DNA from: a virus
Taxonomy: Duplodnaviria; Heunggongvirae; Uroviricota; Caudoviricetes
Reading direction: 5' to 3' (one strand)
IMG/VR virus record: IMGVR_UViG_2703719368_000016
DNA length: 6,434 bases
Part shown: positions 1 through 6,434 of the stretch, piece after piece
How the letters are laid out: each line of letters begins with the position of its first letter
Position numbering within the stretch: position 1 is the first letter of the stretch
The notes under the pieces: generated by a model
Database searches by the model: none
What the model was told of the DNA's origin: nothing
The model's input: only the letters and a program-made list of their open reading frames with translations
Translations under genes and position numbers: made by a program

Positions 1-402
1 TCGCTCACTACAGCTTATCCAATCATCCAGAGTTACCGGATAGTTGGTTGACGTTTCCGAGATTTCCCGAAAATTATTGGTTGACGAACCCTTTTTTTCC
101 CGAAAGTTTCCAGCCTGAAGCATGGCGGCGCTGTCTGGCGGGGCAGCATATAGCGGCACGTATATTTCCGGTTCCTTATCAGCACCGGGTTGCTCTTCCA
201 GTGAGAATGTCTTTCCGGTAAATCGATTCATATAAAGCACGGGCTCTGCTTCCAGCGAAGCCTGAGCAACAAGGGCCAGTGCTAAATCCAACTCAATTGC
301 CTCGAGAGAATTTTTGAATGCTGTCTGTTTTACTGCAAATTTCATCGCCTTTACATTTTCACTAACATGACTGATTAACTGCTCTTTTGTAAAAGTGGTC
401 AT
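1..402 (-). CDS. Hypothetical phage protein, N-terminal 134 codons only (ORF runs off the window start)
   Basis: Minus-strand ATG at 402-400 preceded by AAGGAG (revcomp of 408-413); open in frame to position 1 with no stop (MTTFTKEQLISHVSENVKAMKFAVKQTAFKNSLEAIELDLALALVAQASLEAEPVLYMNRFTGKTFSLEEQPGADKEPEIYVPLYAAPPDSAAMLQAGNFREKKGSSTNNFREISETSTNYPVTLDDWISCSER...). Absent from the ORF track because it is truncated. No family recognised. Confidence 0.45.
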   Translation of the reverse strand, partial: MTTFTKEQLISHVSENVKAMKFAVKQTAFKNSLEAIELDLALALVAQASLEAEPVLYMNRFTGKTFSLEEQPGADKEPEIYVPLYAAPPDSAAMLQAGNFREKKGSSTNNFREISETSTNYPVTLDDWISCSER

Positions 403-458
403 CTCATTCTCCTTTGATGCGAATGCCAGCGACAATTGAAGCCTGATAGCTAATTCAC

Positions 459-854
459 TCACAGTACCGCCTCCTGAAAATTGCCCTGATAGAACGCCAG
501 TACACGCAGCATAACTTCACTCTTCCGGCACTCGCCACAGATTATGTTCTGTTGTCTGTCGTAGCGGCGTATTTCTCCGTCTGGTAACTTTCGAATCAAT
601 GTCTGGTCGGTTGCTTTCTCCGCTGCCTTACGCCATACGCGATACACCTGTTCTGATGTAAAAACACCGTATTTACCGGGCATGTATAAATCGCCACAAG
701 CCAGTACATCCACAAGGCAACGTCTGACTGAATGCCAGCCTGCTCCCGTCGCTCTCTCCAGTTGTGATATCGTCATGCGTTCATTTTTGCGTACCAGCCC
801 GATAATTCGGGCCTTCAGTTCTTCACGCTGTTCGTGTGTAAAAGGTTTCGCCAT
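459..854 (-). CDS. Hypothetical small protein (131 aa) with a probable helix-turn-helix segment
   Basis: Complete ORF with ATG at 854-852 and GGAGG RBS (revcomp of 861-865), 15 nt after the stop of the upstream gene. The segment MTISQLERATGAGWHSVRRCLVDVL has an HTH-like pattern. Function unknown. Confidence 0.5.
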   Translation of the reverse strand: MAKPFTHEQREELKARIIGLVRKNERMTISQLERATGAGWHSVRRCLVDVLACGDLYMPGKYGVFTSEQVYRVWRKAAEKATDQTLIRKLPDGEIRRYDRQQNIICGECRKSEVMLRVLAFYQGNFQEAVL

Positions 855-869
855 AAGCGCCTCCGGCTA

Positions 870-1639
870 TCACTTTTCCGATACAACACGGCGGGAAGAA
901 TCAGTAATCTGTCGAACAATATCCCGGTGCTTGTTCAGCTCCCGCAGCGCGGCGCAGACTCGCTCCCACTTCTGAACATCACTTTTCGCCCTGCGCAGCG
1001 CCAGGTTTGCCCTGCGCAGGGACGGAAAAATCAGCTCATCTGCTTGCGTTTCGGTAAACGATGGCAACGGCTGCACAATGTCCGCCACAGTTTCTGTTTT
1101 AATTTCTTCCTGTGTTGCGGCTTCCCGGACTGGTAACGCAGCACCTGCTGGCTGAGGAAAGGCCTTACCATCATTTTTCGTTACCGGCGCGGCTTTCGGA
1201 TCTGCTGGTAAATTACCCCCCGACATGCAGTAACGAAATTTACCGTTCTGATTAACGCGTGCCAGCCGCCCCGTTGCGGTTACCACCGCCAGCGTGGAAG
1301 CAACCTTGCGAGTACTGACGCCGAACTTACCCGCCAGTTCCTCACACGTTTTAGCACCATCCTGACCGATAAACTCAACCATCATGTCTGCGGTAACTTT
1401 TGGAGCGACCTCTTCGGTTACCACATCCGGCGCTTCAGGTTGTAGTGCCTGCCCTTCGGTTACCCCGGCTTCACCTTCGACAGCCAGAAACCAGGTGTGA
1501 CCCGTTTTATCAACAACGCCATTTTTTTGAGTTCCCACAGTTCGTTAAGAACTTCTTCACGGCTGATATCAAGCCGCGCCGCCAGTTCAACAGAATTGGC
1601 TTTTCCCATCGCTTTCAGTGCATGCAATACAGTTTCCAT
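870..1639 (-). pseudogene. Tandem winged-helix protein gene interrupted by a frameshift at an A7 run (7 T on plus strand, 1522-1528); could be a sequencing error, a pseudogene or a slippage site
   Basis: ATG at 1639-1637 with GAGGT RBS gives [39 protein letters not shown], then reads on to a TAA at 1462-1460 (59 aa). The -1 frame continues [18 protein letters not shown]... for 217 codons to the stop at 872-870 (track ORF 870..1538, which begins at a GTG with no RBS). One extra A would fuse them into a 256-aa protein with a well-formed winged helix across the junction ([20 protein letters not shown]). A second wH-like unit follows (MMVEFIGQDGAKTCEELAGKFGVSTRKVASTLAVVTATGRLARV). Confidence 0.5.
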
Positions 1640-1664
1640 CGAAAATTTACCTCGTCAAAAATTC

Positions 1665-2405
1665 TCACATACCCTGACGTCCAACGTTTGACCGCCAGCT
1701 CTCCCAGTTAAAATTCACCCAACGACCACCATTCATGGTCATACGGTCCATCACCCGATCTCCGAGGAGTGTGCTCATCGCTGCGTGATTCAGGTTCGTC
1801 AGCATTCCGACACTACGCATCGAAGCCGTTCTGCGGTCGACTATCTGGTTCAGCGTGACCTGCTCGTTGCGCGTATCCCGCTGCATGCCAATTTCATCAA
1901 GGACCAGAAGGTCAACTCCACAAAGCTCCTGTAAAAATTTTTCCCCGGACTGGCCGTTGTCGTAGCCGTCATGCAACACGCTCATGACATCGGACACGGT
2001 GACGATAATCACGCTTCTCCCCTTCGCCATCAGCCGATTGCCAATCGCTGCTGCCAGGTGATTTTTACCGGTACCAGGTTTACCGCTGAACACGAAGTTT
2101 GTACATCCGGTCATCAATTCATCGGCAATGGATTTCGCCTGGCTCAGAGCATGGCGCTGACCGTCGTTCTGCACCCGGTAGTTCCCGAATGAGCACTTCC
2201 TGTGAAGCGGCTGGATGCCCGCACGGTTCAGGATTTTTTCAACCCGCACCTGATGATTCAGGCGGTTAATCTCCTCGCTGCGTTTTCGTCCTTCAGCAAG
2301 TTGCCATTCCCGCCACTCCTCCACCGTCCGGTACGGTGGAACCGCCCCCTGTGGTGCAAGTCTGCGAATACGTTCAAGAACCCCAACTGCCGCAATGTTT
2401 TTCAT
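1665..2405 (-). CDS. DnaC-like helicase loader ATPase (AAA+, IstB/DnaC family), 246 aa; same size and position as Rac YdaV
   Basis: Walker A GKPGTGKNHLAAAIG and Walker B DLLVLDEIG are present. ATG at 2405-2403 with AGGGGG RBS overlapping the upstream stop; only 6 nt separate it from the initiator gene. This is the usual initiator-then-loader order of lambdoid replication modules. Confidence 0.85.
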   Translation of the reverse strand: MKNIAAVGVLERIRRLAPQGAVPPYRTVEEWREWQLAEGRKRSEEINRLNHQVRVEKILNRAGIQPLHRKCSFGNYRVQNDGQRHALSQAKSIADELMTGCTNFVFSGKPGTGKNHLAAAIGNRLMAKGRSVIIVTVSDVMSVLHDGYDNGQSGEKFLQELCGVDLLVLDEIGMQRDTRNEQVTLNQIVDRRTASMRSVGMLTNLNHAAMSTLLGDRVMDRMTMNGGRWVNFNWESWRSNVGRQGM

Positions 2406-2411
2406 GACACG

Positions 2412-3374
2412 TCACCCCCTGAATCCCGGCGGTATTTCAGTGTCCGGTTCAGAAATGTGATTCACGCAACGCTGCGCGGGCGAACGCCCCAGGCGGATAA
2501 CCAGTTCATCCCATTTTTCCCGGAGTTTTGCCGGACTCATGATGTTTTTTACCCAGAACGAATCCCGCTGGAGACGCCCAAACATTTCACAAATTTGTCT
2601 GTGAGTTCTGCCATCCAGCATCCGCATTGTCCGCACGTCATTGGCCCATGCAGTCCAGTTGGGTTCTTTCGGTCTCGTGATCTCGCCATCATCGCTGGCC
2701 GCCTGCTCGTAAAGACTCACGATTCGTCCCCAGATCCACTGTGCGCACACCAAATCTTCCTGACTTCCCCACTGGCGTTTTTTCGCACTGAACACAACCG
2801 CGTCAGGGTGTCGGGTTAAAAAATTCTGTTCAGCCGTCTGCGGGTCCGGTTGCGAAGCGTCCGGACAAGAAGATCTTTTATCTGACGGATCAGGTTTTAA
2901 TACTGACGGATCGGGGTCAATCATCGCCCCCCTAATCGGCAGTTTGTTATCAACAGTTGATCCATCAAAATTTGACGGGTCAACCGTTGAGGGGGCAATA
3001 TTTGACGGGTCAACTGTTAACGGGTCATTTTTTGCCGGGCTAATTTTTCTTTTCGGTTTATATGACTCACGCGCCGCCGCAGCAGCTGCTTCGAGTTTTT
3101 CCACATTAAGCCGATAGATATTGCTTACATTACGCCCACCGACCTTACGCTCTTCCTTCGTCAGCCAGCCCTCTTTCGCCAGTTCTGCAATAGCCGATTT
3201 CACTGTGGATTCACTTCTTGCACCGATCTGACGCCGGATAGTTTCAATGGCAGGCCATGACACGCCCTCGTCATTGCTGTAGTCTGCAAGACGGGCCATA
3301 ACCGCCACCCTGGATAAGATCATGCCGGTGAAGGCGCACCCTTCCCAGACAAGACCATGAAGCTTGCTGCTCAT
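2412..3374 (-). CDS. Phage replication initiator: N-terminal winged-HTH DNA-binding domain, Pro/Asp/Ser-rich linker, C-terminal domain
   Basis: The track ORF starts at GTG 3389; I prefer ATG 3374 (MSSKLHGLVW...) with GGGGG just upstream. The N-terminus (LADYSNDEGVSWPAIETIRRQIGARSESTVKSAIAELAKEGWL) matches the HTH pattern of phage replication initiators. The linker encodes TVDPSNIAPSTVDPSNFDGSTVDNK from the DNA iterons. It sits directly upstream of the DnaC-like gene. Confidence 0.75.
   Translation of the reverse strand: MSSKLHGLVWEGCAFTGMILSRVAVMARLADYSNDEGVSWPAIETIRRQIGARSESTVKSAIAELAKEGWLTKEERKVGGRNVSNIYRLNVEKLEAAAAAARESYKPKRKISPAKNDPLTVDPSNIAPSTVDPSNFDGSTVDNKLPIRGAMIDPDPSVLKPDPSDKRSSCPDASQPDPQTAEQNFLTRHPDAVVFSAKKRQWGSQEDLVCAQWIWGRIVSLYEQAASDDGEITRPKEPNWTAWANDVRTMRMLDGRTHRQICEMFGRLQRDSFWVKNIMSPAKLREKWDELVIRLGRSPAQRCVNHISEPDTEIPPGFRG
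2950..3066. repeat. Origin-like iteron cluster with adjacent AT-rich tract, embedded in the initiator gene linker
   Basis: Three near-palindromic sites TCAACnGTT(G/A)A at 2950-2960, 2980-2990 and 3010-3020, exactly 30 bp apart. Two 20-bp direct repeats TTTGACGGGTCAAC(C/T)GTT(G/A)A at 2971-2990 and 3001-3020. An AT-rich stretch follows at 3028-3066 (ttttttgccgggctaatttttcttttcggtttatatg). This parallels lambda ori lying inside gene O. Confidence 0.5.
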
Positions 3375-3396
3375 AAAACCCCCGAACACCGTGCTT

Positions 3397-3822
3397 TTAG
3401 TGCATCACCACAGCATTCCCTGCCGGGCCGCCGCGATTCATCTGGTCATACAAAACAACCGCTGACGCAACAAAATCATCGACATCCTTCACCAGCCGAT
3501 CCCTCCGTTCGACGATCTCACGGTAATATTCAGAACTGTGGCTGCGCATACGGGCCACCAGCAAAGGCGGCATCGCCTTTTCGATCGCCGGTAACAGAGC
3601 CTGCATTTTTTCAACAGCATCAGGGGTGTCTTTATCCAGCCAACGGAAAATTTTCTGGGTATTACGGGCCAGGGCTTCCGGATGGCTGTCGTCATACAGT
3701 TCCGGGAACGTCATTCCCAGCTCGAAATACGCTTTGGTAATTTTCGCAGCCGGTACTTTTTCGCCGTCCGGATGCGCCCAGACATTCATCGCCATGCGGA
3801 TGTGTTCATGCTTGATTTTCAT
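3397..3822 (-). CDS. ydaT: YdaT-like protein (reported CII-like regulator of Rac/CP-933P-type prophages), 141 aa
   Basis: Complete ORF, N-terminus MKIKHEHI..., C-terminus ...VVMH. Its ATG (3822-3820) overlaps the stop of the upstream Cro-like gene in an ATGA arrangement. Family assignment is from memory of YdaT and from gene order, not from a search. Confidence 0.6.
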   Translation of the reverse strand: MKIKHEHIRMAMNVWAHPDGEKVPAAKITKAYFELGMTFPELYDDSHPEALARNTQKIFRWLDKDTPDAVEKMQALLPAIEKAMPPLLVARMRSHSSEYYREIVERRDRLVKDVDDFVASAVVLYDQMNRGGPAGNAVVMH

Positions 3823-4121
3823 GAATCAACTCCATCAGATAAGCATGCACTACAATCACCTTCAGCATGAACTACATGTGTTTGCCCCAAACGAATGCCG
3901 CTCGCATACTCAGGCCAAATAAGCTCCCAATCATGGGGTCGTAGCTCCGCCCTACTTACTTGGCCTTCCGTCGCAGATTCGATCATAAGGGCGCGGGTTG
4001 GAGATATAGCTGTTCGTCCAGACGCCATTTGCGATAAGTAAGATGGCGATACACCAAGTCTGGCCGCGAATTTCTTAGCATCACCAACCCTTAATGATTT
4101 AATAAACTCTTTTAATGTCAT
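3819..4121 (-). CDS. ydaS: Cro-like HTH regulator of the YdaS family, 100 aa
   Basis: ATG at 4121-4119 with GAGGAAGG RBS (revcomp of 4123-4130). HTH segment AKKFAARLGVSPSYLSQMASGRTAISPTRAL followed by an ELRPhDW motif as I recall for YdaS. Divergent from the repressor gene across an operator-rich intergenic region. Confidence 0.65.
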   Translation of the reverse strand: MTLKEFIKSLRVGDAKKFAARLGVSPSYLSQMASGRTAISPTRALMIESATEGQVSRAELRPHDWELIWPEYASGIRLGQTHVVHAEGDCSACLSDGVDS

Positions 4122-4218
4122 ACCTTCCTCGGTTTAGTGTTTTTTTGCGAGTTTAGTGTTTAATAAACCATTAAGTCAAGTATTTGCTTGTTTAGTGATT
4201 ACTAAAGATAATTACCAC
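4122..4218. promoter_or_regulatory. Divergent promoter/operator region (OR-like): PR-like promoter for the cro-like operon, PRM-like promoter for the repressor, repeated operator motifs
   Basis: GTTTAGTG at 4132-4139, 4151-4158 and 4190-4197. Near-palindromes GTTTAATAAAC (4158-4168) and TTTAGTGATTACTAAA (4191-4206). Minus strand: TTGACT (plus 4174-4179), 18-nt spacer, TAAACT (plus 4150-4155). Plus strand: TTGCTT (4184-4189), 17-nt spacer, GATAAT (4207-4212), ending 6 nt before the repressor ATG. Confidence 0.55.
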
Positions 4219-4590
4219 ATGCAAAAAAAAGAAATTCGCCGTTTACGTCTCAAGGAGTGGTTTAAAGATAAAACTCTGCCACCCAAAGAGAAGAGCTACC
4301 TATCTCAACTAATGAGTGGGAGAGCCTCGTTTGGAGAAAAGGCTGCCAGAAGAATAGAGCAAACATACGGGATGCCGGAAGGGTATCTGGATGCGGAATA
4401 CGCAGAACAACCGGGGGGTTCTCCACCACATGCAGGGTTAACGTCTAATCAACTGGAATTATTGCAGATTTTTTCAGCCTTCCCTGAGGATGAGCAACGC
4501 CAGATAATCAGCGAGTTAAAGCAGAAAAAAGAATCAATGGAAGATCTCATAGCGAGATGGATTGCGGCGCAAAAATGCCGCCGCGCCTGA
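4219..4590 (+). CDS. paaR2: CI-like prophage repressor, short form (123 aa) with N-terminal HTH and no S24 peptidase domain; PaaR2-like
   Basis: The track ORF starts at GTG 4156 with no RBS; I prefer ATG 4219 (MQKKEIRRLRLKEWF...), which sits right after a -10-like GATAAT and so implies a leaderless mRNA. HTH: KEKSYLSQLMSGRASFGEKAARRIEQTYGMPEGYLD. The C-terminal part is too short for a LexA-type autocleavage domain. Symbol given from recalled architecture, unverified. Confidence 0.65.
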   Translation: MQKKEIRRLRLKEWFKDKTLPPKEKSYLSQLMSGRASFGEKAARRIEQTYGMPEGYLDAEYAEQPGGSPPHAGLTSNQLELLQIFSAFPEDEQRQIISELKQKKESMEDLIARWIAAQKCRRA

Positions 4591-4610
4591 GTTATAAAAC
4601 CGGAGGAAAC

Positions 4611-4802
4611 ATGAATAGAGCCCTTTCACCAATGGTTTCTGAATTTGAAACCATTGAACAAGAAAACAGTTACAACGAATGGCTGCGTGCGAAAGTAGCA
4701 ACGAGCCTTGCAGATCCGCGCCCAGCAATTCCCCATGACGAAGTTGAGCGCAGAATGGCAGAACGCTTTGCTAAGATGCGCAAGGAACGGAGCAAGCAGT
4801 AA
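4611..4802 (+). CDS. paaA2: Type II antitoxin, 63 aa, partner of the ParE-family toxin; PaaA2-like
   Basis: ATG 4611 with GGAGG RBS at 4602-4606 (the track's 4557 start would overlap the repressor gene and has no RBS). Product MNRALSPMVSEFETIEQENSYNEWLRAKVATSLADPRPAIPHDEVERRMAERFAKMRKERSKQ. Stop TAA 4800-4802 lies one nucleotide before the toxin ATG. Confidence 0.75.
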   Translation: MNRALSPMVSEFETIEQENSYNEWLRAKVATSLADPRPAIPHDEVERRMAERFAKMRKERSKQ

Positions 4803-4803
4803 A

Positions 4804-5082
4804 ATGTTACCCGTGTTATGGCTTGAAAGCGCAGATACCGACCTAGATGATATAACTAGTTATATTGCTCGTTTCGACATAGATGCGGCTGAACGCTTAT
4901 GGCAGCGATTAAGGGGTTGTGTGCTGCCGTTATCCGAACATCCGTATTTATACCCACCAAGCGACAGAGTACCTGGCTTGCGTGAGATTGTAGCCCACCC
5001 TAACTATATAATTCTATACCGCGTAACAACATCAAGCGTTGAAGTAGTAAACGTGATCCACGCAAGACGCCAGTTTCCCTAA
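4804..5082 (+). CDS. parE2: ParE/RelE-superfamily toxin, 92 aa; ParE2-like
   Basis: ATG 4804, in frame with track ORF 4708..5082 but placed immediately after the antitoxin stop. The C-terminus ...HPNYIILYRVTTSSVEVVNVIHARRQFP matches the conserved ParE/RelE motif (Y-R-I/V ... I-x-R-V/I-x-H-x-R-R). The small, tightly coupled antitoxin-then-toxin order is typical of type II TA operons. Confidence 0.8.
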   Translation: MLPVLWLESADTDLDDITSYIARFDIDAAERLWQRLRGCVLPLSEHPYLYPPSDRVPGLREIVAHPNYIILYRVTTSSVEVVNVIHARRQFP

Positions 5083-5100
5083 CTTTCACTACCAATAGAA

Positions 5101-5147
5101 ACATAACAACCGCAACGACTTTATCAAAAGCGTTGTGTTTGTTATGT
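5101..5147 (+). terminator. Long imperfect hairpin just after the toxin stop; possible terminator or insulator between the repressor-TA operon and the downstream promoter
   Basis: ACATAACAACCGCAACG (5101-5117) pairs with CGTTGTGTTTGTTATGT (5131-5147): a 17-position stem with one mismatch and one G-U, 13-nt loop. It is followed by cccgcgGTTTAGTTTTTA, U-rich but not a canonical adjacent U-tract. Confidence 0.35.
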
Positions 5148-5151
5148 CCCG

Positions 5152-5200
5152 CGGTTTAGTTTTTACTTGACTTAAGTTTAATGTTTATTAAACTAAAAAT
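5152..5200 (+). promoter_or_regulatory. Second operator/promoter copy (OL/PL-like, or PdicB-like) directing rightward transcription
   Basis: TTGACT (5167-5172), 16-nt spacer, TAAACT (5189-5194): the same hexamers as the PR-like promoter. Operator-like GTTTAGT at 5154-5160 and GTTTATTAAAC at 5183-5193, the latter the exact reverse complement of GTTTAATAAAC at 4158-4168. The block 5175-5194 matches 4150-4169 at 17 of 20 positions. Confidence 0.45.
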
Positions 5201-5489
5201 ACCAACCCACCCCGCCCCACAGAACGCAGGGAAATACTTCGAGTTACCCGGCAGTGGTCAGGGGTTAAGTAGCCAGCCCGAGGCGTATGAACATGACGGC
5301 AGGGTTCAACTTTAATAACTATGCAGCAGGTTTTTGTTCCGCTACCCCGGCGTTAAGGGGAAACAGAGGGTTTCTCAGTGGGCGAAGTCAAACATCAGAA
5401 TGGAAGGCATCCCGGGATCGGCAAAGAAGCAGCAATGGCGCTTTATATTGACATCAGCGCCATTGCAGGACAGGTAAGAGTTATCAGAG

Positions 5490-5565
5490 NNNNNNNNNNN
5501 NNNNNNNNNNNNNNNNNNNNNNNNNNNNNNNNNNNNNNNNNNNNNNNNNNNNNNNNNNNNNNNNN
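5490..5565. other. Run of 76 N (assembly gap or masked sequence)
   Basis: Literal n characters in the sequence. Any ORF crossing it is unreliable and true spacing is unknown. Confidence 0.99.
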
Positions 5566-5719
5566 TTAAAGGATGTGTCAAAGACTTCGCCACCACATTC
5601 TGGGCAAGAAAACTTGATTGTATTCATAACCAATTTCCTCTCGAGTAACAGACCCCTCAGAGGATACCACCTCGCCTGACGTGGTTAAAAGCAGGCAACG
5701 CTAACCACAAGGAGCCGAC

Positions 5720-5938
5720 ATGCAGAAACGAGAACCCGTCATCATCGCGCCAGACTATACCGATGATGAACTTTATGAGTGGATGCACCAGAAAATTAAT
5801 GCAGCGCAGGATCTGAAATGGGCCAATGAAGCCAGGGCTAAGCAGGCTGAAAATCTGTCCGCTCTGGAGCAGGATATCACCAATCTGGAAAAAGCAGCGG
5901 CATTAAGCATTGCCAGAATGATTACATACCCGCGTTAA
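5720..5938 (+). CDS. Small acidic, probably helical protein (72 aa); positionally like the small ORFs (ydfC-like) that precede dicF in Qin-type dicB operons
   Basis: ATG 5720 with AAGGAG RBS at 5708-5713. Product MQKREPVIIAPDYTDDELYEWMHQKINAAQDLKWANEARAKQAENLSALEQDITNLEKAAALSIARMITYPR. It lies between the PL-like promoter and the DicF-like RNA. The ydfC comparison rests on size and position only. Confidence 0.55.
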   Translation: MQKREPVIIAPDYTDDELYEWMHQKINAAQDLKWANEARAKQAENLSALEQDITNLEKAAALSIARMITYPR

Positions 5939-6279
5939 TAGCTAACCAACGAAGCTAAGGTTGGTAATTAAGGAGTTCTCCACGGGTGAGGTGGAGTGCG
6001 TGCGCCGGACACGGGTGAGCATACGGCACTGACAGTTTACTGAAAGGATATTTCCCTGAAAAGTCAGACCATAACGCGAAAGCGCACGGCGAGGTAGCTG
6101 GTTCATAGATAGCCTGTCGTTAAATTTTCGTCGACCGTGCGCTTCCGGTTGTGGCAATCCGCGAAATGGCGCGGCGGTAAGTATGGAGGGGTTATTCCTT
6201 CCCCCGTTGAGGACACCGGGTTGTCAGGTTGACCATACGCTTAAGTGACAACCCCGCTGCAACGCCCTCTGTTATCAAT

Positions 6280-6337
6280 TTTCTGGTGACGTTTGGCGGT
6301 ATCAGTTTTACTCCGTGACTGCTCTGCCGCCCTTTTT
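6280..6337 (+). ncRNA. dicF: DicF-like small RNA with intrinsic terminator (the prophage sRNA known to repress ftsZ translation)
   Basis: The sequence TTTCTGGTGACGTTTGGCGGTATCAGTTTTACTCCGTGACTGCTCTGCCGCCCTTTTT matches my recollection of E. coli DicF. GGCGG (6295-6299) pairs with CCGCC (6327-6331), followed by a T5 run at 6333-6337. Context fits: downstream of a repressor-controlled rightward promoter and a small ORF. Ends are approximate. Confidence 0.55.
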
Positions 6338-6434
6338 AAAGTGAATTTTGTGATGCGGTGAATGCGGCTGAGCGCACGCGGAACAGTTAAAACCAAAAAC
6401 AGTGTTATGGGGGGATTCTCTGTATCCGGCGTTA

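Follow-up and report, generated by a model that had tools for sequence, protein, structure and literature searches.

A one-base deletion in an A-run splits a DUF1627/YdaW-family gene of prophage Sp12/CP-933P in Escherichia coli O157:H7, probably leaving a clonally inherited pseudogene

Introduction

When a run of seven adenines breaks a prophage gene into two overlapping reading frames, the break may stem from a sequencing error, from a mutation that inactivated the gene, or from a slippage site at which one locus makes two products. We addressed this question for a split gene in a 6,434-nt stretch of viral DNA (IMG/VR record IMGVR_UViG_2703719368_000016, Caudoviricetes), referred to here at its full length as the window. 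A first-pass annotation, made from the letters of the window, had described a tandem winged-helix gene split by an A7 homopolymer and had held the three explanations to be equally possible.

Results

The window carries the early region of prophage Sp12/CP-933P

The window corresponds to the early region of a prophage of E. coli O157:H7, named Sp12 in strain Sakai and CP-933P in strain EDL933, and the 841 nt tested were 100% identical to dozens of E. coli O157:H7 chromosomes. Gene order on the minus strand was a ydaS-like gene (Cro analogue), ydaT, and genes for an O-like replication protein and a DnaC-like helicase loader, followed by the split gene, DUF977 and DUF551. The split gene thus follows the O-like and DnaC-like replication genes within the early rightward operon. 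The complete CP-933P/Sp12 immunity switch also lies within the window, with the split gene downstream of it in the same rightward operon (Table 1).

Asadulghani et al. (PMC2669165) scored the repressor and the integrase of Sp12 as disrupted and its recombination and morphogenesis as defective; no excision, replication or packaging of it was detected. A frameshifted accessory early gene is consistent with this decayed state. A later mBio study showed that the "repressor" region of Sp12 is a functional PaaR2-PaaA2-ParE2/YdaS/YdaT switch, experimentally bistable and addictive (PMC8630535), so that the early operon holding the split gene is under active control. The paaR2 gene is reportedly leaderless (PMC8630535). 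A second, longer homopolymer, an A8 run at positions 4223–4230 of the plus strand, follows directly after its annotated start (ATG CAA AAA AAA GAA). This run is in frame and intact, and marks a further place where indels or slippage could readily occur, in this case within a regulator gene.

Elsewhere in the window, a run of 76 Ns occupied positions 5490–5565. Its flanks are 162 nt apart in EDL933, so the run represents a longer stretch, and it masks most of the 3′ part of a small ECs_2282-family putative zinc-binding gene (minus strand) together with adjoining downstream sequence. Further differences from EDL933 occurred at roughly 5330–5350 and 5170–5190. In 472, AUSMDU00002545 and PNUSAE151637, an IS3-family (IS1203/IS629-like) insertion of ~1.3 kb was present in the paaR2-to-DUF1627 region, and IS-bearing O157:H7 strains gave two-piece matches with a 5054-nt span. 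For PNUSAE151637, the run length was taken solely from this span, in which the strain agrees with 472, a carrier of A7.

Table 1 Coordinates of the split gene and of the neighbouring immunity switch, counted from the first letter of the window.
Feature	Position	Strand	Basis or role
DUF1627/YdaW-family pseudogene, whole, 770 nt	870..1639	minus	RefSeq annotation, Pfam PF07789, intact orthologues
Upstream ORF, 59 aa (ATG 1639, stop 1462-1460)	1639..1460	minus	ORF list
Downstream ORF, 222 aa (listed from GTG 1538)	1538..870	minus	ORF list; Sakai hypothetical protein ECs_2274
A7 homopolymer (T7 on plus strand)	1528-1522	minus	Read from sequence; site of 1-nt deletion relative to ancestral A8
GAGG, Shine-Dalgarno-like element, 10 nt upstream of ATG 1639	1650..1653	minus	Read from sequence
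ydaS and ydaT, Cro and CII analogues	3397-4121	minus	Prophage immunity switch
paaR2-paaA2-parE2, three-component toxin-antitoxin system with CI-like regulator	4156-5082	plus	Divergent immunity/toxin-antitoxin module

The A7 run divides a single DUF1627/YdaW-family gene

Re-reading of the window bore out the first-pass annotation as to the split itself, and the coordinates and codon counts it had given (59 aa, 20 codons, 217 codons, 256 aa) were all correct. The zero-frame codons at the run are GAA CTG TGG GAA CTC AAA AAA ATG GCG TTG (minus strand). The 59-aa ORF consists of METVLH...ELWELKK plus 20 out-of-frame codons, the frameshift falling at codon 40 and translation stopping 20 codons later. 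Insertion of one A produced a single 256-aa ORF that ran for 217 codons further, to a stop at 872-870, which is the intact form of the gene (771 nt, 256 aa). Past the shift, the downstream frame was fully open and, in alignment, 100% identical to the intact protein of O157:H7 strain PV15-279. A search between the two ORFs found no internal promoters or terminators. The GAGG element upstream of the start codon is, judged by its sequence, the putative normal translation start signal of the gene. The window contains four A/T runs of at least 7 nt, and the A7 run is statistically unremarkable alone; it gains meaning because the joined ORFs give a full-length family match and because intact 771-nt homologues are one A longer at this point.

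The frameshift is already known, having been recorded by NCBI's annotation pipeline. The RefSeq entry for the same locus in EDL933 (EDL933_RS12290, 100% identical sequence) is a pseudogene labelled "DUF1627 domain-containing protein, frameshifted". The older Sakai annotation holds just the 222-aa downstream ORF (ECs_2274) and leaves the frameshift unmentioned, and a literature search for ECs2274 found nothing.

The repaired protein matched the Pfam family DUF1627 (PF07789) over the entire profile (positions 1–155 of 155; E = 7.5e-100; 331.6 bits against a cut-off of 28.1), and homologues in phage records are labelled "YdaW family". The DUF1627 domain covers residues 91–245 of the repaired protein, falling within the 222-aa downstream ORF, which also includes a long C-terminal helix. 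Residues 3–52 gave a sub-threshold match to HTH_11 (24.3 bits, cut-off 25), with DeoR-type and MarR-type models also just below threshold, and PF08279 is a precomputed assignment in many homologues. Residues 87–134 likewise gave a sub-threshold match to FeoC (20.5 bits, cut-off 21) and a weak one to HTH_PafC. An AF2 model of low confidence (mean pLDDT 50.7), derived from a shallow input alignment of 20 sequences >83% identical, contained three-helix units at residues 4–39 and 84–122 and a C-terminal helix at 197–255, with the wings not modelled. Profile searching of PDB sequences returned weak matches to the winged-helix domains of MntR and Z-alpha (E 0.05–0.6), which align the wing to a 13-residue stretch of the repaired protein.

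The "tandem winged helix" of the first-pass annotation is thus a plausible and reasonable description, although unproven and weakly shown: the sub-threshold HTH matches, the two low-confidence AF2 units and the weak PDB winged-helix matches speak for it. In the model, helix 3 of the first predicted HTH unit ends at ~residue 39, and this is where the frameshift occurs. The 59-aa product would retain the three N-terminal HTH helices (residues 1–39) and lose the wing.

The gene family is mosaic. Many E. coli homologues matched the 3′ half alone (query positions 391–841), which indicates independent recombination of the DUF1627 part and the N-terminal HTH module. Among homologues, either DnaC-type or lambda-P-type replication genes precede the DUF1627 gene. 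One record, PP818812.1 ("Actinobacillus phage vB_Apl-pPE4", host Actinobacillus pleuropneumoniae), has a DUF1627 gene that shares 83% DNA identity with the split gene and has lambda-like neighbours. This similarity is unexpectedly close for a Pasteurellaceae phage; the phage may in fact be of E. coli type, or its host may have been misassigned.

Among the genomes sampled, A7 is confined to one clade of O157:H7

We searched an 81-nt probe carrying A7, and the matching A8 version, against genome records. Exact matches to the A7 probe were found in 287 complete genomes, including Sakai and EDL933, sequenced independently in many laboratories, and exact matches to the A8 probe in 164 genome records. 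Run-length alleles were surveyed by identity bands, record spans, evenly spaced row samples and a best-first A8 query. All exact A7 matches sampled evenly down the ranking (26/26) were O157:H7-type genomes. Non-identical matches spanned 82 nt, the A8 length, in 34 of the 34 sampled, and 80 or 83 nt in none of them (0/34). Neither A6, nor A9, nor A7 on other backgrounds was found among the homologues sampled.

We also used a 3742-nt query that began at paaR2, ran through the whole gene and had the A8 run restored, and ranked its matches best-first. At the top of the matches listed, with a 3742-nt (A8) span, were PV15-279, LSU61 and F3113, all O157:H7. The remaining O157:H7 among the matches listed, including Sakai, EDL933, TW14359, EC4115 and Xuzhou21, were otherwise perfect with a 3741-nt span (6903 bits). 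In the stepwise evolution model, the beta-glucuronidase-positive lineage that includes PV15-279 stands apart from typical O157:H7 (PMC6256406), and F3113 clusters with PV15-279 by pO157 plasmid phylogeny (PMC10758439). LSU61 is a presumed evolutionary intermediate of clade 9 (PMC7175801) and has been termed ancestral (PMC10758439). On these published lineage assignments, and across the rows listed and sampled, the derived A7 allele was confined to one clade with A8 in the outgroups; this distribution rests on the matches listed, and rare A8 revertants or independent A7 alleles are possible among other genomes. Two run-length states were seen in the sampled rows, and their distribution fits a single transition with no scattered changes.

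Comparison of A7 with A8 in homologous prophages, which the first-pass annotation had put forward as a check, found A8 and an intact gene in PV15-279, F3113, LSU61, O103:H2, O55:H7 and PhiR5_2. In PV15-279, the gene (WP_000450876.1) is an intact, single 771-nt ORF with A8, the repaired window protein is identical to its product in alignment, and the products of the neighbouring prophage genes are the same as those of EDL933. The same gene in O103:H2 strain 129 (WP_000450874.1) is an intact 771-nt A8 copy at 99.8% identity with identical neighbouring proteins, in contrast to the A7 run and two ORFs of the window. Both copies are flanked, as in the window, by the identical DnaC-like protein WP_000788938.1 and DUF977 protein WP_001118159.1. 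Near-identical intact A8 genes were also found in O55:H7 and in PhiR5_2, and for the latter A8 versus A7 was the sole indel in the alignment with the window.

Conserved recoding signals are absent from the A-run

Ten homologues (753–771 nt) were read at the nucleotide level. Each had a single ORF (10/10), with A8 in five and the run absent from the other five. Homologues with an interrupted run read AAAAGAAAT (Lys-Arg-Asn), AAAAGAAAA (Lys-Arg-Lys) or GAAAAAGGCT (Lys-Lys-Ala), and AAAAAGGCT was also read at the run position in intact homologues. As intact homologues interrupt the run, it is not a conserved signal. Across the family, there were 2240 homologous protein clusters, and most of the best 120 were 251–256 aa in length.

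The zero-frame motif is C_AAA_AAA followed by ATG, where the canonical motif would be A_AAA_AAG. A −1 shift on C_AAA_AAA would allow perfect re-pairing in the A site, and the P-site tRNA would re-pair on CAA at 2/3 bases. Downstream RNA structure over 52, 82 and 122 nt was no better than in dinucleotide shuffles (z = +0.28, −0.17 and −0.93, respectively). No Shine-Dalgarno element was found 10–14 nt upstream of the run, just a GGGA 4 nt before it, which is too close and hence wrongly spaced for −1 stimulation. In many bacteria, selection against A/T runs is evident at about 9 nt, and functional slippage uses 9 nt, sometimes 8 (PMC1088944); at 7 nt, the run is below the ~9-nt length for transcriptional slippage. 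A programmed −1 slippage site yielding two products, as the first-pass annotation had suggested, is therefore not supported, given an unconserved and short run, a non-canonical motif and no stimulator.

Discussion

A clonally inherited pseudogene best explains the split

The most probable explanation, to which we assign a probability of roughly 0.87, is that the locus is a real, clonally inherited pseudogene arising from one A8-to-A7 deletion. The indel is real and restricted to one clone, its ancestral state is A8, and no conserved recoding signals accompany it. The ancestral site would have read CTC AAA AAA AAT (Leu-Lys-Lys-Asn), containing an A8 tract that probably lost one A by replication slippage in the ancestor of typical (beta-glucuronidase-negative) O157:H7. 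By the published lineage assignments, this deletion would postdate the splitting off of the beta-glucuronidase-positive and LSU61-like lineages. It would have shifted the frame where the predicted recognition helix of the first HTH unit ends, and the A7 allele would have been inherited clonally thereafter. A single event in the ancestor of typical O157:H7 is the simplest history, and it too rests on those lineage assignments.

The default product is presumably the 59-aa fragment. A small full-length fraction may also arise by chance, either when tRNA-Lys slips by −1 on C_AAA_AAA or when RNA polymerase inserts an extra A, and we found no evidence of selection maintaining such read-through. One counterpoint to a pseudogene is that the frame downstream of the shift shows no secondary decay of the kind that would prove loss of function. 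This is tempered by the youth of the clone and by the 3.7-kb region being invariant anyway.

Weighing the alternatives

The three readings that the first-pass annotation had placed on an equal footing fared differently. The inactivating mutation in a cryptic prophage gained support from A8 in early-branching O157:H7 and other serotypes, from the RefSeq "frameshifted" label and from the defective state of Sp12, whereas programmed slippage went unsupported. A homopolymer error in sequencing or assembly, with a true sequence of A8 and an intact gene, has a negligible likelihood. Homopolymer miscounts are common in some sequencing chemistries and the intact homologues differ by exactly one A, but the A7 81-mer is identical in the 287 complete genomes from many laboratories, which effectively refutes an error. 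Moreover, early-branching O157:H7 genomes show A8 at the same locus, and the difference follows lineage, not laboratory. It is also highly improbable that the run is an A8/A7 contingency locus, at which replication slippage would drive reversible phase variation of the YdaW-like protein. Both lengths do occur in the same prophage within serotype O157:H7, and A/T runs are hypermutable (PMC1088944). Nevertheless, one event fits the data, with A8 in three early-branching strains and A7 in all typical strains listed. The A7 strains listed are otherwise identical over 3.7 kb, the samples held no A6, A9 or A7 on other backgrounds, and seven or eight bases are short for an efficient switch.

A different possibility is that A7 is leaky but functional, such that the 59-aa HTH fragment and some 256-aa protein form a mixture that is biologically used, through programmed recoding or selected down-tuning. 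Either a −1 shift or one A added to the mRNA would regenerate the exact ancestral protein, and the downstream frame is undamaged. In E. coli, C_AAA_AAA within pDEST17 attB1 gave 25–60% apparent −1 frameshifting with no obvious stimulators, verified by Edman sequencing and mass spectrometry (PMC1851650). In addition, E. coli genes contain fewer AAAAAAA heptamers than expected in every frame, a deficit attributed to transcriptional slippage or indel mutation (PMC4066793). By analogy, it is physically plausible that adventitious −1 read-through occurs to some extent at C_AAA_AAA, and the amount of full-length product from A7 may be appreciable. Against a functional role, the pDEST17 values stem from T7-driven overexpression, while A_AAA tetramers without a stimulator gave about 0.15% frameshifting versus a 0.11% background in a lacZ reporter (PMC4066793), and counter-selection due to transcriptional slippage is evident only from ~9 nt (PMC1088944). 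The split arrangement occurs in one clone only, all other homologues examined being single ORFs, the A-run is unconserved among them, downstream structure is not evident and the GGGA is wrongly spaced. Taken together, we regard a functional leaky allele as unlikely. The more specific proposal that A7, fixed in typical O157:H7, gives a set ratio of the 59-aa wingless HTH fragment to the full-length YdaW-like protein, a dosage favoured in this lineage, appears very doubtful.

Implications

The value of a clonal pseudogene at this locus lies mainly in annotation hygiene, as what Sakai lists as ECs_2274 is the tail of a DUF1627/YdaW gene broken by a frameshift. The A7 allele also serves as a lineage marker that tells typical O157:H7 apart from two early branches, the beta-glucuronidase-positive and the LSU61-like. 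If the allele were leaky, it would offer a natural case of indel "correction" by ribosomal slippage on a non-canonical C_AAA_AAA under native expression, and hold moderate interest for the recoding field. A favoured dosage, if true, could for example tune the early operon controlled by PaaR2/YdaS/YdaT, or provide an anti-defence activity like that of Rac ydaW.

Comparison with known systems

Programmed A-run cases resemble the window in that Lys-codon A-runs join two overlapping frames and the shifted product is a fusion. They comprise E. coli dnaX and the IS1/IS3 transposases, as well as slippage on runs of A9 or longer in Thermus dnaX, Shigella mxiE, IS elements and Citrobacter rodentium tssM (PMC4256274). 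Such sites are conserved, use canonical heptamers or runs of at least 9 and usually have flanking stimulators (PMC4066793, PMC1088944), none of which applies to the A7 run. In E. coli dnaX, for instance, A_AAA_AAG is accompanied by a Shine-Dalgarno element and a stem-loop. The pDEST17 attB1 site (Belfield et al. 2007, PMC1851650) also resembles the split gene: in E. coli, the same heptamer in the same frame (xxC AAA AAA) lacks an obvious stimulator, and there too a −1 shift repairs a 1-nt deletion. However, pDEST17 is an artificial construct overexpressed from T7, its run is A6 and its shift was shown experimentally, whereas in the split gene an A7 run is followed by ATG and expression would be native.

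In the Rac prophage of E. coli K-12, YdaW is the product of a homologous early-region gene that follows the replication genes, and is a putative MarR-like/winged-helix DNA-binding protein; the K-12 copy of ydaW differs in length from the O55:H7 copy (PMC9308461). Overexpression of Rac ydaW, like that of certain other prophage genes, blocked the retron-Sen2 toxin RcaT in a TIC/TAC screen (bioRxiv 10.1101/2020.06.22.160242). This block hints at an anti-defence role for the otherwise uncharacterised YdaW family, to which the intact form of the split gene belongs.

Follow-up and report, generated by a model that had tools for sequence, protein, structure and literature searches.

The closest described system to the locus considered here is oriLambda, the origin also carried by lambda-type Stx phages such as 933W. 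It is internal to the initiator gene, where it separates the part encoding a DNA-binding N-terminal domain from that encoding a loader-binding C-terminal domain, and is built from dyad-symmetric 18-bp repeats (ATCCCTCAAAACGAGGGA) spaced 20-24 bp. The least stable segment of the gene comes after these repeats in the direction of transcription, at a distance of 4 bp and with an A+T content of 78%. Gene-internal origins occur in other phages as well, namely in P22 (ori, gene 18) and SPP1 (oriL, gene 38), where the initiator-binding repeats are likewise part of the initiator's own coding sequence; the initiator families and the repeats differ from those described below. In the iteron origins of theta plasmids (RepA/RepE/pi-type), a winged-helix initiator reads tandem direct repeats of variable copy number beside an unwinding element, and these iterons are usually intergenic, ~17-22 bp long and helix-phased. 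Finally, the 'Eru8/Eru11'-type replication regions of Stx phages have the same gene content and order as our locus, with a repressor, a Cro-like protein, YdaT and an HTH_36 initiator (PMC8951638). The study in question classified proteins only and describes no origin, and by its own statement nothing is known of how such modules replicate (PMC8951638). No mapped or described origin for this initiator family was found in the literature searched, nor was experimental binding or origin activity for any of its members; one possibly relevant 2006 review of phage replication modules was outside the reach of that search. The arrangement reported here is textbook for lambda and would be expected in this initiator family, where it had previously not been spelled out.

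A defective lambdoid prophage of E. coli O157:H7 matches the stretch of DNA analysed (6,434 nt, hereafter the window) at 100% identity. The window contains paaR2-paaA2-parE2, ydaS and ydaT, as well as an exact match to the published YdaT operator TTGATTTTCATGAATCAA at 3812-3829. Based on the prophage match, the gene set and this operator, the window was assigned to CP-933P, a cryptic prophage in EDL933 whose identical counterpart in Sakai is Sp12 (PMC8630535, PMC9986795). The genes of interest follow one another on the minus strand in the order ydaS (Cro analogue), ydaT (CII analogue), a 320-aa replication initiator and a DnaC-type helicase loader, so that the Cro- and CII-like YdaS and YdaT are encoded upstream of the initiator (PMC8630535). 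The O-like initiator gene occupies 2412-3374 in the list of open reading frames (minus strand, ATG at 3374; 963 nt in the RefSeq annotation), and PHROG 391, 'replication initiation O-like', covers the whole of its product (E=7e-115, residues 1-320). The gene sits between a cII-like gene and a helicase-loader gene, in keeping with the PHROG 391/HTH_36 group of phage initiators. The loader gene, partner of the initiator, lies directly downstream (1665-2405, minus strand); its product matches Pfam IstB_IS21 (1.5e-19), NCBIfam PRK12377 (500 bits) and DnaC (309 bits), and PHROG 50, 'DnaC-like helicase loader'. Both the initiator gene and the loader gene are intact; the integrase and other genes of CP-933P are broken by insertion sequences.

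The only Pfam match of the initiator is HTH_36 (PF13730), at residues 30-76. It falls within an N-terminal winged helix-turn-helix domain (residues 1-105; 3060-3374, minus strand), modelled by AlphaFold2 as helices, a beta-hairpin wing and a further helix at residues 91-105 (pLDDT 75-89), and this domain is the presumed reader of the repeats described below. Foldseek placed it closest to PadR/MarR/ArsR-type winged-helix proteins, all matches being weak (E>=0.007), and a search of PDB sequences with the domain gave nothing useful (best TraM, E=0.23); in the comparison with theta-plasmid initiators, the fold match is to generic winged-helix proteins only. Residues 112-201 have pLDDT values below 50 and are predicted to be disordered, and they are followed by a helical C-terminal domain (residues ~205-295). 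As proposed in the initial annotation, the repeats encode the linker between the winged-helix and C-terminal domains (...DPLTVDPSNIAPSTVDPSNFDGSTVDN..., minus-strand gene 2412-3374). Given the disorder predicted for residues 112-201, the array DNA sits where the protein would tolerate almost any sequence.

The C-terminal half of the protein is homologous to that of lambda O. BLASTP aligned residues 153-300 (2475-2916, minus strand) with residues 145-277 of lambda O at 34% identity (E=3e-25), which relates this part of the protein to the P-binding half of lambda O. The alignment starts directly past the array and exactly at the beginning of lambda's AT-rich region, residues 145-158 of lambda O being those encoded by the AT-rich region after iteron 4. 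Profile comparison between lambda O and a mixed alignment reached a probability of just 9%, because the C-terminal domains in that alignment are heterogeneous, and the homology was settled by pairwise BLASTP. No alignment to the N-terminal part of lambda O was obtained by either profile comparison or BLASTP. The initiator has no Phage_rep_O domain (PF04492), which lambda O itself matches at 5.7e-36, and has HTH_36 in its place. Nor is the gene downstream of lambda-P type; it encodes a DnaC-type loader, and Sp12 has been listed among the prophages with such loaders (PMC2669165). These sequence comparisons show the classical lambdoid pattern: iterons are swapped along with the initiator's DNA-binding half, and the C-terminal half matches the downstream machinery, although the loader here is of DnaC type. 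The 'P27' O protein of PMC7466680 was set aside; it is lambda-type, unlike the HTH_36 homologue in the phiP27 record.

The only exact matches to TCAACNGTTRA in the window are those at 2950-2960, 2980-2990 and 3010-3020. Tolerating one mismatch gave eight strand-matches where 0.88 were expected, a number reached in none of 200 shuffles, and a looser dyad, TCAANNNTTGA, gave an additional match at 2965-2975 (four matches against 0.12 expected). The three sites first described as lying 30 bp apart do exist, and so do the 20-bp direct repeats reported at 2971-2990 and 3001-3020, which are identical at 18 of 20 positions, but the true repeat is shorter. Tandem Repeats Finder resolved 2950-3027 into both a period of 30 (2.3 copies) and a period of 15 (5.2 copies), and the basic unit is therefore 15 bp, with the 30-bp period reflecting the alternation of two unit flavours. 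Read in the direction of the gene, each unit has the form TCAA-N3-TTGA followed by 4 bp, and five of them form a contiguous array of candidate iterons on the minus strand at 2946-3020: TTAACAGTTGACCCG (unit 1, 3020-3006), TCAAATATTGCCCCC (unit 2, 3005-2991), TCAACGGTTGACCCG (unit 3, 2990-2976), TCAAATTTTGATGGA (unit 4, 2975-2961) and TCAACTGTTGATAAC (unit 5, 2960-2946). A degenerate sixth unit with a weak dyad match, GCAAAAAATGACCCG (3021-3035, minus strand), continues the 15-bp register. Several tandem dyad-symmetric repeats kept as DNA, as in a lambdoid origin, are thus present in five to six units, and they lie inside the initiator gene between the DNA-binding N-terminal domain and the C-terminal domain. 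Their position is nearly the same as in lambda, where the annotated iterons span codons 117-145 (gene nt 349-433), compared with codons 119-143 (gene nt 355-429) for the five units of CP-933P. As in Stx phages, where added repeats lengthen the linker by residues (PMC7466680), additional units extend the linker of this family. The units themselves differ from the lambda repeats in sequence and in being only 15 bp long and contiguous, and from theta-plasmid iterons in being intragenic with a 15-bp period.

When codons were resampled synonymously for the same peptide, three or more dyads arose in 0.04% of trials; since duplicated copies are not independent, relatives were examined as well. A scan of one genome per species yielded 80 loci from many Enterobacterales genera, and in nearly every gene 2-10 tandem 15-bp units directly follow the winged-helix domain. 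The main-clade unit reads TCA AAA TCT GAC nnn. Among 134 distinct units, the first serine is encoded by TCA in 92% (14% of serine codons elsewhere in the same genes) and the second, at the third codon, by TCT in 76% (8% elsewhere), while lysine is AAA 78 times and never AAG. The fifth codon is free and varies at all three positions. The clade of the window has its own consensus, tCAAnnATTGA, and there valine is GTT in 15 of 15 and isoleucine ATT in 18 of 18 cases among the distinct units. Residues change in this clade (S/P/L, T/N/I; PPNID, GLTVD, PTVEG, SNIEG) and the DNA dyad is retained. The two N-domain clades thus go with two unit consensuses, TCAnAATCTGA in 72 genes and TCAAnnATTGA in 10, which is consistent with a matching of reader and site, a thin comparison of two clades only.

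The constraint is not confined to the units. When 79 distinct genes were aligned by codon, the fraction of the top codon at conserved residues was 0.52 in the N-terminal domain, where synonymous sites are unconstrained, 0.90 over the stretch corresponding to window codons ~103-177 and 0.58 on the C-terminal side (39 alignment columns in the constrained stretch; Mann-Whitney P=1.9e-15). Pairwise comparisons gave the same picture, with identical residues sharing the same codon in 40% of cases in the N-terminal domain, 86% in the constrained stretch and 46% beyond it; even in the most diverged pairs, the figure for identical residues of the constrained stretch was 84%. This family-wide synonymous constraint covers 2844-3068 (minus strand), within the predicted disordered linker and immediately ahead of it. 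The boundaries originally given for the candidate origin, 2950-3066, hence fall short, the constrained DNA extending ~100 bp further, to roughly 2844. Because synonymous sites are nearly frozen, the dyad is kept while the peptide varies and copy number changes by whole units, we conclude that the constraint acts on the DNA and not on the peptide.

The initial annotation had also counted an AT-rich tract at 3028-3066 as part of the origin, a detail in need of correction. The tract, which is only 67% A+T and codes for a Lys/Arg-rich peptide (SYKPKRKISPAKN), precedes the array when read along the direction of transcription. It ranks at about the 1.4th percentile of the least stable 30-mers in the window, and several intergenic stretches are more extreme. 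In the 80 relatives, the corresponding 40 nt ahead of the array show a median A+T content of 47% and in no case rank among the gene's 5% least stable 40-mers; within the clade, the DNA of 3028-3066 is not conserved. The tract is probably not the unwinding element.

The candidate unwinding element lies on the other side of the array, in a DNA-conserved block at 2862-2916 (GATCCGTCAGTATTAAAACCTGATCCGTCAGATAAAAGATCTTCTTGTCCGG, minus strand) with GATC sites at 2872, 2888 and 2909, which may also be a Dam/SeqA-sensitive region. The block is shared across the family as GATCCGTCAGTA...GATCCrTCAGATAAAA...TCTTGTCC (window position 2916-2862). Aspartate at two of its positions is encoded by GAT in 150 of 150 cases, creating GATC, while within the units aspartate is GAC in 172 of 204. 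Of all 40-mers in the gene, 2867-2906 has the lowest stability; it falls inside this block, 40 bp downstream of the array, and is 68% A+T. This candidate segment comes after the repeats, as does the least stable one of oriLambda, although at a greater distance and with a lower A+T content; the conserved GATC sites of the block are a further difference from oriLambda. In 95% of the 80 relatives, a 40-mer among the gene's least stable 5% lies within 130 nt past the array, and the same stability metric recovered lambda's known AT-rich region, with whose encoded residues the block 2862-2916 aligns. In CP-933P alone, 2867-2906 is barely less stable than 3093-3132 (-46.9 versus -47.1 kcal/mol), and because this margin is negligible, the assignment as an unwinding element rests on family-wide conservation and positional homology. 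Taken together, the comparative evidence and the homology to lambda O give good support to the core idea of a gene-internal, lambda-O-like arrangement, and we consider it likely that the repeats are the initiator-binding (iteron) part of a lambdoid-module replication origin that lies within the gene for the initiator itself.

Iteron plasmids use arrays of initiator sites for autoregulation, copy control and incompatibility. The CP-933P array might bind the initiator for the same ends, through titration, handcuffing or a transcriptional roadblock in its own gene, with replication starting elsewhere in the module. The 15-bp spacing is out of helix phase, tighter than the 20-24 bp of lambda and atypical of origin iterons; it counts against the origin reading and fits a control function, as does an unwinding candidate that is just moderately AT-rich. 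On the other hand, no tandem array but 2946-3020 exceeds two copies anywhere in the 24.5 kb of prophage examined, and a search for other iteron-like copies there returned nothing but one isolated dyad inside parE2. The positional homology to oriLambda, moreover, includes an adjacent unstable segment that is kept across the family, and we regard an array devoted to control as unlikely.

Domain shuffling offers another account, in which the linker would be a conserved 'boundary sequence' repeatedly exchanged by homologous recombination and the repeats would be slippage products, tolerated in a disordered linker, with no DNA-binding role. One N-domain family, together with the same linker DNA, is indeed joined to at least four unrelated C-terminal domains, and copy number varies by whole 15-bp units, from 2 to 10 across the family and by the exact deletion of one unit in E. 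coli CB6837. Recent transfer, however, would keep all positions equally, whereas here the fifth codon has been randomised while the neighbouring wobble positions are fixed. The clade of the window changes amino acids yet keeps the dyad, and the same residue, aspartate, is written as GAC in the units but invariably as GAT in the block. This pattern of fixed and free positions, the dyad retention and the GAC/GAT split argue for selection on the motif and not for recent transfer, leaving a mere module junction improbable.

A constraint on the DNA could also have a source other than the initiator, such as sites for YdaT or a host protein, RNA structure, an internal promoter or an overlapping frame. 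YdaT of CP-933P recognises TTGATT-N6-AATCAA, with the same TTGA/TCAA half-sites as the array (PMC9986795), but allowing up to three mismatches this motif matches just the operator at 3812-3829 and an unrelated three-mismatch site at 223-240, with none in the array, the spacing of which is different. A 57-aa plus-strand ORF (2944-3117) overlaps the array; it is not conserved, and any one alternative frame runs uninterrupted through the constrained 255 nt in at most 6 of 82 genes. Neither a sigma-70-like promoter nor a terminator was detected in 2400-3450, no Rfam match falls in the array (DicF, elsewhere, is the only significant one in the window), and DnaA-box-like matches occur at chance frequency. 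A source of this kind is very improbable. A Fis site was considered separately and set aside, the G/C positions of the unit lying at +/-6 and not at the +/-7 of the consensus. That the repeat is purely a protein-level feature, a short peptide such as (S/T)VDPSN docking a partner protein, is scarcely credible even though the units keep the reading frame and proteins of the family repeat D-x-S at a period of 5 residues, given that synonymous positions are the most conserved feature, that independent codon choice so rarely yields three dyads (with the caveat of non-independent copies) and that the peptide varies within the clade while the dyad persists.

The most likely interpretation is a lambda-type origin inside the gene that departs from lambda in its DNA-binding domain and its iteron, with binding by the initiator and firing as predictions. 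Modelled on oriLambda, transcription from the rightward prophage promoter would supply both proteins, O-like initiator and DnaC-type loader. The N-terminal winged-helix domain would then bind, as dimers, the 15-bp-spaced TCAA-N3-TTGA dyads at 2946-3020, and the resulting nucleoprotein complex would destabilise the GATC-bearing segment at 2867-2906, 40-80 bp downstream. The lambda-O-like C-terminal domain would in turn recruit the DnaC-type loader with host DnaB.

Two bolder readings, to which we would give some but rather little weight, go beyond a plain lambda-type origin. In the first, the 15-bp register and the GATC block would make up a distinct origin architecture, where initiator dimers could occupy the two helix faces in turn or assemble into a continuous filament, and where Dam/SeqA control could operate inside a coding sequence. 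The second starts from the bistable immunity region of CP-933P (PMC8630535), and holds that cells in the 'lytic' state might fire the origin in situ, the prophage being unable to excise.

Earlier work on Sakai bears on the latter and also counts against the origin reading as such. The replication genes of Sp12 appeared functional, yet the prophage neither circularised nor replicated, and after mitomycin C only Sp5, Sp13 and Sp15 were amplified; the Sp12 repressor was scored as disrupted (PMC2669165). The CI analogue of the element is PaaR2 (PMC8630535), and by our own reasoning the non-amplification of Sp12 is to be expected if PaaR2 is not cleaved in the SOS response. Firing of the CP-933P element in situ, raised in the initial annotation, is possible in principle.

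The element is widespread: 1365 complete E. coli genomes carry it at 99% identity or more, usually at one place per genome. The N-terminal domain and array together are found in 1518 of 5426 complete E. coli genomes, and also in viable Shigella, Klebsiella, Citrobacter and Yersinia phages. O157 genomes were checked for a second copy of this initiator and origin type that could act in trans, and a single place was again the usual result. The module is thus very common, and it corresponds to the 'non-lambdoid' Eru-type regions of some Stx phages, the replication of which is uncharacterised (PMC8951638).

The combined results extend the lambda paradigm and do not challenge it. Placing the candidate origin at a stretch of ~180 bp provides a testable site for work on replication, incompatibility and escape replication, and annotators may take note that ~75 codons of such initiator genes are constrained as DNA and not as protein. 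In CP-933P, the combination of an apparently intact origin, initiator and loader with the lack of excision would allow the prophage to over-replicate in situ if derepressed. If so, neighbouring genes would be locally amplified, including the toxin-antitoxin genes and dicB/DicF.

At 3812-3829, where ydaS and ydaT (the Cro and CII analogues) meet, the window matches the published high-affinity YdaT operator OM, TTGATTTTCATGAATCAA, base for base, which confirms that the window belongs to the cryptic prophage CP-933P. When the whole window was scanned, the sole other match to the operator was an unrelated site at 223-240 with three mismatches. A full-length gene for the antisense sRNA DicF is present on the plus strand at 6281-6332 (Rfam RF00039, E=3.6e-16, with 76.7 bits where the gathering score is 48), in keeping with the dicB/ydfC neighbourhood of the full prophage. 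Between parE2 and ydfC, a stretch is masked as a run of 76 N (5490-5565), and the listed ORFs that span it are artefacts.

Of 5426 complete E. coli genomes, 1518 carry the N-domain of the O-like initiator together with the array of candidate iterons in its linker, almost always at one place per genome; identity is 99% or higher in about 1365 of these carriers. Some relatives have expanded arrays of at least 10 units, built of 45-bp or 75-bp super-repeats, as in Edwardsiella anguillarum (locus L005, gene nt ~350-500) and Providencia (L019); this periodicity shows that blocks of several units were amplified recently.

The dyad pattern of the origin units recurs once in isolation, as TCAAGCGTTGA at 5032-5042 inside the parE2 toxin gene, and this lone copy may be due to chance; the looser dyad TCAANNNTTGA is expected ~0.1 times per window. 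One site on the plus strand, 3097-3105, fits the relaxed DnaA-box pattern TTTTCCACA perfectly; it lies ~30 bp from the AT-rich element proposed in the initial annotation (3028-3066), and matches to this pattern across the whole window occur at chance frequency. GATC occurs four times in a stretch of 88 bp (2872, 2888, 2909 and 2959), compared with ~0.3 expected. Both GATC in GATCCGTCAG are invariant throughout the initiator family, an invariance that follows from Asp being encoded there exclusively by the GAT codon.

In its C-terminal half (2475-2916), the initiator shares homology with the half of lambda O that binds P (E=3e-25). Despite this resemblance, the helicase loader encoded next to it, at 1665-2405, is a close DnaC paralogue and not of the lambda P type. 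The last ~16 codons of the initiator gene (2412-2460) encode a tail, ...(D/Y)x(E/K/A)IPxGFRG, which identically ends initiators with otherwise unrelated C-terminal domains (P0003, P0042, P0053, P0057, P0060 and P0064). Perhaps the loader or the helicase docks on this tail, as a short motif that moves independently of the domain preceding it.

Follow-up and report, generated by a model that had tools for sequence, protein, structure and literature searches.

The analysed stretch of 6,434 nucleotides (the window) contains the regulatory region of a lambdoid prophage. On the minus strand, ydaT (3397-3822; PF06254, E 2.8e-10) encodes a CII-like activator, a function taken from the published accounts in PMC8630535 and PMC9986795, and ydaS (3819-4121; PF15943, E 3.3e-12, and HTH_3) encodes a Cro-like HTH regulator expressed from PR. 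On the plus strand, paaR2 (4219-4590) encodes a CI-like repressor with an N-terminal HTH and without the S24 peptidase domain, followed by paaA2 (4611-4802; PF21217) and parE2 (4804-5082; PF05016, ParE_toxin), a toxin-antitoxin cargo located after the repressor gene and before OL. Downstream of PL, the operon includes ydfC (5720-5938) and the DicF RNA (6281-6332, 76.7 bits); in the full locus, dicB and ydfD come next. A Pfam search with PaaR2 and YdfC returned no family. The PDB entries 7NKV and 8C3K are identical to residues 1-66 of PaaR2 and 8C3L to residues 1-57, the rest of the chains being tag.

Positions 3800-5480 of the window are 100% identical to many E. coli O157:H7 chromosomes, and the ORFs and Pfam domains place ydaT, ydaS, paaR2, paaA2 and parE2 in the same arrangement as in the published locus of CP-933P, a cryptic lambdoid prophage of E. 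coli O157:H7 (Jurenas et al. 2021, mBio; PMC8630535). Furthermore, all 15 of the primers of Jurenas et al. that were tested match the window exactly. By exact primer match, the published EMSA fragment (primers FL1/FL2) corresponds to 4122-4218, the PR/PRM reporter fragment to 4146-4219, the PL-gfp reporter fragment to 5083-5200 and the footprint fragment to 4080-4268. The PaaR2-YdaS-YdaT switch of this prophage and its promoters PR933P, PRM933P, PL933P and PRE933P were described in the same report and by Prolic-Kalinsek et al. 2023 (PMC9986795). The look-alike OR and OL modules are hence already known: they are the published, experimentally tested CP-933P immunity switch, and their detection is correct but not new.

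The paaR2-ydaS intergenic region is 97 bp long and holds the divergent PR and PRM, both overlapped by 18-bp repeats. PR933P (4150-4179, minus strand) consists of a -35 TTGACT (4179-4174), an 18-nt spacer and a -10 TAAACT (4155-4150), while PRM933P (4184-4212, plus strand) consists of a -35 TTGCTT (4184-4189), a 17-nt spacer and a -10 GATAAT (4207-4212). Four repeats, starting at 4132, 4151, 4170 and 4190, make up OR. IR3 (4151-4168, GTTTAGTGTTTAATAAAC) is an 18-bp operator lying across the PR spacer and -10 and including an 11-mer (4158-4168), and IR1 (4190-4207, GTTTAGTGATTACTAAAG) is an 18-bp operator with the inner palindrome TTAGTGATTACTAA, occupying the PRM spacer. IR2 (4170-4187) is a weak repeat across the two back-to-back -35 elements, placed here from the published equal spacing of the four repeats, and IR4 (4132-4149, GTTTAGTGTTTTTTTGCG), also placed by reconstruction, has a single conserved half-site and lies in the 5′ leader of ydaS. 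The window coordinates of IR1-IR4, like those of OL1-2 below, are reconstructed from the published text and the sequence. IR2 and IR4 were each reported to be without one half-site (PMC8630535). In the same report, the transcription starts of PR and PRM were mapped by 5′RACE, and the paaR2 mRNA was found to be leaderless, starting at the ATG (4219), by 5′RACE, N-terminal sequencing and mass spectrometry. DNase I footprinting gave a protected region of about 78 bp across both promoters for PaaR2 and two regions of 27 and 32 bp for YdaS, and gfp fusions to PR and PRM were repressed up to 45-fold, by PaaR2 as well as by YdaS (PMC8630535). The original prediction had proposed the fragment 4122-4218 for EMSA, which is the very fragment used by these authors; PaaR2 and YdaS were reported to bind and footprint the 97-bp intergenic region.

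About 1 kb away, PL933P (5167-5194, plus strand) has a -35 TTGACT (5167-5172), a 16-nt spacer and a -10 TAAACT (5189-5194). OL1 (5176-5193, GTTTAATGTTTATTAAAC) is an 18-bp operator across the PL spacer and -10, including the 11-mer at 5183-5193, while the right half of OL2 (5154-5171, GTTTAGTTTTTACTTGAC; family form gTTtaatttttaCTTgAC) overlaps the PL -35. The published description reports hexamers identical to those of PR933P and the operators OL1-3 (PMC8630535); a third OL repeat was sought 5′ of 5154 in the window and none was convincing, giving two OL repeats against the authors' three. The available text of PMC8630535 gives no transcription start for PL. Between the parE2 stop and OL, a long hairpin with 22-nt arms (5101-5147, plus strand; repeat I3) folds at -25.1 kcal/mol, with a z-score of -4.1. 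By analogy with lambda t-imm, it is likely to mark the end of the PRM operon transcript. In a PL-gfp fusion, PaaR2 as well as YdaS lowered expression about 100-fold (PMC8630535). That one repressor would shut two early promoters in the manner of lambda was part of the prediction, and it is borne out by the repression of PR and PL by PaaR2 in these published fusions.

A consensus promoter scan found both predicted early promoters (minus 4179-4150 and plus 5167-5194). The pattern TTGACT-N16-18-TAAACT has only these two matches in the window and 0 in 200 shuffles; PR and PL do share both hexamers. The 18-bp pattern GTTTA-N8-TAAAC is found at 4151-4168, 4190-4207 (one mismatch) and 5176-5193, i.e., 3 matches against 0.14 expected, a count reached by 0 of 200 shuffles. 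Nested within these 18-bp inverted repeats are two 11-mers, GTTTAATAAAC at 4158-4168 and, as reverse complement, GTTTATTAAAC at 5183-5193. Together with a one-mismatch copy inside ydaS (4097-4107), which belongs to a 21-nt inverted repeat whose other arm is 4155-4175, the 11-mer matches amount to 3 against 0.10 expected (3 attained by 0 of 200 shuffles). The ydaS copy was considered as an extra operator and rejected, as it is unconserved and lies outside the intergenic region that holds the published footprints. GTTTAGT begins at 4132, 4151, 4190 and 5154 and nowhere else in the 6.4 kb (4 against 0.66 expected, a count attained by 0 of 200 shuffles), hence three copies in OR, at spacings of 19 and 39 bp, and one in OL, as had been predicted. 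Promoters, palindromes and GTTTAGT repeats were thus all found where the prediction had placed them, in numbers unmatched in 200 shuffles.

These elements were compared across 28 related loci from more than 10 genera, comprising 27 cross-genus loci with a PaaR2 homologue and that of E. coli VL46; the arrangement of OR and OL hardly varies among them. An 18-bp repeat lies over PR in 25 of the 27 cross-genus loci; in one of the remaining two, L016, the pair is much further upstream, and the other, L029, has none. In 24 of those 25 loci a second repeat lies in the PRM spacer, 37-39 bp away, and both repeats are present in E. coli VL46. One or more further matches are found 3′ of the repressor gene in 23 of the 27 cross-genus loci; about 20 of the 27, as well as VL46, have what looks like an OL site overlapping a PL-like promoter. 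Three OL repeats at 24-bp spacing occur in two loci (L012 and L014). Overall, 98 repeat matches were counted in the relatives where shuffled sequence gives about 10, and nearly all of the matches lie in OR or OL. The operator alignment carries much information at GTTTAG and TAAACT but little in the centre and on the flanks, and the family consensus for PRM is TTGCTT-N17-CAaAAT. Read on the opposite strand, the CP-933P IR3, GTTTAGTGTTTAATAAAC, gives exactly GTTTATTAAACACTAAAC, the sequence found most often at the PR operator of the relatives. The flip yields three direct copies of GTTTAGTG and, as seen from the promoter, makes the strong and weak half-sites change places, an exchange that may retune the order in which PaaR2 and YdaS occupy the sites.

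On the protein side, the HTH motif KEKSYLSQL..G..SFGE.AARR.E is nearly invariant among PaaR2 homologues. The recognition helix SFGEKAARR and the outer GTTTAG...TAAAC of the operator are near-invariant from E. coli, Photorhabdus, Yersinia and Erwinia to Massilia and the fungal endosymbionts Mycoavidus and Glomeribacter, while the rest of the protein is 43-76% identical. It is tempting to suggest that PaaR2-type immunity modules form one very broad group of "frozen specificity", a proposal that we put forward tentatively and consider somewhat more likely to be wrong than right. If true, homoimmunity would extend across prophages of separate genera, in contrast to the classical lambdoid immunities, which diversify, and CP-933P, with its flipped PR operator, would be the odd one out. 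The toxin-antitoxin pair has a different distribution: paaA2-parE2 is found in 0 of the 27 cross-genus relatives and is present only in E. coli VL46, and it is a lineage-specific inserted cargo.

The limits of the exchangeable unit can be drawn from two phages, Tritos and vB_EcoS-666R9, for which blastn homology with the window stops at 3838 and restarts at 5200/5205. Inside these borders, Tritos and 666R9 carry a different cI/cro pair, whose OR and OL share an AGTACA-type motif of their own. The immunity cassette (about 3839-5200) thus spans ydaS, OR, paaR2, paaA2-parE2 and OL/PL, and heteroimmune phages swap it entire, PL/OL included, so that operators and repressor are inherited together.

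Three other explanations were considered. The original prediction had taken the 11-bp GTTTA(A/T)TAAAC itself as the site, one per promoter; in this reading, a repressor dimer would bind it. The two exact reverse-complement copies and the one-mismatch copy (3 against 0.10 expected) speak for it, as does the presence of GTTTAATAAAC in several relatives. Among the relatives, however, the 18-mer keeps its outer GTTTAG unchanged but the inner pentamer, needed to complete the 11-mer, takes several forms (GATTA, GGTTT, GTTAT, ATTCA, AATTT), and the ydaS copy shows no conservation. The PRM operator at 4190-4207 is without the 11-mer, yet it lies within the region reported as protected (PMC8630535). 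Moreover, relative to the -10 the 18-mers keep the same register at PR and PL, whereas the position of the 11-mer shifts by 7 bp, from within the spacer at PR to the -10 itself at PL. Its half-site centres, about 6 bp apart, are also too close for a conventional HTH dimer, from what is generally known of lambdoid repressors. An 11-bp operator is accordingly improbable; both palindromes exist as predicted, but their role as the operator unit is not supported. As judged from conservation, this unit is the 18-bp inverted repeat, with a half-site of about GTTTAGTAA, and GTTTAWTAAAC is merely a part of it. The conservation of TAAAC(T) is owed partly to its role as a -10 and is not creditable to the operator alone. 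Alternatively, PR and PL could resemble each other only because this AT-rich DNA underwent a recent local duplication or gene conversion, the second module being non-regulatory. A 12-nt sequence, TACTTGACTTAA (repeat I5), does occur exactly, in inverted orientation, in both modules, and CP-933P is a decaying cryptic prophage. However, the fragment 5083-5200 was reported to have promoter activity, which PaaR2 and YdaS brought down about 100-fold (PMC8630535), the OL/PL architecture is seen again 445-2293 bp 3′ of PaaR2 homologues from many genera, and the OL/PL module moves with the repressor when immunity cassettes are exchanged, which leaves this explanation a negligible chance.

The direct repeats raise the question of a second regulator, since the three GTTTAGTG copies, put forward in the prediction as possible sites of such a protein, and the GTTTAGT at 5154 could be YdaS or YdaT sites independent of the PaaR2 palindromes. 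All four GTTTAGT copies are on the same strand, the YdaS footprint was reported as two blocks of 27 and 32 bp, and the authors, who noted a "striking balance" of direct and inverted repeats, considered that either could be used (PMC8630535). For YdaT, this reading is excluded. Its motif, defined by footprinting and ITC (PMC9986795), has its sole exact match in the window at the YdaT box OM (3812-3829, TTGATTTTCATGAATCAA; TTGATT-N6-AATCAA), outside the modules considered here, and no other site with up to 2 mismatches was found in the window. Furthermore, YdaT is described in the literature as not binding the CP-933P paaR2-ydaS region, and PMC8630535 reports it to be without effect on PR, PRM or PL. 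The part of the prediction that concerns YdaS holds insofar as this protein does bind OR, with footprints overlapping that of PaaR2. However, in 20 of 21 distinct PR sites of the relatives the PR repeat carries its strong half-site the other way round than in CP-933P, so that this half-site faces the PRM repeat, and IR4 has no counterpart in the relatives despite their YdaS homologues (50-63% identity). The direct arrangement is thus unconserved while the inverted-repeat unit is conserved; because IR3 is flipped and IR4 is unconserved, the direct GTTTAGTG arrangement is specific to the CP-933P lineage. Independent direct-repeat sites appear unlikely, if a little less so than the 11-bp operator, and the three direct copies, as placed in the sequence, are half-sites of the 18-bp inverted repeats.

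We estimate at roughly 93% the probability that the whole explanation is the lambdoid switch of CP-933P (Sp12), in which PaaR2 and YdaS read 18-bp GTTTA-N8-TAAAC repeats in OR and OL. In the proposed mechanism, the CI-like PaaR2 and the Cro-like YdaS would both recognise these repeats. IR3, covering the PR spacer and -10, would control PR, the promoter of ydaS-ydaT, and IR1, filling the PRM spacer, would control PRM, the promoter of the leaderless paaR2-paaA2-parE2 operon, with the two presumed degenerate OR repeats between and beside them. Past the toxin-antitoxin cargo, about 1 kb off, OL would act through the repeat at 5176-5193 on the PL spacer and -10 and the one at 5154-5171 on the -35. 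The TAAAC half of the operator doubles as the -10 TAAACT, so PR and PL share hexamers by construction. At a low level, PaaR2 was reported to repress PR and PL and to stimulate PRM, and at a high level to shut PRM as well; YdaS was reported to occupy PRM first and PR at a higher concentration and to repress PL, and the locus to be bistable (PMC8630535). An HTH dimer of PaaR2 would read the two outer GTTTA(G) half-sites, and the octamer reported for PaaR2 in solution (PMC8630535) may loop OR to OL, as does lambda CI. PL, in turn, probably drives the ydfC-DicF-dicB division-inhibitor operon.

The identical PR and PL hexamers, the 18-bp inverted repeats with the half-site GTTTAGTAA and OL1-3 are already in print (PMC8630535). 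A reader of the sequence alone thus recovered a published and verified architecture, down to the EMSA fragment of the authors, and the value of the exercise is one of calibration. What is added here, modestly, is that the 18-bp repeat is kept across genera, that the PR operator is flipped, that paaA2-parE2 is inserted cargo and where the immunity cassette ends on either side; these additions touch the point that the authors had left open, namely which type of repeat is the true operator. The control that this switch exerts, in an important pathogen, over a ParE-type toxin-antitoxin pair and, via PL, over the division inhibitors DicF and DicB has also been described before.

As in phage lambda, the locus has divergent repressor and cro-like genes with operators, a cluster of operators at PL and an exchangeable immunity cassette. 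The likeness extends to the overlapping operators of the divergent PR and PRM, the second cluster over PL beyond the repressor operon, the leaderless repressor mRNA, the activation of PRM by low doses of repressor and the octameric repressor. Both systems also co-transcribe a cargo with the repressor (rexAB in lambda, paaA2-parE2 in CP-933P) and possess a Cro analogue that fills the sites in the opposite order. However, PaaR2 has no sequence relationship to CI detectable by Pfam and no S24 autocleavage domain; with no Pfam match and no peptidase motif, it does not belong to the lambda CI/LexA-like S24 family. Hence PaaR2 acts like CI but lies outside that protein family. Because it lacks the autocleavage domain, PaaR2 is not SOS-inducible, and it is reported to be without a peptidase motif and unresponsive to mitomycin C (PMC8630535). 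Other differences from lambda are the four repeats at a spacing of about 19-20 bp against three 17-bp operators, the operator half-site that doubles as a -10 hexamer, the CII analogue, which is an unrelated POU-like protein, and PL, which would drive ydfC-DicF-dicB instead of N.

The Rac prophage of E. coli K-12 (RacR-YdaS-YdaT; PMC5700373, PMC5700377, PMC11879457) shares with CP-933P the gene order, the PF15943 YdaS and PF06254 YdaT domains and a near-identical YdaT box where ydaS and ydaT meet; YdaT of the one prophage also cross-reacts with that of the other. However, identity between CP-933P and Rac is reported to be only 26% for YdaS and 31% for YdaT (PMC8630535), and Rac has no toxin-antitoxin cargo. 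The Rac YdaT also binds the racR-ydaS intergenic region while that of CP-933P does not bind at paaR2-ydaS; the YdaS/YdaT domains and the YdaT box of the Rac type are thus present, and YdaT operators in the repressor-ydaS intergenic region are not.

With the dicA-dicC/dicB region of Qin (ydfABC-dicF-dicB-ydfD), CP-933P shares ydfC, DicF, then dicB and ydfD, downstream of PL. DicA of Qin keeps division inhibitors silent. The content of the CP-933P PL operon (ydfC, DicF, dicB, ydfD) therefore suggests that its repressor silences division inhibitors in a DicA-like manner. On PaaR2 and DicA, the cited paper goes no further than the shared position and an HHpred-predicted HTH.

The window is the immunity region of CP-933P (Sp12), a cryptic prophage of E. 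coli O157:H7, as established by the 100% identity of 3800-5480 with many O157:H7 chromosomes, by the gene set and by matches to PDB 7NKV, 8C3K and 8C3L, which are the N-terminal domain of PaaR2 itself. The minus strand carries ydaT (3397-3822) and ydaS (3819-4121), while the plus strand carries paaR2 (4219-4590), encoding the CI-like repressor, followed by paaA2 (4611-4802) and parE2 (4804-5082). Downstream of the promoter PL, which lies beyond parE2, the plus strand contains ydfC (5720-5938) and the full-length DicF antisense sRNA (6281-6332; Rfam RF00039, 76.7 bits), after which dicB and ydfD come next in the full locus. A run of 76 N masks 5490-5565; complete genomes place the masked part at, or immediately ahead of, the 3′ end of a minus-strand gene encoding a putative zinc-binding protein of the ECs_2282 family (5714-5914 in L001). 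In two O157 genomes, the 3800-5480 region is broken by an IS1203 insertion.

Exactly this DNA was studied by Jurenas et al. (2021, mBio; PMC8630535). In that paper, PR933P and PRM933P are predicted in the 97-bp paaR2-ydaS intergenic region (OR), their starts are confirmed by 5′RACE and a leaderless paaR2 mRNA is demonstrated. PaaR2 and YdaS both bound this region in EMSA; in DNase I footprinting, PaaR2 protected ~78 bp and YdaS 27 + 32 bp. The authors also sought a PL/OL analogue, named PL933P, whose gfp fusion was repressed ~100-fold by PaaR2 and likewise by YdaS. The primers given match the window exactly and define the EMSA (4122-4218), PR/PRM reporter (4146-4219), PL reporter (5083-5200) and footprint (4080-4268) fragments. 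The EMSA fragment is the one suggested in the original prediction, and the only plus-strand promoter-like site that a consensus scan finds in the PL reporter fragment is the predicted one (5167-5194), PL933P. Hence the prediction was correct but already known, and the locus is the published CP-933P switch itself. The proposed lambda-style control of divergent early promoters by one repressor is borne out by the reported repression of PR, PRM and PL by both PaaR2 and YdaS, and most of the binding, reporter and 5′RACE checks that had been suggested are in print for this DNA.

The two promoter-like sites with common hexamers were recovered by the consensus scan where they had been placed, with the PR-like site TTGACT(4179-4174)-18-TAAACT(4155-4150) on the minus strand and the PL-like site TTGACT(5167-5172)-16-TAAACT(5189-5194) on the plus strand. 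They are the only matches to TTGACT-N16-18-TAAACT in the window, and 200 dinucleotide-preserving shuffles produced none. The 11-bp near-palindromes GTTTA(A/T)TAAAC are also present, GTTTAATAAAC (4158-4168) being the reverse complement of GTTTATTAAAC (5183-5193); counting a one-mismatch copy at 4097-4107, there are three matches versus 0.10 expected. GTTTAGT occurs at 4132, 4151, 4190 and 5154 and nowhere else in the window (four copies versus 0.66 expected, a count reached in 0/200 shuffles), and the direct repeats are indeed spaced 19 and 39 bp apart. The repeat units are thus present, but they are longer than claimed: the repeat finder delimits GTTTA-N8-TAAAC 18-mers at 4151-4168, 4190-4207 (one mismatch) and 5176-5193 (three versus 0.14 expected). 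The published inverted repeats IR3 and IR1, which overlap PR and PRM, respectively, in PMC8630535, correspond to the first two; the IR and OL coordinates used here are reconstructions and not the authors' own, and the window holds two convincing OL repeats versus the three counted there. A 21-nt inverted repeat with 86% complementarity also pairs 4090-4110 (ydaS codons 4-10, with ATTTAATAAAC) with the PR operator region (4155-4175), but is probably fortuitous because it is not conserved among relatives.

As PMC8630535 leaves the precise binding sequences open, relatives were compared. A PaaR2 scan of species-representative genomes gave 27 loci (43-76% amino-acid identity) from Photorhabdus, Xenorhabdus, Yersinia, Erwinia, Enterobacter, Raoultella, Morganella, Arsenophonus, Winslowiella, Massilia, Mycoavidus, Glomeribacter and others, to which the diverged E. 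coli relative VL46 (73% nucleotide identity) was added. Conservation is striking just ahead of the repressor gene: an 18-bp repeat overlies a minus-strand TTGACn-16/18-TAAACT promoter in 25 of the 27 loci (L029 has none), and in 24 of the 25 another repeat, 37-39 bp off, fills the spacer between the hexamers of a TTGCTT-17-CAaAAT promoter. Downstream of the repressor gene, 23/27 loci have one or more additional matches, at 445 to 2293 bp. An OL-like site is found in ~20 of the 27 and in VL46, typically with one repeat on a plus-strand -10 TAAACT and the other, gTTtaatttttaCTTgAC, on the -35. With up to three mismatches, GTTTAGTNNNNACTAAAC has 98 matches in these loci versus ~10 in shuffles, almost all within OR or OL. 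In seven loci (L020, L022, L024, L027-L030), only the HTH domain, the N-terminal ~58-64 residues, aligns with PaaR2 (61-76% identity) and is followed by a different C-terminal part, which indicates that the DNA-binding domain and operators are joined to different oligomerisation/sensor domains. In the Photorhabdus and Xenorhabdus loci L004-L010, L016 and L017, the repressor gene is not leaderless, as an insert of ~50-300 bp separates the ATG from the PRM-like promoter, with tandem repeats (AGTGTTATGTGT...) in L010 and L016; the translation mode therefore varies within the family.

The original prediction took the 11-mer as the operator. Among relatives, the outer GTTTAG and TAAAC(T) have a high information content, the central positions and flanks a low one, and the inner pentamer that completes the 11-mer varies (GATTA, GGTTT, GTTAT, ATTCA). 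At both PR and PL, the 18-mers share the same register with the -10, their last five bases being the first five of TAAACT, whereas the 11-mers shift by 7 bp from one promoter to the other and are absent from the PRM operator. The near-invariant repressor HTH (KEKSYLSQL..G..SFGE.AARR.E) matches the invariant half-site. From these sequence comparisons we conclude that the operator unit is the 18-bp inverted repeat, of which the 11-mer is only a part.

The direct repeats had been proposed as sites for a second regulator, YdaS or YdaT. On the repressor-gene strand, the PR repeat of the largest group of relatives is GTTTATTAAACACTAAAC, and that of CP-933P (4151-4168) is its exact reverse complement, GTTTAGTGTTTAATAAAC, alone among 21 distinct PR sites; this flip may result from inversion or from conversion from an OL-type copy. 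Together with a degenerate, lineage-specific repeat (4132-4149) without counterpart in relatives, it accounts for the same-strand GTTTAGTG run. The direct arrangement is hence not conserved although YdaS homologues (50-63% identity) persist in most relatives, which argues against a regulator dependent on direct repeats. YdaS does act there, with footprints that overlap those of PaaR2. YdaT is excluded: its site, TTGATT-N6-AATCAA (PMC9986795), occurs once in the window, at the ydaS/ydaT junction (3812-3829), PR, PRM and PL are described as unaffected by it (PMC8630535) and the paaR2-ydaS region was reported not to be bound (PMC11879457).

Independent support for the lambda reading comes from the heteroimmune phages Tritos and vB_EcoS-666R9, whose match to the window (86-97% identity) stops at 3838 and resumes at 5200/5205. 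The segment in between holds a different cI/cro pair, and their OR and OL have a common AGTACA-type motif, unlike that of the window. The exchangeable cassette thus begins at the 3′ end of ydaS and ends just beyond the PL -10, and OL/PL is inherited with its own repressor. In PMC8630535, the toxin-antitoxin pair was suggested to be inserted into the immunity region, which is supported by the absence of paaA2-parE2 from all 27 cross-genus relatives and by the location of OL within ~80-130 bp after the repressor gene in several of them. Between the parE2 stop and OL, a plus-strand hairpin with 22-nt arms (5101-5147; -25.1 kcal/mol, z-score -4.1), with no canonical T-run directly after the stem, may be a terminator of the paaR2-paaA2-parE2 (PRM) transcript, like lambda t-imm. 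At the equivalent place in VL46 (L002 ~3876-3900), T's follow a classical GC hairpin. Heteroimmune phages (Tritos, vB_EcoS-666R9 and ~8 others; 2402-2560 in L031 and 2398-2552 in L032) share the first ~160 nt of the presumed PL transcript (5200-5363) at 88-97% identity. This conserved leader begins almost precisely where PL transcription is expected to start and is possibly a nut-like or processing element.

In the published work, low doses of PaaR2 raise PRM and lower PR and PL, YdaS fills PRM earlier than PR and the locus is bistable. The 18-bp repeats would be recognised by dimers through their outer half-sites, and PaaR2 octamers may bring OR and OL together in a loop. The operator half TAAAC would also serve as the -10, which would explain why PR and PL share hexamers. 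What is still new is comparative, namely the cross-genus invariance of operator and HTH, the flip of the PR operator and the limits of the cassette. The CP-933P locus works like lambda OR/OL, and its OL/PL travels with the repressor as in lambda imm regions. However, PaaR2, which has no Pfam match and, according to PMC8630535, no autocleavage motif, falls outside the CI/LexA S24 family.

Follow-up and report, generated by a model that had tools for sequence, protein, structure and literature searches.

The CI-like repressor gene paaR2 of the cryptic prophage CP-933P is translated from a leaderless mRNA, in which the first base of the start codon, A4219, is also the first base of the transcript. 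This start was put forward in a sequence-only reading of the stretch analysed here (6434 bases, hereafter the window), and the proposal is correct. It is also already known, because it was demonstrated experimentally and published in 2021 by Jurenas et al. (mBio 12:e02947-21, PMC8630535), who studied the locus in EDL933; what is cited from that paper below refers to the accessible part of its text. We hold it to be very nearly certain that the promoter PRM933P starts the paaR2-paaA2-parE2 mRNA at A4219, that paaR2 is leaderless, that an upstream in-frame GTG at 4156 goes unused, and that this layout extends through the family of related switches.

Window positions 4100-4620, used as a 521-base query, are 100% identical to E. 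coli O157:H7 EDL933, and are present in 593 of 5426 complete E. coli genomes, nearly always as a single chromosomal copy. Phage Evi carries the same region with 98.4% identity. In the window we recognise the immunity and replication region of the cryptic lambdoid prophage CP-933P (Sp12) of E. coli O157:H7; its repressor gene, paaR2, encodes the CI-like regulator of the operon paaR2-paaA2-parE2. The genes are as follows.

4219-4590, plus strand: paaR2, CI-like repressor of 123 aa beginning MQKKE; start supported by 5' RACE, N-terminal sequencing and mass (PMC8630535), and by RefSeq, phage Evi, PDB and homologues.
4611-4802, plus strand: paaA2, antitoxin (Pfam PaaA2, 1e-19), with its own Shine-Dalgarno sequence GGAGGA, -9.5 kcal/mol.
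4804-5082, plus strand: parE2, toxin (Pfam ParE_toxin, 1.9e-16), Shine-Dalgarno duplex -5.8 kcal/mol.
3819-4121, minus strand: ydaS, Cro-like repressor (Pfam YdaS_toxin/HTH_3), with a canonical Shine-Dalgarno sequence, GAGGAAGG, -8.6 kcal/mol.
3397-3822, minus strand: ydaT-type gene.
2412-3374, minus strand: O-like replication gene.
Minus strand of the window: DnaC-like ATPase gene.

The succession of regulator, PaaA2-family antitoxin and ParE-family toxin is the gene order of PaaR-PaaA-ParE three-component toxin-antitoxin systems. The PaaR2 protein matches no Pfam family, and its kinship with CI comes from homologue searches and the PDB. An S24 peptidase domain, the mark of autocleavable LexA/CI repressors, is not found by Pfam in the 123 residues of PaaR2. 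PaaR2 represents a non-cleavable branch, and relatives with which it has the N-terminal domain in common, at 56-80% identity, do carry PF00717.

Several further elements are seen in the window. A full-length DicF small RNA lies at 6281-6332 on the plus strand (Rfam RF00039, 76.7 bits, where the gathering score is 48), 3' of ydfC (5720-5938), which is the ydfC-dicF-dicB arrangement of Qin/Rac-type prophages. Inside the O-like gene, at 2950-3039, five overlapping repeat copies with a 15-nt period (TCAAC.GTTGA / TTTGACGGG motifs) look like origin iterons, comparable to those of the lambda O gene. The adjacent minus-strand ORFs 870-1538 and 1460-1639 are a single DUF1627 gene marked as frameshifted in the RefSeq record of EDL933; a T/A homopolymer at about 1521-1528 is the likely site of the frameshift, which fits a decaying cryptic prophage.

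The elements of PRM933P and the start codon are arranged on the plus strand as listed below.

4184-4189, plus strand: -35 hexamer TTGCTT, identified from the sequence, 3/6 matches to TTGACA; consensus of homologous loci TTGCTT, 1.63 bits/position.
4190-4206, plus strand: spacer of 17 nt, identified from the sequence.
4207-4212, plus strand: -10 hexamer GATAAT, identified from the sequence, 5/6 matches; CAAAAT/CACAAT occupies the same register in 23 other loci, 1.51 bits/position.
4213-4218, plus strand: linker TACCAC of 6 nt between the -10 hexamer and +1/ATG, conserved in length and not in sequence (24 linkers in 24 loci, 0.17 bits/position).
4219-4221, plus strand: paaR2 start codon ATG; A4219 is both the PRM933P transcription start and the first base of the start codon.

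The geometry reported in the sequence-only reading (TTGCTT, 17 nt, GATAAT, 6 nt, ATG 4219) is exact. Being the seventh base past the -10 hexamer, A4219 sits at the usual +1 position. In E. coli, initiation on leaderless mRNA has a strong requirement for AUG; the start codon here is ATG, as it is in 34 of 34 stacked related loci. A consensus promoter scan of the window that demands at least 4/6 matches per hexamer does not list PRM933P, since its -35 hexamer has only 3/6 matches to TTGACA, and a weak -35 is expected of an activator-dependent promoter of the PRM type. The poor -35 and the miss in the scan mean that the sequence by itself is not decisive. The same two features, together with the overlap of the -10 hexamer with an operator half-site by one base, would accommodate the idea that the hexamers near the ATG arose by chance from the AT-richness of the operator DNA and that transcription begins elsewhere. 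A looser scan of both strands of the window (-35 at least 3/6, -10 at least 5/6, spacer 16-18) returns 8 distinct sites, among which only PRM933P has both a TTG-type -35 and, 6 nt downstream, an ATG at the head of a long ORF; the chance of one such site is roughly a few percent over the dozen gene starts of the window. A chance origin is ruled out by the conserved geometry in related loci, where the -35/-10/ATG register is kept in 34 loci of two Proteobacteria classes while the linker sequence varies, and by the published 5' RACE, which puts +1 at the start codon. A PRM933P-gfp fusion is, moreover, active and regulated (PMC8630535). We consider the chance reading extremely improbable, the published 5' RACE and promoter fusions having refuted it, and retain PRM933P as the promoter.

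PRM933P is part of a divergent regulatory block, whose operators and promoters are listed here.

4151-4168, plus strand: operator palindrome GTTTAGTGTTTAATAAAC, 18 bp, found by pattern search; overlaps the PR -10 and contains GTG 4156.
4190-4207, plus strand: operator palindrome GTTTAGTGATTACTAAAG, 18 bp, found by pattern search; occupies the PRM spacer and shares one base, the first, with the -10.
4150-4179, minus strand: PR933P, the divergent lytic promoter for ydaS-ydaT, TTGACT/18/TAAACT; promoter scan, and 5' RACE and gfp fusions (PMC8630535).
5167-5194, plus strand: PL933P, TTGACT/16/TAAACT; promoter scan, and gfp fusions (PMC8630535); its hexamers are those of PR933P.
5154-5193, plus strand: OL-type operators, the distal operator set of the same switch, found by pattern search.

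The operator pattern has 5 matches against 0.01 expected, and two further copies are located at the PL-type promoter. Back-to-back PR and PRM promoters sharing repeated operators within a 97-bp intergenic region, and a further set of operators at a PL-type promoter past the end of the repressor operon, are both features of a lambdoid CI/Cro switch. In the published work, four evenly spaced 18-bp inverted repeats are described as operators, and DNase I footprints of PaaR2 and of YdaS cover the intergenic region and both promoters (PMC8630535). At low levels PaaR2 activates PRM933P and represses PR933P, while at high levels it represses PRM933P, as does YdaS; with the PRM933P-gfp fusion this appears as an approximately 4-fold apparent activation at basal PaaR2 and as repression on induction. 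PL933P is repressed by PaaR2 and by YdaS, and YdaT activates a PRE-type promoter between ydaS and ydaT (PMC8630535).

Ahead of the OL/PL block, just past the stop codon of parE2, we also note a hairpin at 5101-5147, with 22-nt arms that are 82% complementary and a 3-nt loop. A clear T-run is missing on its plus strand; the hairpin may serve as a terminator, or insulate the paaR2 operon from PL933P. Downstream of PL933P, part of the region is masked by 76 N at 5490-5565; at this place EDL933 has a small minus-strand gene annotated as 'ECs_2282 family putative zinc-binding protein'.

The leaderless message itself has been demonstrated by several experiments (PMC8630535). The 97-bp region between paaR2 and ydaS was predicted to contain PRM933P and PR933P, and 5' RACE on EDL933 RNA placed the +1 of PRM933P at the predicted translation start of PaaR2 (n=5 clones). 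When the paaR2 ORF was placed at the araBAD +1 (pBAD), the protein had the same size in a Western blot as the product of the native promoter. N-terminal sequencing of PaaR2 gave MQKKE, and the intact mass of His-tagged PaaR2, 15,081 Da, was as expected. Because the N-terminal sequencing used the engineered construct with +1 at the paaR2 ATG, it proves that a leaderless message is translatable, not that all native transcripts are leaderless; in the accessible part of the paper, PaaR2 from the native promoter was compared by size only. Thus 5' RACE, N-terminal sequencing and mass spectrometry, which the sequence-only reading had named as checks, were already published, and their outcome is the predicted one. 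Database records agree, since the RefSeq and phage Evi records start the paaR2 CDS at ATG 4219, and the chains of the N-terminal domain in PDB 7NKV, 8C3K and 8C3L ("Phage repressor protein CI") begin with MQKKE.

These data bear directly on the other candidate start, GTG 4156, from which some automatic gene calls begin the gene; the product would be a 144-aa protein made from a leadered mRNA.

4156-4218, plus strand: open in-frame stretch from GTG 4156, non-coding, PR/PRM operator and promoter DNA.

The frame is indeed open from 4156, and metagenome gene callers gave 144- and 150-aa versions (P0001, P0002). Against this start stand the 5' RACE +1, which lies downstream of 4156, the MQKKE N-terminus and a mass that fits 123 aa plus the tag (PMC8630535). 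The GTG also lies, as had been pointed out from the sequence, inside the operator/promoter block, within GTTTAGTGTTTAATAAAC (4151-4168) and adjoining the PR -10, and its Shine-Dalgarno match is only weak (-2.5 kcal/mol). In 25 of 33 tabulated related loci there is no in-frame ATG, GTG or TTG upstream before the nearest stop, with many stops 0-8 codons upstream, and residues seemingly shared among the extended proteins, such as TKDN, are translated operator and -10 DNA (ACTAAAGATAAT). Initiation at GTG 4156 on PRM transcripts is refuted by the published data (PMC8630535), and we give this start practically no credence; translation begins at 4219.

The start at ATG 4219 also stands apart from its neighbours in the window when Shine-Dalgarno strength is scored as the duplex energy of positions -20 to -1 with the 3' end of 16S rRNA. 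ATG 4219 has no Shine-Dalgarno sequence by this score (-0.9 kcal/mol), and the ydaS, ydaT, paaA2, parE2, ydfC, O-like, dnaC-like and DUF977 genes have values of -5.8 to -10.7 kcal/mol. Within paaR2-paaA2-parE2, only the paaR2 cistron is leaderless, while paaA2 and parE2 possess their own Shine-Dalgarno sites. This qualifies the remark in the sequence-only reading that leaderlessness affects how translation of the repressor and of the toxin-antitoxin genes responds to the state of the ribosome. The leaderless paaR2 cistron is upheld, but the toxin-antitoxin half is not, because paaA2 (-9.5 kcal/mol) and parE2 (-5.8 kcal/mol) are served by their own sites and any effect of ribosome state on the pair would be indirect.

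PaaR2 could also be made from a second transcript. A substantial share of the protein may come from leadered PRE933P transcripts, which run antisense through ydaS and contain ATG 4219 as an internal start; this route would add to the leaderless PRM route and not replace it. YdaT raises PRE933P to about the basal level of PRM933P (PMC8630535), and lambda also uses a two-promoter logic. A YdaT site, TTGATTN6AATCAA, is found at 3812-3829 (plus strand), at the junction of the ydaS stop and the ydaT start; this perfect inverted repeat (1 match against 0.04 expected) agrees with the YdaT recognition sequence described in PMC9986795; presumably PRE933P is activated through it. An extended anti-Shine-Dalgarno pairing with AGUGAU is available about 19 nt upstream of ATG 4219, with only -6.2 kcal/mol and at a poor distance. 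On the other side, such transcripts offer ATG 4219 no usable Shine-Dalgarno sequence at a normal distance, and PaaR2 represses ydaT in the maintenance state. A substantial contribution from PRE933P is possible but doubtful.

In the course of events that results, RNA polymerase at the weak maintenance promoter PRM933P (TTGCTT/17/GATAAT) starts the transcript at A4219. As the transcript begins with the A of the start codon, the paaR2 cistron has neither a 5' UTR nor a Shine-Dalgarno sequence, and GTG 4156, which is upstream of +1 and inside the PR/PRM operators, is unused. Translation of paaR2 proceeds through recognition of the 5'-terminal AUG to give the 123-aa repressor MQKKE..., probably by initiation of 70S ribosomes as in lambda cI, and paaA2 and parE2 on the same mRNA are translated from their own Shine-Dalgarno sites. 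By the same analogy, paaR2 initiation may have sensitivities like those of lambda cI. The layout of -10, 6 nt and ATG would be a conserved trait of the family of switches built on the PaaR2-type DNA-binding domain. To this picture the present analysis adds direct observations of a hexamer geometry identical to that of lambda, the lack of a Shine-Dalgarno sequence, the operators and a register conserved throughout the family.

The conservation was examined in PaaR2 relatives, 156 of which were found by protein search. Short full-length relatives of 117-135 aa occur in Photorhabdus, Xenorhabdus, Providencia, Serratia, Salmonella and others; others are S24 LexA-type repressors of 208-215 aa, with which only the first ~60 residues are common (56-83% identity). 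Nearly all of 29 aligned proteins start at the Met that corresponds to M1 of MQKKE; in a few gene calls that are longer, the added N-terminus is conserved promoter DNA read as protein, of which the TKDN residues mentioned above are an example. A scan of one genome per species gave 62 usable loci, the fragment L065 being left out. Stacked on the start codon, the 62 loci comprise three classes by the distance from -10 to ATG, with 5 of them outside these classes.

Enterobacterales (many), Burkholderiales, Nitrosomonadales, 37 loci: -10 to ATG 5-7 nt (6 nt in 34, 5 nt in 2, 7 nt in 1); Shine-Dalgarno mostly absent.
Pasteurellales/Orbales (Gilliamella, Mannheimia, Rodentibacter, Haemophilus, Aggregatibacter, Pasteurella), 10 loci: -10 to ATG 19-29 nt; Shine-Dalgarno strong.
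Photorhabdus/Xenorhabdus, 10 loci, of which 8 were measured: -10 to ATG 54-56 nt; no clear Shine-Dalgarno.

The Pasteurellales/Orbales loci retain a TTGCTT/17/TAAAAT promoter and the operator, followed by a short leader. Their Shine-Dalgarno energies are -6.5 to -10.7 kcal/mol in the 8 of 10 loci that were scored, and GGAGAG is seen by eye in two Haemophilus loci. A Shine-Dalgarno sequence is thus present where the ATG is off +1 and mostly absent where it is at +1, which is the pattern expected if the 6-nt class is leaderless. Judged by their sequence, the related loci with the 6-nt geometry are probably leaderless as well. The 5-7-nt class contains both short and S24-type repressors, and seven Burkholderiaceae loci in it have TAAACT as the -10. 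The automatic promoter picker took PR-side hexamers in L027 and L042, and missed the Burkholderiaceae loci (no TTG -35) as well as L055 and L056; these were placed by eye in the ungapped stack. Most related loci have a YdaS-type divergent ORF 59-103 bp upstream.

For 24 loci of the 5-7-nt class, whose linkers are all different, the ungapped stack gives the following information content.

-35 hexamer: 1.63 bits/position.
Spacer (operator): 1.22 bits/position.
-10 hexamer: 1.51 bits/position.
6-nt linker: 0.17 bits/position.
ATG: 2.00 bits/position.

A linker of fixed length whose sequence drifts freely is what one would expect to see if the ATG is required at +1. Because of common ancestry among the related loci, the counts cannot be taken as independent, and the argument rests on the conserved register as against the diverged linkers. 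Two other signals were considered and rejected. Purine-rich linkers in a few loci (GGGAGG, AGGAGG, AGAGGT, TGGAGA) do not qualify as canonical Shine-Dalgarno sequences, since they directly adjoin the ATG, leaving no spacing, and would be upstream of the predicted +1, though they could have a role on read-through transcripts. An A at +4 is not a shared leaderless signal, as this position holds C in paaR2 and, for the most part, G in the family.

That the layout is kept across many prophages suggests selection, and this layout probably serves a function and is no mere accident of lambda. We think it likely that the leaderless layout is a conserved, selected property of the whole module, consisting of a YdaS-type cro, an operator/promoter block of ~60-100 bp and a PaaR2-type DNA-binding domain, across prophages of Gamma- and Betaproteobacteria and with either a short or an S24 C-terminus, and that the start moved off +1 at least once, in Pasteurellales/Orbales, where a strong Shine-Dalgarno sequence is present. 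If this is true, these loci form a natural series in which to ask why leaderless mRNAs are so common among maintenance repressors, and which host feature allows or forbids this. The family-wide layout, the Shine-Dalgarno replacement in one host group and the table of Shine-Dalgarno energies are a modest extension of the published work (PMC8630535).

A few loci deserve separate mention. In the Photorhabdus and Xenorhabdus loci L003-L009 and L018 (~1930-2000), TTGCTT/17/CACAAT and the operator are kept, the ATG is 54-56 nt further on, and it is preceded by AT-rich DNA (…TTCTTATAAATAAA ATG) with no clear Shine-Dalgarno sequence (-3.1 to -5.6 kcal/mol); these loci have either a leader without a Shine-Dalgarno sequence or a second, proximal promoter, for which TATAAA, 4 nt before the ATG, is a candidate. 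In Morganella psychrotolerans (L014, ~1991-2015), the spacing of -10, 6 nt and ATG is kept, and a one-base frame shift is found in the A-run after the start codon, ATGAACATAAAAAAATATTCGG. Possible reasons for the shift are an error in sequencing, a pseudogene or a tract prone to slippage; paaR2 has an 8-A run at 4223-4230. The PaaR2-type domain, operators and YdaS-type cro are combined with a short non-cleavable or an S24 C-terminus in L021-L030, L036, L039, L042, L048, L051, L053, L054 and L061-L063, and, judging from these sequences, switch and induction modules appear to have been recombined.

For the paaR2 locus the question is closed, and the main use of the result is the correction of automatic annotations that start at GTG 4156. 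PaaR2, which keeps both the CP-933P switch and the ParE2 toxin operon in the 'immune' state, is expressed independently of a Shine-Dalgarno interaction.

Among known systems, the closest is the CP-933P paaR2 locus of PMC8630535, which is the same sequence (100% over 4100-4620), with no difference at the locus. In the telomere phage PY54, RACE detected a single leaderless mRNA species starting at the AUG of the prophage repressor (PMC4488713). The cro gene of PY54 is also leaderless, in contrast to ydaS here, which has a clear Shine-Dalgarno sequence and a leader, and the PY54 repressor family is unrelated to PaaR2.

The comparison with lambda cI, drawn already in the sequence-only reading, is borne out by the lambda record NC_001416, where PRM reads TAGATA/17/TAGATT/TAACGT (6 nt)/ATG, so that the spacing equals that of PRM933P at every step. 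Owing to its leaderlessness, translation of lambda cI withstands some inhibitors of initiation, kasugamycin among them, and depends on ribosome composition, rising in a uS2-deficient rpsB background. There are differences between the two systems. PaaR2 lacks the S24 autocleavage domain of lambda cI, CP-933P has four 18-bp inverted repeats (PMC8630535) where lambda has three operators, and the co-transcribed genes are a ParE toxin-antitoxin pair in CP-933P and rexAB in lambda. Base +4 is C in paaR2 but A in lambda cI; a cryo-EM study reports that this A stacks on A1493 in the initiation complex (PMC10491246, accessible part). The likenesses concern the promoter, the message and the regulation. 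Both systems have divergent PR and PRM promoters, shared operators and a weak -35; both coding starts are A-rich (AUGAGCACAAAAAAG versus AUGCAAAAAAAAG), and neither message has predicted structure in at least its first 19 nt. Like lambda cI, PaaR2 activates its own promoter at a low repressor level and represses it at a high level (for PaaR2, PMC8630535), and both lambda and CP-933P have a second, activator-dependent and leadered route to the repressor from PRE.

Follow-up and report, generated by a model that had tools for sequence, protein, structure and literature searches.

The window analyzed here is a stretch of 6,434 bases that carries, on its plus strand, a repressor gene followed by a toxin-antitoxin (TA) pair. 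The first gene, paaR2 (4219–4590; ATG at 4219, TGA at 4588–4590), encodes a CI-like repressor of 123 amino acids; the second, paaA2 (4611–4802; ATG at 4611, TAA at 4800–4802), encodes an antitoxin of 63 amino acids; and the third, parE2 (4804–5082; ATG at 4804, TAA at 5080–5082), encodes a 92-amino-acid toxin of the ParE/RelE superfamily. Almost certainly this is the paaR2-paaA2-parE2 (“RAE2”) operon of E. coli O157:H7, where it forms part of the immunity region of CP-933P, a cryptic lambdoid prophage that is called Sp12 in strain Sakai. Many chromosomes of E. coli O157:H7 match the entire window with 100% identity, and the identity of the locus is secure because it rests on this agreement of sequence. 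In the Sakai record, the site carries the label [quoted passage not shown]. The prophage is defective, with a frameshifted DUF1627 gene and an integrase pseudogene.

The locus has been studied in EDL933 (Jurenas et al., 2021; PMC8630535), and the primers of that study can be placed directly on the window. The FL1/FL2 fragment used for EMSA corresponds exactly to 4122–4218, the PL933P reporter fragment to 5083–5200 (with the R-PL primer ending at 5200) and the PRE933P fragment to 3794–3913. The window does not differ in any respect from the published CP-933P/Sp12 operon (Hallez et al., 2010, as cited in PMC8630535; PMC8630535): proteins and DNA are identical, and the neighboring ydaS, ydaT, OR and OL/PL agree as well. 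The literature thus already covers the locus along with its regulation, structures and rexAB-like position, and for this reason the present identification carries no weight as a discovery; the co-transcription of the three genes, their bracketing by OR and OL, the analogy to rexAB and the idea of addiction are likewise all prior knowledge.

The three genes are tightly packed. The 20-nt gap between paaR2 and paaA2 (GTTATAAAACCGGAGGAAAC, 4591–4610) contains a strong Shine-Dalgarno sequence, GGAGG, at 4602–4606, and paaA2 and parE2 are separated by a single nucleotide at position 4803. The start of parE2 one nucleotide past the paaA2 stop codon suggests that its translation may be coupled to that of paaA2. 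A consensus scan returned neither promoter-like nor terminator-like sites in the two intergenic gaps, and the sole plus-strand promoter-like match within the cassette lies at 4823–4851, inside parE2 and past its start codon. Folding at the paaR2/paaA2 junction is not unusual (z −0.18). The possibility that a promoter or terminator within the cassette separates expression of the TA pair from that of paaR2 was considered and rejected, given the empty gaps and the unstructured junction. Regulator, antitoxin and toxin are encoded in that order, on one strand and at a spacing compatible with one transcript, which is the organization of a three-component paaR-paaA-parE system, and the three genes are described as an operon (PMC8630535, citing Hallez et al., 2010). 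The first-pass annotation, made from the letters of the DNA, had listed three same-strand open reading frames with gaps of 20 nt and 1 nt, which is exact to the base, and its proposal of co-transcription from a PRM-like promoter agrees both with the absence of promoter and terminator sites from the gaps and with the published operon.

The toxin is readily classified. ParE2 is identical over its full length (100%) to chain B of PDB entry 5CW7, and the Pfam profile ParE_toxin (PF05016) matches residues 4–91, a full-length match, with 60.9 bits relative to a curated cut-off of 23. Its structural matches also include Caulobacter ParE1 (3KXE) and further ParE structures, such that both the profile score and the fold represented by 5CW7_B place it in the ParE/RelE superfamily. 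The target of classical ParE toxins is gyrase; a 2016 structural paper on PaaA2-ParE2 reportedly describes ParE2 as apparently unable to interact with GyrA. The antitoxin is equally well defined: residues 2–63 of PaaA2 are identical to PDB entries 3ZBE and 5CW7, in which the construct has a tag in place of the initiator methionine, and the PaaA2 profile (PF21217) scores 70.7 bits relative to a cut-off of 27, which assigns the protein to that family. PaaA2 is devoid of a DNA-binding domain, is degraded by ClpAP and ClpXP, and wraps around and neutralizes ParE2, the overproduction of which induces the SOS response (PMC8630535).

Residues 1–66 of PaaR2 are identical to PDB entries 7NKV and 8C3K, deposited as “Phage repressor protein CI”, and the identity of this N-terminal part to 7NKV establishes PaaR2 as the regulator of the three-component system. 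ParE2, PaaA2 and the N-terminal domain of PaaR2 thus have the sequences of PDB entries, and toxin and antitoxin in addition match the ParE_toxin and PaaA2 families, which bears out the earlier recognition of this cassette as the paaR2-paaA2-parE2 module of an O157:H7 cryptic prophage. No Pfam domain is found in PaaR2 at E ≤ 0.01, and hence no Peptidase_S24; the C-terminal S24 autocleavage domain that characterizes repressors of the lambda CI/LexA type is absent. The protein is also reported to be without the peptidase motif needed for RecA-mediated cleavage (PMC8630535). Its architecture consists of an N-terminal helix-turn-helix and a DicA-like C-terminal domain, the last 70 amino acids sharing 29% identity with DicA of the Qin prophage (E 4e-7). 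This C-terminal domain is the sole part common to PaaR2 and the PaaR1-type repressors, and it probably serves in oligomerization. The possibility that it is a docking domain specific to the TA pair was rejected, as DicA of Qin possesses the domain and has no TA pair downstream.

In functional terms, PaaR2 is the counterpart of CI (PMC8630535); it works like CI, yet stands outside the lambda CI/LexA-type family. Like lambda cI, paaR2 is leaderless: 5′ RACE places the start of PRM933P at the ATG of paaR2, which implies a leaderless mRNA, as confirmed by N-terminal sequencing (MQKKE) and mass spectrometry (PMC8630535). The N-terminus translated from the window, MQKKE, agrees with the published one.

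Immediately upstream of paaR2 is a divergent, OR-like control region of 97 bp (4122–4218), which contains PR933P, PRM933P and three GTTTAGTG-type 14-mer repeats (within 4132–4203). Downstream of parE2, a second block (5152–5200, plus strand) contains OL-like operators with two further repeats of this type (within 5154–5189) and PL933P, which reads away from the cassette toward ydfC, DicF and dicB. The pattern GTTTAGTNNTT has four exact matches in the window, all of them in 4122–4218 or 5152–5200, compared with 0.05 expected from shuffles, a value that gives only a rough significance because the pattern was derived from the same data. A promoter scan also revealed a hexamer pair, TTGACT/TAAACT, that is common to both flanking blocks. 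On the minus strand it constitutes PR933P (TTGACT at 4179–4174 and TAAACT at 4155–4150, with an 18-nt spacer), facing the divergent ydaS; on the plus strand it constitutes PL933P (TTGACT at 5167–5172 and TAAACT at 5189–5194, with a 16-nt spacer). For PRM933P, on the plus strand, the probable hexamers are, by our own reading, TTGCTT at 4184–4189 and GATAAT at 4207–4212, with a 17-nt spacer and the +1 position at A4219. These hexamers were read by eye and have 8 of 12 consensus matches, under the threshold of the scanner; such a weak promoter fits the published finding that activation is needed.

The cassette had been described in the first-pass annotation as bracketed by copies of operator/promoter motifs at 4122–4218 and 5152–5200, in the manner of OR and OL in lambda. 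The repeats and twin hexamers on both flanks uphold this description, and the arrangement has been established experimentally (PMC8630535). Both PaaR2 and YdaS give footprints in the 97-bp region and repress PR933P as well as PRM933P, the latter promoter being stimulated by low PaaR2 (PMC8630535). PL933P, whose −35 and −10 hexamers are identical to those of PR933P, is associated with three OL operators (OL1–3) and is repressed ~100-fold by PaaR2 and by YdaS, and the switch as a whole is bistable (PMC8630535).

The remaining regulators are encoded on the minus strand. The ydaS gene (3819–4121), divergent from paaR2, encodes a Cro-like repressor with matches to Pfam YdaS_toxin (PF15943) and HTH_3; YdaS is the Cro analog and binds the same intergenic region as PaaR2 (PMC8630535). 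Next to it is ydaT (3397–3822; Pfam YdaT_toxin, PF06254), the product of which is the functional equivalent of CII (PMC8630535; PMC9986795) and activates PRE933P (PMC8630535). The YdaT operator OM, an inverted repeat of the form TTGATTN6AATCAA, lies at the ydaS/ydaT junction (3812–3829); this is the one exact match in the window, where 0.04 would be expected, and motif and position are as published (PMC9986795). The other minus-strand neighbors are an O-like helix-turn-helix gene (HTH_36), an IstB/DnaC-like ATPase gene, DUF1627 and DUF977, and the plus strand continues with ydfC, the DicF sRNA and dicB just beyond the window. With divergent repressor and cro-like genes, a second operator set accompanied by a PL-like promoter, and cII-like and replication genes, the region has the features of a lambdoid immunity region.

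Between the parE2 stop codon and OL/PL, on the plus strand, is a 22-nt inverted repeat that is predicted to form a stable hairpin (5101–5147; −24 kcal/mol, z −4.6), comprising an inner 11-bp stem and then UUUGUUAU. This element is probably a tIMM-like terminator that marks the end of the operon directly before OL/PL, a reading supported by its folding energy, by its retention in Escherichia phage Evi (z −3.4) and by the canonical terminators, each with a GC stem and a U-run, that occupy the same position in both of the heteroimmune variants considered below. The hairpin was not detected by a terminator scan and has no clean U-run; a bulge in the stem probably accounts for the miss. A terminator is never discussed in the published study (PMC8630535), where the word itself has no matches, and the hairpin falls inside the PL933P reporter fragment of that study (5083–5200).

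Comparisons with other immunity regions place these features in context. As in lambda cI-rexA-rexB, the PRM/PRE transcript carries a leaderless repressor gene and, behind it, two accessory genes, OR and OL bracket the operon, the cro-like gene is divergent and PL points in the same direction. The distance from OR to OL is ~1.0 kb in the CP-933P locus, and it is ~2.3–2.4 kb in lambda. The equivalence of the TA pair to rexAB is positional only. RexA and RexB have no sequence relationship to PaaA2 and ParE2, which belong by their Pfam matches to the PaaA2 and ParE families; the cargo of lambda is the Rex exclusion system, whereas here it is a type II TA pair; and the S24 domain of CI has no counterpart in PaaR2. 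It has been stated that paaA2-parE2 “replaces rexA and rexB” (PMC9986795), in accordance with the slot to which the first-pass annotation had assigned the pair.

The Qin prophage of E. coli K-12 (dicA-dicC/dicB) shares with CP-933P a homologous repressor C-terminal domain, a divergent cro-like gene and the downstream series ydfC-DicF-dicB, but differs in that there is no TA pair between dicA and the PL-like promoter. At this “empty site”, a PL-like −35 element (TTGACC, read by eye) occurs roughly 60–70 nt past dicA, an arrangement that fits the published insertion hypothesis. Canonical parDE systems (RK2, Caulobacter and Vibrio) resemble the TA pair itself, having a ParE-fold toxin with a gene for a small labile antitoxin just upstream. 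They differ from it in that PaaA2 is without a DNA-binding domain and a separate phage repressor has taken over regulation.

Two heteroimmune variants display the same layout of OR, repressor, TA pair, terminator and OL, each with its own operator repeats on both flanks, ~1.0 kb apart. One of these (locus L004) is paaR1-paaA1-parE1 of CP-933M, in which the three genes follow the same order, again with a ydaS/ydaT pair on one side and a PL-like promoter on the other, and parE is followed by a terminator. It differs in its operators, which are of the ACAATAAAAAACTGT type, and in its proteins: its ParE and PaaA are 67% and 70% identical to ParE2 and PaaA2, and its repressor is ~34% identical to PaaR2 (45/133 in a global alignment), mostly in the C-terminal part. 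The other variant (locus L003), from strain OkiPb01692, combines a repressor that resembles PaaR1 (identity at 85 of 133 residues) and whose N-terminal domain is unrelated to that of PaaR2 with a TA pair that has 93–95% protein identity to PaaA2 and ParE2. Along the DNA, identity of this variant to the window is ~0.4 over OR and the repressor N-terminus and ~0.6 over the repressor C-terminus, reaches 0.92–1.0 at 4620–5019, and is 0.68 at 5020–5069 and ~0.4 beyond. This profile identifies the TA pair as a discrete module, exchanged by recombination among heteroimmune immunity regions, and the junction of the pair with a repressor of unrelated N-terminal domain indicates that repressor and TA pair are separable. 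As these natural recombinants show, the unit that moves between heteroimmune repressors is ~450 bp long. The OkiPb01692 locus is in itself a natural mosaic, with a near-identical pair beside a different repressor, and it illustrates that immunity-region swaps occur in which the TA pair is kept.

Of the complete E. coli genomes surveyed (5,426), 593 contain paaR2 together with OR, and 595 contain 80% or more of the full cassette; paaR2 is therefore never seen without the TA pair in this set. In 573 genomes, which represent several serotypes, identity of the cassette reaches 99% or higher, and relatives of the TA pair are present in 842. Among 72,556 plasmid records, the full cassette appears in a single one, an E. 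coli record of 1.4 Mb, and a distant paaA-parE pair, unaccompanied by paaR, occurs on Pseudomonas plasmids. Phage records yield one instance in 50,697, that of Escherichia phage Evi, a complete coliphage with the full lambdoid set of structural and lysis genes that was isolated from infant feces (PMC10910852). Its cassette is 98.4% identical in DNA, with ParE2 (unannotated) at 100% and PaaR2 and PaaA2 at 98.4% each. The module is thus not confined to cryptic prophages, and the Evi copy would permit tests in a live phage instead of a cryptic prophage.

Published experiments establish how most of the locus operates. PaaR2, a CI-like protein, is made from a leaderless mRNA that starts at its ATG from PRM933P, and binds repeated operators within the 97 bp where the divergent PR933P also resides as well as the second set at PL933P past parE2. 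It represses PR and PL, and low doses of PaaR2 stimulate its own promoter. Competition from the Cro-like YdaS for the same operators generates a bistable switch, and the CII-like YdaT turns on the upstream PRE933P, which also feeds the operon. Occupying the rexA-rexB slot of lambda, paaA2 and parE2 ride on the repressor transcript, which probably ends at the 5101–5147 hairpin, before OL/PL, and the Clp-labile PaaA2 neutralizes the ParE2 toxin.

What the TA pair contributes is suggested by plasmid experiments. The region stabilizes an unstable mini-F plasmid as efficiently as ccdAB does, and cells that lose the locus from an unstable plasmid die by post-segregational killing (PMC8630535). In the chromosome, the TA pair may by extension act as an addiction module, guarding the immunity region against deletion or replacement and thereby preserving the prophage. 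The first-pass annotation had proposed lysogeny-coupled addiction in which the dosage of toxin and antitoxin is tied to the repressor. The addiction component stands, in view of the published killing. Single-cell data reveal that the TA genes are transcribed both in the “lysogenic” (RAE2-on) and in the “lytic” (ydaST-on) state (PMC8630535), so dosage is less tightly linked to the state of the repressor than that annotation implied. Activation of ParE2 was detected in neither state under the conditions tested in those single-cell experiments (PMC8630535).

A different role for the TA pair, that of an anti-phage module, which the first-pass annotation had suggested as an alternative to addiction, is unlikely but deserves consideration. 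Here the pair would act chiefly in exclusion or abortive infection, as a functional, non-homologous replacement of RexAB: infection by another phage would cause either depletion of the labile PaaA2 or silencing of the operon, and the ParE2 thus released would kill the infected lysogen. It would suit such a role that the pair has the slot and the transcript of lambda rexAB (PMC9986795), that PaaA2 is degraded by ClpAP and ClpXP (PMC8630535) and that the cassette is intact in the isolated coliphage Evi, where a gene protecting the lysogen would make sense. Against it, PaaR2, PaaA2 and ParE2 matched no family among the 5,027 defense models of PADLOC 2.0 at E ≤ 0.01; abortive infection, phage defense and superinfection are not mentioned in PMC8630535; a literature search that combined abortive infection with immunity-region ParE TA pairs returned nothing relevant; and ParE2 activation went undetected under the conditions of the published study (PMC8630535). 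The two roles, anti-phage and addiction, are compatible rather than mutually exclusive. In lysogens of the Evi type, one could speculate, with no great confidence, that the TA pair is either a RexAB-like exclusion device against heterologous phages or a lock that kills immunity-region recombinants, and that the loss of PaaR2-driven transcription, combined with Clp degradation of PaaA2, would set when it fires.

On a further reading, PaaR2 would be no true phage repressor but a DNA-binding half that became detached from an ancestral ParD-like antitoxin, and the three genes would form a self-contained tripartite TA system whose location within a prophage is incidental. The absence of a DNA-binding domain from PaaA2 invites this interpretation, a “split antitoxin” being mentioned by the authors themselves (PMC8630535), as do the paaA-parE pairs without paaR on Pseudomonas plasmids. 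It is nonetheless very improbable, and already largely refuted: the C-terminal domain of PaaR2 is common to DicA of Qin, which has no TA pair; PaaR2 represses PR933P and PL933P besides its own promoter (PMC8630535); and in OkiPb01692 the TA pair adjoins a repressor with an unrelated N-terminal domain. Also very improbable is that the cassette is a decaying, functionless remnant, since the frameshifted DUF1627 gene, the integrase pseudogene and the lack of ParE2 activity in steady state (PMC8630535) that would suggest it are outweighed by three intact open reading frames and by the near-identity of the cassette in 573 genomes of several serotypes, and it is already contradicted by published functional assays demonstrating plasmid stabilization and regulated promoters (PMC8630535).

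Beyond the cassette, the PL leader (5196–5380), searched for structured RNA, has no unusual folding (z +0.93) and no Rfam match; short blocks of it are conserved across the variants.

Within the immunity region, a near-identical form of the toxin-antitoxin pair of the paaR2-paaA2-parE2 cassette also occurs behind a different repressor. The locus L003 of E. coli OkiPb01692, a heteroimmune variant, is a natural mosaic (3074-3981) in which a PaaR1-like repressor and its own operators are joined to a paaA2-parE2-type pair, the DNA of which is 92-100% identical to the window over window positions 4620-5019. One of the recombination junctions lies in the gap between paaR and paaA, and the other falls within the last ~60 nt of parE. 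More distant relatives of the pair are present on plasmids of the plant-pathogenic Pseudomonas syringae group (hits H44-H55), where a “stability determinant” and a RelE/ParE toxin are encoded by DNA ~66% identical to window 4625-5064; a paaR-like gene is absent from the aligned part of these plasmids. The intact cassette is carried by Escherichia phage Evi (LR597642.1, 24332-25195; loci L002 and L005), a complete 40-kb lambdoid coliphage. Its ParE2 is 100% identical in amino acid sequence to that of the window, yet the gene is without annotation in the record. Evi PaaR2 lacks an S24 domain.

Between the parE stop codon and the operators and promoter OL/PL is a terminator-like hairpin, which is present in all three immunity variants. 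The hairpins of L003 (3994-4018) and of L004, the CP-933M-type paaR1-paaA1-parE1 locus (4091-4113), are canonical, and that of the window (5101-5147, +) is non-canonical, with a bulged stem and a U-rich tail. The published PL933P reporter fragment includes the window hairpin (PMC8630535); the element is not discussed in that paper.

Downstream of OL/PL, ydfC (5720-5938, +) precedes a DicF sRNA (6281-6332, +), which matches the Rfam model RF00039 over its full length with 76.7 bits (gathering score 48), and dicB starts immediately beyond the end of the window. PL933P is therefore the leading promoter of an operon of the ydfC-DicF-dicB type, the same arrangement as in Qin, a K-12 prophage with DicA. 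Under PaaR2 repression of PL, the cell-division inhibitors would also stay silent.

The PL leader contains short blocks (5201-5226 and 5339-5363, +) that are kept across heteroimmune variants. Downstream of PL, the window shares CCAACCCACCCC with Evi and L003, and CCGCTACCCCRGCGTTAAGGGGAAA with Qin. Taken over its full length, the leader does not fold unusually (z +0.93) and has no match in Rfam. Further along, 76 N (5490-5565) stand in place of 162 bp of real sequence, so that window coordinates beyond 5565 fall 86 short of the genome. This masked stretch falls within a minus-strand 66-aa gene (“ECs_2282 family putative zinc-binding protein”). The gene runs antisense to the transcript from PL; for the equivalent place in Evi, the phage record gives a plus-strand ORF of 118 aa instead.

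Elsewhere, the DUF1627 gene (870-1639, -) is broken by a frameshift into ORFs 870-1538 and 1460-1639, and the CP-933P integrase (L001 15892-16574) is a truncated, frameshifted pseudogene. Both lesions fit the view that CP-933P is defective. At 3812-3829 the window carries the YdaT operator motif TTGATTN6AATCAA exactly as published (PMC9986795). The motif covers the stop codon of ydaS and the start codon of ydaT, these genes overlapping at 3819-3822.

Follow-up and report, generated by a model that had tools for sequence, protein, structure and literature searches.

The window analyzed here, a DNA stretch of 6,434 nt, consists of two blocks (1–5489 and 5566–6434) that were each 100% identical to many E. 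coli O157:H7 chromosomes. The blocks flank a run of 76 N (5490–5565), which stands for 162 nt of real sequence. Over the left part of the window, the annotated O157:H7 record TR01 (locus L001) showed 99.1% identity. The window corresponds to the immunity and early-left part of a cryptic lambdoid prophage of E. coli O157:H7, named CP-933P in EDL933 and Sp12 in Sakai. The two prophages are described as identical in PMC8630535.

The gene order was taken from the annotated O157:H7 record. Its minus strand carries, in order, hokD, genes for DUF551, DUF977 and DUF1627 proteins, a DnaC-like ATPase, an O-like HTH protein, ydaT, and ydaS. After ydaS, the plus strand encodes a 123-aa regulator, a RelB/PaaA2-type antitoxin, and a ParE-family toxin. 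Past the toxin gene lie a minus-strand ECs_2282 gene and then, on the plus strand, ydfC, dicB, ydfD, an exonuclease gene (exo), xis, and int. In this record, IS1203 is inserted in exo, a frameshift affects the DUF1627 gene, and int is either frameshifted or incomplete. The right end of the prophage adjoins rspA', ynfA, ynfB, and speG. Both the insertion site, next to ynfA/speG, and the right-hand gene order are the same as in the Qin cryptic prophage of K-12.

Immunity region and promoter PL933P

The CI-like repressor gene paaR2 occupies 4219–4590 (+) and begins with a leaderless ATG at 4219, where the published primer F-PaaR2-Eco matches the window. It is annotated as a RefSeq CDS, and its product matched PHROG 5736 ('transcriptional regulator', E 1e-38). 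Against the NCBIfam DicA model, PaaR2 gave a weak C-terminal match of 27.8 bits, below the cutoff of 101. The genes paaA2 (4611–4802, +) and parE2 (4804–5082, +) follow directly and in the same orientation, and both are RefSeq CDSs with Pfam matches to PaaA2 (69.9 bits) and ParE_toxin (59.5 bits). The original prediction had placed a ParE toxin–antitoxin pair in the repressor operon, and this pair is the antitoxin and toxin of the published paaR2-paaA2-parE2 unit, which are co-transcribed with the repressor gene (PMC8630535). On the divergent strand, ydaS (3819–4121, −) and ydaT (3397–3822, −) were assigned by the Pfam families YdaS_toxin/HTH_3 and YdaT_toxin. PaaR2, YdaS, and YdaT have been described as CI-like, Cro-like, and CII-like, respectively, and the locus as bistable (PMC8630535). 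A structure of YdaT from the CP-933P immunity region is also available (PMC9986795).

The promoter scan located a plus-strand promoter, TTGACT-16-TAAACT, at 5167–5194, with the −35 hexamer at 5167–5172 and the −10 hexamer at 5189–5194. The same hexamers occur in the divergent minus-strand PR-like site at 4179–4150, which corresponds to PR933P. GTTTAGT-type repeats were found at 4132, 4151, and 4190 (OR) and again at 5154 and 5176 (OL). A hairpin with 22-nt arms lies at 5101–5147, after the parE2 stop codon. The primers of the published PL933P-gfp reporter matched the window exactly at 5083–5103 (+) and 5179–5200 (−), so that the cloned PL933P/OL segment is 5083–5200 (+). Since the gfp side is at 5200, the tested promoter fires rightward, toward ydfC and dicF. 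The PL-like promoter that had been proposed upstream of dicF is thus the published PL933P.

According to Jurenas et al. 2021 (PMC8630535), either PaaR2 or YdaS represses the PL933P-gfp fusion by a factor of about 100. PL933P has three OL operators and shares identical −35 and −10 elements with PR933P (PMC8630535). The immunity region of that study is the same locus as the window, without any sequence difference, and the published PL933P and paaR2 primers are exact. The paper makes no mention of DicF. Its authors could assign no function to the ORFs downstream of PL933P, and the operon link between PL933P and DicF is therefore unstated there.

DicF between ydfC and dicB

The segment at 6280–6337 (+) reads TTTCTGGTGACGTTTGGCGGTATCAGTTTTACTCCGTGACTGCTCTGCCGCCC, followed by TTTTT. 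The whole window was scanned against 4227 Rfam families at gathering thresholds, and a single match was returned, RF00039 DicF, at 6281–6332 (+). The match scored 76.7 bits (gathering score, 48 bits; E 3.6e-16, cmscan), spanned model positions 1–52 of 52, and had maximal posterior probabilities throughout. All Rfam consensus pairs are canonical in this copy, and the score in the unmasked O157 record was the same as in the window. The comparison with RF00039 had been named beforehand as the check on a DicF-like sRNA at 6280–6337, and the proposed location proved exact. In the alignment with dicF of the K-12 MG1655 Qin prophage (b1574), 53/53 bases and the T5 tail were identical, and the annotated b1574 coordinates place the 53-nt dicF at 6280–6332 (+). 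As judged from these sequence comparisons, the resemblance to DicF is far beyond chance.

DicF is the classic prophage-encoded sRNA that blocks the cell-division gene ftsZ. The DicF of the window is a canonical, ordinary copy of this already described sRNA.

The GGCGG...CCGCC stem and T5 run on which the prediction was built are present at 6295–6299, 6326–6330, and 6333–6337. In the predicted fold, a 14-nt single-stranded 5' part (6281–6294) leads into a terminator hairpin and its U5 tail (6295–6337, +), in which GGCGGUA pairs with UGCCGCC around an inner CAGUU/GACUG helix. The folding energy was −15.9 kcal/mol (z = −2.0 against dinucleotide shuffles), and the MFE and centroid structures agree. 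By this model, the hairpin and U5 constitute a Rho-independent 3' end. By analogy with this sRNA class, they would also be expected to form the Hfq-binding module, and Hfq binding of DicF is reported in PMC5069750.

A GC stem ahead of T5 is also the shape of terminators in general, and the fold z-score of −2.0 is by itself modest. Both points would suit a plain intrinsic terminator of ydfC whose likeness to DicF is a coincidence. This reading is refuted by the covariance-model match, full-length at E 3.6e-16, and by the base-for-base identity with the characterized K-12 DicF, which includes the 14-nt single-stranded 5' part. The conserved synteny with dicB also stands against it, and we give it practically no chance of being correct.

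The genes around dicF are those of a dicBF locus. The 72-aa ORF upstream of dicF, at 5720–5938 (+), was recognized in the prediction by its length and is ydfC: it is annotated in RefSeq as 'protein YdfC', matched PHROG 1744 (E 1e-39), and in alignments has a single residue changed relative to K-12 YdfC. A dicB gene had been expected just outside the window. It starts 73 nt beyond base 6434 in a 100%-identical O157 record, where its product matched the NCBIfam model CellDivInhibDicB with 132.7 bits (cutoff, 100), and ydfD (DUF1482) comes next. The 976-nt ydfC-dicF-dicB block and its Qin counterpart share 99% identity as the mean column identity reported by the tool, or about 97% by pairwise mismatches. 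The ydfC ATG marks the exact point from which the locus is homologous to Qin. Upstream of it, K-12 Qin has ydfA and ydfB, whereas both are absent from the CP-933P locus, which carries ydfC alone and in their place a segment with ECs_2282 and a 119-aa ORF. In K-12, dicF has the same 53 nt and T5, the same place between ydfC and dicB, and the same RNase III stems.

These stems lie on both sides of dicF. The ydfC-dicF spacer (5939–6279, +), about 97% identical to K-12, is structured in MFE folds (z = −2.5) and would belong to the precursor portion of the polycistronic RNA. A long, interrupted stem is predicted within it (6069–6089/6135–6154). In K-12, RNase III cuts the polycistronic dicBp RNA to yield a 190-nt species, and RNase E generates the 5' end of the 53-nt form (bioRxiv 10.1101/2023.04.14.536235). 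From the length of the 190-nt product, its 5' end would fall at about 6143–6148, in the 3' arm of the modeled stem. On the other side, the fold of the unmasked O157 record gave a perfect 21-bp long-range stem, with the 5' arm at 6340–6360 (+) and the predicted 3' arm outside the window, at would-be positions 6471–6491, just before the dicB RBS. The 3' end of K-12 DicF has been attributed to its own terminator or to RNase III (bioRxiv 10.1101/2023.04.14.536235 and PMC5069750, which describes the 72-nt form). By the fold model, the 21-bp stem is the likely RNase III site for the 72-nt DicF 3' end (about 6351) and for processing of the dicB 5' UTR. When 2 kb around dicF were scanned against Rfam with permissive settings, only a sub-threshold STnc100 match and noise appeared besides DicF. 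The STnc100 match covers the dicF-dicB spacer and scored 39.7 bits (gathering score, 47).

Pairing of DicF with ftsZ was also computed. The RNAduplex energy of DicF 4–53 with ftsZ −28..+26 was −38.5 kcal/mol, compared to −32.6 ± 4.4 kcal/mol for shuffles, in a crude test that ignores intramolecular structure. This energy was equaled by 100/1000 shuffles and is not significant in such a test. The ftsZ step therefore rests on published compensatory mutations, which proved pairing of the identical DicF with ftsZ and pykA through its 3' part and with xylR through its 5' part, as given in PMC5069750. Hfq is needed for pairing with all three targets (PMC5069750).

The dicF 57-mer was found in 3969/5426 complete E. 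coli genomes, at up to 7 places per genome. Multi-copy DicF in EHEC was reportedly treated by Melson and Kendall in 2019. In PMC5069750 (Balasubramanian et al. 2016, Fig. 9), multiple dicF or partial dicBF loci are described in different O157:H7 prophages, and the CP-933P copy is one of these. The arrangement with ydfC alone upstream of dicF corresponds to the 'parts of the dicBF locus' already noted there for O157:H7. Four DicF copies in Sakai and 86-24 are cited in the review PMC7873438. In the text consulted from these two papers, individual EHEC copies are not assigned to immunity switches. Since the dicF copies are identical in sequence, the DicF signal in published Northern blots cannot be traced to CP-933P.

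Predicted transcription from PL933P toward dicF

The RNA starting at about 5199 would first include a non-coding early-left leader (5199–5363, +), which shows about 95% identity across immunity types and ends in a 28-nt island, GTTCCGCTACCCCGGCGTTAAGGGGA. This leader of about 165 nt remains conserved next to unrelated repressors, promoters, and operators, and it is common to Qin-type and Rac-type phages that differ in immunity. The island GTTCCGCTACCCCGGCGTTAAGGGGA is invariant and is the only part of the leader that K-12 Qin shares. When IMG/VR was scanned with the island, at least 120 stretches were returned, and about 125 island occurrences in 131 sequences were usable. Among the IMG/VR matches listed, the full leader was present in 78/110 unique sequences, and DicF in 66/88 loci with enough downstream sequence. 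Rac-like phages have the same leader of about 165 nt as the window, and there it precedes sieB/kil instead.

Coding and structural readings of the leader were both considered. A coding function was rejected, as the variable part contains indels whose lengths are not divisible by three. The single-sequence fold of the leader was no better than shuffles (z = +1.03). RNAalifold on 23 representatives found compensatory changes in 0/33 pairs (covariation term, −0.08), and the permissive scan of 2 kb around dicF gave no Rfam match for the leader. A structured RNA of the nut/put type was rejected as unsupported by fold, covariation, or Rfam. The leader and its 28-nt island may be a so far undescribed cis-acting element of early-left transcription, e.g., a Rho or antitermination site.

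The segment between the leader and ydfC contains two overlapping candidate genes. The minus-strand gene (5490–5627, −) is annotated in RefSeq as an 'ECs_2282 family putative zinc-binding protein' of 66 aa with two CxxC pairs, and it matched NCBIfam NF047912 with 57.4 bits (cutoff, 37). It lies antisense to the PL transcript and mostly under the 76-N run (5490–5565). On the plus strand, a 119-aa candidate ORF starts at GTG 5378 with a plausible RBS, overlaps ECs_2282 in antisense, and gave a narrow PHROG match only. In the overlap, four variants differed by only 4 substitutions, 3 of which affect third positions of minus-frame codons. In one strain, however, the minus ORF is broken by a nonsense codon, and the plus ORF is the one annotated by PGAP.

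By analogy with dicBp, the PL933P transcript would run about 1.08 kb to dicF and on to dicB. This continuity is supported by the dicBp analogy, by the lack of competing signals, and by the intact processing stems. In simple scans of the window and the unmasked O157 record, no plus-strand terminator-like site was found between PL933P and dicF, and no sigma-70-like plus-strand site other than PL933P was found from parE2 to dicB. The main uncertainty for the continuity is the leader segment that differs from Qin and carries the annotated convergent gene. ECs_2282, which lies between PL933P and ydfC on the minus strand, could interfere with PL transcription or terminate it. Rho-dependent termination within the roughly 520 nt before ydfC may also act against continuity. 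The literature searched contained no paper that explicitly runs the PL933P transcript to dicF, and none that links PaaR2 to DicF.

The absence of sigma-70-like sites also bears on whether dicF is an independent unit, transcribed from a promoter of its own in the ydfC-dicF spacer and outside PaaR2 control. Such a promoter would fit the build-up of DicF in stationary phase and low oxygen, when the prophage repressor is presumably present, and an older K-12 study, mentioned in bioRxiv 10.1101/2023.04.14.536235, reportedly suggested an extra promoter upstream of dicB. The scans of the window and unmasked record gave no such plus-strand site between PL and dicB, and an internal dicF promoter was rejected on this basis. 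For K-12, whose spacer shows about 97% identity to this one, the DicF 5' ends seen by primer extension and Northern blotting were RNase III and RNase E products of the dicBp transcript, and an internal promoter for DicF was not found (bioRxiv 10.1101/2023.04.14.536235). We regard independent transcription of dicF as very improbable.

It could further be argued that dicF is intact but silent in this prophage. PL933P would then stay repressed, or its transcript would end in the leader/ECs_2282 segment, and EHEC DicF would come from the other copies. The prophage is indeed defective, with IS1203 in exo, a frameshifted or partial int, and a frameshifted DUF1627 gene. Even low levels of PaaR2 repress PL933P, a convergent gene is annotated between PL and ydfC, and the C-rich 5' leader could, speculatively, serve as a Rho entry site. 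However, the ydfC-dicF-dicB-ydfD block is intact, with its close match to K-12 (99% mean column identity, about 97% pairwise), as are both RNase III stems around dicF, and no plus-strand terminator-like site was found before dicF. PL933P is strong once unrepressed, and since the locus is bistable, some cells would derepress it. The exact parE2-PL-ydfC-dicF arrangement is moreover kept in 371 complete genomes. A silent copy is therefore considered unlikely, though less so than a separate dicF promoter.

The preferred reading is that 6280–6337 is the dicF of CP-933P/Sp12, one of several DicF copies in the O157:H7 lineage, located inside an early-left (PL) operon that is switched by PaaR2/YdaS, and we assign it a probability of about 0.9. 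The original prediction of a Qin-type early-left cassette is supported, with DicF, ydfC, dicB, and PL933P all in place, and it arrives again at published biology; the continuity of the transcript to dicF is drawn from the dicBp analogy.

Proposed control of DicF and DicB by the PaaR2/YdaS switch

The operon can be compared to known repressor-controlled early-left operons. PL933P with PaaR2 is functionally equivalent to the DicA-repressed promoter of K-12, in a different immunity type: K-12 Qin has the repressors DicA/DicC, and CP-933P has PaaR2/YdaS and different operators. The dicBF operon of Ragunathan et al. 2023 (bioRxiv 10.1101/2023.04.14.536235) follows the same logic, in which a CI-like repressor switches off the PL-equivalent promoter for the DicF/DicB RNA. 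Compared to that DicA/DicC/Rem-controlled operon, the present locus has an immunity module of the CP-933P type, with a ParE-family toxin–antitoxin pair inside the repressor operon.

The PL operon of lambda (kil) and the Rac early-left operon (kilR) are likewise repressor-controlled, and their division inhibitor also lies upstream of exo/bet-type genes and xis/int. The lambda and Rac inhibitors are protein only (Kil/KilR), without an sRNA, and lambda has N/nutL antitermination. In the CP-933P window, no N gene or nut-like element was recognizable by the Rfam scan and the leader covariation test.

The ydfC-dicF segment was present in 52 phage records, including Tritos (in which DicF is annotated), mEp460_ev081, and Stx2a-phage/PPompW records. 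The same leader-ydfC-dicF block was found in other genomes downstream of genes for a LexA-family repressor, a different HTH repressor, or a HigB toxin. Such varied repressors in front of the block represent normal lambdoid mosaicism.

The following course of events is proposed for CP-933P. In the repressed state, PaaR2 would be made from PRM933P along with the PaaA2-ParE2 addiction pair, and its binding to the OR and OL operators would keep PR933P and PL933P off. When the bistable PaaR2/YdaS switch flips, PL933P would fire. Its RNA would carry, in order, the conserved leader of about 165 nt, a short variable segment, ydfC, the structured spacer, dicF, dicB, ydfD, exo, xis, and int. RNase III would cut this polycistronic RNA in the long stems on either side of dicF, and RNase E at the AU-rich sequence immediately before UUUCUGG. 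The 3' end of DicF would be produced by its own terminator or, in read-through transcripts, by RNase III. The 3' part of the resulting Hfq-dependent DicF of about 53 nt would pair with the ribosome-binding regions of ftsZ and pykA, and the 5' part with xylR. In EHEC, this sRNA would also open the pchA leader. Read-through would lead to DicB, which together with MinC would block FtsZ-ring formation. For EHEC, the review PMC7873438 reports that DicF activates pchA and affects stx2.

Coupling of the ParE pair with the DicF/DicB module had been predicted to give two opposed host-toxic outputs, one made in lysogeny and one on derepression. The architecture agrees with this view, but the first output does not. 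ParE2 is a latent addiction toxin that is neutralized by PaaA2 in the repressed state, according to PMC8630535, and is not a toxic output made in lysogeny. The authors proposed that paaA2-parE2 stabilizes the immunity region (PMC8630535).

DicF, the dicBF arrangement, PL933P, and paaR2-paaA2-parE2 have all been published already. The step from PL933P to DicF and DicB, made by analogy, is small and obvious and does not amount to a discovery. The recovery of DicF, dicB, a PL-type promoter, and the ParE pair from the letters alone, without database tools, is mainly a positive control. What is new is limited to the explicit placement of one EHEC DicF copy behind the experimentally characterized, bistable PL933P. 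This linkage provides a ready-made, copy-specific hypothesis, in which the CP-933P switch would feed into DicF/DicB output and DicF-dependent phenotypes.

DicF and DicB modulate cell division, metabolism, and phage resistance, and in EHEC also the expression of LEE virulence genes. We suggest only tentatively that the bistable PaaR2/YdaS switch is a direct, copy-specific input to the DicF/DicB output in EHEC, and consider this possible rather than probable. If it is true, the subpopulation in the YdaS state would fire PL933P and make DicF and DicB. The same flip would stop paaA2-parE2 synthesis, with a risk of ParE2 activation. Heterogeneity of a prophage switch would then be coupled to how cells divide, take up sugar, and resist phages (ManXYZ), and to the pchA/LEE virulence expression that depends on DicF.

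Conserved leader of the PL transcript

The non-coding leader of the PL933P transcript (5199-5363, + strand), approximately 165 nt long, was conserved across prophages. Its identity was 87-99% among Qin-type and Rac-type prophages and 74% in phage pPE4, and counterparts were located in the compared loci L003 (2501-2670), L009 (2501-2660), and L010 and L011 (2501-2655 in both). Conservation began approximately at the transcription start, and the prophages having this leader carry repressors and operators unrelated to one another. The 3' end of the leader is an invariant 28-nt island, GTTCCGCTACCCCGGCGTTAAGGGGA, which occurred alone, without the rest of the leader, in K-12 Qin (L002, approximately 3470-3497). 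Indels in the leader were out of frame, no covariation was seen in its representative alignment, and an Rfam search with it returned no match. Rho might load at the leader's C-rich 5' end.

Open reading frames and spacers around ydfC and dicF

The N-run at 5490-5565 is not a length-preserving mask, because its 76 N stand for 162 nt of real sequence in O157 genomes, in which both flanks were 100% identical. The masked DNA is part of a minus-strand gene annotated as "ECs_2282 family putative zinc-binding protein", the product of which has 66 aa and two CxxC pairs. This putative gene lies in the segment 5378-5627, where a 119-aa + strand ORF covers it completely on the opposite strand. The + strand ORF begins with GTG at 5378, just after GAGGG, and sits where ydfA would be. 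In one strain, E2865, the minus-strand ORF was broken by a nonsense codon, and PGAP called the + strand ORF instead.

RefSeq also annotates a 54-aa hypothetical protein, WP_001331716.1 (5942-6106, - strand), within the structured spacer between ydfC and dicF; this annotation, which overlies the DicF precursor region, is probably spurious. Beyond dicF, the dicF-dicB spacer and dicB start matched the full STnc100 model of Rfam at 39.7 bits (E 1.2e-6), below the gathering threshold of 47. This match covers 6330-6434 and runs past the window end (7765-7974 in L001, the unmasked O157 record). A perfect 21-bp stem, pairing 6340-6360 with would-be positions 6471-6491, closes the spacer. A simple reading is that STnc100 may represent the dicB 5' UTR of Salmonella prophages, homologous to this one.

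Different immunity modules ahead of PL

PaaR2 (4156-4590, + strand) and DicA are dissimilar repressors outside a weak C-terminal match, which spans the last 48 residues of NCBIfam's DicA model and scored 27.8 bits, below the cutoff of 101. This match hints at a relationship between the oligomerisation regions of PaaR2 and DicA.

An inverted repeat (5101-5147) with 22-nt arms, 82% complementary, and a 3-nt loop separates the stop codon of parE2 (5082) from the OL/PL region. It has no T-run and is included in the published PL933P reporter fragment. The paaR2-paaA2-parE2 transcript could end at this repeat, or a protein could bind there.

In other E. coli, the leader-ydfC-dicF block stands behind different immunity modules, which end in a gene for a HigB-family toxin or carry a repressor of the LexA family or a further HTH repressor, and in strain E08 a ydfA-type (DUF1391) gene follows paaR2-paaA2-parE2. 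These arrangements were seen in the loci L004 (2120-2983), L005 (1-120), L006 (1-31) and L007 (1-49). TA pairs that close the repressor operon directly ahead of PL seem to be a recurrent arrangement.
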